From Candidatus Aldehydirespiratoraceae bacterium (GTDB taxonomy: Bacteria; Actinomycetota; Acidimicrobiia; Acidimicrobiales; Aldehydirespiratoraceae), in the NCBI GenBank assembly GCA_965261185.1, contig CBDHCN010000002.1, positions 2,623,602 through 2,687,601 of the forward strand: DNA of 64,000 bases. Reading direction: 5' to 3'. Below the pieces are notes generated by a model. That model searched no databases, was not told the origin of the DNA, and saw only the letters and a list, made by a program, of their open reading frames with translations. The translations under genes were made by a program, and so were the position numbers. This document shows, piece by piece, positions 1 through 64,000 of the stretch (position 1 is the first letter of the stretch; every line of letters begins with the position of its first letter).

Positions 1-25
1 GAACTGAGTTCCGTAGCCTTGCCGG

Positions 26-1384
26 ATGCCCGAAGTTGCCGATACGAGAGCCGGCGCGTTCGCAGCTCTTCGCTATCGCAACTATCGCCTGATGTGGATT
101 TCTGCGATTGTCTCCAGCACTGGACGCTGGTTTCAGGTGTTGGCGATTCCTCTCATTGTCTATGACCTCACCGGCGGAAGTGCTGCGTGGGTTGGTTTGG
201 CCGGGTTCACTCAGTTGCTGCCGGCTGCGGTGCTCTGCCCGCTTGCCGGGGCTATCGCGGATCGTTATCCCCGCCGCTTGATTCTGATTGTCACGCAGTC
301 GACCCAGGCTCTGGTTGCGATTTTGTTCGTGCTGATGTGGTTTGGCGGTGTCCGGTCTCCGGGTTCCTACGTTGTTGTTTCTATTTTGGCTGGTATCGCT
401 AGCGGTCTGAACCTGCCCGCTTGGCAGGCGTTTGTCAGCGAATTGGTACCGCGGGACACGTTGATGTCGGCAGTGACGCTCAACAGCGCACAGTTCAACA
501 TGGCTCGCATGTTGGGTCCGTCGTTGGCTGGTCTGGTGATCGCGCAATGGGGGCCGGGTTGGGCATTTGCGTTCAACGCGGTGTCGTTTCTCGGGGTGAT
601 AGCGGCGCTGGGGTCGTTGCGGTTGCCGCGAATTCAGGTTGAAGCGAAGGGACGTTTGCGGCCGCTGACCGAGTTCGCTCAGGCGGTGGTGTATGTAAGA
701 AACAACGCTGGTATCTCCACGGCAGTCTTTGTGGGTGCTGTGATCGGTTTTTTCGGCATCACAGCGCAGCAGATGTCAATCGTTGTCGCCGAGGATGTCT
801 TTGGTCAGGGCGAACGCGGCTTCGGCTGGATGCTCTCCGCGGCCGGAGTCGGTGCCGTAGCAGCCTCGCCGATGGTCGCCGAGATGGCACGCCGGGTTGA
901 TCGTTCACGGATCCAGGAAGTAGCGCTGTTGTTGTACGGCTGCGGTGTCTGTGCAATGGCGGTGGCTCCGTGGTTTTTTGTAGCGCTAGCAGGCATGTTT
1001 GTCACCGGTATGGCTCACATCGCTTCGGCCTCGACACTCAACACGGCGATACAGTTGCAGGTTGACGAACGGCTGCGGGCACGTGTGTTGTCGGTGTATC
1101 TGACGGTGTTGTTGTTGTCGAGTCCACTGGGCCAACTCTTGATGGGGCAGGCCATCGAAGTATTCGGTCCACGGGAGACCTTCTTGGCTTTCGGGTTGTC
1201 GTTCTTAGCCGTAGCAGTTCTGCTCTTGTTGACTCGACGACTCGCGGCCCTCGACTCTGGTAGCGGAATCTATAGACCATCAGCGGTAGCCGAAGCCCAT
1301 CCCAGCACTCCGGCCCCGCCGCGGTCAGCCGAAGGTCAGCCTGCGATGACGCGAGACACGGGACCTTCGAGCGACAAGGCGTAG
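26..1384 (+). CDS. MFS transporter (EntS/macrolide-efflux-like, MFS_3 type)
   Basis: 452 aa, ~12 hydrophobic segments, MFS motif A 'GAIADRYPRR', typical N-terminus 'FAALRYRNYRL'. Confidence 0.9.
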   Translation: MPEVADTRAGAFAALRYRNYRLMWISAIVSSTGRWFQVLAIPLIVYDLTGGSAAWVGLAGFTQLLPAAVLCPLAGAIADRYPRRLILIVTQSTQALVAILFVLMWFGGVRSPGSYVVVSILAGIASGLNLPAWQAFVSELVPRDTLMSAVTLNSAQFNMARMLGPSLAGLVIAQWGPGWAFAFNAVSFLGVIAALGSLRLPRIQVEAKGRLRPLTEFAQAVVYVRNNAGISTAVFVGAVIGFFGITAQQMSIVVAEDVFGQGERGFGWMLSAAGVGAVAASPMVAEMARRVDRSRIQEVALLLYGCGVCAMAVAPWFFVALAGMFVTGMAHIASASTLNTAIQLQVDERLRARVLSVYLTVLLLSSPLGQLLMGQAIEVFGPRETFLAFGLSFLAVAVLLLLTRRLAALDSGSGIYRPSAVAEAHPSTPAPPRSAEGQPAMTRDTGPSSDKA

Positions 1385-2676
1385 AGTTCACCGTCGGCGT
1401 CTTGGCCGAAAGAGGCGAGTGAGCCACCGGGCACCGTTACCCCAAAGTCCCGAAACACCACTTCGCCAGATGAAATCTGCACGGCCCAAAGGCGTGAGGT
1501 GCAGTAATCGCTGAACACATATGAGCCGACCAGTTCCTCGATCGCTGAGCCTCGGTAGACGAAACCTCCGGTAACGCTGCAGCCGTCATCCTGGCCGTAC
1601 TCCCATACGGGGTCGACATTGCCGCGGGGTTTGTCGCCGGCAAACTCGTGCAGACCCTCGCGCAGACGCCAGCCCAGGTTGGCCCCGACTCCTCCACCGT
1701 TGGCGGCGAGCAGAACGGTCACCTCCTCATAGTGGTTCTGTCCGACATCCGCGATCCAAAGGTCGCCTGTGCCTGTGTCGAACGAGAAGCGCCAAGGGTT
1801 GCGCACTCCAAACAGGAAAACCTCCCCAGAGCCCTGTGTGGCGTCGCTTGGGGCGCTTGGGGGAGCGGCGAAGGGATTGTCGTGTGGAACTGAGTAGGGC
1901 TCGGTTGAGTCTGGTGTTGGCTTGATTCGCAGAATCGCCCCCAGCCAGGTGGCAGGGTTCTGTCCGTGGTCGAACGGGTCGCCGCCAGAGCCTCCATCGC
2001 CGAAAGCGATATGGAGGTGGCCGTTTGGACCGATCACGAGAGCGCCTCCGTTGTGGTTTCTAAACGGTTGGGACTGACGCAGGATCGTTCGGCGTTCACC
2101 GCTCAGAGAAGTGCCCTCCCGCGCGAAGGCCTCGACACGAGTGTCACCGTTTCGGTCGGTGAAATTGGCGTACAACCAGCCATCGCTCACGGCGATGCCC
2201 AGTAGACCTTGCTCTCCTTCGGCGATGGTCTCAGCAGAGATGTCCAAGATCGTCTCAACCACCTCTCGGTGCGCCAAGTCCACCCGTAGCACCCGACCGC
2301 CCCGCTCGGCGATCCAGGCCATTGGGTCGCCGGGGGCTGCGGCCATGTCGATCGGTTCATCGAGGATGAGTAGCTGCTCCAGGGCGATGTTGGCGTTGAG
2401 CAGATTTCCTTCGGGTGGTAGCGCCTCCGCTGAGTTTTCGGTTTGCTCTGCGTTGCCGGCTGGTGCCGGGCTGTCGGACTGCGTCGATTCGTCGGGCTGC
2501 TCTTGGTTGTCGGCCTGAGCGTCTGTTGGCGACGCCTCAACAAGCGCTGTCGTAACGGCAGGCACGGTTGGCCGCGGCTCTGCCAATTCGTTGTCTGTAG
2601 CACAACCTCCGACCAAAACGAGTCCGGCAGCGACCGCAGCCCCGAGCCGCCATCGAATCGAATTGCTTGTCAACAT
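1336..2676 (-). CDS. PQQ-dependent glucose/sorbosone dehydrogenase family lipoprotein
   Basis: lipobox LVGGC; motifs 'GEQGLLG', 'NHNGG', 'GDGG', 'GVRNPWRFSFD', 'DVGQ'. Confidence 0.9.
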   Translation of the reverse strand: MLTSNSIRWRLGAAVAAGLVLVGGCATDNELAEPRPTVPAVTTALVEASPTDAQADNQEQPDESTQSDSPAPAGNAEQTENSAEALPPEGNLLNANIALEQLLILDEPIDMAAAPGDPMAWIAERGGRVLRVDLAHREVVETILDISAETIAEGEQGLLGIAVSDGWLYANFTDRNGDTRVEAFAREGTSLSGERRTILRQSQPFRNHNGGALVIGPNGHLHIAFGDGGSGGDPFDHGQNPATWLGAILRIKPTPDSTEPYSVPHDNPFAAPPSAPSDATQGSGEVFLFGVRNPWRFSFDTGTGDLWIADVGQNHYEEVTVLLAANGGGVGANLGWRLREGLHEFAGDKPRGNVDPVWEYGQDDGCSVTGGFVYRGSAIEELVGSYVFSDYCTSRLWAVQISSGEVVFRDFGVTVPGGSLASFGQDADGELYALSLEGPVSRVIAG

Positions 2677-2706
2677 GGGTCAACTACCCCGACTGGCCTT
2701 TGCCCG

Positions 2707-3654
2707 CTACCACCCGGAGTCTTCGTCGTCTACTTCAAGATGGCGCTTGCCAACTTCGCAGTCGTGAAGGACCGGGCACCAGCGGCACACCGGGCCCGCC
2801 ACGAGGTTCGGTTCGCGTTCGGAACCAAGGACTTCGACGATCTTGGTGGTGCCGTCAATGAGGCGAGCCGCAGCCGCAGAAAGAACATCGTTGGTGATGT
2901 CCTCAGGCACGAATTTGCCCTGGTCGAGATAGTAGGTGGCGACTCGTCGTGGTGGAGTGCCCAGGCGGATGGTCTCGATGAGGGCGTAGAAACGTAGGTC
3001 TTCGAGGTGTTGCGGCGAGAATCCACCAGTTTTCAGGTCGATCAGGACCTTGCCGGCCCGGTTGCCTTCGGGGTGTCCCAGTGTGAGGTCGACCTTGCCG
3101 CTGAACACGAATTGGTCGTGAACGTCATGTCGGAGCCGGCTTTCGGTGACCGGCCGCCACCCGGTCTTCAATGGCGGAAAGCACTCCAGAAATTTGACGA
3201 CTCGGTCGTTGCTCTCGGCCCTCAACTCGGCCCGTTCGGCCTCGCTGATTGTTTGTAGCCAATCACCGAGACTGTTGTCTGATTCGGTGAGGCGGCTCAG
3301 AGACTCGTCGACGAGCGCCAGCGGTTCTGGTTCACGGCGCCAATGAATGGCCAACTCGATTGCCTTGTGAGCAATGGAACCCCGGGCGAGGGGAACCGAC
3401 CATTCGAATTGTGCTTCTTCTTCGGCCAGGTATTTCCGCTCGCAGCCCATTACCTGTCCAAGAGCGTGTTTTGAGACCCATATGGTGTCGTCGATCTTGT
3501 TGGCCCGCTCGGTGAGGGGCGCCAGTCCTTGCTCGATAGCCGCTGCCAGTTCGGTGCGCAGGCTTGCCTCGAATACAGGCCGCTCGGCGCGGCTTGCTCC
3601 GAGGAGGGCGACGACTTCTTGTTGCGCGGGGTTCAAGTCGACGGGAGTCTCCAT
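2707..3654 (-). CDS. PD-(D/E)XK (RecB-family) nuclease
   Basis: 'GKVDL...LIDLKTG', 'L.FYAL', C-terminal CRWCP...C Fe-S-like cysteines; start at ATG 3654 chosen over GTG 3663. Confidence 0.8.
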   Translation of the reverse strand: METPVDLNPAQQEVVALLGASRAERPVFEASLRTELAAAIEQGLAPLTERANKIDDTIWVSKHALGQVMGCERKYLAEEEAQFEWSVPLARGSIAHKAIELAIHWRREPEPLALVDESLSRLTESDNSLGDWLQTISEAERAELRAESNDRVVKFLECFPPLKTGWRPVTESRLRHDVHDQFVFSGKVDLTLGHPEGNRAGKVLIDLKTGGFSPQHLEDLRFYALIETIRLGTPPRRVATYYLDQGKFVPEDITNDVLSAAAARLIDGTTKIVEVLGSEREPNLVAGPVCRWCPVLHDCEVGKRHLEVDDEDSGW

Positions 3655-3688
3655 GCCCTGCACTCTGGCACAACTCTCACGTCTGGAG

Positions 3689-3710
3689 TGTCACACCCGT
3701 ATGACAGCAT
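3689..3710 (+). promoter_or_regulatory. PafBC/RecA-NDp-like promoter
   Basis: TGTCAC-N10-CAGCAT, 7 nt before ATG 3718 (leaderless geometry); -10 deviates from TAnnnT. Confidence 0.45.
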
Positions 3711-3717
3711 GGGATTC

Positions 3718-4071
3718 ATGCAAGCCACATCACTCAAGTTTGCCGCAGCGGCCCGCACGTTGGGTCAAGCGGCGAGACTGCGTGGGCTCGTCGTGCCGTG
3801 TTTTCGCGCACCGCCGGGAGTTGAGGGAGTGCAAAGAACCATCAGGCGCCGCCGCGGTGTGCCGACGATAGCGGTGCGACTCCGGGGTCGGCCCTGGCCA
3901 GCGGTCGTGTCCGACATGATCGAAGGGATCGTTGTTGGCAATGGACTCAGCGGAGCACGGGCCGATCGGATACGCGCCGCTCTGTGGCTGGCCATCGACA
4001 ATTCCACCGAACGTGTAGCAGAAGCGGCAGCTGATGTTGATGGCCATCGCGAGCAGTTGGTGGCAATCTGA
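3718..4071 (+). CDS. conserved hypothetical protein
   Basis: ORF MQATSLKFAAAARTLG...; plausible promoter directly upstream. Confidence 0.6.
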   Translation: MQATSLKFAAAARTLGQAARLRGLVVPCFRAPPGVEGVQRTIRRRRGVPTIAVRLRGRPWPAVVSDMIEGIVVGNGLSGARADRIRAALWLAIDNSTERVAEAAADVDGHREQLVAI

Positions 4072-4095
4072 TGCTTGGCGTTAGTTTATGGTTAC

Positions 4096-4181
4096 GCCCG
4101 GGTGGCGGAATCGGTAGACGCAGGGGGCTTAAACCCCCCGGGAGGGCAACCTCCATGCGGGTTCAAGTCCCGCCCCGGGCA
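4096..4181 (+). tRNA. tRNA-Leu (anticodon TAA), CCA not encoded
   Basis: acceptor GCCCGGG/CCCGGGC, D-loop GGCGGAATCGGTAGACGC, anticodon arm GGGGG-CTTAAAC-CCCCC, long variable arm GGAGG-GCAA-CCTCC, T-loop GGTTCAAGTCC. Confidence 0.95.
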
Positions 4182-4307
4182 CTACAAAACCTCCATTTCG
4201 AAAGCTCGCAGGGGCTTTGAAGGCTGGACTCCCAGCAACCAAGAGCCGAGTGCTTGGTTGGGGTCCTGTCAGCGGCTGTACTTTTGCGCGGAGGCAGAAC
4301 GGTTAGC

Positions 4308-5795
4308 ATGGCGTCCGTGAGCGGAAACGGGTTTTCTGGAGCGGGTGGTGGGCTGCTGGACAACTACGACGCGAGCCGGGCTTACGATGAGGTGTTCGAA
4401 CCCGATGGGTCGGTCCGTAGCGCGTATGCGCGGATTGTCGAGCGTTTCAGAGAGCTCGGCGTGATCGAACTACGGCGTCTTGAAAAGCTCGTCGCCGAAG
4501 AGTTCCGTCGGCAAGGCATCACCTTCACCGTCTACAGCGATGATGCGGGCACCGAACGAATCTGGCCGATGGACATCTTCCCCCGCCTTATCGCCGCGGC
4601 CGAGTGGGACGAACTGGCCCGCGGTCTGAGCCAGCGGGTGATTGCCCTCAACTGCTTCCTGGCGGACTTCTACAACGGCGACGGCGAGGCGCTGGCCGAC
4701 GGGGTGGTGCCTCGCTGGCTGGTGGTGTCCTCTCAGGGCTTCGAACGCAACGCGGTAGGGATCAAGGTCCGGCACAACGCGCATTGCAACATCGCCGGTA
4801 TTGATGTTGTACGCGGCGCGGATGGGCGCTACCGGGTGCTGGAGGACAATCTCCGCAACCCCAGCGGGATCTCCTATGTGGTCGAGAACCGAGCGGCGAT
4901 GGCGAAGGTCTGTACCTGGCTGTTCGACGACCACGCAGTGCAACCCACCGAGCAGTACGGCCCTATGTTGCGCACCACCCTGGAGTCGATGGCGCCCGAT
5001 GGGCGGAACTCCCCCCACATCGTGGTGTTGACACCAGGCATCTTCAACTCCGCGTATTTCGAACACGCTTTCCTTGCCCGCTCCATGGGCGTGGAACTCG
5101 TGGAGGGCCGCGACCTGGTGGTCGACGATCACAGGGTCTACTCCCGCACCATCGAGGGGCTGGTGAGGGTGGACGTGATCTACAGGCGGATCGATGATGA
5201 TTTCCTGGATCCGGTGTCGTTCAGCCCCGACTCGGCGCTGGGCGTGCCGGGCCTGCTCGGCGCGCTGCGCGCAGGCAACGTCTCGGTTTGCAACGCCATC
5301 GGCAACGGTGTGGTCGACGACAAGGGCGTATACCCCTACGTGCCCGATCTCATCCGCTACTACCTGGGTGCCGAACCGATCATCGACAACGTCCCCACAT
5401 ACATGATGTGGGATCCCGACCAGCGGGCCGAGGCGCTTGGACGACTTGACGAACTCGTGGCCAAGCCAGTCGGGGAATCAGGCGGCTCCGGTGTGTTGAT
5501 CGGTCCGCACGCCAGCGAGCAGGAACTCGAGGCGACTCGGTCCCAAATCGAGGCCGATCCCCGCCAGTGGATCGTTCAAGAGCTGGTGCAACTCTCGACG
5601 CTGCCGGCCTTCGCAGACGATCGTCTTGAGTCCCGGCATCTGGATCTGCGCCCCTTCGTGCTTACCGGCGAGACCACCGAGGTGTTCCCGGGCGGTCTCA
5701 CCCGAGTGGCCATGCGACGCGGGTCGTTGATCGTGAACTCATCCCAAGGTGGCGGTTCCAAGGACACCTGGGTGCTGGCCCACGAGTCGCCATGA
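4308..5795 (+). CDS. circularly permuted type 2 ATP-grasp protein
   Basis: 'QGITFTVY', 'VLEDNLRNPSGISY', 'YRRIDDDFLDP', 'PGGLTRVA', 'NSSQGGGSKDTWV'. Confidence 0.92.
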   Translation: MASVSGNGFSGAGGGLLDNYDASRAYDEVFEPDGSVRSAYARIVERFRELGVIELRRLEKLVAEEFRRQGITFTVYSDDAGTERIWPMDIFPRLIAAAEWDELARGLSQRVIALNCFLADFYNGDGEALADGVVPRWLVVSSQGFERNAVGIKVRHNAHCNIAGIDVVRGADGRYRVLEDNLRNPSGISYVVENRAAMAKVCTWLFDDHAVQPTEQYGPMLRTTLESMAPDGRNSPHIVVLTPGIFNSAYFEHAFLARSMGVELVEGRDLVVDDHRVYSRTIEGLVRVDVIYRRIDDDFLDPVSFSPDSALGVPGLLGALRAGNVSVCNAIGNGVVDDKGVYPYVPDLIRYYLGAEPIIDNVPTYMMWDPDQRAEALGRLDELVAKPVGESGGSGVLIGPHASEQELEATRSQIEADPRQWIVQELVQLSTLPAFADDRLESRHLDLRPFVLTGETTEVFPGGLTRVAMRRGSLIVNSSQGGGSKDTWVLAHESP

Positions 5796-5865
5796 TCTTG
5801 ACGGTCCGGTCCGGCTCTGGTCACCCCGTTGTGGTGGCGGGGCCGAGCGTGTCTGGAGACAGGTC

Positions 5866-6843
5866 ATGATTCTGGCTCGCCACGCTGAGGCGCTGCTGTG
5901 GACTGGCCGTTACCTCGAGCGGGCGGAGTCGACCTCCAGGTGCCTTGATTACGCGGCAAACTCGATCACCGGGCTGCGCGCGGATGAAGCGATTGCCGAG
6001 AGCGAGTTGCTAGTCAAGACCCTGGGTCTCTCCGAGGAACTGCAAGAAATCGGACCGCTCGACAGCAGACCGCAGTTGGTCGCATTCCTGTTGTCGGACC
6101 GCGACAATCCCGGCTCGATGGTGTCGTCGATCATCGCTGCGCGCGAGAACCTTCGCTCAGTCCGGGATCGGATTCCGATCGAGCTCTGGGAGGAGGCCAA
6201 CGGGCTTTACCTCAGGTTCCCGTTCCTCGGTCACCAAAACACGCCGAGCGATCTCCACGAGGTGCTCCTGATGGTCAGGCGGGCATGCTTGGCCATCTCC
6301 GGGGTGCTCAACGAGGGCATGCGACGCGATGAGGGGCACGCATTCGTGGTGGTGGGCCGGATGCTGGAGCGGTCGATTTTCACGGTGGGACTGCTCGAAG
6401 CCAGCCACAGCGACCCCCGCGGATCCTTGGACGCCGGACGGATGCTGCGTCTGACCAGCTCGCTGCAGGCCTATCATCGCCAGCGCGGTAACGCCCCGGA
6501 CTTCGACTCGGTGGTGCGCTACCTGCTGCACGCCGACGATCTGCCCCGCTCGGTATTGTCCTGCCTGGTCCGCGCGGAGGAGAGTCTCGCCGGTTTGGCT
6601 TCGGGCGCCACGGCGTTGGATCGCTCGCGCCGCAAAACCGCCCTTTTGCGCTCCCGTCTGGAGTTCGGCGACCTGTCCGAGGCCTTGGCTTCTTCTCCGG
6701 CGGCCGCGTTATTGGAATTCGGCAAGGAGTTGGCCGAGGTGGCCGGCGATGTTCAGGACGGAATCGCGCCACCTCAGACTCTGGCTGCACCTCGCTCCCA
6801 GTATCTGCGCCCCGGCCCTCTCGGTGATGGAGCGGAGTCGTGA
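5866..6843 (+). CDS. alpha-E domain-containing protein
   Basis: 'MILARHAEALLWTGRYLERAE', second 'GRMLERS' ER motif, 'PRSVLSCL'; follows ATP-grasp gene. Confidence 0.88.
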   Translation: MILARHAEALLWTGRYLERAESTSRCLDYAANSITGLRADEAIAESELLVKTLGLSEELQEIGPLDSRPQLVAFLLSDRDNPGSMVSSIIAARENLRSVRDRIPIELWEEANGLYLRFPFLGHQNTPSDLHEVLLMVRRACLAISGVLNEGMRRDEGHAFVVVGRMLERSIFTVGLLEASHSDPRGSLDAGRMLRLTSSLQAYHRQRGNAPDFDSVVRYLLHADDLPRSVLSCLVRAEESLAGLASGATALDRSRRKTALLRSRLEFGDLSEALASSPAAALLEFGKELAEVAGDVQDGIAPPQTLAAPRSQYLRPGPLGDGAES

Positions 6844-6871
6844 GTCTCGGAATTGAAGCGGTTGACGGAGG

Positions 6872-7846
6872 GTGTTCGCGGTGAGGCTCGGAATCGCCTA
6901 CAGGATGCACTTTCGTTACTCCGAGGCTGTGACCGAGTCGCAGAACGTGGTGCGGGTACGACCCCGTGACGATGACTTCCAGCGGGTGCTCTCCTACCGA
7001 CTCACGTCACGCCCCGTACTGGAGGTGTTTTCTGTGTTCGACTATTGGGGCACGGTCGTGGAGCACCTCGGTGTCCGGAAACCCCACACTGAGTTGGAGT
7101 TGTTGGCGGAGGCGGAAGTGGAGACGGCGCCGCGCTCGACACCTGGGGTCGCGCCCGACCCCGCAGCGTTGGCCGAGGAGGAGTTCCGCTCCGCGCACCT
7201 GGAGTACCTGGTCCCGTCGCAGCATGTGGGTTGGAGTAGTGGCGATGTGGTCGAACAGCGGGCCGCCTCCGCGGTTGCGGGAACCTCAACGGTTGTGGAG
7301 ATGGTCTTAGCGGTGATAGCTGATGTGCGAGCGGCGCTGCTCTATCGGCAGGACTCAACCGATATCGGCGTAACGCTGCCGGAGTTGCTCGTGGGGGGCG
7401 CGGGTGTGTGCCAGGACTTCGCCCACTTGGCACTGGGGATGCTGCGTAGCGTGGGTGTACCGGCTCGTTATGTCTCGGGTTACTTGTTCGCCGCCGACGA
7501 GACCGCGCTGGACGCGCAGGAAGCGGACCTTGTGAGCGTGCAGACCCATGCCTGGATCGAGGTCGCAGTACCCGGTTGGGGTTGGTGGGCGCTTGATCCC
7601 ACCAACGGAGGTGAGGCCGGCGAGCGTCATGTGGTGATCGGCTGCGGTCGTGACTATGGCGACGTGCCCCCGGTTCGGGGCGTGTTCTCGGGGTCAGGAG
7701 TAGCCGCGGTGGACGCCGAGGTGGTGATCTCCAAGCAGGCCGACGGCCCGGCGGGCCAACTCGTGAACGAATCGAGCGGACCGTTGACAGTCTCCACCGC
7801 GGCACAGCCCACAAATCAGCACCAACAGGGCTCCCAACAGCAGTAA
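6872..7846 (+). CDS. transglutaminase-like family protein
   Basis: 'GVCQDFAH', 'ARYVSGYL', 'HAWIEV', 'DPTN', 'GRDYGDVPP'; Gln-rich tail. Confidence 0.92.
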   Translation: MFAVRLGIAYRMHFRYSEAVTESQNVVRVRPRDDDFQRVLSYRLTSRPVLEVFSVFDYWGTVVEHLGVRKPHTELELLAEAEVETAPRSTPGVAPDPAALAEEEFRSAHLEYLVPSQHVGWSSGDVVEQRAASAVAGTSTVVEMVLAVIADVRAALLYRQDSTDIGVTLPELLVGGAGVCQDFAHLALGMLRSVGVPARYVSGYLFAADETALDAQEADLVSVQTHAWIEVAVPGWGWWALDPTNGGEAGERHVVIGCGRDYGDVPPVRGVFSGSGVAAVDAEVVISKQADGPAGQLVNESSGPLTVSTAAQPTNQHQQGSQQQ

Positions 7847-7910
7847 CGAGCAGCCGGCCCCGTCTTGTCGGCGGAACCGACCCCACTGGGGTTCCGCTAT
7901 TGCGGGCGTC

Positions 7911-8558
7911 TTAGAGGTGGAGGCCGCACTCTGTTCTTGCGGTACCACTCCACCGCCCGCTTCGTGGGTGGGCACCTTGAAGCGGTTTTGTCGTGCAGAT
8001 CGCGCAACCGATCGATGGGTAGCCCTGAACGATCAACGGGTTGGTGATGACATTGCGGGTCTGGACGTACTGCGTTACGTCCTCGTCGCTCCACTGGGCG
8101 AGCGGGCAGATCTTGGTCTTGTTGCGTCGATCAGTTGAAACCAGTTTGAGTTGGGCACGGGTTTCTGTTTCAGCTCGACGCGCTCCCGTGAGCCACGCTC
8201 GGCGGTGTCTTAGCAGTTCGTCCAGGAGTGAGGGCTTGACATCGCAACACTCTCCCGGACGGACAGAGTCCCGTATCCTCGTCGCAGGCGCGCTGATCAC
8301 CTTGACGGTGATTCCGTAACGCTGTTCGACCATCGACAACGTGTCCCAGGTTTCACTGAAGTGGTATCCGGTGTCGAGAAAAACGATGTCAATAGCCGGG
8401 GACACCTGCATCGCGAGATCGATCAGAACCGCATCCTGCATCGACGACAGCAGACACATATCCTTCCCGAACTCCTGTTGCGCCCAGTGCAATGTCGAAA
8501 GAGCGCTGCTAGCGGCTAGGTCTGTGTTGAGGGTCGACTGATCCAAAACGATGCTCAT
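7911..8558 (-). CDS. cysH: phosphoadenylyl-sulfate (PAPS/APS) reductase
   Basis: 'FLDTGYHF', 'CCDVK', 'GYPSIGC..CT', 'RSGRW', C-terminal 'ECGLH'. Confidence 0.9.
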   Translation of the reverse strand: MSIVLDQSTLNTDLAASSALSTLHWAQQEFGKDMCLLSSMQDAVLIDLAMQVSPAIDIVFLDTGYHFSETWDTLSMVEQRYGITVKVISAPATRIRDSVRPGECCDVKPSLLDELLRHRRAWLTGARRAETETRAQLKLVSTDRRNKTKICPLAQWSDEDVTQYVQTRNVITNPLIVQGYPSIGCAICTTKPLQGAHPRSGRWSGTARTECGLHL

Positions 8559-8672
8559 TCAGCGCAGTGTAAGCTGAATCCAGTAAATTATGATCCGATT
8601 AGTCATATTTTAGAATATTGACCCACACACCCAAACCACGCCCGCTGTCCGCTAGGAGCTGTTGGCGATAGC

Positions 8673-8694
8673 TGTCAGACCCCCTGTCTAGGAT
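8673..8694 (+). promoter_or_regulatory. PafBC/RecA-NDp-type DNA-damage promoter upstream of mcrB-like gene
   Basis: TGTCAG-ACCCCCTGTC-TAGGAT matches TGTC(G/A)G-N10-TAnnnT. Confidence 0.6.
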
Positions 8695-8777
8695 GTGCAG
8701 CGCACATAGAGGTCAACCTAAGCACACAAGTCGGGCGAAAAAACCTCGCCTACGGAACCTCGCAGAGAGGCGAAACC

Positions 8778-11693
8778 ATGGAGTCCACAGCGATTGAGAG
8801 CGGAGTAGAAGGGATGGCCCGTGAACAGGAGTTTCGTCGCCGCTGGTACGAGGCACACTGTGCCCGCTTATTGGCGGATGAGGAGGGTTATGCGGAGATG
8901 ATCAACAAAATGGAGCAGTATCAAGCGGGTGCTCCCGAAGCGCTCGGTCTGCTCGCTGATCTCCGTCGGACATGTGATGTCGATGCGTTCATGAAACAGA
9001 TGCGAGTCTGGGCGGGGAGACCTGAGAATGCGTCTTTCAATGGGGTGGTGGGTCAGATGACGCTGAACTCCCTCAACAAACACAGCGACGAACCTCAGCA
9101 TCTCGCAGCTCTGCTCGGTGATTCGTTGACAGTCCCGGCGTCGGAGGACTAGGCCGAGCTCAAGATCAGAGCAGTGGTCGACTACATCAAGAACATTCGC
9201 GTGGGCTCTCATCCAAATCTCGGCTCTGTGCCGTTCCTCTTGTCGTATTTCTGGGCCCTTGCGGACCGCGATCGTTGGCCGATCATCTGGTCCTCTGCTC
9301 AGGATTATCTTGAGTATTCGACAGGGGAGAAACGACCTGTTGATCCGGCAGAGCGCTACCAGTGGTTCTTGGACCGGATCCGTGAACTCTCAACAGACAA
9401 CAACGAGTTTGAGATGACCACCGCTTGGTGGCACGTTGACGGGCAGGTATTCCTCGATGAGGTACTCGTGGATCGAGCAGCGCTCGGTTTTGATCAGCAA
9501 GTGCCGACCGAGGAGCGCCGAACCAACGCGCGAGCACTTGTGAGTATCGCAGACAATTGGGGATGGTGGTTTGTTGACGATGTCTCAGCCGCGCTCGGGC
9601 GCGAACTGAAAGCCAACAAGCCCCCACTCGAATGGAAGAAAGGCAATCCGCGAGGGGATCTTTGGGTGGACTGGTGGAGTAAGGAGGCACCGGGTCTTGG
9701 TATCCGCGTGTGGGTGACAAATCGAGGTGCAGCGGTCGCCTTGAGACCAGGATCGATCCGCAAGGGTTGGCGCAGCGAGGTCGCGCCTATCCTCGAGTCA
9801 GCCGACTATCCCGATTGTCGCGTGCTCGGTGGGTCGTCCTCGTTGATCGGCGAGGATGTTGGACTAGGCGGGAGGAACTGGGCGGAGTTCGTTTACGGAC
9901 GATGGTTCGAGCGGGAACAATTCGCCGAAGTCGACATTTGGGCGACGGTCGTTGAGGTTGCTGAACTCTTGAAGCCGCTGTACGACGAGTTGTTGAACCT
10001 GGCTGTAGGCGAACCACTCCCGGTCCCAGTTGGCCGTCCCAATTCAGATGATCCGCTGTTCCGGTTCGTCGAGGAGTATCGTGCGGAGAGCGGATATCCG
10101 ACTCCGGCCGATGAGAAGCACCTCTCGGAACGCCGACAATTCGCAGCGATGCTCGCCCCGGACGCGTTGTTCGACATAAGCGGCCTCCGTCGAATCTGGA
10201 ACACGGGTGCGTACGGCCGCCCAGGTCCGATGGCTGAACTGAACCGCTCATTCAATGCCGCGAGTGCCGATGAGAGCCAAGACATGTTCAACGCGATCCA
10301 GGACTTGTGTTGGGGAGAGGAACCGGACGCTGAGCGGATCGACCGCATGCTCAATGACGACGGTCTCCGCATCAGTGGACTCGGGGAATCGGTCATAATG
10401 AAACTTCTCGCGATCACGAGCCCTGAGACCTACATCCCGGTTTTTCCGTACGGCGGAGCCAAGGGGAAACAAGCAATGATCAGAGCTCTCGAACTGGACG
10501 CGCCGACGGGTTCGCCGGGGGAAATCCAGGTTTCCTCGAACCAGTCGATTCGGAATCGCCTTGAGAGGTTCTTCCCGGGTGACGCTTGGGGAATGTCGAG
10601 GTTTCTCTACTGGTATCTCGCACGACTCGAGGAACCGGAGACCGACTATGACCGCGATGTCCTAGGCGAACTTGCCGATGATCTGCTCATTGATCCGGCC
10701 TTTGTTCACAAGGTCGTCGATCTTCTAGAGACGAAGCGGCAAGTGGTCTTCTACGGTCCGCCCGGTACGGGCAAGACCTATTTTGCGCGCAAGTTGGCGG
10801 AGGCTCTGGCTCCGGACAGCAACCGTCGAGCGTTGGTGCAATTCCATCCGTCGAGTTCCTACGAGGACTTCTTTGAGGGTTACCGACCTGAACAGGGCAA
10901 GGGTGGCGAGTTGGTCTATCGGCTCAAGCCCGGCCCGTTGGCGCTCATGGCGGAGAAGGCGGCCGAGGCTCCAAGCCGAAAGCACCTGATGATCATCGAC
11001 GAGATCAACCGAGCCAACCTTCCGAAGGTTCTCGGAGAACTGCTCTTCCTGCTCGAGTACCGCGACGAGAGCGTGTCCCCCCTCTACCGTCCCGAAGACG
11101 AGTTCGAGCTGCCGAAGAACCTCTGGTTCATCGGAACCATGAACACGGCTGACCGCTCGATCGCGTTGGTCGACACCGCGCTGCGGCGGCGATTCCATTT
11201 CATTCATTTCTCACCCAACGAAGAACCGATTCAAGGGCTGCTTGATCGCTGGCTGGAAAAACATGGCGAACCGGCTTGGGTGGGGGAGTTGGTCGCCCAG
11301 GTCAACGATGAACTCGAAGAGGAGTTGGGGGGATCACACCTGTGTTTGGGACCCAGTTACTTCATGGAACGCAACCTCGACGAGGAAACCGTGCGGCGCA
11401 TATGGGAGTACGACATCAAGCCCTCCATCGAGGATCAGTTCTTCGGTGACCGCGACCTGATCAACAAGTTCCAGTTCGACCGTGTATACGAGCGCTATCT
11501 CGAGAGCTCCGGCAGAGGCGAAGGAACCGAAGACCAAATCGAGGCGGAGGAGCCTCTCGGGAAGCCTCCCGAAGCGACCGATGGATCCGATGCCGACGGT
11601 GACGCCGTTGCGGATGGCGGTTCTGATGGCGATGGCGGTTCCGTTGCGGATGGCGGTTCCGATGCTGATGGCGACGACGACGCGACTGGCTAG
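8778..11693 (+). CDS. mcrB: McrB-family AAA+ GTPase (type IV restriction), interrupted by one in-frame TAG at 9150-9152
   Basis: Walker A GPPGTGKT, 'VQFHPSSSYEDFFEGYRP', Walker B 'IIDEINRAN', McrB signature 'TMNTADRS', 'LRRRF'; ORFs 8778-9152 and 9174-11693 share a frame. Confidence 0.85.
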
Positions 11694-12943
11694 TGTCCGA
11701 TCCGATTGAGCTGGTCGAATACGGGTCGACGACGGGTCGACTCTCGGCCGGTGCCGCGAGGCGACTCAATGCGGTGGGGCGCGGAGCGGTCGCGGTTGCA
11801 CTGACTGACGAACCCGGCGTCTATTCGCTGACGGCTCAGAACATGGTGGGCACGCTCGTCGTCGACGATCTCCGAATCCTGATCCGTCCCAAGATCCGGC
11901 CCGAGAACCTTTTCCTTCTGCTCGAAGTAGGACTCCCATCCAAAGCGTGGCGACAGGAATCCTTCGAGTACACCACCAGCACGGACCTGTTGCCCTCGAT
12001 CATCGCGTTCTTCGCTCGAACACTCGCGAACACGCTCGCTCGGGGCTTGCTGCACTCGTACCGGCCCGAAGAAGAACGACTGGTAGCGCTGCGCGGACGA
12101 ATCGATGTGGCGTCCCAGTTTCGTCAGGCGGGTGTCCCATTGCCAGTGGCGTGCCGTTATGAAGAGTACACGCCCGACATTCTCGAGAACCGCTACGTGA
12201 AGGCAGCAGCCAGACTTGCGGTGCGCGTGCCGGGAGTCAAAGCCGAGGATCGTAGACGGTTGCTCCAACAGGTAGCCGCCCTTGAGGATGTGTCGGACGC
12301 CCCCGTCCGGGCCGATGACCTTGACCGGTTGCCGTTCACCAGGCTCAACGCCCACTATAAGCCGGCACTGCGCCTCGCCCGGCTCCTGCTGTCGAACCTG
12401 ACCCTGGTCGACCAGCGTGGCGATCGATCAGCGTCTTCGTTCCTTGTCGATATGAACCGGCTGTTCGAAGACTTCGTTACCCAGCGACTCCGCCGTGCGC
12501 TACGGGGCCGACTTGAAGTTCGGAGCCAGAGCCCCGTCCACCTCGGCGTGGGCCGGAAGGTCCCGATGCGCCCAGACCTTGTATTCCGTCAGCAGGGCAC
12601 AGACGTGTTGGTTGCCGACATCAAGTACAAACTGACCTCCGATGCGAGAGCCCGCGCGAACGACTACTACCAGCTTCTCGCCTACACGACTGCTCTCGAT
12701 CTACGCGAAGGCGTTCTTATCTACTGCCTCGCCGACGGTGGCCGCCCAGAACGTACCGTCGCAGTCCGCCACGCCGACAAACTCCTTCACACGCTCGCGA
12801 TCGACCTCTCAGGTCCACCCGACAGCGTGGACAATGCCATCAACGAGACGGCCGATTGGTTCGCGTACCGAGCGGGTTCTCTTGTCGGGACCCGACAGCG
12901 TGTTCCGGTCAAGAATCTCAGACTGGGAACTGCACCGCGGTGA
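11693..12943 (+). CDS. mcrC: McrC-family nuclease subunit
   Basis: overlaps mcrB stop; 'DMNRLFEDFV', 'RPDLV', 'DIKYK', 'DYYQLLAY'. Confidence 0.88.
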   Translation: MSDPIELVEYGSTTGRLSAGAARRLNAVGRGAVAVALTDEPGVYSLTAQNMVGTLVVDDLRILIRPKIRPENLFLLLEVGLPSKAWRQESFEYTTSTDLLPSIIAFFARTLANTLARGLLHSYRPEEERLVALRGRIDVASQFRQAGVPLPVACRYEEYTPDILENRYVKAAARLAVRVPGVKAEDRRRLLQQVAALEDVSDAPVRADDLDRLPFTRLNAHYKPALRLARLLLSNLTLVDQRGDRSASSFLVDMNRLFEDFVTQRLRRALRGRLEVRSQSPVHLGVGRKVPMRPDLVFRQQGTDVLVADIKYKLTSDARARANDYYQLLAYTTALDLREGVLIYCLADGGRPERTVAVRHADKLLHTLAIDLSGPPDSVDNAINETADWFAYRAGSLVGTRQRVPVKNLRLGTAPR

Positions 12944-12983
12944 GCGCCTCGGACGCGATCTGCACGGTGGCCGTGACCAAGGC

Positions 12984-13427
12984 TCAGGCTTGGACTGTGC
13001 GCACGCTCAACCCGAGTGTGCGTGCGGCGTCCATCAGCGCTTCATTGCGGTCGGCTTCGGCGAGGCATATCTCGGCGTCGATAACGCGTGCAGCGGCGAT
13101 TGCTTCCAGTGACAACAGGTTCAGCCGCAATCCTCCCGACAGCAGTTCAGCCATCGGCCACCCCAACGTGCGCAACGACACCATCTCGATGTCGGCTGGA
13201 AGTCGCACGACCGACGCGATTGCCGCTGAGGCCGCGGCAGGGGCCAGCCCGGACAGACGTCGTGACATTGAGCCGACCACCGTCGAGTCGGTCACCGCCC
13301 GGCACATTCGGTGATACCACAAACCCGTCGTCGCGATGCGGGAACCGCTCAGTCCAAGGGCCGTGGGTTCCCGGCCCAAGAGCACTGCCAGCAGCAAGTG
13401 GTCATCTACAACAACCGTGTTGCCCAC
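12984..13427 (-). CDS. PIN-domain (VapC-like) toxin
   Basis: N-terminal 'VVVDDHLLL', 'LNLLSLEAIAAA', directly downstream of AbrB-type gene. Confidence 0.65.
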   Translation of the reverse strand: MGNTVVVDDHLLLAVLLGREPTALGLSGSRIATTGLWYHRMCRAVTDSTVVGSMSRRLSGLAPAAASAAIASVVRLPADIEMVSLRTLGWPMAELLSGGLRLNLLSLEAIAAARVIDAEICLAEADRNEALMDAARTLGLSVRTVQA

Positions 13428-13433
13428 GGACGC

Positions 13434-13691
13434 TCACGCCAAATCGGGATCTTGGGCAGCGACGCCGGCGGCGAGTGCCGCGTAGCCGCCCGCTTCTTCG
13501 ATTGACTGGGCGAGCAGGCCGCGCAGCCCGTCGCCGGCTGCGGGGACGACCAGGACTGCAACACCAAGATCGGCGATCTCGACCGGTCCGCCGTCGGCAA
13601 GGTTCCATCGGCGACGGGTCTCCGCAGGGAGTGCTACCTGGCCCCGGTGCGAAACATGATGGCGGACAATCGTCACATCAACACCGTACAA
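13434..13691 (-). CDS. AbrB/MazE/SpoVT-family antitoxin
   Basis: 'VSHRGQVALPAETRRRWNLADGGPV'. Confidence 0.75.
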   Translation of the reverse strand: MYGVDVTIVRHHVSHRGQVALPAETRRRWNLADGGPVEIADLGVAVLVVPAAGDGLRGLLAQSIEEAGGYAALAAGVAAQDPDLA

Positions 13692-13800
13692 GACGAAAGC
13701 ACGCGATTACAAGTCGGACGCTTGGTTTCTTGCTAACGGCGTTAGCAGATAGGCGCCGTTGCCGCCACGGTAGCGCACACGCCCAGCTGACGGGATCTTC

Positions 13801-14724
13801 TCAGACGGGGAACTGGACGTTGGTGAGTTCCTCGGAGGCGGTCCATAACCTCTGCTGCGTCTGGGAGTTGTGGGAGCGGTCGCTGGAGGAGACCAGTACC
13901 GGGTTTCCTCTCGTCTCTTGAAATCCGTCGGGGCCGTAGTACTGCCCACCCTGTGAGGCGGGGTCAGTAGCTGCCCGCAGCGTCGGAAGGGCGCCCATCG
14001 CAGCGCTCTGGGCCATGACCTTCAACATCGGCTCGAACAACCTGCCCGCGGGAATATGGCGCCCGAGTTCGGTGTCTGACCCTCCCGGATGAGAAGCCAG
14101 AGCAGCGGTCTCGGCGCCCGCTGCCCGAAGTCGGCGCTCCAGCTCGTAGGAGAACAACAGATTCGCCAGCTTCGAGCGGCCGTAGGCAGCGACCCGGCTG
14201 TAACGCTGTTCGGCCTGAAGATCGTCGAAATCGATCTTCGAAAGAATGCGGTGACCGATGCTGCTGACCGTGACGACCCGCGACCCGGCCACACCCAACA
14301 TACGTTCCAAGACGAGACCGGTGAACGCGAAGTGACCCAGGTGGTTCGTGCCGAACTGCATCTCGAAGCCGTCCGCAGTCTTGAGCCGCGGCGTGTACAT
14401 GACCCCGGCGTTGTTGATGAGGAGGTCGATGCGCTCGAATCGCCTCCCTATCTCCGCAGCAGCACTGCGGATTGAATCCAGAGACGCCAGATCAAGTTCT
14501 TGCAACTCGAGGCTGGCATCGCCATGGTCAGCTCGGATGGTTTCGATTGCCTCTCGCCCCTTGTCCAGACTGCGCACGGCCAGCACAACCGACGCGCCGC
14601 TACCGGCCAAGCCTCGCGCTGTCTCGAGGCCGAGACCGGTGTTGGCTCCTGTCACGATCGCCACCCGGCCCGACTGGTCCGTGATGTCGTCAACAGTCCA
14701 TTTCGTCTCACTCATTGAGGTCAC
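13801..14724 (-). CDS. SDR family oxidoreductase (retinol dehydrogenase-like)
   Basis: TGANTGLG, NNAG, 'FGTNHLGHF', YGRSK catalytic motif, HPG. Confidence 0.92.
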   Translation of the reverse strand: MTSMSETKWTVDDITDQSGRVAIVTGANTGLGLETARGLAGSGASVVLAVRSLDKGREAIETIRADHGDASLELQELDLASLDSIRSAAAEIGRRFERIDLLINNAGVMYTPRLKTADGFEMQFGTNHLGHFAFTGLVLERMLGVAGSRVVTVSSIGHRILSKIDFDDLQAEQRYSRVAAYGRSKLANLLFSYELERRLRAAGAETAALASHPGGSDTELGRHIPAGRLFEPMLKVMAQSAAMGALPTLRAATDPASQGGQYYGPDGFQETRGNPVLVSSSDRSHNSQTQQRLWTASEELTNVQFPV

Positions 14725-14963
14725 CTCGTCGTTGGTCTGATGTGTTGGTTCGGTTGACTGTGCGGTCGGCGGCAGTGCGGAGCCCGCGTGCCTACCAGGG
14801 TTCTAACTACCCGGATTGCCGAGTTCTTGAGGGGCGGGTCCACGAGCGGGCGCGCCGGCTGTCAGGTCGGTTTCTAACCCGACGACCGCGGCTTGGAGTT
14901 GCTTCTCTGTGATCGTCTCCTCGGCTGCCTTGCGGGCCGGTGTTGGTGCCATATCTGTCCACT

Positions 14964-14998
14964 CTACGACGGCTGTAACGCCGTCACAGCCGTCGTAG
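14964..14998. repeat. perfect 13-bp inverted repeat (hairpin)
   Basis: CTACGACGGCTGT-9 nt-ACAGCCGTCGTAG. Confidence 0.7.
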
Positions 14999-15176
14999 GC
15001 GCCGTTTCAGCGTCCCCGCAGCACCCGAAACGGCGGTTACGGGCCGTAGAGAGGCGTTGTAACGGCTGTGGGGCGGTTCTGCGGTGCGGCCATGCCCGGA
15101 TATTGCCGTCAGAGCGCTGAGAGGGCGGTTCTAGGCGTTTTCAGCCGTTCTGTCGGTGGTTTGGCACAAAACGGAC

Positions 15177-16460
15177 CTACGGCGCTGTAGGCGTGCCCGA
15201 CGGCGCGTCAGTCTGCCCGTCGTGTTTGCCAAACCCGTCGGTGTTGTGGCCCCAGCAGGTGATCGTGCCGTCGCTGCGGACCGCGCACGAATGCGAGCCG
15301 CCGGCGGCAACGGCCTTGAACGTGCCCGACGGCGCAACGGCCGCCTGCCCGGTCCAGTTGTCGCCGCCCCAGCAGGCGATGGTGTCGTCGGTGCCGATAG
15401 CGCACGAATGCTCGTTGCCTGCGGAGACGGCCTTGAACGTGTCCGGTACAGGTGTCAACCCCGGCGCGTCAGACAGCCCGTAGCGGTTGTCGCCCCAGTA
15501 GGTGATCGTGTCGTCGGTACGCAGCCCGCACGAATGCCCGAAGCCTGCGGCGACAGTCTTGAACGTGCCCGTCGGCGCGTCGGTCTCCCCGTCGTCGTTG
15601 CTGCCCCAGCAGGTGATCGTGTCGTCGGTACGGACCGCGCACGAATGCGAGCCGCCTGCGGCGACAGTGTTGAACGTTCCCAACGGCGCGTCAGCCTGCC
15701 CGTCGCCGTTCCAGCCCCAGCAGACGATCTTGTCGTCGGTGCCGACCGCGCACGAATGAAAGCCGCCTGCGGAGACAGTCTTGAACGTCGCCGGTGTGCA
15801 GGTGGGGCTATCGGGATCAACCGTCACGGCCGGTTCACCCTGGTAGCGGTGCAGGAACGTCACCAACTGCCCGCGTGTCAGCCCGTCGTCGGGTGAGAAC
15901 GTCGTCTCAGTCGTGCCCGTGGTGATCTCTTCCTCAACCAGCCACGACACCGGCTGTTGCTGCCACGACGCCGCCACGTCGACGAACGGATGCGCCGCCG
16001 CCTGACGCTCACCGGCCAACCGCCACAAGAACGTCACCAACTGCCCGCGTGTCAGCCCGTCGTCGGGTGAGAACGTCGTCTCAGTCGTGCCGGTGGTGAT
16101 CTCTTCCTCAAGCAGCCACGACACCGGCTGTTGCTGACCCGGATCGGTCACGTCGGTGAACGAATGCGCAGCCGCGGAGGGTTGGCCCTCCATGTTCCAC
16201 AACCAGACCGCCAACTCACCGCGAGACACCAACCTGTCAGGCCCGAAGCAAGCACCGTCCAGACCGGTGATGCCGTCATCGACGGACCATTGCACCGGAT
16301 CGGTGAACCAACGATCGTCGTCGATGTCGCCGTAACCGGCCACAGCACCAGCCGACGACGCGGGCAACACCACCGCCGCCAACACCAAACCAACCAGCAG
16401 AACCCGCGCTTGTTTCAACACAGCAAGCGGTACTAACACCCACGGTTCGACCCGCCACAT
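15177..16460 (-). CDS. secreted SLH-domain + RCC1-like repeat protein
   Basis: signal peptide '...LPASSAGA', three SLH-like units ('ITTGTTETTFSPDDGLTRGQ'), five 'FKTVSAG..HSC...ITCWG' repeats; start uncertain. Confidence 0.82.
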   Translation of the reverse strand: MWRVEPWVLVPLAVLKQARVLLVGLVLAAVVLPASSAGAVAGYGDIDDDRWFTDPVQWSVDDGITGLDGACFGPDRLVSRGELAVWLWNMEGQPSAAAHSFTDVTDPGQQQPVSWLLEEEITTGTTETTFSPDDGLTRGQLVTFLWRLAGERQAAAHPFVDVAASWQQQPVSWLVEEEITTGTTETTFSPDDGLTRGQLVTFLHRYQGEPAVTVDPDSPTCTPATFKTVSAGGFHSCAVGTDDKIVCWGWNGDGQADAPLGTFNTVAAGGSHSCAVRTDDTITCWGSNDDGETDAPTGTFKTVAAGFGHSCGLRTDDTITYWGDNRYGLSDAPGLTPVPDTFKAVSAGNEHSCAIGTDDTIACWGGDNWTGQAAVAPSGTFKAVAAGGSHSCAVRSDGTITCWGHNTDGFGKHDGQTDAPSGTPTAP

Positions 16461-16629
16461 CGCTTCGATCCGGCTGGGGGTTTGCGCCACACGGCTCTGT
16501 TCTGGGCGCGCTATATGGCTCTGTATGCGAAGAAACGGGCGTCTGGGTAACCCGTTAGGTAACCGGAACCGGTTTCTGGCGTCTACCAGCTTGTATCGGT
16601 TGACTGTACGGGGATCGGCGCCGTGGCGA

Positions 16630-17226
16630 TCAACGCCGGCTGAAGTAGCGGACACCCACCAGCGAACCGATCATTCCGCCGGCACTTGACAGGGCCAGGT
16701 CGCCGACGGTGTCGTCGTAGGTCAACGAGAGTCCGCCTCCGGCACCGGTCTCAGCAACGATCCACTCGGCGATCTCCCAGCCGACGATGGCCAGCGCGCC
16801 GATTCCGGCTCCCAACAGCCAGGCGTCGGCTTTCGAGATGGCACTTGAGGCATCGGCTCGACGGAACCGCCAAGCGTGGAAGGCCGACACCAACAGCACC
16901 CAGTTCAACGTGTGAAGCACATCGTCGGTCACGGCGAAACTGTCGTAGAAACCCACGAGGTTGCCGAGCGTGTCAAGTAGGAACGGCAGAACGACTAGCA
17001 CGTCCGCTGTCGCAGGATAAGGCTCAAAGCGCCGCCGCCAAGCGATGGGAACGACCACGGCAGAAAGCATGAACAACGGGAAACGAAACCCCATGCCCTT
17101 GCCTTCGAGATGGTCCAGAGGAACTGTCAAGGCGACAATGAAAGCAAGCGCCAAAGCCACTTTCACGCCGATAGCCACACGAACCCCCCACGCGCCGCTG
17201 TCAAGGCGAGTTACTCCGCTGCTCAT
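16630..17226 (-). CDS. integral membrane protein (DUF2238-like)
   Basis: ~6 TM segments, 'DDVLH', 'WEIAEW', 'DDTVGDL'. Confidence 0.6.
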   Translation of the reverse strand: MSSGVTRLDSGAWGVRVAIGVKVALALAFIVALTVPLDHLEGKGMGFRFPLFMLSAVVVPIAWRRRFEPYPATADVLVVLPFLLDTLGNLVGFYDSFAVTDDVLHTLNWVLLVSAFHAWRFRRADASSAISKADAWLLGAGIGALAIVGWEIAEWIVAETGAGGGLSLTYDDTVGDLALSSAGGMIGSLVGVRYFSRR

Positions 17227-17257
17227 GAGTGTGACTCCCTTCCTGATCGCAGATCGC

Positions 17258-18352
17258 CTAAGCGAGTTTGGTGGCTATATCGCTAGCCGCCCGTAGTGCC
17301 GCGCCGTCGCTCGTCGTGTTCCACGATCCGGGGTGGACGCGTTGATTCTCTGCTTCGGCGAGCAGATCAGTGAGCAACCTCACTCGGTCAACTCCGATCG
17401 GGGACCACAGGTACAAGCCAAAAGCACCGGGGATCGGATTTATCTCGTTCAACAGGACCGTGCCGTCGCCGTCCCACAGGAAGTCCAGGCGTGGCGCGCC
17501 GCTGATCTGTAGTACCCCGGCAAGAGTCTCGGCGGCATCCTCGATAGTTGCTTTGATCGCAGAGGGTAGATCGGCGGGCAGTTCTCGAGGCGCAGACTCC
17601 ATCCCTTCAGCACCTGAGAGATACTTGGTGGCGTAGTCGTACACACCGTCGGCAAAGGGCCGTTCGATGGCCGACACCTGCAACTGCGGGAACCTGCGCA
17701 CCGCGATATTCAGGTCGATCCAGCCGTCGAGGTATGGCTGTACCACCAACCCCGAACGCGCCGAGGCGACCTGTGACAGCGTCTTGATCGTCGCAACATC
17801 GGTGACACCGACTTCGACGCCGATAGATGAGCCGCCGAATCTTGGCTTGACCGCCCACGGGGGATCAAACGAAGCAGCGAAGTCAGCGCCCTGTTCGTAT
17901 GGAACGGTTGGGATCGTGTCGATACCTACAGCATCGGCGATAGCCGTGGTTGCCAGTTTGTCCATTGAAACAGCACACGACCTGGCATTGGGCCCGGTAA
18001 CACGAATCCCGGCGAGACGAAGCAATGAATCCAAGCTGCCGTCCTCGCCCGGACCCCCGTGGCAACAGTTCAACACAACGCTGATATCGAGTGGTCGGCT
18101 CCGTCGGCGTCTTGGTTCGGCGAATCCACCGGGAATCGTGAAATCCAGGGGAGTGAAACCCGCCCGGTCGGGCCCAGCAAAGTCCTGGGCCTCTGCATCA
18201 GCGGGCACGCGTTCAAATCTCGCCTGTTTACTCCAGTAGATGAGGCTCGTATCCGTACCGGCATCGCGCAACAGGCGCGCCGCTTGCAGTCCGGTCAGAA
18301 TACTGATGTCGTGCTCTGGTGACAGCCCCCCGAATACAACTGCGACCTTCAA
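17258..18352 (-). CDS. ddl: D-alanine--D-alanine ligase-like ATP-grasp enzyme
   Basis: 'VVFGGLSPEHDISILTG', 'HGGPGEDG', 'MDK', 'KPRFGGSSIG', 'YDYATKY', 'NEINPIPG'. Confidence 0.85.
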   Translation of the reverse strand: MKVAVVFGGLSPEHDISILTGLQAARLLRDAGTDTSLIYWSKQARFERVPADAEAQDFAGPDRAGFTPLDFTIPGGFAEPRRRRSRPLDISVVLNCCHGGPGEDGSLDSLLRLAGIRVTGPNARSCAVSMDKLATTAIADAVGIDTIPTVPYEQGADFAASFDPPWAVKPRFGGSSIGVEVGVTDVATIKTLSQVASARSGLVVQPYLDGWIDLNIAVRRFPQLQVSAIERPFADGVYDYATKYLSGAEGMESAPRELPADLPSAIKATIEDAAETLAGVLQISGAPRLDFLWDGDGTVLLNEINPIPGAFGLYLWSPIGVDRVRLLTDLLAEAENQRVHPGSWNTTSDGAALRAASDIATKLA

Positions 18353-18368
18353 ATTGGCCTCCTAGGTC

Positions 18369-19907
18369 CTACGCATAGTGGTCGGGCAGATCGTTCTCCC
18401 AGAGAACACCGTCACCTGCGCTGAGATTGAGGCGAACCCATTCTCTCGCAGCGTCACGGTTCGAAACCTCGATCACGATACCGCCAACCAGAGTTGCACC
18501 ACGGCGAAGGGCGCTGCGGTTGGTCCGTCCGACGATGACGAGTTCGCAACCGGATTCGGCTACCAGCCTGGCGAACTCGGCGTTCTCAAGGTCTTGGAGT
18601 GACCCCAGTTCGATCATCCCGGGGGTGACAACCACCGATCGGCCAACGTCGCTGTGTTCCAATAGCGTGGCCAGCGCCTCTTTGGCACCCGCGGGGTTTG
18701 AGTTGAAGGTGTTGTCGATGATCGTGATACCCGAATCCGTAACCGAAACGCTCGCCCGGTGTTCACCTGTTTCGAGGTCCTCGATCAGCGCCGCTAGACG
18801 ACCAGAGGGCACGCCGGCCTGGACCGCGAGGGCCGCGGCCACCGCAACATTTGATCTTTGCACCGAGGGGTGAAGCGATCCGAGCGCATAAGACTCAGTG
18901 AAGTAGTCGAGGTGCAAACCCGCCCCGGTTTCTTGAACCGACACGCGAACATCGGCGACGCTGTCTCGACTACCCGAGCAGCGGATCACCCGATGAGTGT
19001 CTGCAATCCGTTCAGCCTGTTCGGCCAACTCCGGCGAGTCGACGCTGAGCACCACGGTCTTGGCGTGCTCGATTATCTCCATCTTCGCGGCGACGATCTT
19101 GTCGATAGACCCCATGCGTTCGAGGTGGACCGGCCCGATCGCGGTGATTGCTACGACCTCCGGTTTGATCCAGCGGCAGAGTCGCCGGATTTCGCCTTTG
19201 CCGTATGTGCCCATCTCGGCGATGAAGACCTCCGTGGATGAGGTGAGGTGTTCGTTGATCGCCCGCGACAATCCCGCTTGATTGTTCCACGACGAGGGTG
19301 AAGCGACGGTGGGTCGGACCGGGCTGACCAGGGACGCTAGATGCTCTTTGGTTGACGTTTTCCCGTAGGAGCCGGTGATCGCGACCACAAGTGGACGTAT
19401 TGCGCCGAGCCGCTCTTCGGCGCTGCGTTGGAAACGCTTTGCTAGTCGCGACTCCAAAGGAACGGCGACGGCCAAAGCGGCGTCAACCGTAACGAAACCG
19501 AACAGCGAGCAGATCGTCGCGGCCGACCAGGCGGTCGCAAAAACGCTGAGCAGCCACAACACGGCACCCCAAATGAGCACAGCCAGACCAACGGTAGTCT
19601 TCATGCGCCGTGTGAAACGCAGCTTGGAGGTCTTGCCGCGTAGAGGGAGCCCAATGGGAGTCACCGCCGCGATCACAACAACGGAAACGGTTGGCCAGAT
19701 CCGCCCTGAGCCCGTTGTCGGGATTGTGACGGCCGTACCAACCAACCCACCCAACACCAGCCCCATGTTGGGCACCGGGGTCGTCTCCAGCCAGCGAAAC
19801 AGCGTTGAGTTGACTGATCCCGGTAGGTAGTGCTCGCGTTGGGCAACCCGCCACCACTTCGGCATCCAGACCAACGCAGAGGCCACAGCAAGCAGAATTG
19901 GAATCAT
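18369..19907 (-). CDS. murF: MurF-like Mur ligase with N-terminal membrane segments
   Basis: 'AITGSYGKTSTKE', 'AEMG', 'HLER', 'IDNTFNSNP', 'TPGMIELG', C-terminal 'ENDLPDHY'. Confidence 0.8.
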   Translation of the reverse strand: MIPILLAVASALVWMPKWWRVAQREHYLPGSVNSTLFRWLETTPVPNMGLVLGGLVGTAVTIPTTGSGRIWPTVSVVVIAAVTPIGLPLRGKTSKLRFTRRMKTTVGLAVLIWGAVLWLLSVFATAWSAATICSLFGFVTVDAALAVAVPLESRLAKRFQRSAEERLGAIRPLVVAITGSYGKTSTKEHLASLVSPVRPTVASPSSWNNQAGLSRAINEHLTSSTEVFIAEMGTYGKGEIRRLCRWIKPEVVAITAIGPVHLERMGSIDKIVAAKMEIIEHAKTVVLSVDSPELAEQAERIADTHRVIRCSGSRDSVADVRVSVQETGAGLHLDYFTESYALGSLHPSVQRSNVAVAAALAVQAGVPSGRLAALIEDLETGEHRASVSVTDSGITIIDNTFNSNPAGAKEALATLLEHSDVGRSVVVTPGMIELGSLQDLENAEFARLVAESGCELVIVGRTNRSALRRGATLVGGIVIEVSNRDAAREWVRLNLSAGDGVLWENDLPDHYA

Positions 19908-20644
19908 TGCTGTACGAACCGGTCGATTAGTTCAACAATCAGTTCAGGATGTTGAAGATGAATGTCATGGCCACAATCCCGCTCTTGGAGAATCGACCCG
20001 TTGACGATCCGGTGTGCTCGTCTGGCGTCTTCGACCGGCGCGGCGCTGTCGCTTCGACCCCACACGAACGCTGTCGGACAACGAACCTCGGCCAGTTCGG
20101 TCTCATATGACTCGTTCACGACTTTGACGAATATCTCACGCATGACACCAGTAGCGGCCAGATAGTCGGCCGAGCCGTATTTTTTGCGGGCGGATTCCAG
20201 TCGAGCGTTACTTGCGAGCCCCAACCTGTGAAGCCTCCTTGCCACCCGATACAGCATTGGTGGTCTGGCCTTTGCTTCGGTCCTAAAAAGTGGGGTCCCA
20301 GCGATAATCAGCCCATGAACAGACTGTGGAGCAGATGCCGCGATCTGCAGTGCAATTCGACCACCGAAAGAGTGCCCGACAAGGAGAACTCTCTCGGACC
20401 CTGTCCATTCGGCAATCGCCTCAAGGACTCCGTTTGCGTATTCGGCTGAACCCATGGCAACTGTGGGTGGAACCGATGAACCGAAGCCGGGCAGATCAGG
20501 CGACATTCCAGGCCTCTGGCTCGCAATAGCAGCGAAGTCGCTCCGTGTACGACCCCAGCCGTGCAGGTAGACGATCGGAACCACCGGTGGAGCGGCTGGA
20601 ATCTCAGCGATGAGTCCCAAGGTTCCAAATGTTGCTACAGGCAT
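19904..20644 (-). CDS. alpha/beta fold hydrolase
   Basis: HGWG, 'DLPGFG', GHSFGG nucleophile elbow, C-terminal GH; overlaps murF start. Confidence 0.88.
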   Translation of the reverse strand: MPVATFGTLGLIAEIPAAPPVVPIVYLHGWGRTRSDFAAIASQRPGMSPDLPGFGSSVPPTVAMGSAEYANGVLEAIAEWTGSERVLLVGHSFGGRIALQIAASAPQSVHGLIIAGTPLFRTEAKARPPMLYRVARRLHRLGLASNARLESARKKYGSADYLAATGVMREIFVKVVNESYETELAEVRCPTAFVWGRSDSAAPVEDARRAHRIVNGSILQERDCGHDIHLQHPELIVELIDRFVQQ

Positions 20645-20747
20645 TCAGCGGTCGCTCTCCTCACCTCGCGATCCTAGCTACGCACGCGACTGGGGTCGCG
20701 TAACGGGTCATGGCGCGTTGTGTCGGTGGAGCGGGCACACTGGAGCG

Positions 20748-21860
20748 GTGAGCGTGGACTGGGACGCGGTCGTGGCCGCTGGATTGTACGACCCGGCGTC
20801 GGCTGGCGCGGATACTCGCCGAGAACTGATTGAACTGTTGGCTTCGTATGGAGCCACAGTCGAGCAGATGGTCGCCGCCATCGAGATCGGCGAGTTGTGG
20901 GAGTTGGCGATCGAGTTGGTTTATGGGACATCAGCGGACATGTCGGCACACGAACTGGCTCAGCGAGCCGGGGTGGGTCTAGAAGCAATCGAGTCGATTT
21001 ACCGAGTGGCTGGAGTGCCAGTCATCGATCCTGACAAACGCCGGTTTGGTGATCAAGATGTGGATTTGGTTTGCGGTTTGGGGAATGTTGTCGGAGGCAA
21101 ATTTTTTCAATACGAGGAGTTGGGTGAGGTACTTCGGGTTTTTGGAGAGGCTGTAGGCCGCATTGCCGACGCGGCGGTGGCGATGTATCAGCAGGGTGCC
21201 TATCAGCGGATGATGGCTTCGGAGGCCAGTGAATTGGAGCGGGCCAAGCTCACCATCGCCAGAGCTTCGGAGGCCATGGTTTTCCCTCAACTGTTGACTG
21301 CGCTCATTCGACATCACATCTCCGACGCCGCTGAGCGCTTGCAGGCCACGCAGGTCCGGGGGAGTCCGTCAGAGCGTCTACTGGCGGTTGGATTTGTGGA
21401 CATAGTGGGGTACTCCGCACGTGCTTCTGAGGTGTCGATGGGGGAACTGTTCGACTTGGTGTCGGGCTTTGAGAACCGCTCGCTGGACATCGTGGCAGCT
21501 AGCGGAGGACACACGGTCAAACATCTCGGTGATGAGGTCATGTTCGTGGCCAACGACGCGGCCGCGGCCGCGACCATCGCCATGGATTTGGTTGACGCCT
21601 TCAGCAACGAGGGAGACGTGACGCCCCATGGCGGAGTTACGTTCGGGCCGGTAGTCAACCGCCGAGGTGACTATTACGGGCCGGTGGTCAACCTGGCTTC
21701 GCGTATCGCACGCCAAGCCGTGCCGGGTGAGATCCTGGTGTCGTCAGATATGGCCTCCCATCTTGTTGGTGTTGACGATTTCGAGACGTTCCCCGCTGGA
21801 CGGCGAATGCTCAGGGGCTTCGCCGATCCAGTCAAGGTCCACACTCTCTGTCGTCGCTAG
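20748..21860 (+). CDS. class III adenylate/guanylate cyclase with N-terminal regulatory domain
   Basis: 'GFVDIVGYS', 'VKHLGDEVMF', 'DYYGPVVNLASRI'. Confidence 0.88.
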   Translation: MSVDWDAVVAAGLYDPASAGADTRRELIELLASYGATVEQMVAAIEIGELWELAIELVYGTSADMSAHELAQRAGVGLEAIESIYRVAGVPVIDPDKRRFGDQDVDLVCGLGNVVGGKFFQYEELGEVLRVFGEAVGRIADAAVAMYQQGAYQRMMASEASELERAKLTIARASEAMVFPQLLTALIRHHISDAAERLQATQVRGSPSERLLAVGFVDIVGYSARASEVSMGELFDLVSGFENRSLDIVAASGGHTVKHLGDEVMFVANDAAAAATIAMDLVDAFSNEGDVTPHGGVTFGPVVNRRGDYYGPVVNLASRIARQAVPGEILVSSDMASHLVGVDDFETFPAGRRMLRGFADPVKVHTLCRR

Positions 21861-21909
21861 CAGGACTCGGCGGCTTGAGTCGGAAATAGTCCGCTGGTAT
21901 ATTTATCTG

Positions 21910-22704
21910 ATGGTGATGAACGCTGAGCAACAAAAAAGTTGGGAGTCGCGGGGTTTCTTCATTGAGCGCGGTTTTTTCTCTGACTCCGTGGTCGACGAGA
22001 TGATCGAGCGTGTTGTTGAGATTGTGAGAATGATCGACCAGGGAGCGCAACGGCCGGACCTGTGGCCAACCCCTGAGCGCAGGCTTGCGGATCAAGCGAA
22101 GCCCGAGGATCGACTGGCCAAGCTGTTCCGAGTAATGCGCACAGAAGAGGTGTTCCGCGCCGGCGCGACGGACCCTCGGTTACTCGCAATACTCGCTGAG
22201 ATGATTGGCCCCGATATCGATTGCTTCTTGTCTCAGTTCATCTTCAAGCATCCGGGCGCGTTGGGCCAGCCCTGGCACCAGGATGACTTCTACTTCCGAA
22301 TGACGCCGCTGCCACAGGTCGGCGTATGGATCGCGTGCACACCCGCCACCCTTGAAAATGGACCGCTTTGGGTGGTGCCTGGTTCTCACACCGAGGTCAT
22401 TCATGACGCGGTGCAAGACACCCGTCCCGATGCGGGTCTGGCTTATGTGGAGATCGTCGACGCTGATACCAGCAGCGAAGAGGTGGTCCTCATGGAACCC
22501 GGCGACACGCTTTTCTTCCACTCTCGCCTGCGCCACCGATCCACCGACAACGACTCCGACAACATGCGCGCCGCGATGGTGTACCACTTCGCGGTGCCCA
22601 CCTCAGAAGGCCTGCGGGCACCCAACCATGATTGGGTTGAGGTGTTGCGTGACGGTGAGGCAGTGTCGGCTCCAACCGAACCCCTGCCGATGGCCTGGTC
22701 CTAG
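21910..22704 (+). CDS. phytanoyl-CoA dioxygenase (PhyH) family Fe/2OG dioxygenase
   Basis: 'PWHQD', 'ENGPLWVVPGSH', 'PGD.LFFH...HRS..N'. Confidence 0.9.
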   Translation: MVMNAEQQKSWESRGFFIERGFFSDSVVDEMIERVVEIVRMIDQGAQRPDLWPTPERRLADQAKPEDRLAKLFRVMRTEEVFRAGATDPRLLAILAEMIGPDIDCFLSQFIFKHPGALGQPWHQDDFYFRMTPLPQVGVWIACTPATLENGPLWVVPGSHTEVIHDAVQDTRPDAGLAYVEIVDADTSSEEVVLMEPGDTLFFHSRLRHRSTDNDSDNMRAAMVYHFAVPTSEGLRAPNHDWVEVLRDGEAVSAPTEPLPMAWS

Positions 22705-25100
22705 TTTGGACTGACATCGGTGGTGGTGGTCACGATTGAGCGCCACTCATAGTTGGCGATGTCTCCACCAAGCGTGACCGTGGCTTCGCGCATCTGCGGA
22801 TCGAACGAGGATCCGCCCACCCGGAAAGTGAAGGTCCCCGGCTCGGTGATGAGGTCCATATTGAGGCCGTGAAAAGCCAGACGGCTCGGGTGAACCGTGA
22901 AGGTGACGGTCCGCGTGGCGCCAGCAGCAACAAATAGGCGAGTGAACCCGATCAGCTCGCGTAACGGCCTCGCCACCGAGGCGACATCGTCTGTGACATA
23001 TAGCTGGACCACCTCGTCCCCGTCTCGATCACCGGTGTTGGTGATCGCCACCGACACCGTGGTCGGGGTCGTTGTCGAGCCGGCTACCACCTCGGGCTCG
23101 CCGTAGTCGAAGGTTGTGTAGGAGAGTCCGTGTCCGAACCAGTAGAGGGCCGCAACGTCGCGATCGACATAGTTGCCGTAGAACTCTGAGCGGTCACCAC
23201 GATTGCGCATGTCGTGGTGCAGCGGTACCTGGCCGACGTGGCGGGGCATGCTGACCGGCAGGCGCCCGGCTGGGTTTAGCGCTCCGGTCAGCACCCCGGC
23301 GATGGCATTGCCGCCTTCTTCGCCCGGAAGGATTGACCACAGAACTGCGTTGGTGCTTTCTGCTTCGGTTTCCAGGGTGTGTACTCTGCCGCTGATCACA
23401 ACTACGACAGTGGGGGTGCCGGTTGCCGCAACCTCGGTGACCAATTGGGATTGCACGCCGGGAAGGTCAAGATCGGTGGCATCGCGAGCTTCTCCGACTG
23501 TGGAATCCATCACCAACCCCGAACGGGCGCCCACACAGACAATCGCCACGTCGGCGGCGGCCGCGGCTTGAACAGCTTCGGCGATTCCCGAGGTGTCGTC
23601 GCCAGAGTCGGCACAGCCGAACGAATAAGTGACGTCGGTTCCACCAAGAGCAGCACGCAACCCGGAGAGCGGGGTCACATGAGCTGTGTAGTGAGGACCC
23701 GGAGCAAACGCCCCGCTGGCCTCCGGCAGCTGGTCAGTTCCCGTGCCGTCACCTCCGACGGGCGCGCCGATATTGGCGAGATTCTCGGCGACCTCGGCGA
23801 TGCGACCCTGGTAGATGATCTCAAGATGAGCGGGGTAGTGGTAGTCGCCCTGCAACAGTCGTTGATCATCGGCATGTGGGCCGATCATCGCCACCCGCGA
23901 TATTGAGGGGTCCAGAGGCAACACACCGTCATTCTCCAACAGCACGACGCCTTCGGCCGCGGCGCGGCGTGCCAGCTGGCGTTGTTCGGCCGTGTCGAAG
24001 ACCCTGAGCGCGGCGTCGGCATCCACATAAGGGTTCTCGAACAGCCCCAACCGCATCTTCTGGGCCAGGACCCTGGCGAGGGACTCATCGACGAGGGCCT
24101 CGTCGATGAGTCCCTCGCGAACCGCGGTGGGGATGTGCTGATAACAGTCGAGCGCGGGTAGTTCGATGTCGAGCCCGGCCCCGAGTGCGGCAACCGCCGC
24201 GCCTTGGGCATCAACAGCAGTCTTGTGGTTCAAATAAAGCTGCATCACCGCGAAATAGTCGGCGACAACCGTTCCGTCGAAGCCGAGTTCACCCCGAAGT
24301 AGATCGGTGAGAATCTCACGGCTTGCGGCAACCGGCACGCCGTCGATCGAGGAGTAGCTGTTCATCATCGAGGCGAGGCCGGCTTCTCGAATAGCCGCGG
24401 CGAAGGGCGCTGCGTATACCTCTCGCAGTTCTCGGCCACCGAGATGGACCGGCGCGTGGTTGCGGCCACCCAACGAATATGCGTAACCCAAGAAGTGCTT
24501 GCCGGTGCAGACCACGCCGTTGGCGAGGTCGTCGGTCTGCATCGCCTTCACATACGCCACGCCCATCTGTCCGCAGAGTTCGGGAGATTCCCCGTAGGTC
24601 TCCTCAACCCGACCCCAACGGGGGTCGCGGGCCACATCAAGCACCGGTGAGAGGTTGTGGCGAGCGCCGACCGCGCGCATCTGAGTCCGGATCACTCCCG
24701 CAACTTCGGCCATCAGGTCTGTGTTCCAGGTGGCGGCTAGACCGAGGCCTTGAGGAAAAGTAGTCGCCCCCCTATGCAGGAATCCGCCGACTCCCTCTTC
24801 GTGGATCACGCCAGGAATACCGAGACGGGTGTTCTCGACGAGCACCTTCTGGATGGAGTTGGCCAACTGCGCCGATTCGTCGGCCAACAAGCCGGTGCTG
24901 GCACCGATGCGGGTGACCTGCCCGATGCCGTCTGAGAGCACCTCGGCGGCCACCTCGGGGTCGAACTGTTCGTCCACAACCAGCGAGGTGACCCAGACAG
25001 CCCCAAGCTGCGCCACCTTTTCGTCAAGGGTCATCCGGCCGATCAGATCACTGACTCGTTCGTCGATCGAGGCGGTCGGATCCTGGTAGATCTCGGTCAT
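22701..25100 (-). CDS. GH3 beta-glucosidase/beta-xylosidase
   Basis: 'RDPRWGRVEETYGE', 'KHF', nucleophile region 'VADY', 'FGHGLSYT', C-terminal Fn3-like 'GDEVVQLY'. Confidence 0.92.
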   Translation of the reverse strand: MTEIYQDPTASIDERVSDLIGRMTLDEKVAQLGAVWVTSLVVDEQFDPEVAAEVLSDGIGQVTRIGASTGLLADESAQLANSIQKVLVENTRLGIPGVIHEEGVGGFLHRGATTFPQGLGLAATWNTDLMAEVAGVIRTQMRAVGARHNLSPVLDVARDPRWGRVEETYGESPELCGQMGVAYVKAMQTDDLANGVVCTGKHFLGYAYSLGGRNHAPVHLGGRELREVYAAPFAAAIREAGLASMMNSYSSIDGVPVAASREILTDLLRGELGFDGTVVADYFAVMQLYLNHKTAVDAQGAAVAALGAGLDIELPALDCYQHIPTAVREGLIDEALVDESLARVLAQKMRLGLFENPYVDADAALRVFDTAEQRQLARRAAAEGVVLLENDGVLPLDPSISRVAMIGPHADDQRLLQGDYHYPAHLEIIYQGRIAEVAENLANIGAPVGGDGTGTDQLPEASGAFAPGPHYTAHVTPLSGLRAALGGTDVTYSFGCADSGDDTSGIAEAVQAAAAADVAIVCVGARSGLVMDSTVGEARDATDLDLPGVQSQLVTEVAATGTPTVVVVISGRVHTLETEAESTNAVLWSILPGEEGGNAIAGVLTGALNPAGRLPVSMPRHVGQVPLHHDMRNRGDRSEFYGNYVDRDVAALYWFGHGLSYTTFDYGEPEVVAGSTTTPTTVSVAITNTGDRDGDEVVQLYVTDDVASVARPLRELIGFTRLFVAAGATRTVTFTVHPSRLAFHGLNMDLITEPGTFTFRVGGSSFDPQMREATVTLGGDIANYEWRSIVTTTTDVSPN

Positions 25101-25693
25101 GCTGTTTCTCCTTGGACCTTTTGTTCACTGGGGCGCGTTAACGCTTCGAACATTGCGGACAGGGTTTTACGCCATACCTCGATGTCGGGCACATCGCGGC
25201 CATGAGCTTCCTGAATTCCGATCCCCGACGATAGGGCGTTGATCACGAACAAGACCGTGTCGGGGTCCGCGTATCGCGAGAGCGTTTCGAGGATCCACTC
25301 GGCGCGCTCCGCGAAGACCTCCTCAACGCCTGCTGCCACATCCGGGTCGTGACGGGCGGCGGCTGCCGCGTCGGTCTGCAACAGGCGGAGTTCGCGGCTC
25401 CCGGGACTGATGAAGAGATCGAACAGTTTGTCGGGATGCTGGGCCGCTTCGCCAAGATCCAACATGGTGTCGCGTTGGGCCAGTTCCGAGCGGATCACCT
25501 CAACGAGCAGTTGGCCCTTGGAACGGAAGTGCCCATAGATGGCACCCTTGGTGAGGCCGGCCTCATCGGCGATGTCACGCAGCGAAATGGCGGCATAACC
25601 GCTCTCAATAAACATTCGGGCAGCCAAGTCCAGCAGGCGTTTACGGGTAGCGGTGGACTTCGGGGTGAGCGGGGGAGAGGCTAATGCTGTCAC
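25097..25693 (-). CDS. TetR/AcrR family regulator
   Basis: 'ISLRDIADEAGLTKGAIYGHFRSK' HTH. Confidence 0.92.
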   Translation of the reverse strand: MTALASPPLTPKSTATRKRLLDLAARMFIESGYAAISLRDIADEAGLTKGAIYGHFRSKGQLLVEVIRSELAQRDTMLDLGEAAQHPDKLFDLFISPGSRELRLLQTDAAAAARHDPDVAAGVEEVFAERAEWILETLSRYADPDTVLFVINALSSGIGIQEAHGRDVPDIEVWRKTLSAMFEALTRPSEQKVQGETA

Positions 25694-28509
25694 GGGGTGG
25701 CTCCTGAGTCGGATCGGTCGATGGCGCGTTGGTCGGTGCCGAGGTAGCTGGCGACTACCACCGGGTCGTCGCGGACCTGCGTCGGGGTCCCGACCGCGAT
25801 GACCGAACCGCGTTCGAGACAGTAGATGCGATCGCTTATCGACATGATCAAGGGCATGTCGTGTTCGACGACGAGGACCGACGCATCGAGTTCTCTGCGG
25901 ATCCCCTGTAGCAGCGGTACCAGCGCTTCCGCCTCTCGTTGGGCTACGCCTGCGGTTGGTTCATCAAGGCACAACATTCGATTGCCGCCGGCGACGAGGC
26001 AGGTGAGTTCGAGTATCCGGCGAGTGCCGGTGGAGAGTTCGGCGCCGAAGGCGTTGGCGTAGTCGCCCAAGCCCAAGAAATCGATAAAGTCGTCGGCGGC
26101 TGCCGCTTGTCTGGTCTCGTGGCCACGGCCACAGAAGGGCACCGCAGATGTGACCAAGCGGGTGCGTTGGGTCGATTCGAGTGCGATTTGCACGGTTTCC
26201 CGCACGGTCAGGTCACCGAACAGGGTGGCGGCCTGAAAGGTCCGCCCGAGGTGGAGTGCGTGACGTTTATGCGGGGGTAGTTTGTCGACGGCAGTGCCGA
26301 AAATCTCGATCGAACCGGTGGCAGCTACGAATCCGCTGACCGCGTTCATGAAAGTTGTCTTGCCTGCCCCGTTCGTACCGATGAGTCCGACGATCTCACC
26401 GTGGCGGACTTCAAGATCAATGTTGTCGCAGGCGACCCGTGGGCCGAACCTGACCGTCACATTGGCCGCAGCTAAAGCGACTTCGTGCGGCGGCGGTCCC
26501 ACGCTGGGACGCTCAGGGAGTCGGCGGGTGGGTTCCGCCGGAGTTGGCAGCCGTGAGGCGTACCACGCAAAGAACGAATCGCGGGCTCCGAACCAGAGTT
26601 GAACGAAACCTCCGGGTGCGTACATCAACAAAATGAGGATGCCGAGGCTGGTGGTGAGCAGTGGGACAATTGCCGAGTCGGGCCAGAACGCAGGCATTCC
26701 TACGACCCAAAGTGAACCCAGGACGGGGCCGGCCACTGAACCGACGCCACCGATGACCGAGATGGCGAGGATCTGGACTGAGGTTTCCACAGCGAAGAAG
26801 GCGAAGAGCACCGTGACGTAGAGTCCACCGAGGAACCCTCCGGCAAACCCCGCTATCCCCCCGCTGATCGCGAAGCCTGTCAGCTTGGAACCCGTGGGCC
26901 AAACCGTGGAGGCTGCTGCGGCATCGGAGTTCTCGCGCACGGCAATGATTCGGCGGCCGATCCCACTGGTCCGGATCCGGGCGACGAAGAGGACGCCCAG
27001 CACGAGGGCCAGCAGGGCCAGGTAGTAGTAAGTGCGCTGCGGTTTGAGTTCAAAAGGTCCGATTGAGGCTCGCTCAAGCAGCGCCGAGGAGGTGCTTCCA
27101 CCGCTTAGGAAGGGGGTGCGGAAGAAGAACTTCTCCGCGCTCACCGCCAGAGCGAGAGTAACCACCGCCAAAAGCAGACCGCGGACGCGGAGGGCACCGA
27201 GTCCGATCAACACCGCTACCAGCGCGGTGGCAGCGGTAGCCCAGAACAGCGCCCACAGGAAATGAAGTTCAGGCAATGGCAGGGTCCAGTCGACTCCCAG
27301 AGCTCCGAGGCCGATGTCGTTGCCGTTCACAAGCGCCGCGGTGATCAGAGCTCCGAGCCCTGCGAACGCCCCCTGACCGAGAGAAATCTGACCGCTCCAA
27401 CCCACCAGGACCACTAGGGACAACGCAGCGAGCGCCATCAGCAGAATCTCGCTATAGCGGAACGTGCGGCTCGCTGTGGTGACGAACAGAGGCACGGCGA
27501 GAGCGACGAGAATCGCCAGAGTTCCGATAATCCTCGTATGGTGCCGCACCCACCACAAGTCCCGTAACGCAGGCGGGATCGGTCGCAGGCGCGGCGCGAA
27601 GCTGAACGACTCGCGCTCGTCGCTAGTGGAGCGCCGTGTCGTCACGAAGACCCCGGCGATGGCCAACACCAACAGCAGAGCTTCGAATCGACCCAGATCG
27701 AGCGGATAGTTGAGCCTGACGAGGGCTTCGACTATCCCGAGCAAGACTCCTGTGACCACCGCCCGCGGAAACGATATGAACGAGGCGATCACGGCGACGA
27801 CCAACACTCGGGTCATCAGCGATGGTCCCGGACTCGAAAGTAGAAAGGCGCGGCTGCTTCCTGCCTCTTGGAGTACGGCAACCATGCCGGCGAGCGCACC
27901 AGTGAGGGCCCAGACGATTGTCGACACGGTGCCAGGGTTGATACCCGCTAGACGGGCACGGTCAGGCTCGGCTGCGGAGGCACGGATGGCGCGGCCCCAT
28001 GCCGAATAGCGCATCCACAGCGCCAAGGCGGTCACAACTGCTGCTGAGACAACGAACAAGAGCAGTTCGCCACCTTCGATCCGTATGCCGAACCACTCGA
28101 ATTCTCGTGCCCACGGCGTCGGATAGTCGTTGCGGTTGTCTTGCGCCGATGGCTCTGGGAGAGCGAACATCGCCGCTTGGGCCAGTTGTGCCAAGCCGAT
28201 GGTGGCGACCAGCAGGATCACCCGCGGCGCGGTGAAGAGACGACGCACGACCGTGAGTTCCGCCACTCCTAGGAACACTGCGCCGGCCAAGACTGAGACC
28301 ACGAAACCGACCCAGTAGGGCGTGCCGTAGCGGATCACGAGATGTGCCATCACTTGGCCTGCTAGAACACCGGTGGCGCCGACCGCGAAGTTGATGACGC
28401 GGCTTGATCGGTAGACCAGGATGACACCGAGCGCAAGAAGTGCATACGCAAGCCCATGCACGGCGCCGATGAAGACGAACTGTCGTCCGAACTCCAGTCC
28501 AGCGATCAC
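25690..28509 (-). CDS. HAAT-type ABC transporter: fused double permease + ATPase (LivH-LivM-LivG-like)
   Basis: two permease halves ('VINFAVG', 'GQISLGQ'), Walker A GTNGAGKT, 'LDEPTAG', 'VEHDM'. Confidence 0.88.
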   Translation of the reverse strand: MIAGLEFGRQFVFIGAVHGLAYALLALGVILVYRSSRVINFAVGATGVLAGQVMAHLVIRYGTPYWVGFVVSVLAGAVFLGVAELTVVRRLFTAPRVILLVATIGLAQLAQAAMFALPEPSAQDNRNDYPTPWAREFEWFGIRIEGGELLLFVVSAAVVTALALWMRYSAWGRAIRASAAEPDRARLAGINPGTVSTIVWALTGALAGMVAVLQEAGSSRAFLLSSPGPSLMTRVLVVAVIASFISFPRAVVTGVLLGIVEALVRLNYPLDLGRFEALLLVLAIAGVFVTTRRSTSDERESFSFAPRLRPIPPALRDLWWVRHHTRIIGTLAILVALAVPLFVTTASRTFRYSEILLMALAALSLVVLVGWSGQISLGQGAFAGLGALITAALVNGNDIGLGALGVDWTLPLPELHFLWALFWATAATALVAVLIGLGALRVRGLLLAVVTLALAVSAEKFFFRTPFLSGGSTSSALLERASIGPFELKPQRTYYYLALLALVLGVLFVARIRTSGIGRRIIAVRENSDAAAASTVWPTGSKLTGFAISGGIAGFAGGFLGGLYVTVLFAFFAVETSVQILAISVIGGVGSVAGPVLGSLWVVGMPAFWPDSAIVPLLTTSLGILILLMYAPGGFVQLWFGARDSFFAWYASRLPTPAEPTRRLPERPSVGPPPHEVALAAANVTVRFGPRVACDNIDLEVRHGEIVGLIGTNGAGKTTFMNAVSGFVAATGSIEIFGTAVDKLPPHKRHALHLGRTFQAATLFGDLTVRETVQIALESTQRTRLVTSAVPFCGRGHETRQAAAADDFIDFLGLGDYANAFGAELSTGTRRILELTCLVAGGNRMLCLDEPTAGVAQREAEALVPLLQGIRRELDASVLVVEHDMPLIMSISDRIYCLERGSVIAVGTPTQVRDDPVVVASYLGTDQRAIDRSDSGATP

Positions 28510-30788
28510 GGTGCGTCGGAGGGTTGGTCGGAGTCTGGTGTTTCCTCGGTGTCACTTGAGGGCGGGTCGGTTGTGGCACCCAGGAACACCGCACGGGCGA
28601 TATCACCACGCGCGGCGAGTTCGCGAGTGGGCCCGTCGAAGCGCACATGACCCTTCTCGATGAACACCGCGCGTTCCGCTATCGCCGCGGCGACGTTGAG
28701 GGACTGCTCGACGATGATCATCGTCTGACCTTGTTCGCGGAGCCCTTCCACGATTGCGAGCAGTTCGCTGACCACGGCGGGGGCGAGGCCCAGCGACAGT
28801 TCATCAATCAGCAGGACCTCGGGTTTATGGATCAGCACCATGGCCAGCGCCAACATCTGTTGTTGGCCACCCGAGAGTTGGCTCGCCGGTTCGTCAAGTC
28901 GTTCCGCGAGTATTGGGAAGCTCTCCAGCACTTCGGCGATGCGACTGTTGAGGACAGTGCCGTCCTTGCGCAGACTCCAGCCCGCCGTGCGGAGATTGTC
29001 GTGGATCGACATCGGACCGAACACAGCTCTGCCTCCGGGCAGTTGTGCGACGCCGAGCTCAACGCGGGTTTGGGGTGATGTGAGGGTGATGTCTCGGCCG
29101 TTCAGATCCACAATTCCACGCGCAGGAACAGCCAGGCCGCTTATCACCCGAAGGATCGTCGACTTGCCTGCGCCGTTGGTCCCGAGCAGAGCCAACGTCT
29201 CGCCCGGCTCGACACGCAGATCGATCCCGAACAGCACCTGAACTGGGCCGTATGAGAAGTCGATATCGCGCAGCGACACCGCGGGAATGTCATCAGGGTG
29301 AGCGGCGCGCCAATCGAGTTCGGCTTTGTCCTTCTCGATCTCGTCGACGACCAGAGACAGATCGTGGCGGATATGGCGGGCCCCCCAGATGAGCAGCGAC
29401 CCTCCGAGAATCTTGAAGGGGATCGCCACTAGCAAGATCGCGGTGCGCTCTGAAGTGGCGTCCGACAGCAGACCGGCGACGATCGGCCCGAGCACACCGC
29501 CACCCAGAAAGATGACCATGATCGACAGTGCGGTGGACTGGGCTCGCAGGCGATATGGCACTACGCCTACCAGAAGCGGCGAGATCATCCCGAAGACCAC
29601 AACGGCGAGTACCGACGGAACAATGCCAACGATCGCGAAGAGCACAGGGTGGGGCATGTAGAACTGGATTGGAATCACCGCGGCCATGGGGAAGAACAGT
29701 GCCCCGACCCAGGCGAGCGCTTTGGCCGGACTCTGTTGGTACAGCTTGTCGTAGCGGACGGCGGCCCAGGGTGCGGCGGCGAACGCGAGCATGCCGGGCA
29801 CGAAGCCGATCATTGCCCGCTGGAAAGGAGACAACCCCCAGCGGTCGTCCAAGAACAGGTTGACGAGGAAGCCTTGCCCGATCATCGAAAAGACGATGAT
29901 GCTGAATGAGATCCAGGCCAGCTTCAGAGTGCGGATTGCCATCAGACGATGCCACACAGCGCTGAGCGAGACCTTGGGCCGGTCGGGGTCTTCCTCCATC
30001 ACCTCGCCGATCGTCGAAAGCTGCTCGAATTGGCCCCGCGGTGGATCAGGAACAAAAAGGGACCAGATTCCGAGCGCAACTATCGGCCAGGCGAACACCC
30101 AGTAGGCCCATCGCCAGTTGTTGTCCACGATGAGCATGAGTCCACCGACGAGCAGCGGGGCGATGCGCTCTCCTGCCCGGCCCAATACGTTCTTCACGGC
30201 GTAGATCCGGCCGCGGGCCTGAATCGGATAGGCATCCGCTAACACCGCGCCCTGCACCGGGAAGGTATTTGACGAACCTATTCCCATCAGCACGCCGATC
30301 AAGAAGAAACCGAGCGCCGTTGCTTGAAAACCGCGAAAAAACATCGCCAGGCTCCAGAAGAGCGTGGCCCAACCGACCAGCTTCATCCGGTCGATCCGGT
30401 CCGCTAGTCGCCCCATCGGCACTGCACACAGCGTGGCGCTGATCAATCCGCCGATGCCGACGACGGCGAGGCCGGTGTCGGATACTCCCAGGCTGGTTTG
30501 GATCTCGGGTCCTAGCAGGCTGGGAATGGCGATCTGGAGCGCGTCGGTCGCGTCGAGCGTGCCCAGCACCGCGATGACACCGACGCCACCGGCGGCGATT
30601 CCCTCGCGAAACAACATCGGTTTGTCACCGACACCCGGGAGTTCCTCATCGGGTCGAATCTTGGTCGCGTCGACTTGCGCCGCGGCGCTTTCGCGGGCGG
30701 CCTGCTCTGCCAGTACTGCTTGGGTCAGTTCCGAAAACCCGGACCGTTCACTGTCGTTGGTGGGATCGTCGGTGTTGGGGGCGGTCAC
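28506..30788 (-). CDS. MFS domain fused to LivF-like ABC ATPase
   Basis: MFS motif 'GRLADRIDR' and ~12 TM, then GTNGAGKS, LSGGQQQ, 'IDELSLGLAP', 'VEQ'. Confidence 0.85.
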   Translation of the reverse strand: MTAPNTDDPTNDSERSGFSELTQAVLAEQAARESAAAQVDATKIRPDEELPGVGDKPMLFREGIAAGGVGVIAVLGTLDATDALQIAIPSLLGPEIQTSLGVSDTGLAVVGIGGLISATLCAVPMGRLADRIDRMKLVGWATLFWSLAMFFRGFQATALGFFLIGVLMGIGSSNTFPVQGAVLADAYPIQARGRIYAVKNVLGRAGERIAPLLVGGLMLIVDNNWRWAYWVFAWPIVALGIWSLFVPDPPRGQFEQLSTIGEVMEEDPDRPKVSLSAVWHRLMAIRTLKLAWISFSIIVFSMIGQGFLVNLFLDDRWGLSPFQRAMIGFVPGMLAFAAAPWAAVRYDKLYQQSPAKALAWVGALFFPMAAVIPIQFYMPHPVLFAIVGIVPSVLAVVVFGMISPLLVGVVPYRLRAQSTALSIMVIFLGGGVLGPIVAGLLSDATSERTAILLVAIPFKILGGSLLIWGARHIRHDLSLVVDEIEKDKAELDWRAAHPDDIPAVSLRDIDFSYGPVQVLFGIDLRVEPGETLALLGTNGAGKSTILRVISGLAVPARGIVDLNGRDITLTSPQTRVELGVAQLPGGRAVFGPMSIHDNLRTAGWSLRKDGTVLNSRIAEVLESFPILAERLDEPASQLSGGQQQMLALAMVLIHKPEVLLIDELSLGLAPAVVSELLAIVEGLREQGQTMIIVEQSLNVAAAIAERAVFIEKGHVRFDGPTRELAARGDIARAVFLGATTDPPSSDTEETPDSDQPSDAP

Positions 30789-30815
30789 GGAGGGAGCAGA
30801 GCGGGTTCGGGTTGC

Positions 30816-32264
30816 TCACGGAGTGAGGTCGACGGGGTCGCCGTGGGAAATTAGTTCGCCGTCCTCATCGGCGTCGGCATCGAACATCACTAGGCGGAGT
30901 GTGTCCCCACCGTTGTATTTCCCCTCCGCGAACGAGACGAACGGGATCTGGGGCAATGAGATGTTGGTGAGCGATTCGATCCCGGTTCTGAAGCTGTCGT
31001 TGGTCGGGTTGACCCCAGCCGCGGCCGCTGCCTGCACGAACAGGTCAAGGTCACGGCACGCCAGCACGGTGTAGCTCCAATAGTTCGGGTCGTCGGCGTT
31101 GTTGACAACGCCTGCGCCCGGCTGTTCGAAACGAGCGTCGCTGATAGCGGCCTGGGCATCGTCGAGACACTGTTGGGTGGTGGCATCGATCGGGTCCGAA
31201 TCCAAACCGATGCGGGAGGTAGTCGCGATCGTGCCGTCTATGTCGGCCGGGTCGATACCTGCGTTGATTGCTGTGGTGAAGTTGTTGGAATCAACCGCCG
31301 CGAGGTCCACATCGAGTTCGCCGTAGGTGATCAACCCGGTCGCTGCCGCGCCGAAGATGATGATGCGGTCCAGATCCGCGGCCCGGGCCTGCTCACGCAT
31401 GATGTCGGTTTGTGACTCAAGGGTGTCTTCGTCAAGCACCAGGTCGTCGATGTTGAGGGTCAAGGCCAGATCGAGTCCGAGGTCGCTCATCTCCGTTGCG
31501 ACTGCATCCGAGAGACGACCCGCGGTTGTGTCGCCGTCGTAGTGGACTCCGATGGACTGGGCTCCGTCGAACCATTCGATTGCTTCCAGTTCTGCAATGA
31601 AAGAACTTTCACGCACGTTGCCCGCAGGGAAGAATCCGGCAATCGGGGCCCTAGCCCGCTCGAAAGCTTCGCCTTCGGCATTCACCTGTGAGCCGAGGTG
31701 GATTGTCTCGTGCTGTTCGAACACGCAGAAGTTGGCGTCGCCGCGCATTCCTCCGAGAACCGCGAACACCTGCGCGTCTTCAGTCAAGGAGATACATGCC
31801 GCGAGCATCTGTTCATTGGAGGCGGGGTTGAAACCGGCAATGGTGTATTCGAGGTTTCTGCCGTTGACGCCGCCTCTGGCGTTGACCGCGCCGGTGAGTG
31901 CGGACCAAACCGAGTCGGGATCACCGAAGAAGCCGAATCCAAAGACACTGGTGTCCCAAAACCCCACACCGATTTGGATCGTGTCTTCAGTGATACCCCT
32001 GAAACTTGCTGTGCGTGGTTCCTCAATGACTGGTTCGGGCTCAGGCTCGGGTTCGTCCGCGTCGGGTTCGTCCGCGTCGGCTTGGTCGGGTTCGGGCTCG
32101 GGTTCGTCCGCGTCGGGTTCGTCGGGTTCGGGCGCTGCGGTCGTCGTTGGCGTGGTCGCTTCATCGGCGTCGTCGTCGCTGTCACCCGTGGTACAGGCGG
32201 CAACGAACATACAGGGAGCCAAGAGAACTGCCGTGGCTCGAAGCGTGCGTTCAGTGGTTTTCAT
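30816..32264 (-). CDS. ABC transporter substrate-binding lipoprotein (type I periplasmic-binding fold)
   Basis: lipobox VAAC, acidic EP/DA linker, 'RGITEDTIQIG', 'VNARGGVNGR'; RBS GGGGAG before ATG 32264. Confidence 0.85.
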   Translation of the reverse strand: MKTTERTLRATAVLLAPCMFVAACTTGDSDDDADEATTPTTTAAPEPDEPDADEPEPEPDQADADEPDADEPEPEPEPVIEEPRTASFRGITEDTIQIGVGFWDTSVFGFGFFGDPDSVWSALTGAVNARGGVNGRNLEYTIAGFNPASNEQMLAACISLTEDAQVFAVLGGMRGDANFCVFEQHETIHLGSQVNAEGEAFERARAPIAGFFPAGNVRESSFIAELEAIEWFDGAQSIGVHYDGDTTAGRLSDAVATEMSDLGLDLALTLNIDDLVLDEDTLESQTDIMREQARAADLDRIIIFGAAATGLITYGELDVDLAAVDSNNFTTAINAGIDPADIDGTIATTSRIGLDSDPIDATTQQCLDDAQAAISDARFEQPGAGVVNNADDPNYWSYTVLACRDLDLFVQAAAAAGVNPTNDSFRTGIESLTNISLPQIPFVSFAEGKYNGGDTLRLVMFDADADEDGELISHGDPVDLTP

Positions 32265-32344
32265 GGTGTCTCCCCTGCGGTGACGCTGGTCACTTGTCGA
32301 GATAATATACCGATGGTAGGAAATGTCCAGTGGGAAGAACATGA

Positions 32345-33787
32345 ATGTCTGATTCAGAGTCGCTGAGAGCGGTCTTGGAGAGAACCGCTCGCAAGATCAA
32401 CGAGCGCAACAGCGATGTCACCGCCACCTACCAGTTCGTGATCGACCGGCCCGACGGTCGAGACGCCTACCGGTTGGTCATCATCGATGGCCGATGCGAA
32501 CTGCTCGAAGGCGAAGGCGAGGCCACATCGACCGTCATTACTACACCCCAAGACGCGCCGCTCATATTCTCTGGCCGGTTCGACTCGATGAAGGCGTTCA
32601 TGGAAGGCCGGATGCGTATCGAAGGCGATCTGATGGCGATGTCGGCGTTCGGGTCACTTATGTCACCTCGCAAGTCCTCGGGCTCCCAGGTCAAATCGTC
32701 TGGATCAATGGGGTACCTGAGCCCGCAAGACTCGCCGTCGCTACAACGCTGGGAGGCTCGTCTGGCAGAACGCTTGCCAACGCCGGAAAGTCTGCGCCAA
32801 GTGGCCGCAGCGCTCGACTTCTACATCGGGGCGGCGATAGCAACGCCAACAGGCCCAGAAGCAGAACTGGTGCGTCACGAATTCAACGGAATCGGTGCCG
32901 AGAACGCCTTCAAATGGAACCGCCTGGCGCGACTCGTCGGCGACTACGACTTCACGCTGGCCGATGCCTTTGCCGATTTTGCCGAGCGCCACGGCATGCG
33001 TCTGCGCGGCCATGCCCTCATCTGGGGTCGTGGCGGTCGCCCCCACAATCTTGAATCGACTCTGCGCGCCAGCAGTGATCCACAAAAGACCCTGTTCAAG
33101 TTGATGCGTGAGCACATATCAACAGTTGCCGCCCGCTACCGGGGCAAGGTCGCTGTGTGGGATGTGGTGAACGAACCGATGGCCTACGGCGGTGAAGGAC
33201 TCGACAAGAACGTCTTTTATGAAACTCTCGGCGAAGATTATGTAGCGGAATCGTTCCGACTCGCACGCGAAGTCGACCCTGACGCCGAACTCGTGCTCAA
33301 CGAACAGATTTCGTGGAACGAATACGACGGGCTGAGCGCGACTGAGTTCATCGACTTCGTGCGAAGGCTCCTGGATCAAGGCGTGCCGATAGACGGCGTC
33401 GGACTCCAGGGCCACATGCTTATGGGAGTCCCCGATCCGAAGTCCTTGGACCGTTTCCTTCGACGACTTGCAGATCTGGGACCGTTCATCGAGATCACCG
33501 AGATGGACATGAGAATCGGTCTGTTTTCCGATGATTCAGACCCTCTCGGTGCACAGGCCGACGCCTACAACATGCTGGCTGAGACTTTCGCCGGGGTCCC
33601 AGCAGTCCGTGGCGTCATGCTCTGGGGCGCAGCCGACAGCCATAGCTGGCTCGACCACTTCCCACCCTTCGATTCCGAGGGTCCGAACCAACCCCTACTG
33701 TTCGACCGAGACCTCAGACCGAAACCGGCGTATTACGCCTTCATGCACGGATTGGCGTTGCGCCAACCAGTAGGAGCACCACGATGA
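32345..33787 (+). CDS. SCP2 sterol-binding domain fused to GH10 glycoside hydrolase
   Basis: N-term SCP2 ('MKAFMEGRMRIEGDLMAM'); GH10 motifs 'ENAFKW', 'RGHALIW', 'WDVVNEP', 'DGVGLQGH', 'ITEMD', 'WGAADSHSW'. Confidence 0.85.
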   Translation: MSDSESLRAVLERTARKINERNSDVTATYQFVIDRPDGRDAYRLVIIDGRCELLEGEGEATSTVITTPQDAPLIFSGRFDSMKAFMEGRMRIEGDLMAMSAFGSLMSPRKSSGSQVKSSGSMGYLSPQDSPSLQRWEARLAERLPTPESLRQVAAALDFYIGAAIATPTGPEAELVRHEFNGIGAENAFKWNRLARLVGDYDFTLADAFADFAERHGMRLRGHALIWGRGGRPHNLESTLRASSDPQKTLFKLMREHISTVAARYRGKVAVWDVVNEPMAYGGEGLDKNVFYETLGEDYVAESFRLAREVDPDAELVLNEQISWNEYDGLSATEFIDFVRRLLDQGVPIDGVGLQGHMLMGVPDPKSLDRFLRRLADLGPFIEITEMDMRIGLFSDDSDPLGAQADAYNMLAETFAGVPAVRGVMLWGAADSHSWLDHFPPFDSEGPNQPLLFDRDLRPKPAYYAFMHGLALRQPVGAPR

Positions 33788-36186
33788 CCGACATCGACGC
33801 GCTGATCGCGCAGATGACTCTAGAAGAGAAGTGCACCATGGTCGTGGGTGAGACGGCCTGGATCGTCGAGGGCTGCGAACGTCTGCAAATCCCTGAGTGG
33901 TGCCTCAGCGACGGCCCCGTCGGCGTCCGCGGCAGAATGATGGGTCCAGGTCTGGTGATCCCGGGGCCATCAGCCATCGCCGCGACATGGAACCCCGGCC
34001 TGGTCGAGAAGCTGGGCGCGGCGCTCGGTGTTGAAGCCAAAGACCGCGGCGTGGATGTGCTGCTCGCGCCGACCGTGAACCTTCACCGCTCTCCTCGCGG
34101 CGGACGCCACTTCGAGTCCTACAGCGAGGACCCTCAGCTCAGCTCAGCAATCGCGGTCGCCTACATCACAGGTGTTCAGAGTCAAGGTGTAGGCGCTTGC
34201 GTCAAACACTTTGTGGCCAATGACCAGGAATTCGAGCGCCATACGATCAACGTGGAAGTCGACGAGCGAAGCCTTCGCGAAATCTATCTGCCCCCTTTTG
34301 AAGCCGCGGTCAAACAGGCTGGTGTGCGCAGTGTGATGGGCGCCTACAACTTCGTGAACGGTCAGCATGCCTGCGCGCATCAGGATTACTTGGTTGACCT
34401 CTTGAAGAACGAATGGGAATTCGACGGTTTTGTGGTGTCGGACTGGGCAGCAATCAAAGAAACGGTTGCCCCGGCTCGCTACGGTCTCGACCTTGAGATG
34501 CCGGGACCAGGGCGCTACTGGGGTCGAGGGCAACTTCAGGCCGCGGTGGAATCGGGCGAAGTTGCCGAAGACCTGATCGACGACAAGGTGCGCCGCATTC
34601 TCAGTTTCCTCGACTGGGCAGGCCGAATCGGCACCCCGACAGACCACAGCGAACGGAACGTTGAACGATCAGAGCATCGTGGGTTGGCACGGCGCGCTGC
34701 TACGGAGTCGATGGTCTTGCTCAAGAACGACCGTGGCCTGTTGCCTCTCGAAGGTGACGGGACAGTCGCGTTGATCGGTCCCGGTGCGGCTGAGACCGCC
34801 ATTCTTGGTGGGGGCTCGGCCAGTCTGGAACCGCACCGTACAACGACGGTTGCGCAAGCTATGCAGGAACGGATCGGTGACCGCCTGATCGGAGTTGTAC
34901 CGGGGGTCGACATGCGCCGTCGAGCCGCGGCGATTCCTCCTGAGTGGATCGATGGTGGCGAGGTGCGCTTCGAGCTGTTCGAGGGAATAGGTTTCGACAG
35001 CGAACCGTTTGAGATCGAGACCAGCTCTTCGGTATTCAACGTATGGTTCGGTGAGCGTTGGCCTGTCGGGATAGACACGATGTCGGTGCGGTTGAGTTTA
35101 ACCATGACCCCGACGACATCGGGCCGTCACCGCTTCTGCGCCCTCGGTTTCGCTCATGCAGCGTTGTTTGTCGACGAGGAACTGGTGGCTGACAACTCGG
35201 TCAAGACGTTCAGCGCGGGGTTGGGGTTGCATGGTGGTGATGGCTTCATGGACCTTGAAGCAGGTCGGAATTACCGGATCCGATTGGACCACCTGCCCCG
35301 CGACGCAAGGCAGTGGGTCAGTATTGTCGACGCTGGTGTTGAACTGGCCGATTTCGACCCGCGCGCCGGTCTCGACGAAGCTGCGGATCTTGCCGCTCAA
35401 GCCGACACCGCCGTGGTGGTGGTGGGATCGAGCGCCGAGTGGGAATCGGAGGGATCCGATCGCGACTCGATAGATCTACCAAACCAGCAGGACGAACTCG
35501 TTCGGCGGGTCATTGCGGCCAATCCGAAAACGGTTGTGGTGCTGAATTGTGGCGCACCGATGTCGCTTCCGTGGCTCGGCGATGTGCCAGCCGTCATTTT
35601 GGCCTGGTACCCGGGCCAGGAAGCAGGTTACGCGATCACCGATGTGCTGACCGGCGACGCCGAACCAGCGGGACGGATGCCGACCACCTGGGCACGCGAC
35701 GAGCGTGACACGCCGGCGTTCTTGAACTACCCGGGCGAGGCTGGTGTGGTGCGTTACGGCGAAGGGATTTTTGTCGGCTACCGCTCCTATGACGCTCGCG
35801 GTATCGAACCGATGATCCCTTTCGGTCACGGCGGGTCCTACACCACCTTCGAATGGGGCGAACCCACGGTCAAAGGCACTGGCTCGGATTTGAGTGTCGA
35901 AGTTTCGATCACCAACACAACAGAGCGTGCCGGCAGCGAAGTAGTGCAGGTGTATGTAGCGCCCGCCCAGAGTGTCGTCCCTCGTCCGGTGAAGGAACTC
36001 GCTGGTTTTGCCAAGCTCGATCTGGCCCCCGGTGCGACCGGAACTGCCCGCATCAATTTGGCGGACCGCGCCTTCGCCCGCTGGGACCCAGCGGTGCACG
36101 ACTGGGTGGTTGATCCTGGCTCCTACTCGATAATTCTGGCCGCCTCTGCCACCGACATTCGCGCCACTGCCGACGTGACCCTGTAG
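33784..36186 (+). CDS. GH3 beta-glucosidase with PA14-like insert
   Basis: 'SDGPVGVRG', 'GGRHFESYSEDP', 'KHFVANDQE', 'VSDW', 'ESEGSDR', 'YGEGIFVGYR'. Confidence 0.92.
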   Translation: MTDIDALIAQMTLEEKCTMVVGETAWIVEGCERLQIPEWCLSDGPVGVRGRMMGPGLVIPGPSAIAATWNPGLVEKLGAALGVEAKDRGVDVLLAPTVNLHRSPRGGRHFESYSEDPQLSSAIAVAYITGVQSQGVGACVKHFVANDQEFERHTINVEVDERSLREIYLPPFEAAVKQAGVRSVMGAYNFVNGQHACAHQDYLVDLLKNEWEFDGFVVSDWAAIKETVAPARYGLDLEMPGPGRYWGRGQLQAAVESGEVAEDLIDDKVRRILSFLDWAGRIGTPTDHSERNVERSEHRGLARRAATESMVLLKNDRGLLPLEGDGTVALIGPGAAETAILGGGSASLEPHRTTTVAQAMQERIGDRLIGVVPGVDMRRRAAAIPPEWIDGGEVRFELFEGIGFDSEPFEIETSSSVFNVWFGERWPVGIDTMSVRLSLTMTPTTSGRHRFCALGFAHAALFVDEELVADNSVKTFSAGLGLHGGDGFMDLEAGRNYRIRLDHLPRDARQWVSIVDAGVELADFDPRAGLDEAADLAAQADTAVVVVGSSAEWESEGSDRDSIDLPNQQDELVRRVIAANPKTVVVLNCGAPMSLPWLGDVPAVILAWYPGQEAGYAITDVLTGDAEPAGRMPTTWARDERDTPAFLNYPGEAGVVRYGEGIFVGYRSYDARGIEPMIPFGHGGSYTTFEWGEPTVKGTGSDLSVEVSITNTTERAGSEVVQVYVAPAQSVVPRPVKELAGFAKLDLAPGATGTARINLADRAFARWDPAVHDWVVDPGSYSIILAASATDIRATADVTL

Positions 36187-36201
36187 ACCGATAGCGCCGG
36201 C
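35740..36201 (+). repeat. long direct repeat copy 1 (3' end of GH3 gene)
   Basis: near-identical to 41900-42361 at constant offset 6160. Confidence 0.9.
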
Positions 36202-36382
36202 CCAACCGTTCCCGTGCAACTGCTGGGACTACGGCGCCGCTGAGTCGTTCTTCTCATCGTTGAAACGAGATCAACCGTTGCTGTCTTGGCTGGGTCTTGG
36301 CGTTTTCTGCACCGTGAAACTGACCCCGATCGAGTCACCTCCGAAAGAGTCACTCTCTGAGGGCATGGTTCCCGCGCCGCCG

Positions 36383-36660
36383 GTTGTTCGGTCCGGATTG
36401 TTCGGTCCGGGTTGTTCGGTCCGGATTGTTCGGTCCGGATTGTTCGGTCTGGGTTAGCCGGGCTCTTCGGTTCAGCTTGTGTCGGGTTGTTCGGTCTGGG
36501 TTAGCCGGGCTCTTCGGTTCAGCTTGTGTCGGGTTGTTCGGTCTGGGTTAGCCGGGCTCTTCGGTTCAGCTTGTGTCGGGTTGTTCGGTCTGGGTTAGCC
36601 GGGCTCTTCGGTTCAGCTTGTGTCGGGTTGTTCGGTCTGGGTTGTTCGGTTCAGCTTGGC
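36383..36660. repeat. nested tandem repeats: ~5 x 14 bp (TTGTTCGGTCCGG(A/G)) then 4 x 47 bp
   Basis: 47-bp unit GGGTTAGCCGGGCTCTTCGGTTCAGCTTGTGTCGGGTTGTTCGGTCT starts at 36451, 36498, 36545, 36592. Confidence 0.9.
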
Positions 36661-36668
36661 CGGGTTGC

Positions 36669-38297
36669 TCAGTCCATGGCTGTTCGGTCCCGGGTTAGCC
36701 GGGTTCTTCGGCCCAGGTTGTGCGCCGTATTACAGACCGTGCTGGGTTTGGTTGTGTCGGTTGCCGGGTCGTCTCCCGAAGCGTTGCGAACCTGCGGAGC
36801 ATCTGTGACCGTGCTGGGTTTGGTTGTGTCGGTTGCCGGGTCGTCTCCCGAAGCGTTGCGAACCTGCGGAGCATCTGTGACCGTGCTGGGTTTGGTTGTG
36901 TCGGTTGCCGGGTCGTCTCCCGAAGCGTTGCGAACCTGCGGAGCATCTGTGACCGTGCTGGGTTTGGTTGTGTCGGTTGCCGAGCCGCCACCCGAAGCGT
37001 TGCGAACCTGCGGAGCATCTGTGACCGTGCTGGGTTTGGTTGTGTCGGTTGCCGGGTCGTCTCCCGAAGCGTTGCGAGCCGCTGGAGAATCTGTGACCGT
37101 GCTGGGGTTGGTTACGTCGGTTGGGTTGGGGGGTTTGAGCTGGTATTTGCCGGTGTCGGGGTCTCGGTTGACCTGCCAGCCGTGGTCGTGGATTTTGTGG
37201 TGGCAGTCATCGCATACCAACACCAGGTTGTCTACGTCGGTGGGTCCATTCTTTGACCACCAGATGATGTGATGAGCGCGGCACCACAACGGGTTCGCTT
37301 TACAGCCGATGCAGTGTTGGTCTCGTGCGATCAACGCAACCCGTTGAGCTTCAGAAGCGGTCCGCAACCGGCGGCCCAACCACAAGTCTTGGGCTTTGGT
37401 GTCGAAGATCGAAGGCAACAGATTGGCTTCAAGTGCCAAACGATGCAGCTCAACAACAGGTATTGGTGAACCATCCGCGAGGCGGGGATTGTCTAGTTGT
37501 TGTTTGATCACATCGAAATCAGCGATCACCAACAAATCAGTACCCGCAGACTTCCCGTCACCAGCAGGTTGACAGATCAATTCGGCTAACGCGTCAGCCA
37601 TCCTTTGCTGCGGCGTAGCACGCTTGTTGGGGTCTTCGCGATGCCACAGCTGTCGTTCTTTCGCGGTCAACGCGGTAGCGATACGGGCTCCGGTGATCTG
37701 GTCAAACTCACCTGACAACACGAACATGCCAGAGTCAGCTGATTCAAAGATCCGTGCTTTGCGGTTCTTGCGTTGGCGATCCAACAAAGACTGACCATCA
37801 TCAACGGCTTGGTCTTGTTGATGACGTTTCACAGTCCTAGCGAACTCATCAAAAGGCTCAGTGTTGGCTGCTCCGACAAGCAGCCCTTCATCAATCGTGC
37901 TCTCACCAGAAGCACGGGCGATCAACCGAGCATGACCCACAGGAATCTCACCGGACGCCAACGCTTCGCTAGTGGCAGGCAACTCCGCCAACCGAGCGGC
38001 TGTTTCGACATCACGTTTGGCTTCACGTTTCGATGCCTGCAACTCGTCACGAACTAGGCGCTGCGCCTCCGTGGTGCTGTGACGACGACCCACCTCAGCG
38101 AGCACCTGGGCCTTCATCGCCGTCAAAGCCGACTCGGCGCGACCCAACACCCCCAGGCGCAACGACAACCCCTCATCACACAAAGCGGCCACATCCACCA
38201 CCTCGACATGAACCAGCCCGCCAGCAGCCATGCCCGCAGCAGCCGTGTCGGCACCAGCGGCGGTGTCAAAGAGACCCGAGACAGGAGCGAATTCCAT
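36669..38297 (-). mobile_element. DUF222 + HNH endonuclease (REP13E12-like element protein) with repeat tail
   Basis: 'QRMADAL', 'LWLGRRLRTASEAQRVALIARDQHC..C', 'HHIIWWSKNGPTDVDNLVLVC..CHHKIH'; strong strand skew across the region. Confidence 0.85.
36735..37110. repeat. 72-bp tandem repeat x5 plus partial (24-aa unit TDTTKPSTVTDAPQVRNASGDDPA)
   Basis: units start at 36735, 36807, 36879, 36951, 37023, 37095. Confidence 0.92.
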
Positions 38298-38304
38298 GGA
38301 TGTA

Positions 38305-38326
38305 ACCCTACCAACTCCCTGTGACA
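38305..38326 (-). promoter_or_regulatory. PafBC/RecA-NDp-type promoter of the DUF222-HNH gene
   Basis: minus strand TGTCAC-AGGGAGTTGG-TAGGGT, 7 nt before ATG 38297. Confidence 0.6.
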
Positions 38327-38621
38327 AACACTCATAAATCATGAAATATATAGATATTCTAATATTCTGTACCTGATGGGTCGTCTTGCATCGGCCGAGC
38401 CGACTGGCGTGGGCCACCCTCTATCTGAGTTCTAGCCCAGCCACGGGCCAGGGATCGTTGACACAGGCCGCTCAAACCGGTTGACCACAAACCACAGCCA
38501 CACCGAACACCCCGAAACTGATAATCAACACGTCAAGGACTTGTTCGTCTCAGAACCTAGAAGCACCGCGGCTCATCGCGTAAGGGTTGATCGTGTTCTT
38601 GAAAGCGGACATCGAAACCTC

Positions 38622-39195
38622 TCAGTGAGAGGCGGCTCGAGTGTTGGCTCGGAGGGCTGATCCCTTGGTAATCGTGATGAGGCCGAGGCAGCAAACGAGA
38701 ACCAGCACGACAACGGGGGTGAGACGACCCTGGGACAGGGATTCGTGGGCAGCGGTGATCGGCGGCAACAAGATGACTCCGATATACAACGCCACGGAAC
38801 CCAATATTGCGATACTTCTGTTGTTTGTCACCGGTTGATGCAAACAGCTACCCAATGCCAAGCCGATCACTGTTGCACAAGTCGCCGATAAGAACGCCCC
38901 AACGCCAGCTCTTGGCTCTCCTCCCATTGCGCCGACGTACACGCCCCCGGAGCCGTGGTGCGGTTATTGCAGCGGGGACGTAAGCGCAACTGCTGGGTCC
39001 AAGCCGAGTTCCCGTCGTCGGTGCGCAGACTCCGCAGAGCAAGCGAAGCAAAGAGGTTTTCCCTGAACCGTCGGTACCTCGTGCTGACACGACCGAAGCC
39101 CGAGGGATCTCCAGAGAGACACCACCGAACACCAACTGTCTGTTCAGACTCAGCGACACACCATCAAGAGCGACGACGGCGTTAGGTTGCATCGG
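38622..39195 (-). pseudogene. collapsed ABC transporter remnant (ATPase N-terminus joined to permease fragment)
   Basis: 'LDGVSLS...GTDGSGKTSLLRLLCG' without Walker B, followed by an out-of-frame hydrophobic fragment. Confidence 0.6.
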
Positions 39196-39366
39196 GCGGG
39201 GCCATCGCTTCGTAGTACTCCCAGGGCAGTGGGGTTCTGTGCTGTCGCTCACCCCATAACGGAGCCACCAACCTCTATGTCCATTACAACTAACAGCTTG
39301 GAATCGGGGCCAGGCGGGAATTGATGATCTCGTGGAGTTCGACGGCTGGGTTCTCGCCCTGCCAGT
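39142..39366. repeat. diverged copy of 47016-47261 (last ~25 codons of sulfatase-like gene plus downstream DNA)
   Basis: shared blocks GTTCAGACTCA..CATCAAGAGCGACGAC, CCCCATAACGGAGC, GTCCATTACAACTA, GGAATTGATGATCTCGTGGAGTTCGACGGCTGGG. Confidence 0.85.
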
Positions 39367-39532
39367 TCGCAGCGATCACAAGCAGCCCGGTACAGGGCGG
39401 CGGTACCGTCGGCGGTGGCGCTGGACGTGATGCGGCCGCCTAGTCACGTTTGGACTTTGTACCAGTCGGTCACCGTTGGGGGTGGGTCAGCGTTTGCAGC
39501 AAGAAATCGGATTGGCTTGGTGTTCGTCGTCT

Positions 39533-41113
39533 ATGTCTGATGCTTCGTGTAGTGCAGTGGTTGGGCTTGGCCGTGTTCGGCTGGGCGTCGGTTTGGTTGC
39601 GGCGTTGACGGCGGCGTTGTTGATGTGGTCGCCGGCGCCTGCTGGAGCGGTGGCGGGATACGGCGACGTTCCCGAAGAGACCTGGTACACGAATCCGGTG
39701 CAGTGGGCTACAGACAACGGCATCGCCAACATCGTCGGGTCTTGTTTCGGGCCTTCGTCGCCGGTGTCTCGTGGTGAGACCGCGGTGTGGCTCCACAACC
39801 TCGAAGGCCAACCAGCACCGGCGGCGGCTCATTCGTTCGTGGACGTGACCGACGCGGCACAGCACGACGCTATTTCGTGGATGGCCGAGACCGGGATCAC
39901 CACCGGCACGTCACCAACCACGTTCGCGCCCGACGACACGTTGACACGGGCGCAGGCCGCGGCGTTCCTGCATCGCCTAGCCGATGAACCTCCAGCGCCC
40001 GCGCACAGTTTCGGCGACGTGGTTGCTGGGTGGCAGCAACAAGCCGTGTCCTGGATGTCTCGTACCGGGATCACCACCGGCACGTCACCAACCACGTTCG
40101 CGCCCGACGACACGTTGACACGGGCGCACCTAGTCACGTTCCTGTACCGGTACTCCAACAACCCGACCGTGACCGTTGACGCCAACAGCCCAAGATGTGC
40201 CACGTTCAAGACGGTCAGCGCAGGCGACGGCCATAGTTGCGCCATACGTGCTGACGACACGATCATCTGCTGGGGCAACAACGACCGTGGGCAGACCGAC
40301 GCTCCTGGCGGTGCCTTCAAAGCGGTCAGCGTAAGCATCGCCCATAGTTGCGGGTTGCGGGCCGACGACACGATCACCTGCTGGGGCAACAACTACCGTG
40401 GGGAGGCTGACGCTCCTGCCGGTGCCTTCAAAGCGGTCAGCGCAGGCAGCGGCCATAGTTGCGGGTTGCGGGCCGACGACACGATCACCTGCTGGGGCTG
40501 GAACCAGTTTGGGCAGGCTGACGCGCCGACCGGTGCCTTCAAGACTGTCAGCTCAGGCATCGACAACAGCTTCCATAGTTGCGCCATACGTGCCGACGAC
40601 ACGATCACCTGCTGGGGTCACAACGGCTCCGGGCAGACCGACGCTCCTGGTGGTGCCTTCAAAGCGGTCAGCGTAGGCGGCAGCCGCAGTTGCGCCATAC
40701 GTGCCGACGACACGATCACCTGCTGGGGCTTGGGGCAGGCTGACGTGCCGACCGGTGCCTTCAAAGCGGTCGCCGTAGGCGCAAGCCATAGTTGCGCCAT
40801 ACGTGCCGACGACACGATCACCTGCTGGGGCTGGAACGGCGAAGGGCAGACCGACGCGCCGACCGGTGCCGTGCCCACGCCTGCCGGTGCCACGTTCAAA
40901 GCGGTCAGCGCAGGCGGCTGGCATAGTTGCGCCGTGCGGGCTGACGACACGATCACCTGCTGGGGTCGCAACCTCGACGGGGAGGCCGACGCTCCTGCCG
41001 GGGCCTTCAAGACAGTCAGCTCAGCCAGCGTCCATAGTTGCGCCGTAGGGGCCGACGACACGATCACCTGCTGGGGCCGCAACAACGCTGGGCAGGCCGA
41101 CGCTCCGACATGA
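39533..41113 (+). CDS. secreted SLH-domain + RCC1-like repeat protein (8 repeats)
   Basis: signal peptide '..WSPAPAGA', SLH units 'ITTGTSPTTFAPDDTLTRA', ~111-bp repeats 'FKAVSAG..HSC...ADDTITCWG'; paralog of 15177-16460; start uncertain. Confidence 0.85.
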   Translation: MSDASCSAVVGLGRVRLGVGLVAALTAALLMWSPAPAGAVAGYGDVPEETWYTNPVQWATDNGIANIVGSCFGPSSPVSRGETAVWLHNLEGQPAPAAAHSFVDVTDAAQHDAISWMAETGITTGTSPTTFAPDDTLTRAQAAAFLHRLADEPPAPAHSFGDVVAGWQQQAVSWMSRTGITTGTSPTTFAPDDTLTRAHLVTFLYRYSNNPTVTVDANSPRCATFKTVSAGDGHSCAIRADDTIICWGNNDRGQTDAPGGAFKAVSVSIAHSCGLRADDTITCWGNNYRGEADAPAGAFKAVSAGSGHSCGLRADDTITCWGWNQFGQADAPTGAFKTVSSGIDNSFHSCAIRADDTITCWGHNGSGQTDAPGGAFKAVSVGGSRSCAIRADDTITCWGLGQADVPTGAFKAVAVGASHSCAIRADDTITCWGWNGEGQTDAPTGAVPTPAGATFKAVSAGGWHSCAVRADDTITCWGRNLDGEADAPAGAFKTVSSASVHSCAVGADDTITCWGRNNAGQADAPT

Positions 41114-41241
41114 CCGACCACCCGCTGTGTGGCCCGATCCGGGCGCACAGACCCTCTTTTTTTCTATAGGGCAAACCTCTATCTACGGTCGCTGGGGATC
41201 GAGCGAGACCCGCCGGTGCCATAACGCCCGCCGGTACGTGG

Positions 41242-41898
41242 TCACGGCTGCGCCCGGCGGCTCTGAGCGTCGGCGTCGAGGGCGACTGTGGCGACCGCCC
41301 GCCGTGCTTGTGTGATCGACCACGCCCCACCGCCCGCCGTGGCGTGTCCCTCGACGGTCAACGCCTCGCAGACTTGCTGCCACGTCGAGCCGTCGGCTTG
41401 GGCTTCTGTCGCCGGGCTTCGGGCAGTCTCGGCTTCGGCTTGGGCTTCTGTCGCCGGGCTTCGGGCAGTCTCGGCTTCGGCTTGGGCTTCTGTCGCCGGG
41501 CTTCGGGCAGTCTCGGCTTCGGCTTGGGCTTCTGTCGCCGGGCTTCGGGCAGTCTCGGCTTCGGCTTGGGCTTCTGTCGCCGGGCTTCGGGCAGTCTCGG
41601 CTTCGGCTTGGGCTTCTGTCGCCGGGCTTCGGGCAGTCTCGGCTTCGGTCGTGTCGTCGTCGGGATCGGCGGCCGGGCGTTCGAGCCAGCGGGCCGTGTC
41701 GTTCGCTGCTTGGGCCTCGTGACGGGCTTCCCGCGCTGCTTCACGGGCCATGCGTTCGGCGTTCGTCTCGACCGTGCCTGCAGGTGGGGTGAGCCCGGAC
41801 CATTCGCCGAACTTGCATCCTCGGCACGACGGGAAGTGTCTACCGGACGTGTCCACATCGGGCACGTTGTGGCAGCCATCGGTAGAGCATTCGCGCAT
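41242..41898 (-). CDS. hypothetical protein with Cys-rich N-terminus and 14-aa tandem repeats
   Basis: C..C / C..C-like N-terminus, (AEAETARSPATEAQ)x6; may be a truncated mobile-element gene. Confidence 0.4.
   Translation of the reverse strand: MRECSTDGCHNVPDVDTSGRHFPSCRGCKFGEWSGLTPPAGTVETNAERMAREAAREARHEAQAANDTARWLERPAADPDDDTTEAETARSPATEAQAEAETARSPATEAQAEAETARSPATEAQAEAETARSPATEAQAEAETARSPATEAQAEAETARSPATEAQADGSTWQQVCEALTVEGHATAGGGAWSITQARRAVATVALDADAQSRRAQP
41394..41648. repeat. 42-bp tandem repeat x6
   Basis: unit GGGCTTCGGGCAGTCTCGGCTTCGGCTTGGGCTTCTGTCGCC. Confidence 0.92.
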
Positions 41899-41899
41899 A

Positions 41900-42361
41900 G
41901 CTGGTGTGGTGCGTTACGGCGAAGGGATTTTTGTCGGCTACCGCTCCTATGACGCTCGCGGTATCGAACCGATGATCCCTTTCGGTCACGGCGGGTCCTA
42001 CACCACCTTCGAATGGGGCGGACCCACGATCAGGGGTACTGGCACGGACTTGAGCGTCGAAGTTCCGATCACCAACACAGGAGATCGTGTCGGCAGCGAA
42101 GTAGCGCAGGTGTATGTAGCGCCCGCCCAGAGTGTCGTCCCTCGCCCGGTGAAGGAACTCGCTGGTTTTGCCAAGCTCGATCTGGCCCCGGGCGCGACCG
42201 GAACCGCCCGCGTCAATTTGACAGACCGTTCCTTTGCCCGCTGGGACCCAGCGGTGCACGACTGGGTGGTTGATCCTGGCTCCTACTCGATAATTCTGGC
42301 CGCCTCTGCCACCGACATTCGCGCTACTGCGGACGTGACCCTGTAGACCGATTGCGCCGGC
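41900..42361 (+). pseudogene. 5'-truncated duplicate of GH3 gene C-terminus (direct repeat copy 2)
   Basis: encodes AGVVRYGEGIFVGYR...ATADVTL*, same as 35740-36186 with a few substitutions. Confidence 0.9.
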
Positions 42362-42403
42362 TGAACCACACCCGAACCACTCCCGGGTGTGTCGTTCGGG
42401 CGA

Positions 42404-45139
42404 CTAGCAGCGGGGAATCGGGGCTAGGCGAGAATTGATGATCTCGTGGAGTTCGACGGCTGGGTCCTCGCCCGGCCAGTACTGTGAATCGCCGATGGCG
42501 AAGACACGGTGAGCTGGGCCGTCTTCAAAAGACCTGGCCGTACCAGCCACGATTCCGTCCACCACAATTGCGAAGGCGATCGACGCGCCCGGTGGGGCGT
42601 CGATGAACCCGAACACGTAGCCGATCGATCCGTCAGCGTCAGGAATCGTTGTTGGCCGTTCTTTGACCCAGCAGTGCGCGGAGTGGTTGGTCGCCCAATC
42701 CCGCGCCGGGGCGCCGATCAGATCGTGCGCTCCGCCGAGTCCGTAGAGACTTCCCGAGGTCCCGTCACCGAACACTTCGTGCATTTCGGCAGCCAACTCT
42801 TCGGTGATTGTCGTGAAGTCCTGCGGTACCTTCACCGAACCGCCAATCCCGTCAACAGCACGGTCTACCGCCGGTTGCGCGCTGAACATGTCGCGCCCAG
42901 CGAAATCCCATGGTGCATCAACCTTGAGCTGCGCGGCGATCGTGGGCACGATGTCGATCAACTGCACGGGCTGGGATTGAACAGTCCTGCTGGTTTGGTG
43001 GGGTTCTTTGAAAAGCAGCGGAACGCCTGCGATACCTCCCACGTTCATATCGCCTACTCCTCTCGATCGCTCACCAGCGACAAAGGAGACTCCGTGATCC
43101 GCGGTGACGATCACCATGGCGCGGTCAAAGTCTCCGATTGCTTCAAGGCGATCCAAATATTCCCCCAACAGATGGTCGGTGAACCCGAGTTGCAGAAGAT
43201 GGCGTTGTTGGCCGAACCTCGCCTTGACCTCGTCGTCGTCCCATTTCGAGAAGTACCCGGGGAGACCGATGTCGGCATAGCTCGAGCCGTCCGGTCTCAG
43301 CCGCCAAGGCACATGTGGCAACAGTGTGTGCATGTAGTGCAGGCGGGGGAGATCCCTCGGGTGGATCGCAGCAACCTCTCTTCGAAAATCGAAGACCCGT
43401 GTATCGAGGGAGATCAGGCTGTCTAGAAACGCAGCGCGTTCCTCGGCGATGCGCTCCGGGTCTACAGGATTGCCACCGACGTTGGTTTCGACCTGGGTGG
43501 CGATCTGCAGTGTGGTCGTTGATTGGCTTTGATCCAGCGGCGGCAGCGTCGCCGTCGTGGGTGAAGCCTGCGTGGTGGTTGTGCTGGCCGTGGTGGTTGT
43601 GCTGGCCGTGGTGGTTGTGCTGGCCGTGGTGGTTGTGCTGGCCGTGGTGGTTGTGCTGGCCGTGGTGGTTGTGGTTGTGAGTTCTCCGGCGGTGGTCGGA
43701 GTTGGGACGGTGGTGGTCAGCCCCCTTCCAAAATTGCCCCATCCGGCACCGATTGATGGAAGCCCCAGGTCCATCCCCTCTGGCGCCAGGAGATGGCCGA
43801 ACACGATTGCTGCGTCCTCAAACAGCAGAGCCAATGATCTCTTGTCGCTTGAATTTGACTCGTCGTTCCTCGGCGCAGGCAGGGGCGGGGTACTTGAAGT
43901 CGACAGACTCGTGGTGGTGGCAGATGAGATCGCCGATGAAGCGGCGACTGTGGTTGCGGGCGTGGTTGCGGGCGTGGTTGCGGGCGTGGCCGGTGCGGCG
44001 GTCGTGGTGGTGCTGTTGGTTGCCGGTGCGGCGGTCGTGGTGGTGCTGTTGGTTGCCGGTGCGGCGGTCGTGGTGGTGCTGTTGGTTGCCGGTGCGGTGT
44101 TGTCGGCTGCGATCAGATCCAGGACCTGCTCCGGCGTTGAGCCGTTGCACACTGAATCGGGGCATAGATCAACGAGAGGGTCCCAGGACGAGACGTCGTA
44201 CACCCCACCCAACAGGGTGAACAGGTTGTCGGGATACATCGAATAGACGGGAGCCGGCTGAGTCTGAAGCGTGCTCGCAAGCAAGGCCGGCACCGCCGCC
44301 TCGGTGGTGAAACCAACCGTGGTGGCGTTGTTGAAGACGTGTGAGGTCTCGGCTAGGCGAGCGAAATTGGGATAGCGGACTGGATCGATGCGACCGGTCT
44401 CGTCGAGTAGCGAGTGCCATGGCAACTCGTCGAACACCAGCAGGTAGATCGGCGGGAACCGCTCGTTCAATCGCTCGACCAGCGGAGCTTGCCCGGCGGT
44501 GCTCGGGCTGACCGCAGCATTGTCGGGATCGTCTCGATCAGCGCTGGTGTTGGTCGGCTGGGCCTCGTCGGATACAGCGCTATCCGGTTGGTCTTGATTA
44601 TCAACAATGCCGCCGAGGTCGTTCTCAGGGTCGGTCCCGAGCAGGGTTTCGAGTGCCACCGCCTCCACATCGTCGGGAAAAACAACGCTGGTGGCTGCTG
44701 AGAAGAACAAGAAATAGACGACAACGACAGGAGGTAGCACCGCCAACACCGACACGCCTGAACGAACCCGATCGTGCTTCACATAAAGGGTCATCAGGCC
44801 GATCGTGGTGGCGATGGCGATTGCTATGACGAGCCAAGCCAACCCACCGATCACATCCACCACCTGGATGACGAACAAGAAGGTCAGCGCCGCCATGGAG
44901 CCTCGGAAAAAGTGTTGCCCCAGCCGCTCCGAGCGAGCGTGTGCGGCGAGCATCACCGCGCTGAGCACAAACGCGGGTACTAGCGCGACCAAGATTGCGA
45001 ACGCCACGATCTGGCCCGGCGAACTCGAATGCGCAGTGAAGAAGGTTGGGTTCTCGCCCAGGATGCTCAGCAGCGGTTGGCCGATCGCCAAGGTGGCGAG
45101 CACCAGCAGATGAACGATTCGCCACAGCAGCGTCTTCAC
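42404..45139 (-). CDS. membrane-anchored sulfatase/alkaline-phosphatase-superfamily transferase (NoeB/LtaS-like), paralog A with Thr-rich repeats
   Basis: 5 N-terminal TM, 'LLVFDEL', 'PNFARLA', Thr nucleophile region 'NATTVGFTTEAAVP', 'H..LPHVPW', 'VTADHG', 'DIVPT'. Confidence 0.82.
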   Translation of the reverse strand: MKTLLWRIVHLLVLATLAIGQPLLSILGENPTFFTAHSSSPGQIVAFAILVALVPAFVLSAVMLAAHARSERLGQHFFRGSMAALTFLFVIQVVDVIGGLAWLVIAIAIATTIGLMTLYVKHDRVRSGVSVLAVLPPVVVVYFLFFSAATSVVFPDDVEAVALETLLGTDPENDLGGIVDNQDQPDSAVSDEAQPTNTSADRDDPDNAAVSPSTAGQAPLVERLNERFPPIYLLVFDELPWHSLLDETGRIDPVRYPNFARLAETSHVFNNATTVGFTTEAAVPALLASTLQTQPAPVYSMYPDNLFTLLGGVYDVSSWDPLVDLCPDSVCNGSTPEQVLDLIAADNTAPATNSTTTTAAPATNSTTTTAAPATNSTTTTAAPATPATTPATTPATTVAASSAISSATTTSLSTSSTPPLPAPRNDESNSSDKRSLALLFEDAAIVFGHLLAPEGMDLGLPSIGAGWGNFGRGLTTTVPTPTTAGELTTTTTTASTTTTASTTTTASTTTTASTTTTASTTTTQASPTTATLPPLDQSQSTTTLQIATQVETNVGGNPVDPERIAEERAAFLDSLISLDTRVFDFRREVAAIHPRDLPRLHYMHTLLPHVPWRLRPDGSSYADIGLPGYFSKWDDDEVKARFGQQRHLLQLGFTDHLLGEYLDRLEAIGDFDRAMVIVTADHGVSFVAGERSRGVGDMNVGGIAGVPLLFKEPHQTSRTVQSQPVQLIDIVPTIAAQLKVDAPWDFAGRDMFSAQPAVDRAVDGIGGSVKVPQDFTTITEELAAEMHEVFGDGTSGSLYGLGGAHDLIGAPARDWATNHSAHCWVKERPTTIPDADGSIGYVFGFIDAPPGASIAFAIVVDGIVAGTARSFEDGPAHRVFAIGDSQYWPGEDPAVELHEIINSRLAPIPRC
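43572..44096. repeat. Thr-rich coding microrepeats (18 bp x5; 12 bp x3; 33 bp x3)
   Basis: GTGGTGGTTGTGCTGGCC, GCGGGCGTGGTT and GCCGGTGCGGCGGTCGTGGTGGTGCTGTTGGTT units; absent or single-copy in paralog B. Confidence 0.85.
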
Positions 45140-45207
45140 ACGAGAAGTGTGACCCACGCGCGGCGCTACCGCACAGAAAACAGCGCCGTGGCCCGGTCAG
45201 TGAGCGA

Positions 45208-45861
45208 TCAATCCCATTGGGGGATGGCGTCGATGAACTCGAGCGCGGCGTCGATGAAACCGAATTGTTTGGGCAGTCCGAAGTGGTCGATGCCCGGGAT
45301 TATCTTGACGGTGGCGTTTGGCAGCGCATCGGCGAGCGGCTCGGGTGGCCCTGCGAAGTCCTCACTTCCGATAACGATCAAGCAAGGTGCCTGAACCTTC
45401 CCCAGTTGTTCAACAGTGAACGGCCGCCGCTCTCTTGCGAGGCAGGCTCGAAGAGCGTCGGAGTCGTTGCCCGGAGCGGTTATCAACGACTCGAATCGGG
45501 TTTCCACGTTGCCGTCCAAGTGCCGGCTGTCACCGAAATCGATTACGTTGCGCCCGATCGCGGCGAGGACCAACCGGTTCACGCGTTCTGGATACGACAT
45601 GGCGATACCGAGCGCCGTGTGGGCTCCGAGCGAGTATCCGATCACATCGGCCGGCGAGTCGGGGAACCGCTCCAACACGGGTGTCGCCAGGTCGTCGTAG
45701 GCCTCGGGTTCGGTGGGCTTCGGTGCCTCACCGTGGCCCAACAGGTCGATACCGATAGCACGCCGACGGGCGTCCTTGAGCATGTCGAACCACCCAGGTT
45801 CGCGCCAGGTCCGTTCCGTCGAAGTAGCGAACCCGTGAATCAGAACAACCGGCGGCGCCAT
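45208..45861 (-). CDS. alpha/beta fold hydrolase
   Basis: HGF, 'DLLGHG', GYSLG, G..D, 'IDH'. Confidence 0.88.
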   Translation of the reverse strand: MAPPVVLIHGFATSTERTWREPGWFDMLKDARRRAIGIDLLGHGEAPKPTEPEAYDDLATPVLERFPDSPADVIGYSLGAHTALGIAMSYPERVNRLVLAAIGRNVIDFGDSRHLDGNVETRFESLITAPGNDSDALRACLARERRPFTVEQLGKVQAPCLIVIGSEDFAGPPEPLADALPNATVKIIPGIDHFGLPKQFGFIDAALEFIDAIPQWD

Positions 45862-45913
45862 CAGCGCACCGTCCCCACGAACTCAGATCCCAAACCCCAC
45901 TTCTCGCGATTGA

Positions 45914-46606
45914 TCATTTCCGATACCTCTCCAACGTTGGTCGTGTGGCCAAGACGCTTGGGGTCCGGCTCGTGTCTTTGATCCAAGATCTGCTGTCGGC
46001 ACACATCCAACCGATGGTTTCTAACAAATATTCGTGTTCAAGGTTCAAGTCCCGACGGTGAATCGGCTCGTGATGTGCGATGCGGTTGCGCGTGAAGTGG
46101 AACTTCTGCATTCGGTTCTCGACCTCTCGTCGGATCTGGTAGGAGTTCCCGGTCTCCGGGTGCAGGGGGAAAGCAGACCTTATCGCTGGGACCCACAACG
46201 AGGTGAGGTATCTCTTATGGCACAGGTATCGCCAGAACCCGAGGTTCAACTCGGCGATGACCTTGCCATAGACCTAGGGGCGATGATGTCGGGTGGCCCG
46301 ATCGCGAGCCCTAGCGATGGCTTGGCTCATCGGTTCGTGTTGCTTGCCGCGAAACAGGTGGTGCTGCTGATACCAGGGGCCTTCCCAGCCACTGATCTCG
46401 CCGTGTTCGACGAGTGTGACCGCGACGATGTTCCGGAAAACCACCTCGAAACGACCGATGTCCTCATGCATGGCTGCGCCTGCTCGGATGTTCCAGTCGT
46501 AGAGGCCCAGCGCTTCTCGAAGATCTCCGCCGGTCTCCGAAAGGTACGAACTGAGTCGCTCTCGCGTGAGGCGTTGAGCAACTGTTTGGTTGTAGATGCT
46601 TGACAT
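45914..46606 (-). CDS. Abi-like (Abi_2/AbiD/F-related) HEPN protein interrupted by one in-frame TAG at 46274-46276
   Basis: 'RLSSY...ALGLYDWN...FEVVFRN', 'HHRP*VYGKVIAELNLGFWRYL', HEPN Rx4H 'RNRIAHHEPI'; both ORF halves are in the same frame. Confidence 0.8.
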
Positions 46607-46627
46607 TGCCTCCGCCGCCTGTAAGCT
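46600..46627 (+). promoter_or_regulatory. sigma70-type promoter overlapping the abi start codon, pointing away from abi
   Basis: TTGACA-16 nt-TAAGCT, 5 nt before conserved hairpin. Confidence 0.6.
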
Positions 46628-46632
46628 TGCTC

Positions 46633-46687
46633 GTGAAAGCCCCGGAACCGTCAATGCTTCGGCAAACGGCCGGGGTTACGTCTTTTT
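46633..46687 (+). ncRNA. candidate structured small RNA, copy 1
   Basis: AGCCCCGG/CCGGGGTT, CCGT/ACGG, TGC-TTCG-GCA (cUUCGg tetraloop), U-tract; near-identical copy at 49780. Confidence 0.6.
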
Positions 46688-46724
46688 CTGACTTGCCTCC
46701 CCGAGCAGACTCACATCTTATCCC

Positions 46725-46994
46725 ATGTCATCTGACAACAACTCCAGAAGTCTCGGTCCTGCAGGCGAGACTAAACTAAAGTTCGTTTTGGAGTCAGCGT
46801 TCGGATGGGGACCGGTTCCGAATGAGAAACATGACAGCGGCACCGATTTCTTTGTCCAGGCCAGGGATCCAGACCTGTTTGATGGCCAGGCTGTTTTGGG
46901 AGTACAGGTCAAGACAGGGGCTTCCTATTTCCGGTCGCCTTTGAAGGAGATGACGAAGCCGATTACTCGATTCGTTGGATCTGTGCTGGCTTGA
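46725..46994 (+). pseudogene. truncated DUF4365-like PD-(D/E)XK domain
   Basis: 'G.AGE...GW...HDSGTDFFV...LGVQVKTGASYF', ends abruptly at a duplicated segment. Confidence 0.6.
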
Positions 46995-47184
46995 CCAAGC
47001 GGTCGCCAAATATCGGTTCAGACTCAACGCAACATCATCAAGAGCGACGACAGCGTTTCGTTGCGTCAGGCGAGGCCATACCCGTCAGTGTTAGGGCCGT
47101 CGCTTCGTAGCCCCCCCAGTGCAGTGGGGGTTGGCGCTGTCGTTTACCCCATAACGGAGCTACCAACCTCGTCGTCCATTACAA

Positions 47185-49677
47185 CTAGCAGTGTGGAATC
47201 GGGGCTAGGCGGGAATTGATGATCTCGTGGAGTTCGACGGCTGGGTCCTCGCCCTGCCAGTACTGCGAATCGCCGATGGCGAAGACACGGTGAGCTGGGC
47301 CGTCTTCAAAAGACCGGGCCGTACCAGCCACGATACCGTCCACCACAATTGCGAAGGGGATTGACGCGCCCGGTGGGGCGTCGATGAGCCCGAACACGTA
47401 GCCGATCGACCCGTCAGGTTCGGGAATTGTTGTTGGCCGGCTCTGGACCAAACAGTGCGCGGATTGGTTGGTCGCCCGATCCCGCGCCGGAGTACCGATC
47501 AGATCGTGCGCGCCGCCGAGTCCGTAGAGGCTTCCCGAGGTTCCGTCGCCGAACACTCCGTGCATTTCGGCAGCCAACTCTTCGGTGATCGTTGTGAAGT
47601 CCTCCGGCACCTGCACCCAAACGAGAGAACCCCCAATTCGAACAGCCCGGTCTACCGCGGGTTGAGCGCGCAACATGTCGCGTCCAGCGAGGTCCCACGG
47701 TACATCGACCCCGAGCAGCGCGGCGATCGTGGGCACGATGTCGATCAACTGCACGGGCTGGGATTGAACAGTCCCGCTGGTTTGGTGGGGTTCTTTGAAC
47801 AGCAGCGGAACGCCCGCGATACCCGCGACGTTCTGAGTGTCTCCCCTCGAGTGCTCACCAGCGACGAAGGTGATCCCGTGATCCGCCGTGACGATCACCA
47901 TGGCGCGGTCAAAATCTCCTATCTCTTCAAGGCGATCCATATATTCCCCCAGCAGATGGTCGGTCAAGCCGAGTTGCAGAAGGTGACGTTGTTGCCCGAA
48001 CCTCGCCTTGATCTCGTCGTCGTCCCATTTCGTCGTGTACCCGGGGATACCGATTACGGGATAGATCGATCCGTCCGGTCTCAGCTTCCAAGGCGTGTGC
48101 GGAAAAAATGTGTGCATGTAGTGCAGGCGGGGGAGATCCCTCGGGTGTATCGCAACAACGTCTCTTCGAAAATCGAAGAGACGTTTGTCTGCGAAGATCG
48201 GGCTGTCTGGAATTCGTTCGTCGGCAATGCGCTCCGGGTCTACCGGATCGGTGCCAACGATGGATTCCACTTCGGCGATCTGCAGCGTGGTCGTTGGTTG
48301 GCTTTGATCCAACGGCGGCGGAGCGGCCGTCGTGGGTGAAGCCTGCGTGGTGGTTGTGCTGGCCGTGGTGGTTGTGGTCAGCCCCCTTCCAAAATTGCCC
48401 CATCCGGCAACGATCGATGGAAGCCCGAGGTCCATCCCCTCTGGCGCCACGAGATGCCCGAACACGATTGCTGCGTCCTCAAACAGCAGAGCCAATGATC
48501 CCTTGTCGCTTGAATATGTCTCGTCGTTCCTCAGCGCAGGCACGGGCGCGGTACTTGAAGTCGACAGACCCGCAGTGGTTGTAGAAGAGATCGTTGGCGA
48601 AGCTGCGACTGTGGATCCGGGCGCGGCCGGTGCCGTGTTGTCGGCCGCGATCAGATCAAGGACTTGCTCCGGCGTTGAGCCGTTGCACACTGAATCGGGG
48701 CATAGATCAACGAGAGGGTCCCAGGACGAGACGTCGTACGTCCCACCCAACAGGGTGAACAGGTTATCGGGATACATCGAATAGACGGGAGCCGAATGAC
48801 TCTCAAGCGAGCTCGCAAGCATGGCCGTCACCGACACTTCAGTTGTGGAACCGTTCGTGGTGGCGTTGTTGAAGACGTGTGCGGTCTCGGCTAGGCGAGC
48901 GAAATTGGGATAGCGGACTGGGTCGATGCGACCGGTCTCGTCGAGTAGTGAATACCATGGCAACTCATCGAACAACAGTAGATAGATCGGCGGAAACCGC
49001 TCGTTCAATCGCTCGACCAGAGAAGCTTGCCCGGCGGTGCTCGGGCTGACCGCAGCATTGTCGGGGTCGTCTCGGTCAGCTCTGGTGTTGGTCGGCTGGG
49101 CCTCGTCGGATACAGCGCTATCCGGTTGGTCTTGATTATCAACAATGCCGCCGAGATCTTCCTCAAGGTCGGTCCCGAGCAGGGTTTCGAGTGTCACCGC
49201 CTCGACATGGTCCGGGAAGACGACGCTGTTGGCTGCTGAGAAGAACAGGAAATAGACGACAACGAAAGGTGGCAGCACTACCAACACCGACACGACTGAA
49301 CGAACCCGGTCATGCCTCAGATACAGCATCATCAGGCCGTACGTGGCGGCGATGGCGATCGCTGTGACGAGCCAAGCCAACCCACCGATCACATCCACCA
49401 CCTGGATGACGAACAAGAAGGTCAGCACCGCCATGGAGCCCCTGAAGATGTGTTGCCCCAGCCGATCCGAGTGAGCGTGTGCGGCGAGCATCACCACGCT
49501 GAGCACAAACGCGGGTGCTAGCGCGACCAAGATTGCGAACGCAATGATCTGGCCCGGTGAACTCGAATGCGCAGTGAAGAAGGTTGGGTTCTCGCCCAGG
49601 ATGCTCAGCAGCGGTTGGCCGATCGCCAAGGTGGCGAGCACCAGCAGATGAACGATTCGCCACAGCAGCTTCTGCAC
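47185..49677 (-). CDS. membrane-anchored sulfatase-superfamily transferase (NoeB/LtaS-like), paralog B
   Basis: collinear, highly similar to 42404-45139; same catalytic motifs. Confidence 0.82.
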   Translation of the reverse strand: MQKLLWRIVHLLVLATLAIGQPLLSILGENPTFFTAHSSSPGQIIAFAILVALAPAFVLSVVMLAAHAHSDRLGQHIFRGSMAVLTFLFVIQVVDVIGGLAWLVTAIAIAATYGLMMLYLRHDRVRSVVSVLVVLPPFVVVYFLFFSAANSVVFPDHVEAVTLETLLGTDLEEDLGGIVDNQDQPDSAVSDEAQPTNTRADRDDPDNAAVSPSTAGQASLVERLNERFPPIYLLLFDELPWYSLLDETGRIDPVRYPNFARLAETAHVFNNATTNGSTTEVSVTAMLASSLESHSAPVYSMYPDNLFTLLGGTYDVSSWDPLVDLCPDSVCNGSTPEQVLDLIAADNTAPAAPGSTVAASPTISSTTTAGLSTSSTAPVPALRNDETYSSDKGSLALLFEDAAIVFGHLVAPEGMDLGLPSIVAGWGNFGRGLTTTTTASTTTTQASPTTAAPPPLDQSQPTTTLQIAEVESIVGTDPVDPERIADERIPDSPIFADKRLFDFRRDVVAIHPRDLPRLHYMHTFFPHTPWKLRPDGSIYPVIGIPGYTTKWDDDEIKARFGQQRHLLQLGLTDHLLGEYMDRLEEIGDFDRAMVIVTADHGITFVAGEHSRGDTQNVAGIAGVPLLFKEPHQTSGTVQSQPVQLIDIVPTIAALLGVDVPWDLAGRDMLRAQPAVDRAVRIGGSLVWVQVPEDFTTITEELAAEMHGVFGDGTSGSLYGLGGAHDLIGTPARDRATNQSAHCLVQSRPTTIPEPDGSIGYVFGLIDAPPGASIPFAIVVDGIVAGTARSFEDGPAHRVFAIGDSQYWQGEDPAVELHEIINSRLAPIPHC

Positions 49678-49746
49678 ACGAGCAGGATAAGCCACACACG
49701 GCGCCGAACTGTTTGGGAGTTCGGACATTTGGTCGGTGGTTGATGC

Positions 49747-49774
49747 TTGACTCGGGTTCCGGAGACGCTATGGT
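49747..49774 (+). promoter_or_regulatory. sigma70-type promoter of hairpin copy 2
   Basis: TTGACT-16 nt-TATGGT, again 5 nt before GTGAAAGCCCC; spacer sequence differs from copy 1. Confidence 0.55.
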
Positions 49775-49779
49775 CACTG

Positions 49780-49832
49780 GTGAAAGCCCCGGAACCGTCA
49801 ATGCCTCGGCAAACGGCCGGGGTTTCGTCTTT
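49780..49832 (+). ncRNA. candidate structured small RNA, copy 2 (no adjacent abi gene)
   Basis: GTGAAAGCCCCGGAACCGTCAATGCCTCGGCAAACGGCCGGGGTTTCGTCTTT; differs from copy 1 in the loop and 3' tail. Confidence 0.55.
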
Positions 49833-49916
49833 GTTGAGTGCGAGGTTGAGTTGGCGGTGGTGCTTGCTCTGGTGTTGCTGTTAGGGTTCGGGAACCACTA
49901 CGGGGGTGACACCAAG

Positions 49917-50120
49917 ATGATAAGCGCATATCTAGACCCGGCATCTGGCAGTGCGATCATCGGCGCGGTTGCAGCGGGCGGCGCCGGCATTGCGGTGGCA
50001 GGCCGCGCAGTGCTCGCCAAGCTGGGGTTCGGTAAGAATAAGTCCTCCGACGAGACTCCGATCTACGAAGAAACAAACGACTCTGAAGGAATCGGCGAGA
50101 CCGACGAAATCACTCAGTGA
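49917..50120 (+). CDS. small membrane protein with YLDP(A/G)SGS motif
   Basis: 67 aa MISAYLDPASGSAIIGAVAAGGAGIAVAG..., one hydrophobic helix, basic patch, acidic tail; stop overlaps next start. Confidence 0.7.
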   Translation: MISAYLDPASGSAIIGAVAAGGAGIAVAGRAVLAKLGFGKNKSSDETPIYEETNDSEGIGETDEITQ

Positions 50121-51532
50121 TGATCCCGGGTAGCGGCCCGGAGTCGGTTCGTTATGACAGCGGATCGTTTCGGGATCCTGACTCGCGTGTGTGGCGTGAC
50201 GGGAGCCGCGTGCTGCGAGGTCTCAACGAGGCCGCGGCCGCCGATTTTGCCGCGTTGACCGCAACCAGTTTCTATCGAGGAGCGTGCAAGGCCGGAGATC
50301 TGGTCAGCAGCGAACCTGTTGAAGCAGCGGTTCCTGAGGGGTCTGACTGGGCCTTGGTGCTCGAGCATGGGTCCATTGACGTGATCACGTACGCCCACGA
50401 GTGGTCGTTCTCAATGCTGCAGGACGCGGCGAGCCTCACCCTCAAGTTGGTGCGAGCTGCAATCGACGAAGACATGACCAGCAAGGACGCCACGCCTTAC
50501 AACGTCCAATTCGTCGGGGCGAAGCCGACATTCATCGACATCGCCTCATTGGAGCCCTACCGGAAAGGCGAGCCTTGGTGGGGTTACCGACAGTTCTGTC
50601 AGATGTTTCTGTATCCGTTGCTGTTCACGGCCTACAAGGACCTCCCACACCAGCCATGGATGCGGGGTGCGGTTGACGGCATCACCCCGGAGCAGGCTCG
50701 ACGGGTGCTCCAGGGCCGTCGCCACGCCAGCAAAGGCCTGATCCCTCATGTGTGGTTGCACGCCAAGGCCGACAGACGTTTCAGCGGGGGATCTGCAGAC
50801 ACCGTCAACGACTTGAAACAAGCCGGATACAACAAGAAGATCTACGTTGGCTTGGTCGACCGGCTCCGCAAGTTAGTCGACAACTTGAGCTGGAATCGTT
50901 CCGATTCTGAGTGGGCCGGTTACTCGAAGCGGAGCCATTACGCATCGAACGACCTGCTCAGCAAAGCCGATTTCGTAAGCGGAGTTGTGGCGCAACGACA
51001 CCGTTCACAGGTCTGGGACATCGGCGCCAACGACGGTATGTTCAGCAAGATCGCGGTTGAACATGCAGATGTGGTGGTAGCCCTCGATGCCGATGCCTTA
51101 GTCGTTGACCGTCTGTACCGGGCATTACGCGAAGACGGCAGCGATGGGATCATCCCGCTGGTAGTCAACTTTGCGGACCCGACCCCTGGGATCGGTTGGC
51201 GCGGTACCGAACGGCCACCGCTCACCGAGCGTTCAAAACCTGAGTTGGTACTCGCCCTCGCGGTGATCCATCACCTGGCTCTCACCCACAACGTGCCGAC
51301 CGCGGCGATCCTCGACTTTTTCTTCCACCTCGACGCTGAAGTGGTTCTAGAGGTGCCCACTGAATCAGACCAGAAGGTGAAACAACTCAAGAGCCACAAG
51401 CGCGCGGGCACCCATGACGCCTACACGCTTTCGGTCATCGAAGCACAAATCACCGAGCGCTTCGATGTTCGCCAACGAGCAGAACTCCCCGGAGGAACCC
51501 GGGTGCTGTTCGATATGACCCCCAAGTCCTGA
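50117..51532 (+). CDS. NoeA-like protein: kinase-like N-domain + class I SAM methyltransferase
   Basis: 'GSFRDP', 'YAHEWSFSMLQDAA', 'KDATPYNVQF', 'FIDIAS', 'W.GYRQFC..FLYPL', SAM motif 'WDIGANDG', 'LALAVIHHL'. Confidence 0.8.
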   Translation: MMIPGSGPESVRYDSGSFRDPDSRVWRDGSRVLRGLNEAAAADFAALTATSFYRGACKAGDLVSSEPVEAAVPEGSDWALVLEHGSIDVITYAHEWSFSMLQDAASLTLKLVRAAIDEDMTSKDATPYNVQFVGAKPTFIDIASLEPYRKGEPWWGYRQFCQMFLYPLLFTAYKDLPHQPWMRGAVDGITPEQARRVLQGRRHASKGLIPHVWLHAKADRRFSGGSADTVNDLKQAGYNKKIYVGLVDRLRKLVDNLSWNRSDSEWAGYSKRSHYASNDLLSKADFVSGVVAQRHRSQVWDIGANDGMFSKIAVEHADVVVALDADALVVDRLYRALREDGSDGIIPLVVNFADPTPGIGWRGTERPPLTERSKPELVLALAVIHHLALTHNVPTAAILDFFFHLDAEVVLEVPTESDQKVKQLKSHKRAGTHDAYTLSVIEAQITERFDVRQRAELPGGTRVLFDMTPKS

Positions 51533-51643
51533 CTACCGGTCAGCGCTGGACAGTAACCGAAAGCGGTGCCGGTACGGCAACAGAGGCAAATGGAGTTCGG
51601 ACGTCTCGGTGGCCCGGCCGGTGACATGCAATATGGTTTCGTC

Positions 51644-52375
51644 ATGGATCGACCGACTTGCGTGGACTTCCACTTCGATGTCATGTGCCCGTACGCCTAC
51701 CAGACCTCACGCTGGATTCGAGCCGTACGCGAACAAACCGACCTCACGGTCAACTGGCGTTTCTTCAGCCTTGAGGAGATCAACAGAGTGGTGGGCAAGA
51801 AACACCCGTGGGAGCGCGAATGGTCCTATGGCTGGTCGATGATGCGTATCGGCGCTGCTCTGCGACGTATAGATATGGCCCATCTCGACGCCTGGTACGC
51901 AGCCGCGGGCAAAGCACTGCACGAAGACGGCAACAGACCCCACGATCCCGATGTGGCGCGGCAGCTGTTGGAACAGCTCGGATTCGATCCCGGGATTGTC
52001 GATGCCGCAATCGCGGACCCCAGCACCCATGATGAGGTCAGAACCGAACACGACAAGGTTGTCGCAGCGTCGGGCTATGGAGTGCCGACCATGTTCTTCG
52101 CGGGCGACGACGGCAGCGAGCAGACAATCTTTGGACCGGTTCTGGTGGACCCGCCCCTCGACGACGCGGCGCTGCGCCTCTGGGACACGGTCTGTGGTTG
52201 GCTTGAGTTTCCGCACCTCTACGAGATCCAGCGTCCCAAGACCAAAGACGACGAACGGGTGATCGCCAGCACTTTCCGCCCATATCTTGAGGCTCGCGAC
52301 TGGGTTTCGATCAATCGCGGCGTGGAAGTCGGTTTCAGCGAAGACGGATTCAGCGTCGTAGGACCCGCAACCTAG
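51644..52375 (+). CDS. DsbA-like / Rv2466c-like thioredoxin-fold protein
   Basis: '[17 protein letters not shown]', 'GVPT', 'FGPV'. Confidence 0.8.
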
Positions 52376-52507
52376 ACCTCCGCGACCGAACCTGGATCTC
52401 TACAAACGGAGAATGCGCAAAATCCGGTACTTACCTTGCCTCGTGCGGGTATCAATCGTCTAGCCTCAGAATCGTCATTCACTATCAATCGACAGAGGAA
52501 TCATCTA

Positions 52508-53419
52508 ATGGCAACTTCGCAGCCCGCGATCCTCATGGATCTTCAGAAGTACCAGTGGTACGTACACATGAGTCGTACCGAAAACGCCGATCTCGGTCTC
52601 ATCAAGAGCGCAATACAGGACAGCCTTGCCGACGCCGCGGCACAGGGAGTCAACCTTTGTGTTCTCTTTGGTCCGACGCTGGCCGACGACCTCGGAATCG
52701 AAACCGACGATTTCCAGGGATACCCCGGCTACGAGTCACCCGACGGGTCCCGCGTCGCCAAGGGAACCCAGGAAGAGCTCCTCATGTGGCTCCATCACGC
52801 CGACAAGGATCTGATCTGGGAGGTGCAGCACACCTTCCGTAAGGCCGTAGCCGGTCACCTCGAAGTTGCCCGTGAAACCCCGACGTTCATCTACAAGAAC
52901 AGCCTTGACCTCACCGGCCACATTGACGGCACCGGCAACCCGGAGCCCGAAGACCAGCAGGACCGGGGCATTGTCGATGACGGCCAGCCAGGCGAAGGTG
53001 GCAGCTACTGCATCGCCCAGCGTTGGGTACACGACATGGACTACTGGGCCACGCTCTCGCTCGAAGAGGAAGAGAACACCTTCGGACGCACCAAGCCCGA
53101 CTCAGTCAAGCTCGACACCCAGGTGCCGACTTCGCATCTGTCTCACGTCGAACTACGCGAAGGCGCAACCGCCGATGAGTCAACCCCCAAACGGGGTGAG
53201 ATGGTTCGCCGGTCCACCCCCTATGCGTTCCACGAGGGCACCGTCGGTCTCTATTTCATGGGCTTCTGCAAGACGCAAGCACCGATGCGTGAGCGCATGG
53301 AAGCCATGTATGGCACCGGTGGCCAGGCGCTCGACGCCATCACCAGCTACTCCACTCCGGCCTCGGGTTCGTTTTACTTCGCTCCTTCTGTAGCAGCGCT
53401 CGAAGCAGCACTCGCCTAG
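52508..53419 (+). CDS. Dyp-type peroxidase
   Basis: GxxDG 'GHIDGTGNP', 'QRWVHD', 'GRTK', 'SH', 'RRSTPY', 'FAPS'. Confidence 0.88.
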   Translation: MATSQPAILMDLQKYQWYVHMSRTENADLGLIKSAIQDSLADAAAQGVNLCVLFGPTLADDLGIETDDFQGYPGYESPDGSRVAKGTQEELLMWLHHADKDLIWEVQHTFRKAVAGHLEVARETPTFIYKNSLDLTGHIDGTGNPEPEDQQDRGIVDDGQPGEGGSYCIAQRWVHDMDYWATLSLEEEENTFGRTKPDSVKLDTQVPTSHLSHVELREGATADESTPKRGEMVRRSTPYAFHEGTVGLYFMGFCKTQAPMRERMEAMYGTGGQALDAITSYSTPASGSFYFAPSVAALEAALA

Positions 53420-53439
53420 GTTCGCGGCGTAGACCGCAG

Positions 53440-53982
53440 ATGAGCGACACACCGCGCATTGCGGGACTAGAACCCACTTTCACCAACATCGACGATGGTG
53501 ATATTCCCTTCATCGCGGTGCGCAGCCAGCGCAACGCCGACGGCTCGGAGTCTCATGTCTGGGAGAAATGGGTGGCGTTCTCGGTAGAGCCTCTCTACCT
53601 GGCATTGTTCGCGCGTTGGGATCCGGGCATGATCGTGCGGCATCACGGGCACTACAGCCCGCACACTCTCACTGTCCTGTCCGGTTCGTTCACCTGCGGT
53701 GATGTTGAGCTGGGTCCGGGTGGCCATATTGAATTGCCGCTGGGAGCCTCATTCGGCCCGTTTGTTGCGGGACCCGAAGGTGTCGAGCTCTACGAAGTCA
53801 TGATGGGCGACCCTCGTTCGTGGAGCGAAGACATGGACTCCATGCGGCGCTGGTTGGCCGATAGCGGCGTCGAGCAGTTGCCAGACCCGCCAATCGAACT
53901 CCCTGCGGGTCTTGAAGATCTTCGAGCCGTCTTCTCCAAGGGCGAGCAGAGCTCCAAGGGCACGCAGAGTTCGGAGCGCTGA
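53440..53982 (+). CDS. cupin-fold protein
   Basis: 'PGMIVRHHGH', 'GPFVAGPEGVELYEV'. Confidence 0.65.
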   Translation: MSDTPRIAGLEPTFTNIDDGDIPFIAVRSQRNADGSESHVWEKWVAFSVEPLYLALFARWDPGMIVRHHGHYSPHTLTVLSGSFTCGDVELGPGGHIELPLGASFGPFVAGPEGVELYEVMMGDPRSWSEDMDSMRRWLADSGVEQLPDPPIELPAGLEDLRAVFSKGEQSSKGTQSSER

Positions 53983-53986
53983 ACCG

Positions 53987-55012
53987 ATGAGCGAACCCAA
54001 GATCGTCACCGTCTTGAGACCGGAGGACGAATACACCCACGAACCGGATCCGGTTTCGAACTACAACGAGTCGATGTATCTCAACGGCTTCGACCTAACA
54101 AGAGAATTGGGCGCGTGGTTCAGGATCGGTAACCGCGTCAACGAGGGTTACGCCGAGATGACAGTTTGCATCTATCTGCCCGACGGCAGGGTCGGCTTCC
54201 TCTACGGGCGACCTGAAATCACCAACAACGACGAGATGCGTGCCGGTGGGCTTGAGATCAAGGTCGAAAAACCGTTTGAGCATTTGACTATCAACTACGA
54301 CGGCAAGGTGTGTCTGCTCGAAGAACCCCGCCAGATGACGAACCCTCGTGTGGCGTTTCGCGACAACCCCTTCGTTGACTGTTCAGTGCGCCTCGACGTG
54401 ACCGGCGTGTCGCCCATGTACGGAGGTATGCCGCAATACGAAGACGGCAGCCCGCTCGAGACCGACTCCACCAAGAGTTTTGCCAAGGCGCACTACGAAC
54501 AGCACACCGCGGTTGTCGGAACGATCCAGGTTGGCCAAGAGACGATCGCGCTCGACGGCCTGGGTTTGCGTGACAAATCATGGGGACCCCGCTATTGGCA
54601 AGCGTTGAGGTGGTATCGCTGGTTGCCGATGATCTTCGGTCCCGACTTCGCCATGATGCTGTCCATAGTCGACCGCGACGGCACCCCTTCTCGCAGTGGC
54701 ATGGTGCTGGTAGACGGCGAATACTCGCTGATCCGAGATTGCAGGATCGAATCCGAGTGGGACTCAGACGACTACCACACGGCTATTCGGTGCTGGGCGG
54801 CAACAGACCACGAAGAATATGAGATCACCGGCCAGGTGTTGTCGATGATTCCGTTGCGCAACCGTCGCTCCACCGACGATGGAGAACAACTCCACACACG
54901 CATTACCGAAGCGATGACCCGCTACGAGTGCAACGGACGCGTCGGCATGGGGATGAGCGAGTACCTCGATCAGATCGTCGACGGTCGTCCCATCGGCACC
55001 GACATGAGATGA
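53987..55012 (+). CDS. conserved actinobacterial hypothetical protein (tocopherol-cyclase/lipocalin-like beta fold)
   Basis: 'NESMY', 'HYEQ', 'RDKSWGPR.W', C-terminal 'GMGMSEY'. Confidence 0.65.
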   Translation: MSEPKIVTVLRPEDEYTHEPDPVSNYNESMYLNGFDLTRELGAWFRIGNRVNEGYAEMTVCIYLPDGRVGFLYGRPEITNNDEMRAGGLEIKVEKPFEHLTINYDGKVCLLEEPRQMTNPRVAFRDNPFVDCSVRLDVTGVSPMYGGMPQYEDGSPLETDSTKSFAKAHYEQHTAVVGTIQVGQETIALDGLGLRDKSWGPRYWQALRWYRWLPMIFGPDFAMMLSIVDRDGTPSRSGMVLVDGEYSLIRDCRIESEWDSDDYHTAIRCWAATDHEEYEITGQVLSMIPLRNRRSTDDGEQLHTRITEAMTRYECNGRVGMGMSEYLDQIVDGRPIGTDMR

Positions 55013-55028
55013 CCGGCATGGGGCTCTG

Positions 55029-56021
55029 ATGAGCGCCGATTTGGCGAACGCACTCGCCGTCTCGCTTGCCGGTCCACTAGGTGACGTCAAGATCAACGAC
55101 CTACAGCGTTTGTCTGCAGGTGCCAGCCGCGAGACTTGGTCTTTCACTGCGGTGTCCACGAACGAATCTCAGCGGTTGATTCTGCAGCGTCACCGATCTG
55201 CGGCCTCGCGGCTCCGGACTGGACTCGACGAAGCGGCGCTGCTTCGACGAGCCCGCCGCGGTGGTGTGACTGTGCCAGAGATCGTGGCGTCAGAAACTGG
55301 TGACACCAACCCGATCGGTGCACCGTTCATGATCAGTCGACGAATCGAAGGGGAGTCGATTCCCCGCAAGATTCTGCGCGACGACACGTTTGCGAAAGCA
55401 CGCCGAGGCTTGGTCACCGATTTCGCCAGGGAGCTGGCAGCGATACATCGCCTGGAGACGACCTCGGTGGATCAAATCGCGACCATTGACGATCCGTTGG
55501 CTGTTCAACGAACGCTGTATGAGGCTTTCGAGGACCCGCACCCGGTCTTTGACCTGGCTTTTCGTTGGCTTGACGAGCGTCGACCCCAAGCCCGGCAGCC
55601 GTGCGTTGTTCATGGCGATTTCCGTATGGGTAACGTGCTGGTCGATAGTGAGGGACTCGCCGCGGTGCTGGACTGGGAACTTGCGTACCTCGGTGATCCT
55701 GCCTTCGATCTGGGATGGCTGGTAGCGCGAGCCTGGCGTTTCGGAGGTGCGGGGGAGGTCGGTGGAATCGGTTCGAGAAGCGAGTTGCTCGACGCCTATC
55801 AGGCCAACGGAGGCGAAGCCATCACGCTCGACGAACTGCGCTGGTGGGAGATGTTGGCCTGCCTTCGCTGGGGTGTGGTCACCATGGCGATGGTTGACGA
55901 TCATCGTCGGGGCCGAAAACGCTCCCTGGAACAAGCTGTGATCGGGCGGCGAGTCGTGGAAACGGAGTACGACGTGATGCTCCTGTTGAGGCCGGAACTA
56001 CTAGCGAAGGCCAACACGTGA
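55029..56021 (+). CDS. APH/ACAD10-like phosphotransferase
   Basis: 'GASRETW', 'HGDFRMGN', 'LDWE', 'GDP..DLGW'. Confidence 0.88.
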   Translation: MSADLANALAVSLAGPLGDVKINDLQRLSAGASRETWSFTAVSTNESQRLILQRHRSAASRLRTGLDEAALLRRARRGGVTVPEIVASETGDTNPIGAPFMISRRIEGESIPRKILRDDTFAKARRGLVTDFARELAAIHRLETTSVDQIATIDDPLAVQRTLYEAFEDPHPVFDLAFRWLDERRPQARQPCVVHGDFRMGNVLVDSEGLAAVLDWELAYLGDPAFDLGWLVARAWRFGGAGEVGGIGSRSELLDAYQANGGEAITLDELRWWEMLACLRWGVVTMAMVDDHRRGRKRSLEQAVIGRRVVETEYDVMLLLRPELLAKANT

Positions 56022-56398
56022 GCACAGAACTCCCTAGGGACTGGCCCCACGATCTGCCCGATGCCGAGGAACTGCTCACTAGCGTGCGCGACTATCTCAG
56101 CGACGATCTGGGTCCCCGTGCCGAAGGGCGCGATCGCTGGATGCTGCGAATCGCAGCCAATGCGCTGACCATTGCGGTACGCGAGGCGCGTTCGGCTCCC
56201 CAAGACCGCGCCGCTCACGCCGAGCGACTGCGGAGCCTTGGTGTCAGCAGCGAACAGGAACTGGCACAGGCGATCCGCAACGGCCTACTCGACGACCGCC
56301 GAGTTGAACTCGCCGAGGCATTATGGGCGACCACCCTCGACAAGCTCGCCGTTGCCAACCCCTCCTACCACGACGACTCGTTGTTCCCGTACGACTAG
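56018..56398 (+). CDS. DUF6285-like helical partner of phosphotransferase
   Basis: 'P.AEELL..VR.YL', 'RIAANAL', 'LAQAIR.G', 'KLAVANPSY'. Confidence 0.7.
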   Translation: MSTELPRDWPHDLPDAEELLTSVRDYLSDDLGPRAEGRDRWMLRIAANALTIAVREARSAPQDRAAHAERLRSLGVSSEQELAQAIRNGLLDDRRVELAEALWATTLDKLAVANPSYHDDSLFPYD

Positions 56399-56431
56399 AT
56401 CGGTGCGGTGGGCGGGTTGGGGTTGGCAGGT

Positions 56432-56720
56432 TCAGGGGACTCTGAGAACTCTGGCAGGATCACGGTTGGCGGCGATCGAGGCCACAGGGAGGGACGAAAC
56501 GAGGCTTGTCAGACCGATGATGATGGTGACCGCCATGACCAGCGACCCGTCAATGGGATGGTGCAGGCTTGAAGCGCCAACGGTGAAAGCAGTGACAGCG
56601 ATGAGTAGTCCGGCCGTGACCGACATCGCAACTTGGGTGAGGATGAGGATGGCGATGTCTGAGCGGGTCGCACCGAGAGCTCGTCGGCGTGCCATGTGCC
56701 GGGTTTGGGTCGTGTTGGCT
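56432..56720 (-). pseudogene. FtsX-like ABC permease C-terminal fragment
   Basis: 'RRRALGATRSDI...LP...AA.RDPARVLRVP' without N-terminal part. Confidence 0.55.
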
Positions 56721-56860
56721 ACAAAGGTGGTCGTTGTCGGCCAACAGAGTTCATCTTTCAGGATTCTAAGCAACTGGCATAGCCGGATGACATGGGCGTG
56801 GACTCCACCGCCCAGGTTCCGCAATTCCTGAACTGCGGCACTCGGAAAGGAGATTGCCCT

Positions 56861-57304
56861 TCAGGCTGGTGCGAATTGCGAGACCGCCAAGAAGACCGAA
56901 CCGCAGACGGAGACGGTTATCACAGCAATTGCCGCAACAAACGCCCAAACATCTCTGCTGCGTTTGTCTGACAACTCCGCGAATCGAGTGTCAACCGCCG
57001 CGAACCGCGTGTCGATTGCCGCGAACCGCGTGTCGATTGCCGCGAACTGTTCCCTGACCTCCGCGAACTGCTCTTTGACCGCCGCGAACTGGACATCCAT
57101 CTTGGCGTTGAGTGCGACGAATCCGGCCTGTGTCTTGACCTCAAGGTCTGCCAGATCACGTTTCGTGGCCAACTGCTCCCATCCTCCAGGTGGTTGCTGT
57201 GCCATAAGGAACTCCGCTCCCTGTTGACCTATCGTGTCGGCAAGACTGCTGCAGATTTCAGCTCGCTGCTGCTCTGTCAGGGCCACTCTGGATCTCCCAT
57301 TCAA
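56861..57304 (-). CDS. CCDC90/DUF1640-like coiled-coil membrane-anchored protein
   Basis: 'LATKRDL', heptad repeats FAAIDTR (21-bp units), C-terminal TM. Confidence 0.7.
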   Translation of the reverse strand: MNGRSRVALTEQQRAEICSSLADTIGQQGAEFLMAQQPPGGWEQLATKRDLADLEVKTQAGFVALNAKMDVQFAAVKEQFAEVREQFAAIDTRFAAIDTRFAAVDTRFAELSDKRSRDVWAFVAAIAVITVSVCGSVFLAVSQFAPA

Positions 57305-57516
57305 TTCGTTATGGTCGAGTCAAGGGGGGAAGTGGCTTACGGACATCACAGTATCATCAAAACTAACCAGAAACAATCGAAACGGACTAACAGGAACCAA
57401 CACACAGATGCAGCAAGCCGACGGTCATCGGCCGGTTGCCCGCCACGGGACTGATACCACGAGCCTTGTCCAACAATTTGGCCAAACCTTCTCGCTGCTT
57501 CGGGCACCGCGAGGAC

Positions 57517-58587
57517 TCAGGTGTCCAATAGAGGGCGTAGAACCGGCGCGATCGGATCCAGGTAAACGGTCTGGTCGGCGTCGAGCAGTCCTCGGTCAAC
57601 CCAGCGATTCATGATCCGTACAACGATCGCGGCGTAACGAGCGGCTGCAAACAGAACCCAGGGGCCGATGTCTGCGACTTCATGGTTGCTCACCGCCGCG
57701 TAGTGCTCCACCTGCTGCTGCAAACTCGGTACACCGGCCGACACATCGACCCCGGCGAGCGCATGGGACCATTGCTCAAACATCAAGCACCAGCCAAGAT
57801 CCATCTCAGGCGGTGCCAGTGCCGCTGCCTCGAAGTCGGTCAAACAGGCGGGTCGGAAGTTCTGCCAGATAATGTTGCCAAGGCGGGCGTCTCCCCAGGT
57901 CAGCACAGTTGGATCAGTTTTCGGGAGTTCATCAGCGACCCGATCAAACGCGGCCATCATCAAGTCGTGAGGCCGCCCATCGAGTTCCCTCTCCGCGTAG
58001 TCGCGCCAAATCTTGAGTTGCCGATGCCCATCGTTGAGATCGGAGTCTGACAGCCAGCTGAGATCGGCCGCTTCGATGTCCACCGCGTGCACGCCGGCCA
58101 TGACATCAAGGCACCTGCGGGCCATGAGTTCGCGCTCGCTTGGCCGGGCGTCAGCGTAGAACCCCGCGGTCACGTAGGCCGGGTCTTCACGGGGTATGTC
58201 GCCCCCGATGAAGTCCATCACGAAGAACGGTGAACCGAGCACTGCGGGGTCGGTTTCGTATCCGAGCAACCAAGCGATGGGGACATCGGCATGCTCGGCT
58301 AACGCCGACATGACTCGCCACTGGATCTCTATCTCGTTGTCGACAGCTACCTGCACCGGATACACGGGCGGCTCGGGCATTTCCCGGCGCAGCACAATCG
58401 TGCGGTTCTCTGTTGATCCAGACGCTGTCACCGCGATCGGCACGATCAGCGTCTCGGCAGAGTATCCGCCGCTCGGTCGATCAAAGGCGCCGACCTCAAC
58501 GCCGTCGGCATCGTCAAGATGCTCGGTCAACCACACCGCGAGCGATTTCGCCATGTCACGGTATTCGTCGTTCGCTGTATCAGTCAC
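57517..58587 (-). CDS. APH-family phosphotransferase
   Basis: 'GGYSAETL', 'LGSPFFVM', 'WGDARLGN', 'DFE', 'DLGW'. Confidence 0.85.
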   Translation of the reverse strand: MTDTANDEYRDMAKSLAVWLTEHLDDADGVEVGAFDRPSGGYSAETLIVPIAVTASGSTENRTIVLRREMPEPPVYPVQVAVDNEIEIQWRVMSALAEHADVPIAWLLGYETDPAVLGSPFFVMDFIGGDIPREDPAYVTAGFYADARPSERELMARRCLDVMAGVHAVDIEAADLSWLSDSDLNDGHRQLKIWRDYAERELDGRPHDLMMAAFDRVADELPKTDPTVLTWGDARLGNIIWQNFRPACLTDFEAAALAPPEMDLGWCLMFEQWSHALAGVDVSAGVPSLQQQVEHYAAVSNHEVADIGPWVLFAAARYAAIVVRIMNRWVDRGLLDADQTVYLDPIAPVLRPLLDT

Positions 58588-59559
58588 AGAGAGATATTTT
58601 TACCTCTGTTTGGTTTGTGTGTGGCTGGCGGGTGGCTGGTTGGGTGTGTGGTGTGCTGGGTTTTCAACCCGTGCCGGGGTTTGTGTTGGCGGATCTGTCT
58701 TGGGGGCCGCAAACTTCATATGCTGGTCGCCGTGCCCGTAAAAGGTGGGTTTAACAGGTGCTATAGGCCTTCGTTGGGTACGGTCACGGGGTTGCGTTGG
58801 AGTTTTGACCGGGTGCGTTGTGTGTGATTTTATCGTATGTTTTGGTTTTTAACATCGAGGGAGGCAACCTGCTGACGGCCCACGTTTCGGAGCTGTTCCT
58901 GGTGGGTTGTATTCTGATTTTCCCACGGTTATTCCCACAGGGCATATTGTGCGTTGAGTTTGTTCAGTTTTGTCTCGTTGTTCGGTTCGATGCAACCCCG
59001 GTTCATCCATGACGTTGGGATTCACGCGCCAGTCCCGGCGGGTCGTGTGCGTGACCGGACTCCGTTTGCGGTTGCGTGTACTTGTTCTGCTAGCGTGGGT
59101 CGTCGTGTTTGCTCGGATGGTATGTGGGGCTTTTGTGAGCGTTGGTTCCCTGGTGAGAGATCGGCGCGGGTTTCGCACGCCACCTGCCGGTCGTCGCCGT
59201 TGAGTGTGTGCAGACACCTGTGCTGCCGTCCGGCTTCGTTTGGGAGCGCCGCTCAGTTTGATATCTGGATTTGTTGGCGAGCATGTGCCGACGCGGGTTG
59301 TTTTCGCCCACGTCTGGGTTCGGGGGTTACGCGCTGCGTGTGACGCCAGCTAGTTTGAGTATGTCGGTGGGACGCCTACGGCCCGCCAGGCTGCGTAGCT
59401 GATTCCGTTCGCTTCGCCGTATGTGCTGGCGTTTGCGACGAATTCGGTTTCGAAAGCTGAAATGTCAATAGCTGACGCCGTCGATCATGGTTCGGCTGAA
59501 CCCGTGTGATTGCGGCCCGTGTCGGGTTGCAGACAACTGCTGGCCGCCCCGGCATCGCC

Positions 59560-59989
59560 TCATAGTCGTTTGATGCTGATTGTCGGATGGTTTGATTGGA
59601 TGGCGTCAAGGATGCACGATCGGTGGAATCGGTCGTGGTCGCGTTCATAGCAGAGCAACGCTATCTGTGTGACGTGCGCCAGGTTCGCGAGGGCGTCACA
59701 GGCATCGGCGGTGTTGGCTTGAAGGTGTTGCCGAGATTTTTGGCGTGCGGTTTTGTGGCCTTGGCGGAACGGCTCACGGTTCTCTTTGGGGTTGCCCAAT
59801 GTTCGATCGTGCCTGTATTCGATCCCTGCGTCGCGCATCGCTTCCGTTAACGCCGTTTTGAAAACCCTCGTTTTCTGGAGTTGGGGTGAACCGCACGTCG
59901 ACGAGGGTTGTCACGTTGTTTGTTGTGAGCAGCTCGATCAGTTCGGTTGGTGTTCGGTGCCCGTACCCGACGGACACGATCACGGTCAC
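59560..59989 (-). pseudogene. frameshifted DUF488 family gene
   Basis: 'SVGYG...LVDVRFTP' in one frame, 'GIEY.H...LGNP...LLCYERD...HRS' in another. Confidence 0.7.
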
Positions 59990-60310
59990 GCCGGACCTCC
60001 GGCAACCTCGTGCCGCCCGGGGTTGTGCGGCACCGGGTTTGGTTGTTCAGGTCCGCGGAATGCGAGCTGGTCGGTTGGCTGCAGTGTTCGGGTCATAGTG
60101 ACTACGGTGCGGTTAGGGCTGTTGGGCGCAACAGGTTTGTCGGGTCGGTGCACAGTTGATCGAAGTCGACCAAGGCCCCCGTTGCACACGTAGTGCCGCG
60201 TTTTGTTGCCGCACAGTAAAAACCTCGGACCGTGTGTGTCTGCATCTATTTGGTCGCTCGGGCCGTGCAGTTTTGCGTTTCGGCGCAGGAAAGGTTGAAT
60301 CGTTACGGGT

Positions 60311-61606
60311 TTGTTTCTGTTGTCTGGGTTCACTATTTCGATAGTCGCGATTTTGTTGATCATGATTCTCAAATCGTTGATCATCATTTGTCCCCCGAAC
60401 CGGGTCGCGGTCATTTCGGGCCGTAGCCGTGTGCTGTCTGATGGCCGTCGGGTCGGGTTTCGCATTCTGAAGGGTGGCCGCACGATTCACATCCCGATCA
60501 TCGAGAAAGTGTCGTGGATGGATCTCAACACGATCCCGTTGGAGGTGTCGGTTACGAATGCGTATTCGCGGGGCACGATCCCGTTGAACGTGCAGGGAAT
60601 CGCCAACGTGAAAGTTTCGTCGAAGGAGGGTGTGTTGAAGAACGCTGCGGAACGGTTTTTGGATGTGCCGAAGGAGAGCATTGGCCAGATTGCTAAGGAG
60701 ACGTTGGAGGCGAACTTGTGTGGTGTGTTGGCAACGTTGTCTCCCGAGGAGGTCAATGAGGATCGTTTGAAGTTCTCGCAGCAGTTGATCGACGAGGCTG
60801 ATGATGACGTCAAAACACTGGGGATTGATCTCGACGTTATGAAAATCCAAAACGCGACCGACGACAACCTTTATCTTGAGTCGCTTGGTCGCCGGTTAAC
60901 CGGAGAGGTCGTCAAGGAAACTCGGGTAGCTGAAGCGAACCGGCGGTCGGAGTCTGAGCAGGCAGAAGCCAAAGCTAAGGAACGGGCCGAGATTGCGCAG
61001 GCGTTGGCTGAACGTAACATTGTTGAGGAACAGAACAACCTGCGTGTTCGTACACCCGAACTTGACGCGATTGCCGTGCGAAAAAGGAGCAGGCTTTGGT
61101 GGCGGGTGACATTGCTCGTGCGACCGCTGAGCAGGAACTTGAGCAGCAGCGCATCGAGTTGGAACGATGTCGGCTCGAAGCTGATGTGGTGACGCCTGCT
61201 CGCGCGAACCTTGAGTCGAAGCAGCTTGAAGCTCAGGCTGAGGCGGCGAAGATCATCGAGGACGGTAAGGCTCAGGTTGATGTGTTTCGTCGGATCACTG
61301 ATCAGTATCAGCTGGGGGTGATGACGGTCAGCGCATTTTGTGTTGAACATGTTGCCTGATCTTGTTGACAAGATCGTGTCGACGGTTAACAACGTTTCGA
61401 TCGACAGGGTCGCAGTGGTCGACGGCGGTAACAGTGGTGGTCAGGGTGGTATTCCTGCGTTGATGGCGCAGTTGCCTGCTGCTGTGGTGAGCCTCTCCGA
61501 GCAGATCGAAGCGGCGACCGGTGTCGACATTTTGTCGAGCATGCGCCCCGACGTCGATGACGGCGGTTCTTCGGTGGTTGAGCTTCCCGCAGCGTCGGTT
61601 TCCTGA
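60311..61606 (+). pseudogene. flotillin/SPFH family gene with two frameshifts
   Basis: SPFH motifs 'ICPPN', 'PIIEKV', 'AAERFL', 'LSPEEVNEDRLKF'; frame changes near A6 at 61081 and T-run near 61336. Confidence 0.75.
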
Positions 61607-62084
61607 CACGGTTTGTTCCGGTAATCCACTACGGGGTTGGGGTTCCTCTGTCGTCTGCTTGGCGACGGAGGGCCTCGCTCGTGTCAGGGCGGTCTGTGTT
61701 CTTCGCTGCTAACTTTGTTGTTGCACGGTTAGCGATGCGATGAAGTCTTTGTCCGCCCCAGCTGATGTTCTATCTGAAGATTTCTACGCCAGGCCATCAT
61801 TGTAGGAATCGAGCGCATCCCGGCACCAGCACAGTGGCCGTTGCTTCCCACATCGGAATGTCGGGTGGTTCAGGTTTGCCCCGTGTCCTTCCTTAGCGAG
61901 GCGCTGTTGGCGAGTTGCATGACACGATACGGATCAGCTGCTGCCTCGAGCCGGGTACTGCCGTGTCACACGCCGCACGTTAAGGACTCGACGGGCCTCG
62001 CAACGCACAGACATTTACATTCCTGAGTATTCGCGCGGCGCGAGCGCTACGGTAAGCACCTATGAATGAATAAAAACCAATAAA

Positions 62085-62996
62085 ATGCTTAACATAACAC
62101 GACGCGCGTACCGTCTTTCGGGGATAGCCGTGGTATCTGTAGTGTTTAGCGTCATCGCCGCGCAACCTGTCGTCGCTACCGGTCCGGGCGGTTCCGACCT
62201 TCTTGACGACGACTTGATTCATGGGACCGTCACAGAAGAAGAAGGTGTCCCGGGAGGCGAGGACAATCCACCGAATGACGACCTACTCCGGGAGTTGGCA
62301 CCCGAAGGTCCCCCGGGCCCGGTCGGCCATGTCGACTTGCCGACCTACGAGGTCGTCAGAACTCCAGGTGAGAGTATCCCGTCGCAGGTTACGGTACTTG
62401 TAGAAGACGAGAACGTCGACTTGGTGACGTTGCGACACGGCGTTGACTCATCGACGGCATCAACTAAAGGTGTCCCTGCACCGACCAAAGGTGTTCCCTC
62501 ACTCATGGCGTTGCTGGTAATCCACAGCAGCGATGCTGCTACTGAGTATCGTTTTGAGAACGCTGTGCCAGATGACCAAACGGCGACTCTGTTGCCCGAT
62601 GGTTCGATCACGCTTACGGACGTTAACGGCGAGGAAGCTGGTTACATTTCGGCGCCTTGGGCCTACGACTCCAGCGGTGCGGAAATTCCTACCAGTTATC
62701 GCATCGAGGGAAGCACGCTTATTCAAACAGTCGAACACGAAGGTGCCGTTTATCCGGTGGTAGCAGACCCGAGCTGGTGGGACACTGTAGCGACCTTTGG
62801 TGGCGCGGTTCTCGCTGGAGTGGGCTATGCGTGCTTGGGTGGTGGTTGTAACCCCGTGGTGGCGCCTGTGGCCGTTTCTGCTGGTGGTGTTTTGGCGCTC
62901 GTGGGCGTCGCAAATTACATATTTGAGGTTTCCGCCGGCCCGAACAATAGTAACGTTAGCAATACTTGCAATATGAGGAACAGATCAGGCTGCTAA
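62085..62996 (+). CDS. secreted protein with conserved 'YPVVADP' junction and hydrophobic, Cys-containing C-terminal tail
   Basis: signal peptide, 'APWAYD..G.EIPTSY.IEG..L.Q.V.H', YPVVADP at 62751-62771, 74-aa tail. Confidence 0.75.
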   Translation: MLNITRRAYRLSGIAVVSVVFSVIAAQPVVATGPGGSDLLDDDLIHGTVTEEEGVPGGEDNPPNDDLLRELAPEGPPGPVGHVDLPTYEVVRTPGESIPSQVTVLVEDENVDLVTLRHGVDSSTASTKGVPAPTKGVPSLMALLVIHSSDAATEYRFENAVPDDQTATLLPDGSITLTDVNGEEAGYISAPWAYDSSGAEIPTSYRIEGSTLIQTVEHEGAVYPVVADPSWWDTVATFGGAVLAGVGYACLGGGCNPVVAPVAVSAGGVLALVGVANYIFEVSAGPNNSNVSNTCNMRNRSGC

Positions 62997-62998
62997 CA

Positions 62999-63745
62999 AT
63001 GACCAAACCAGCGGGCCAACGCCCTAACTCACGTGTCAAAAACGACACTAACAAGCTCACAGAGCAGACTTTGGCGGGCTGCGGCTCGGACCCTTCCCTG
63101 GAGGGGACCGCACCGCCGAAAAAGGCCGAGAGTGCAGTGCCTGCATTCTTGAGGCACTGGCAGCGTTCGCTGTCTAGTCTACGTTCCTCGTCGAGTTGGA
63201 ACAGAACTCGGTGGCCCGATGGCCGGTTGGTGCATCCCGGGGCTGACAGACTCTACTCAATTGTGGGACCCGTCACTCTACTGTTGGCAGTCGTGGAGTT
63301 CTGGCTGGTTGGGCGAATAGAACTCGCTGACGTGCGGATCGATGCGGGCACGGAGATGGCGATGCTCGCTTTCTTGGCCGCCGCGGCTGCTACATGTGAA
63401 GCCGTGTCCGCTAGACGAATCCGGGCGTTGGCCGACGATGCGACGGGCGGCACCCGAGTTGCTGTCCGTCGCATCGCCGCTCACATATGTCGTGCGCCTC
63501 GGTGGCCTGATGGCCGCCTGATCAGTCGCGGTGAGGATAAGGTTGCCTTGGCGACGCACATGGCAGCGGTGCTCTTGGCGCTCGTGTTCTCGTTGGTGTG
63601 CGGGTGGGTGGGTGTCCCCAACATCGACGTTGGCGCCGATCTGTTTTTCCTTCCGGAACTATTGGTCTGTGCCATATGTCTGGCTCTGTACTGGATGAGT
63701 CGCCGCCTGATTGTAATAGCGAGCAACGCTGAGGCGGTCAACTAG
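62999..63745 (+). CDS. membrane protein with internal duplication (candidate immunity protein)
   Basis: starts 2 nt after upstream stop; two modules each starting RWPDGRL followed by two TM segments. Confidence 0.55.
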   Translation: MTKPAGQRPNSRVKNDTNKLTEQTLAGCGSDPSLEGTAPPKKAESAVPAFLRHWQRSLSSLRSSSSWNRTRWPDGRLVHPGADRLYSIVGPVTLLLAVVEFWLVGRIELADVRIDAGTEMAMLAFLAAAAATCEAVSARRIRALADDATGGTRVAVRRIAAHICRAPRWPDGRLISRGEDKVALATHMAAVLLALVFSLVCGWVGVPNIDVGADLFFLPELLVCAICLALYWMSRRLIVIASNAEAVN

Positions 63746-64000
63746 ACAGGCAGTGTTCAGGACCTCCCGTTGTCTGCCGATTGAACGTCACGACATCAAC
63801 AGCTTGGGTTCGGAGCTGATTCCGTTCCTTTCGCCGCATGTGCTGTCACGGGTTGGTTCGCAACCGACTGGTCGGTCTCTTTGAGCCGTTGTCGGAGGGT
63901 TGTTGGCAGGCTCGGGGGTGCCTGTTCGGGTTCGGTTGGAGCGTCGTCAGCCGAAGTTGGAGTCGAACACGGCGTTGTTACAACGGTTTTTGCTGTTTGT

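Follow-up and report, generated by a model that had tools for sequence, protein, structure and literature searches.

A self-promoted structured RNA head-to-head with AbiF-like HEPN genes: a candidate RNA-antitoxin module whose toxin gene is interrupted in an Aldehydirespiratoraceae genome

A small structured RNA preceded by its own promoter boxes lies head-to-head with a broken abortive-infection (abi) gene in the genome of a Candidatus Aldehydirespiratoraceae bacterium, and its linkage to relatives of this gene, its fold, its strand and its promoter are conserved in other bacteria. We read the pair, with a probability of about 60%, as an AbiF-like RNA-antitoxin module with a new, inverted and self-promoted RNA, the toxin of which is dead in this genome. 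This layout, a divergent RNA head-to-head with Abi, is not described for the AbiD/AbiF family in the literature that we searched, where no divergent RNA partner of Abi_2 genes was found; the primary AbiF paper (Cell 2025) lay outside this search and a prior description is possible. The locus is part of a stretch of 64,000 nucleotides, hereafter the window, for which an initial annotation from the letters alone had proposed an Abi toxin gene paired with a small RNA. The pairing was borne out, but the toxin gene proved to be a nonsense pseudogene, and about half of the hairpin copies in the bacterial family are orphans or extra tandem copies.

The abi gene (45914-46606, minus strand, 230 codons plus stop) encodes an Abi_2 or AbiD-AbiF-like HEPN protein according to its translation, Pfam, PADLOC and its orthologs. 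With an X in place of the internal stop, the protein reached 22.7 bits (E 1.4e-4) against Pfam Abi_2 (PF07751), for which the cut-off is 25.6, and it matched the PADLOC model PD-T4-5 at 2.1e-10. A precomputed PF07751 match exists for a 99%-identical cluster (P0001) and several homologs and is absent from most of the 120 listed; altogether 371 homologs were found at E <= 1e-5, mostly without a name. The Rx4H HEPN motif that had been read from the translation is present as RNRIAHH at 46070-46090 on the minus strand (residues 173-179), in agreement with the Rx4-6H catalytic motif of HEPN proteins, and R173, N174, R175, A177 and H178 are invariant in the alignments A3 (15) and A4 (42 homologs).

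An in-frame TAG (46274-46276, minus strand) cuts the protein after residue 109, upstream of this motif, and an N-terminal fragment made from the gene would thus be devoid of the catalytic site. Aligned orthologs have glutamate at this position: those in the congeneric genomes G017 and G012, 96-97% identical and uninterrupted, carry GAG, which makes the abi gene of the window a nonsense pseudogene. Only these two close orthologs are intact, while the rest contain stops or frameshifts or are fragments. The TAG site was variant-free in contigs of runs from two studies, although the assembly may stem from one of these runs. The contigs, of unrecorded kind and from four runs in all, contain the DNA together with its TAG, and the hairpin is a repeat in them. 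A read-through role of in-frame TAGs, which occur in two of three paralogs, was considered and dropped, as their positions differ and the orthologs have GAG. With its nonsense codon the toxin is dead in this genome and the RNA gene persists in two copies; a broken toxin gene next to a retained RNA is a frequent pattern among the relatives.

The putative promoter of the RNA is on the opposite strand. Its -35 box TTGACA (46600-46605, plus strand) overlaps the abi start codon (46606-46604, minus strand) and is followed after a spacer of 16 nt by the -10 box TAAGCT (46622-46627, plus strand), recognised by the conservation of TANNNT and located 5 nt before the RNA start. Both boxes, as initially annotated, are present in the sequence and are conserved among the copies, but the sigma-70 promoter scan did not call the promoter of copy 1, because TAAGCT matches TATAAT at 3 of 6 positions only. 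The RNA itself (46633-46689, plus strand) scored 85.9 bits with R1, a covariance model built from 15 hairpin copies. Its fold, found from about 46633, agrees with the proposed plus-strand RNA of about 55 nt with three stacked stems, a cUUCGg loop and a U-tract: P1 (46638-46645/46670-46677), P2 (46648-46651/46666-46669) and P3 (46655-46657/46662-46664) are stacked within 46638-46677 and capped by a C(UUCG)G loop; the tail that follows is U-rich (UUACGUCUUUUU). The minimum free energy was -24.5 kcal/mol on the plus strand (z -2.04, 7 of 200 shuffles as stable) and -21.7 kcal/mol on the minus strand of the same stretch (z -1.53). The hairpin is also listed as terminator-like by the promoter scan. 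On their own, hairpin and promoter are only marginally beyond chance, and it is the comparative data across relatives that make them significant.

A search of Rfam including the abiF motif, as suggested in the initial annotation, gave no match to RF03085 on either strand, neither at E <= 10 in positions 45000-48000 of the window, where the sole match in E-value mode was a chance lncRNA (E 8.2), nor at E <= 1 in 19 related loci, which yielded only tRNAs and sub-threshold chance matches. The analogy to AbiFr, the RNA partner of AbiF, therefore rests on the protein and not on the RNA. For abi itself, no promoter was obtained from the scan of the window and no conserved one across the compared loci. 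Downstream of the RNA lies the remnant of a DUF4365 gene (46725-46994, plus strand, 89 codons, Pfam DUF4365 27.9 bits), and in G001 and G011 the hairpin is followed, at a distance of 36 nt, by full-length DUF4365 frames of 499-500 aa. It is probably a former neighbour in the same island rather than a demonstrated member of the module.

Two copies of the hairpin exist in the whole genome according to blastn and the covariance model, both of them in the window. Copy 2 (49747-49836, plus strand, R1 84.7 bits) is an orphan that adjoins the start of a gene for an 847-aa membrane protein and has no abi gene, although about 20 nt resembling the first abi codons are left. It consists of a -35 box (49747-49752), a -10 box (49769-49774) and the RNA (49780-49836), and its promoter, TTGACT-16-TATGGT, was called by the scan. 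The two copies are identical at 44 of 45 positions of the RNA body versus 7 of 16 in the promoter spacer and 15 of 68 in the downstream flank, hence conservation is confined to the RNA and the promoter boxes.

A blastn search located the hairpin region in 13 of 41 related genomes, and R1 matches occurred in 51 of 107 genomes of the bacterial family at E <= 0.01, with a best E <= 3.1e-15 in 33 of the 51; weak matches that were inspected (L099-L101) are plain GC hairpins. Of the 61 hairpins examined at family level, 26 are immediate neighbours of an opposite-strand Abi_2 frame under a strict criterion, 3-4 more adjoin one where a stop-free frame crosses the hairpin, four are a second or third copy one step farther from the Abi_2 gene, and 31 have no adjacent abi gene by the strict count. 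Hairpins stand head-to-head with the abi orthologs and with a 52%-identical fragment, and likewise with a homolog of 46% identity whose genomic surroundings differ and whose hairpin is 95% identical over 56 nt. Orphans adjoin unrelated genes, one of them beside a transposase-like gene (judged by eye) and one beside a tRNA-like stretch, and those found at the window locus in relatives are derived by deletion of abi or of abi plus a hydrolase gene. In G081, 19 R1 matches are clustered, and abi-hairpin units and extra hairpins with promoters of their own succeed one another there 170-850 bp apart. Judged by sequence conservation, the orphan RNA copies are under selection, and as about half of the family hairpins lack abi, the RNA may have a role of its own.

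Such multi-copy clusters in some relatives would also be expected of a repeat, a terminator or the end of a mobile element (REP or attC-like) without any RNA function, and the terminator-like listing in the scan and the assemblies of runs X2-X4, which break at the hairpin, point in the same direction. On the other hand, this genome has no more than two copies, each with its own promoter boxes, compensatory changes maintain an RNA fold with strand-specific G-U pairs, and no gene converges on the hairpin from the left. Moreover, the element is situated at the 5' end of abi and linked to Abi_2, unlike REPs or terminators at the 3' ends of genes. We regard this explanation as barely plausible, and the genome-wide REP or terminator that the initial annotation had named as the outcome speaking against its proposal was not found.

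The fold is supported by covariation, another check proposed at the outset. In a broad alignment fitted with R1, double-sided changes were seen at 11 of 15 pairs, amounting to 90 double-change cells compared to 30.3 +/- 8.3 in shuffles (0 of 500 reaching 90) and at most 13 when the partners were slid. As this alignment is fitted to the model, a second one was produced with MAFFT and RNAalifold from 36 copies, and it recovered the same P1-P2-P3 fold with compensatory changes at 8 of 14 pairs; the covariation alignments are fitted to, or seeded by, the R1 model. The P2 pairs of these 36 copies illustrate the exchanges, with CG 15/GC 13 at one pair, GC 22/AU 9/GU 4 at another and CG 19/UA 17 at a third. 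Divergent copies were needed, as the first alignment of 15 close hairpin copies contained no double-sided covariation. Nearly invariant are P1 (CCCCGG/CCGGGG), the internal loop CYCU and the A-rich 3' side, all kept across proteins of 30-60% identity, while P3 is variable in length and loop.

The initial preference for the plus strand was likewise corroborated. Among 43 distinct family-level copies, 37 G-U pairs stand against 0 A-C pairs. The broad set contains 53 versus 13, but interior pairs alone give 14 versus 12, and the strand signal of this set thus rests mainly on terminal pairs, promoter and energies. The plus-strand fold is the more stable one in 27 of 43 family and 40 of 50 broad copies, numbers that overstate the case as the sequences are related. 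Of 66 distinct family copies, 58 have a TANNNT box that ends 0-8 nt upstream of model position 1 (exactly 5 nt in 44), compared to 2 of 65 in the control on the other strand, and in the broad set it is found in 46 of 51 copies at a fixed distance of 4-6 nt before the RNA start. Of the 58 family-level copies with a -10 box, 40 also possess a -35 box with at least 4 of 6 matches. Further, a full promoter-like site (-35 with at least 4 of 6 matches plus -10) 4-6 nt before the RNA was found in 27 of 47 copies, whereas the abi-sense side has 2 scattered promoter-like sites within 150 nt among 47 loci. In most modules the abi start codon lies inside the -35 box of the RNA, and the conserved Met-Ser codons (ATGTC) with which the protein starts may account for part of the conservation of this box; that of the -10 box is not explained in this way.

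These data bear directly on the idea that the functional RNA is the complement, i.e. a structured element in the leader of the abi mRNA as in AbiF/RCd22, with an incidental promoter on the plus strand. A same-strand arrangement is known for AbiF, the minus strand also folds (at the -21.7 kcal/mol given above), and TTGACA partly reflects the conserved start of the protein. Nonetheless, the ratio of G-U to A-C pairs in the family set and the energies favour the opposite strand, coding cannot account for a -10 box at a fixed distance, and an abi-sense promoter-like site was confined to 2 of 47 loci, so we consider a sense leader very improbable.

Linkage of RNA and gene extends far beyond the family. 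Scanning one genome per species gave 528 relatives of the protein, and the best 80 of these 528 loci, at 30-89% identity, were tested. They belong to Acidimicrobiia, Frankia, Rhodococcus, Gordonia, Pseudonocardia, Kribbella and Solirubrobacterales as well as to Alpha- and Gammaproteobacteria, Bryobacterales, Rhodothermales and others. R1 matched 47 of these best 80 loci at E <= 5.4e-4, in all 47 cases on the strand opposite to abi, the 5' end of the RNA preceding the extrapolated first residue by 19-98 nt (median 38). No R1 match at this threshold was present in 33 of the 80, and a dozen further loci have weaker matches at the same place. The hairpin is thus conserved upstream of homologs, as the initial annotation had anticipated, and together with the covariation this amounts to a conserved structured ncRNA linked to the toxin gene, a trait of type III systems. 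The description as an actinobacterial module was too narrow, given the occurrence in Proteobacteria and other groups and the relatives on plasmids. The latter appear on 417 plasmid records, annotated as "Abi family protein" or hypothetical. Out of three annotated records that were checked, the Nocardia farcinica plasmid pNF2 carries the hairpin 24 nt before a "hypothetical protein" gene (R1 E 2.5e-7), and the Micromonospora and Zymomonas plasmids had no R1 match at the expected place. In viral contigs, a scan for the hairpin core gave 0 matches with an exact pattern, which misses variants.

The conserved orphans might also suggest a small RNA or leader unrelated to Abi, for instance one regulating downstream genes, beside which abi genes tend to insert. 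At the locus described here, the hairpin indeed also precedes a small ORF plus a methyltransferase-like gene, or a DUF4365 gene. Yet no common gene was found downstream among the 61 copies, nor to the left of orphans, and Abi_2 is the sole recurrent neighbour; its distance and orientation are fixed, in different phyla as well as on the Nocardia plasmid. An RNA without relation to Abi therefore seems improbable to us.

The protein side of the module was approached with an AlphaFold2 model of the 97%-identical intact ortholog, made from a 42-sequence alignment (pLDDT 90.9). Its best solved match is 8vz6_A, the PbAbiF dimer bound to its ncRNA (Foldseek E 0.029, probability 1.00, TM 0.58). VIA-align superposed 206 residues with this structure at an rmsd of 3.2 A and Z 12.3, a value near which scores can arise by chance among helical folds, and the second-best match had Z 6.4. 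The protein shares 12% of its sequence with 8vz6, and searching the PDB sequences with a profile made from A3 returned no relative (best E 0.52, unrelated). In the model, the abi protein is AbiF-like in fold. The AbiF-type link drawn in the initial annotation thus holds for the protein fold, and it does not extend to the RNA, which is not the Rfam abiF motif.

Taken together, the module would be a decayed two-gene toxin/RNA-antitoxin (abortive-infection) pair of the AbiD/AbiF kind. The intact protein would be a HEPN RNase, and its partner would be the three-stem RNA of about 55 nt, transcribed on the opposite strand under a sigma-70-type promoter of its own. We infer transcription, RNA-protein binding, toxicity and defence: in analogy to AbiF-AbiFr, the RNA would bind the Abi protein and block its RNase activity, and infection or loss of the RNA would release the nuclease. 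The head-to-head overlap makes the RNA complementary to any 5' leader of the toxin, and with the abi start codon in the -35 box, any such leader must overlap the RNA promoter or the RNA gene. Antisense pairing or transcriptional interference may thus add to the control of the toxin.

This raises the question whether control might be purely antisense and type I-like, the RNA pairing with the abi leader or the promoters colliding so that the toxin stays untranslated, with no protein binding at all. In most modules the position of the start codon indeed makes leader overlap unavoidable. An antisense RNA, however, needs no conserved sequence, being complementary by construction, and it is at odds with such a role that P1, the CYCU loop and the 3' side stay nearly invariant among modules whose proteins are 30-60% identical. 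Orphan and tandem copies with own promoters have no target leader beside them, an abi-sense promoter beyond the hairpin was not found, and the toxin is by its modelled fold an AbiF-like RNA-binding protein. Likewise, it is a soluble helical HEPN protein of 230 aa and not the small hydrophobic peptide of type I systems. A purely antisense mechanism is in our view unlikely, and sequestration of the protein by the RNA, as in AbiF-AbiFr, remains the preferred reading.

A bolder version of the RNA-antitoxin module can be formulated, which we put forward tentatively as a doubtful but real possibility. Here, a widespread and uncatalogued RNA family would provide a large clade of AbiD/F-like HEPN proteins with an antitoxin that acts in trans and has its own promoter, type III sequestration and type I antisense would be combined in a single 55-nt RNA, and orphan and tandem copies would serve on their own as immunity genes, disarming Abi toxins that are incoming or paralogous. 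If this is true, it would describe an AbiF relative whose RNA partner has turned into an independent gene, with a bearing on the diversification of HEPN-RNA pairs and ultimately of Cas13-crRNA. For the genome at hand, the finding is a modest one: a dead toxin and a surviving RNA.

The characterisation of RNA-neutralised AbiF toxins is recent, and Cas13 has been proposed to descend from them. To our knowledge, RF03085, located on the strand of the toxin, is the one catalogued partner RNA of AbiF. Here, a different conserved and covarying RNA with its own promoter and in inverted orientation accompanies another large Abi_2 clade that spans Actinomycetota, Proteobacteria and other groups and reaches the plasmid records mentioned above. 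If this RNA is an antitoxin, it would be a second kind of RNA partner for one protein fold, explain the carriage of genes frequently annotated as "hypothetical" or "Abi family", and provide a marker for annotating such modules. It would also offer a small system of one protein and one RNA in which the contributions of type I and type III control could be teased apart by experiment.

Among known systems, type I loci such as hok/sok have a comparable geometry, where a short, constitutively promoted RNA is encoded opposite the 5' region of the toxin and the transcripts overlap. The RNA described here likewise lies opposite the toxin 5' region, and the ATG in the -35 box would imply an overlap with the toxin transcript, for which neither a start nor a promoter was found. 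The toxins of type I loci, however, are small peptides of the membrane whose antisense RNAs are not known to keep their sequence between distant homologs, whereas the present module pairs a putative 230-aa RNase with an RNA conserved in both sequence and fold. In ToxIN and AbiQ the RNAs, ToxI and antiQ, consist of short repeats in tandem that precede the toxin gene on its own strand and are processed by the toxin, which is not known to have a HEPN fold. What these systems would share with the present module is an RNase protein toxin neutralised by RNA and a role in abortive infection (PMC5772629).

The nearest relatives are the AbiF systems themselves. AbiF is described as a type III toxin-antitoxin system in which an ncRNA encoded in cis, AbiFr, attaches to each monomer and occludes the HEPN site by means of the bulged nucleotides C32 and U38 (PMC12737573). 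In Clostridioides difficile, the RNA RCd22 contains two RF03085 motifs. [quoted passage not shown] For the wider group, it is stated that in lactococcal AbiD/F the upstream DNA is conserved more than the genes (PMC13064643) and that AbiD/F co-occur with RF03085 (PMC12165695). Tight linkage of gene and RNA, and an RNA conserved more than the protein, are features that our module has in common with the known AbiF systems. With AbiF_Cd-RCd22 of the phi027 prophage it shares an Abi_2 protein with an adjacent RNA, here the presumed controlling element, a SigA-type promoter and a terminator-like 3' end, but RCd22 measures about 100-130 nt, has two abiF motifs and lies upstream on the same strand, whereas the RNA found here is about 55 nt long, forms one hairpin and is divergent (bioRxiv 10.1101/2025.04.15.648962). 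An ncRNA upstream on the strand of the toxin and co-transcribed with it is thus not the arrangement seen here, where promoter, G-U pairs and energies indicate the opposite strand. Like PbAbiF with AbiFr (8vz6), the module combines a small Rx4H HEPN protein of the Abi_2 kind with a conserved structured ncRNA beside its gene, and conserved single-stranded C/U residues in an internal loop of the RNA are another likeness to AbiFr with its bulged nucleotides (PMC12737573). It differs from AbiF-AbiFr in the low protein identity to 8vz6, in an RNA that is not RF03085, in the placement of this RNA on the opposite strand, where its own promoter overlaps the start codon of the toxin, and in the existence of orphan and tandem copies.

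The abi-RNA island lies between two genes for large membrane proteins, tandem paralogues of 917 aa (42404-45157, minus strand) and 847 aa (47185-49728, minus strand), both of which contain long Thr/Ala/Pro-rich low-complexity repeats that differ in length between them. The second copy of the hairpin RNA is located immediately upstream of the 847-aa gene, an arrangement which indicates that the region was duplicated locally and abi was then deleted. On the plus strand, 3' of the RNA, a DUF4365 remnant of 89 codons is present (46725-46994). Two congeners (L017 in G011 and L018 in G001) encode a full-length DUF4365 protein of 499-500 aa, starting 36 nt past the hairpin. The ancestral island may thus have carried DUF4365 as another defence gene, possibly one sharing the promoter of the RNA. 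For abi itself, no sigma-70-like promoter was found in the window (46606-46760, minus strand) or at 47 related loci, and Shine-Dalgarno-like stretches were either only 0-5 nt from the ATG or missing.

In the samples of runs X1-X4, the hairpin element is a multi-context repeat, since several contigs match the window at the hairpin alone (46635-46688, 2-5 differences) and contigs of the window locus in X2-X4 stop or begin within it (46664 and 46653). Hairpin clusters of up to five copies within 7 kb were also found in two genomes, G081 (L085-L090) and G080 (L091-L092), where extra hairpins 170-230 bp apart, each with its own -10 box (TANNNT), alternate with abi-hairpin units and many of the hairpins are followed by a conserved stretch of ~25 nt. 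At L104/L096 (G144) and L109 (2239-2295), an intact abi gene is followed, just beyond its 3' end, by a second copy on the abi strand, so that these genes have a hairpin at both ends.

A second Abi_2 clade (30-36% identity; L010, G000:C2:3651314-3651895; L011, G000:C2:3001396-3001986; and L045-L052) had no matches to R1, the covariance model of the hairpin. In its members, a conserved hairpin of another kind, whose long stem is nearly perfect, lies 45-95 nt 5' of the ATG; the one G-U change in this hairpin appears to point to the abi strand. Like the window gene, L011 carries an in-frame TAG, but not at the same position.

Two tRNA genes at L137 and three at L152 are situated 300-500 nt or nearer to abi-hairpin modules, a proximity that fits insertion at tRNA-linked hotspots.
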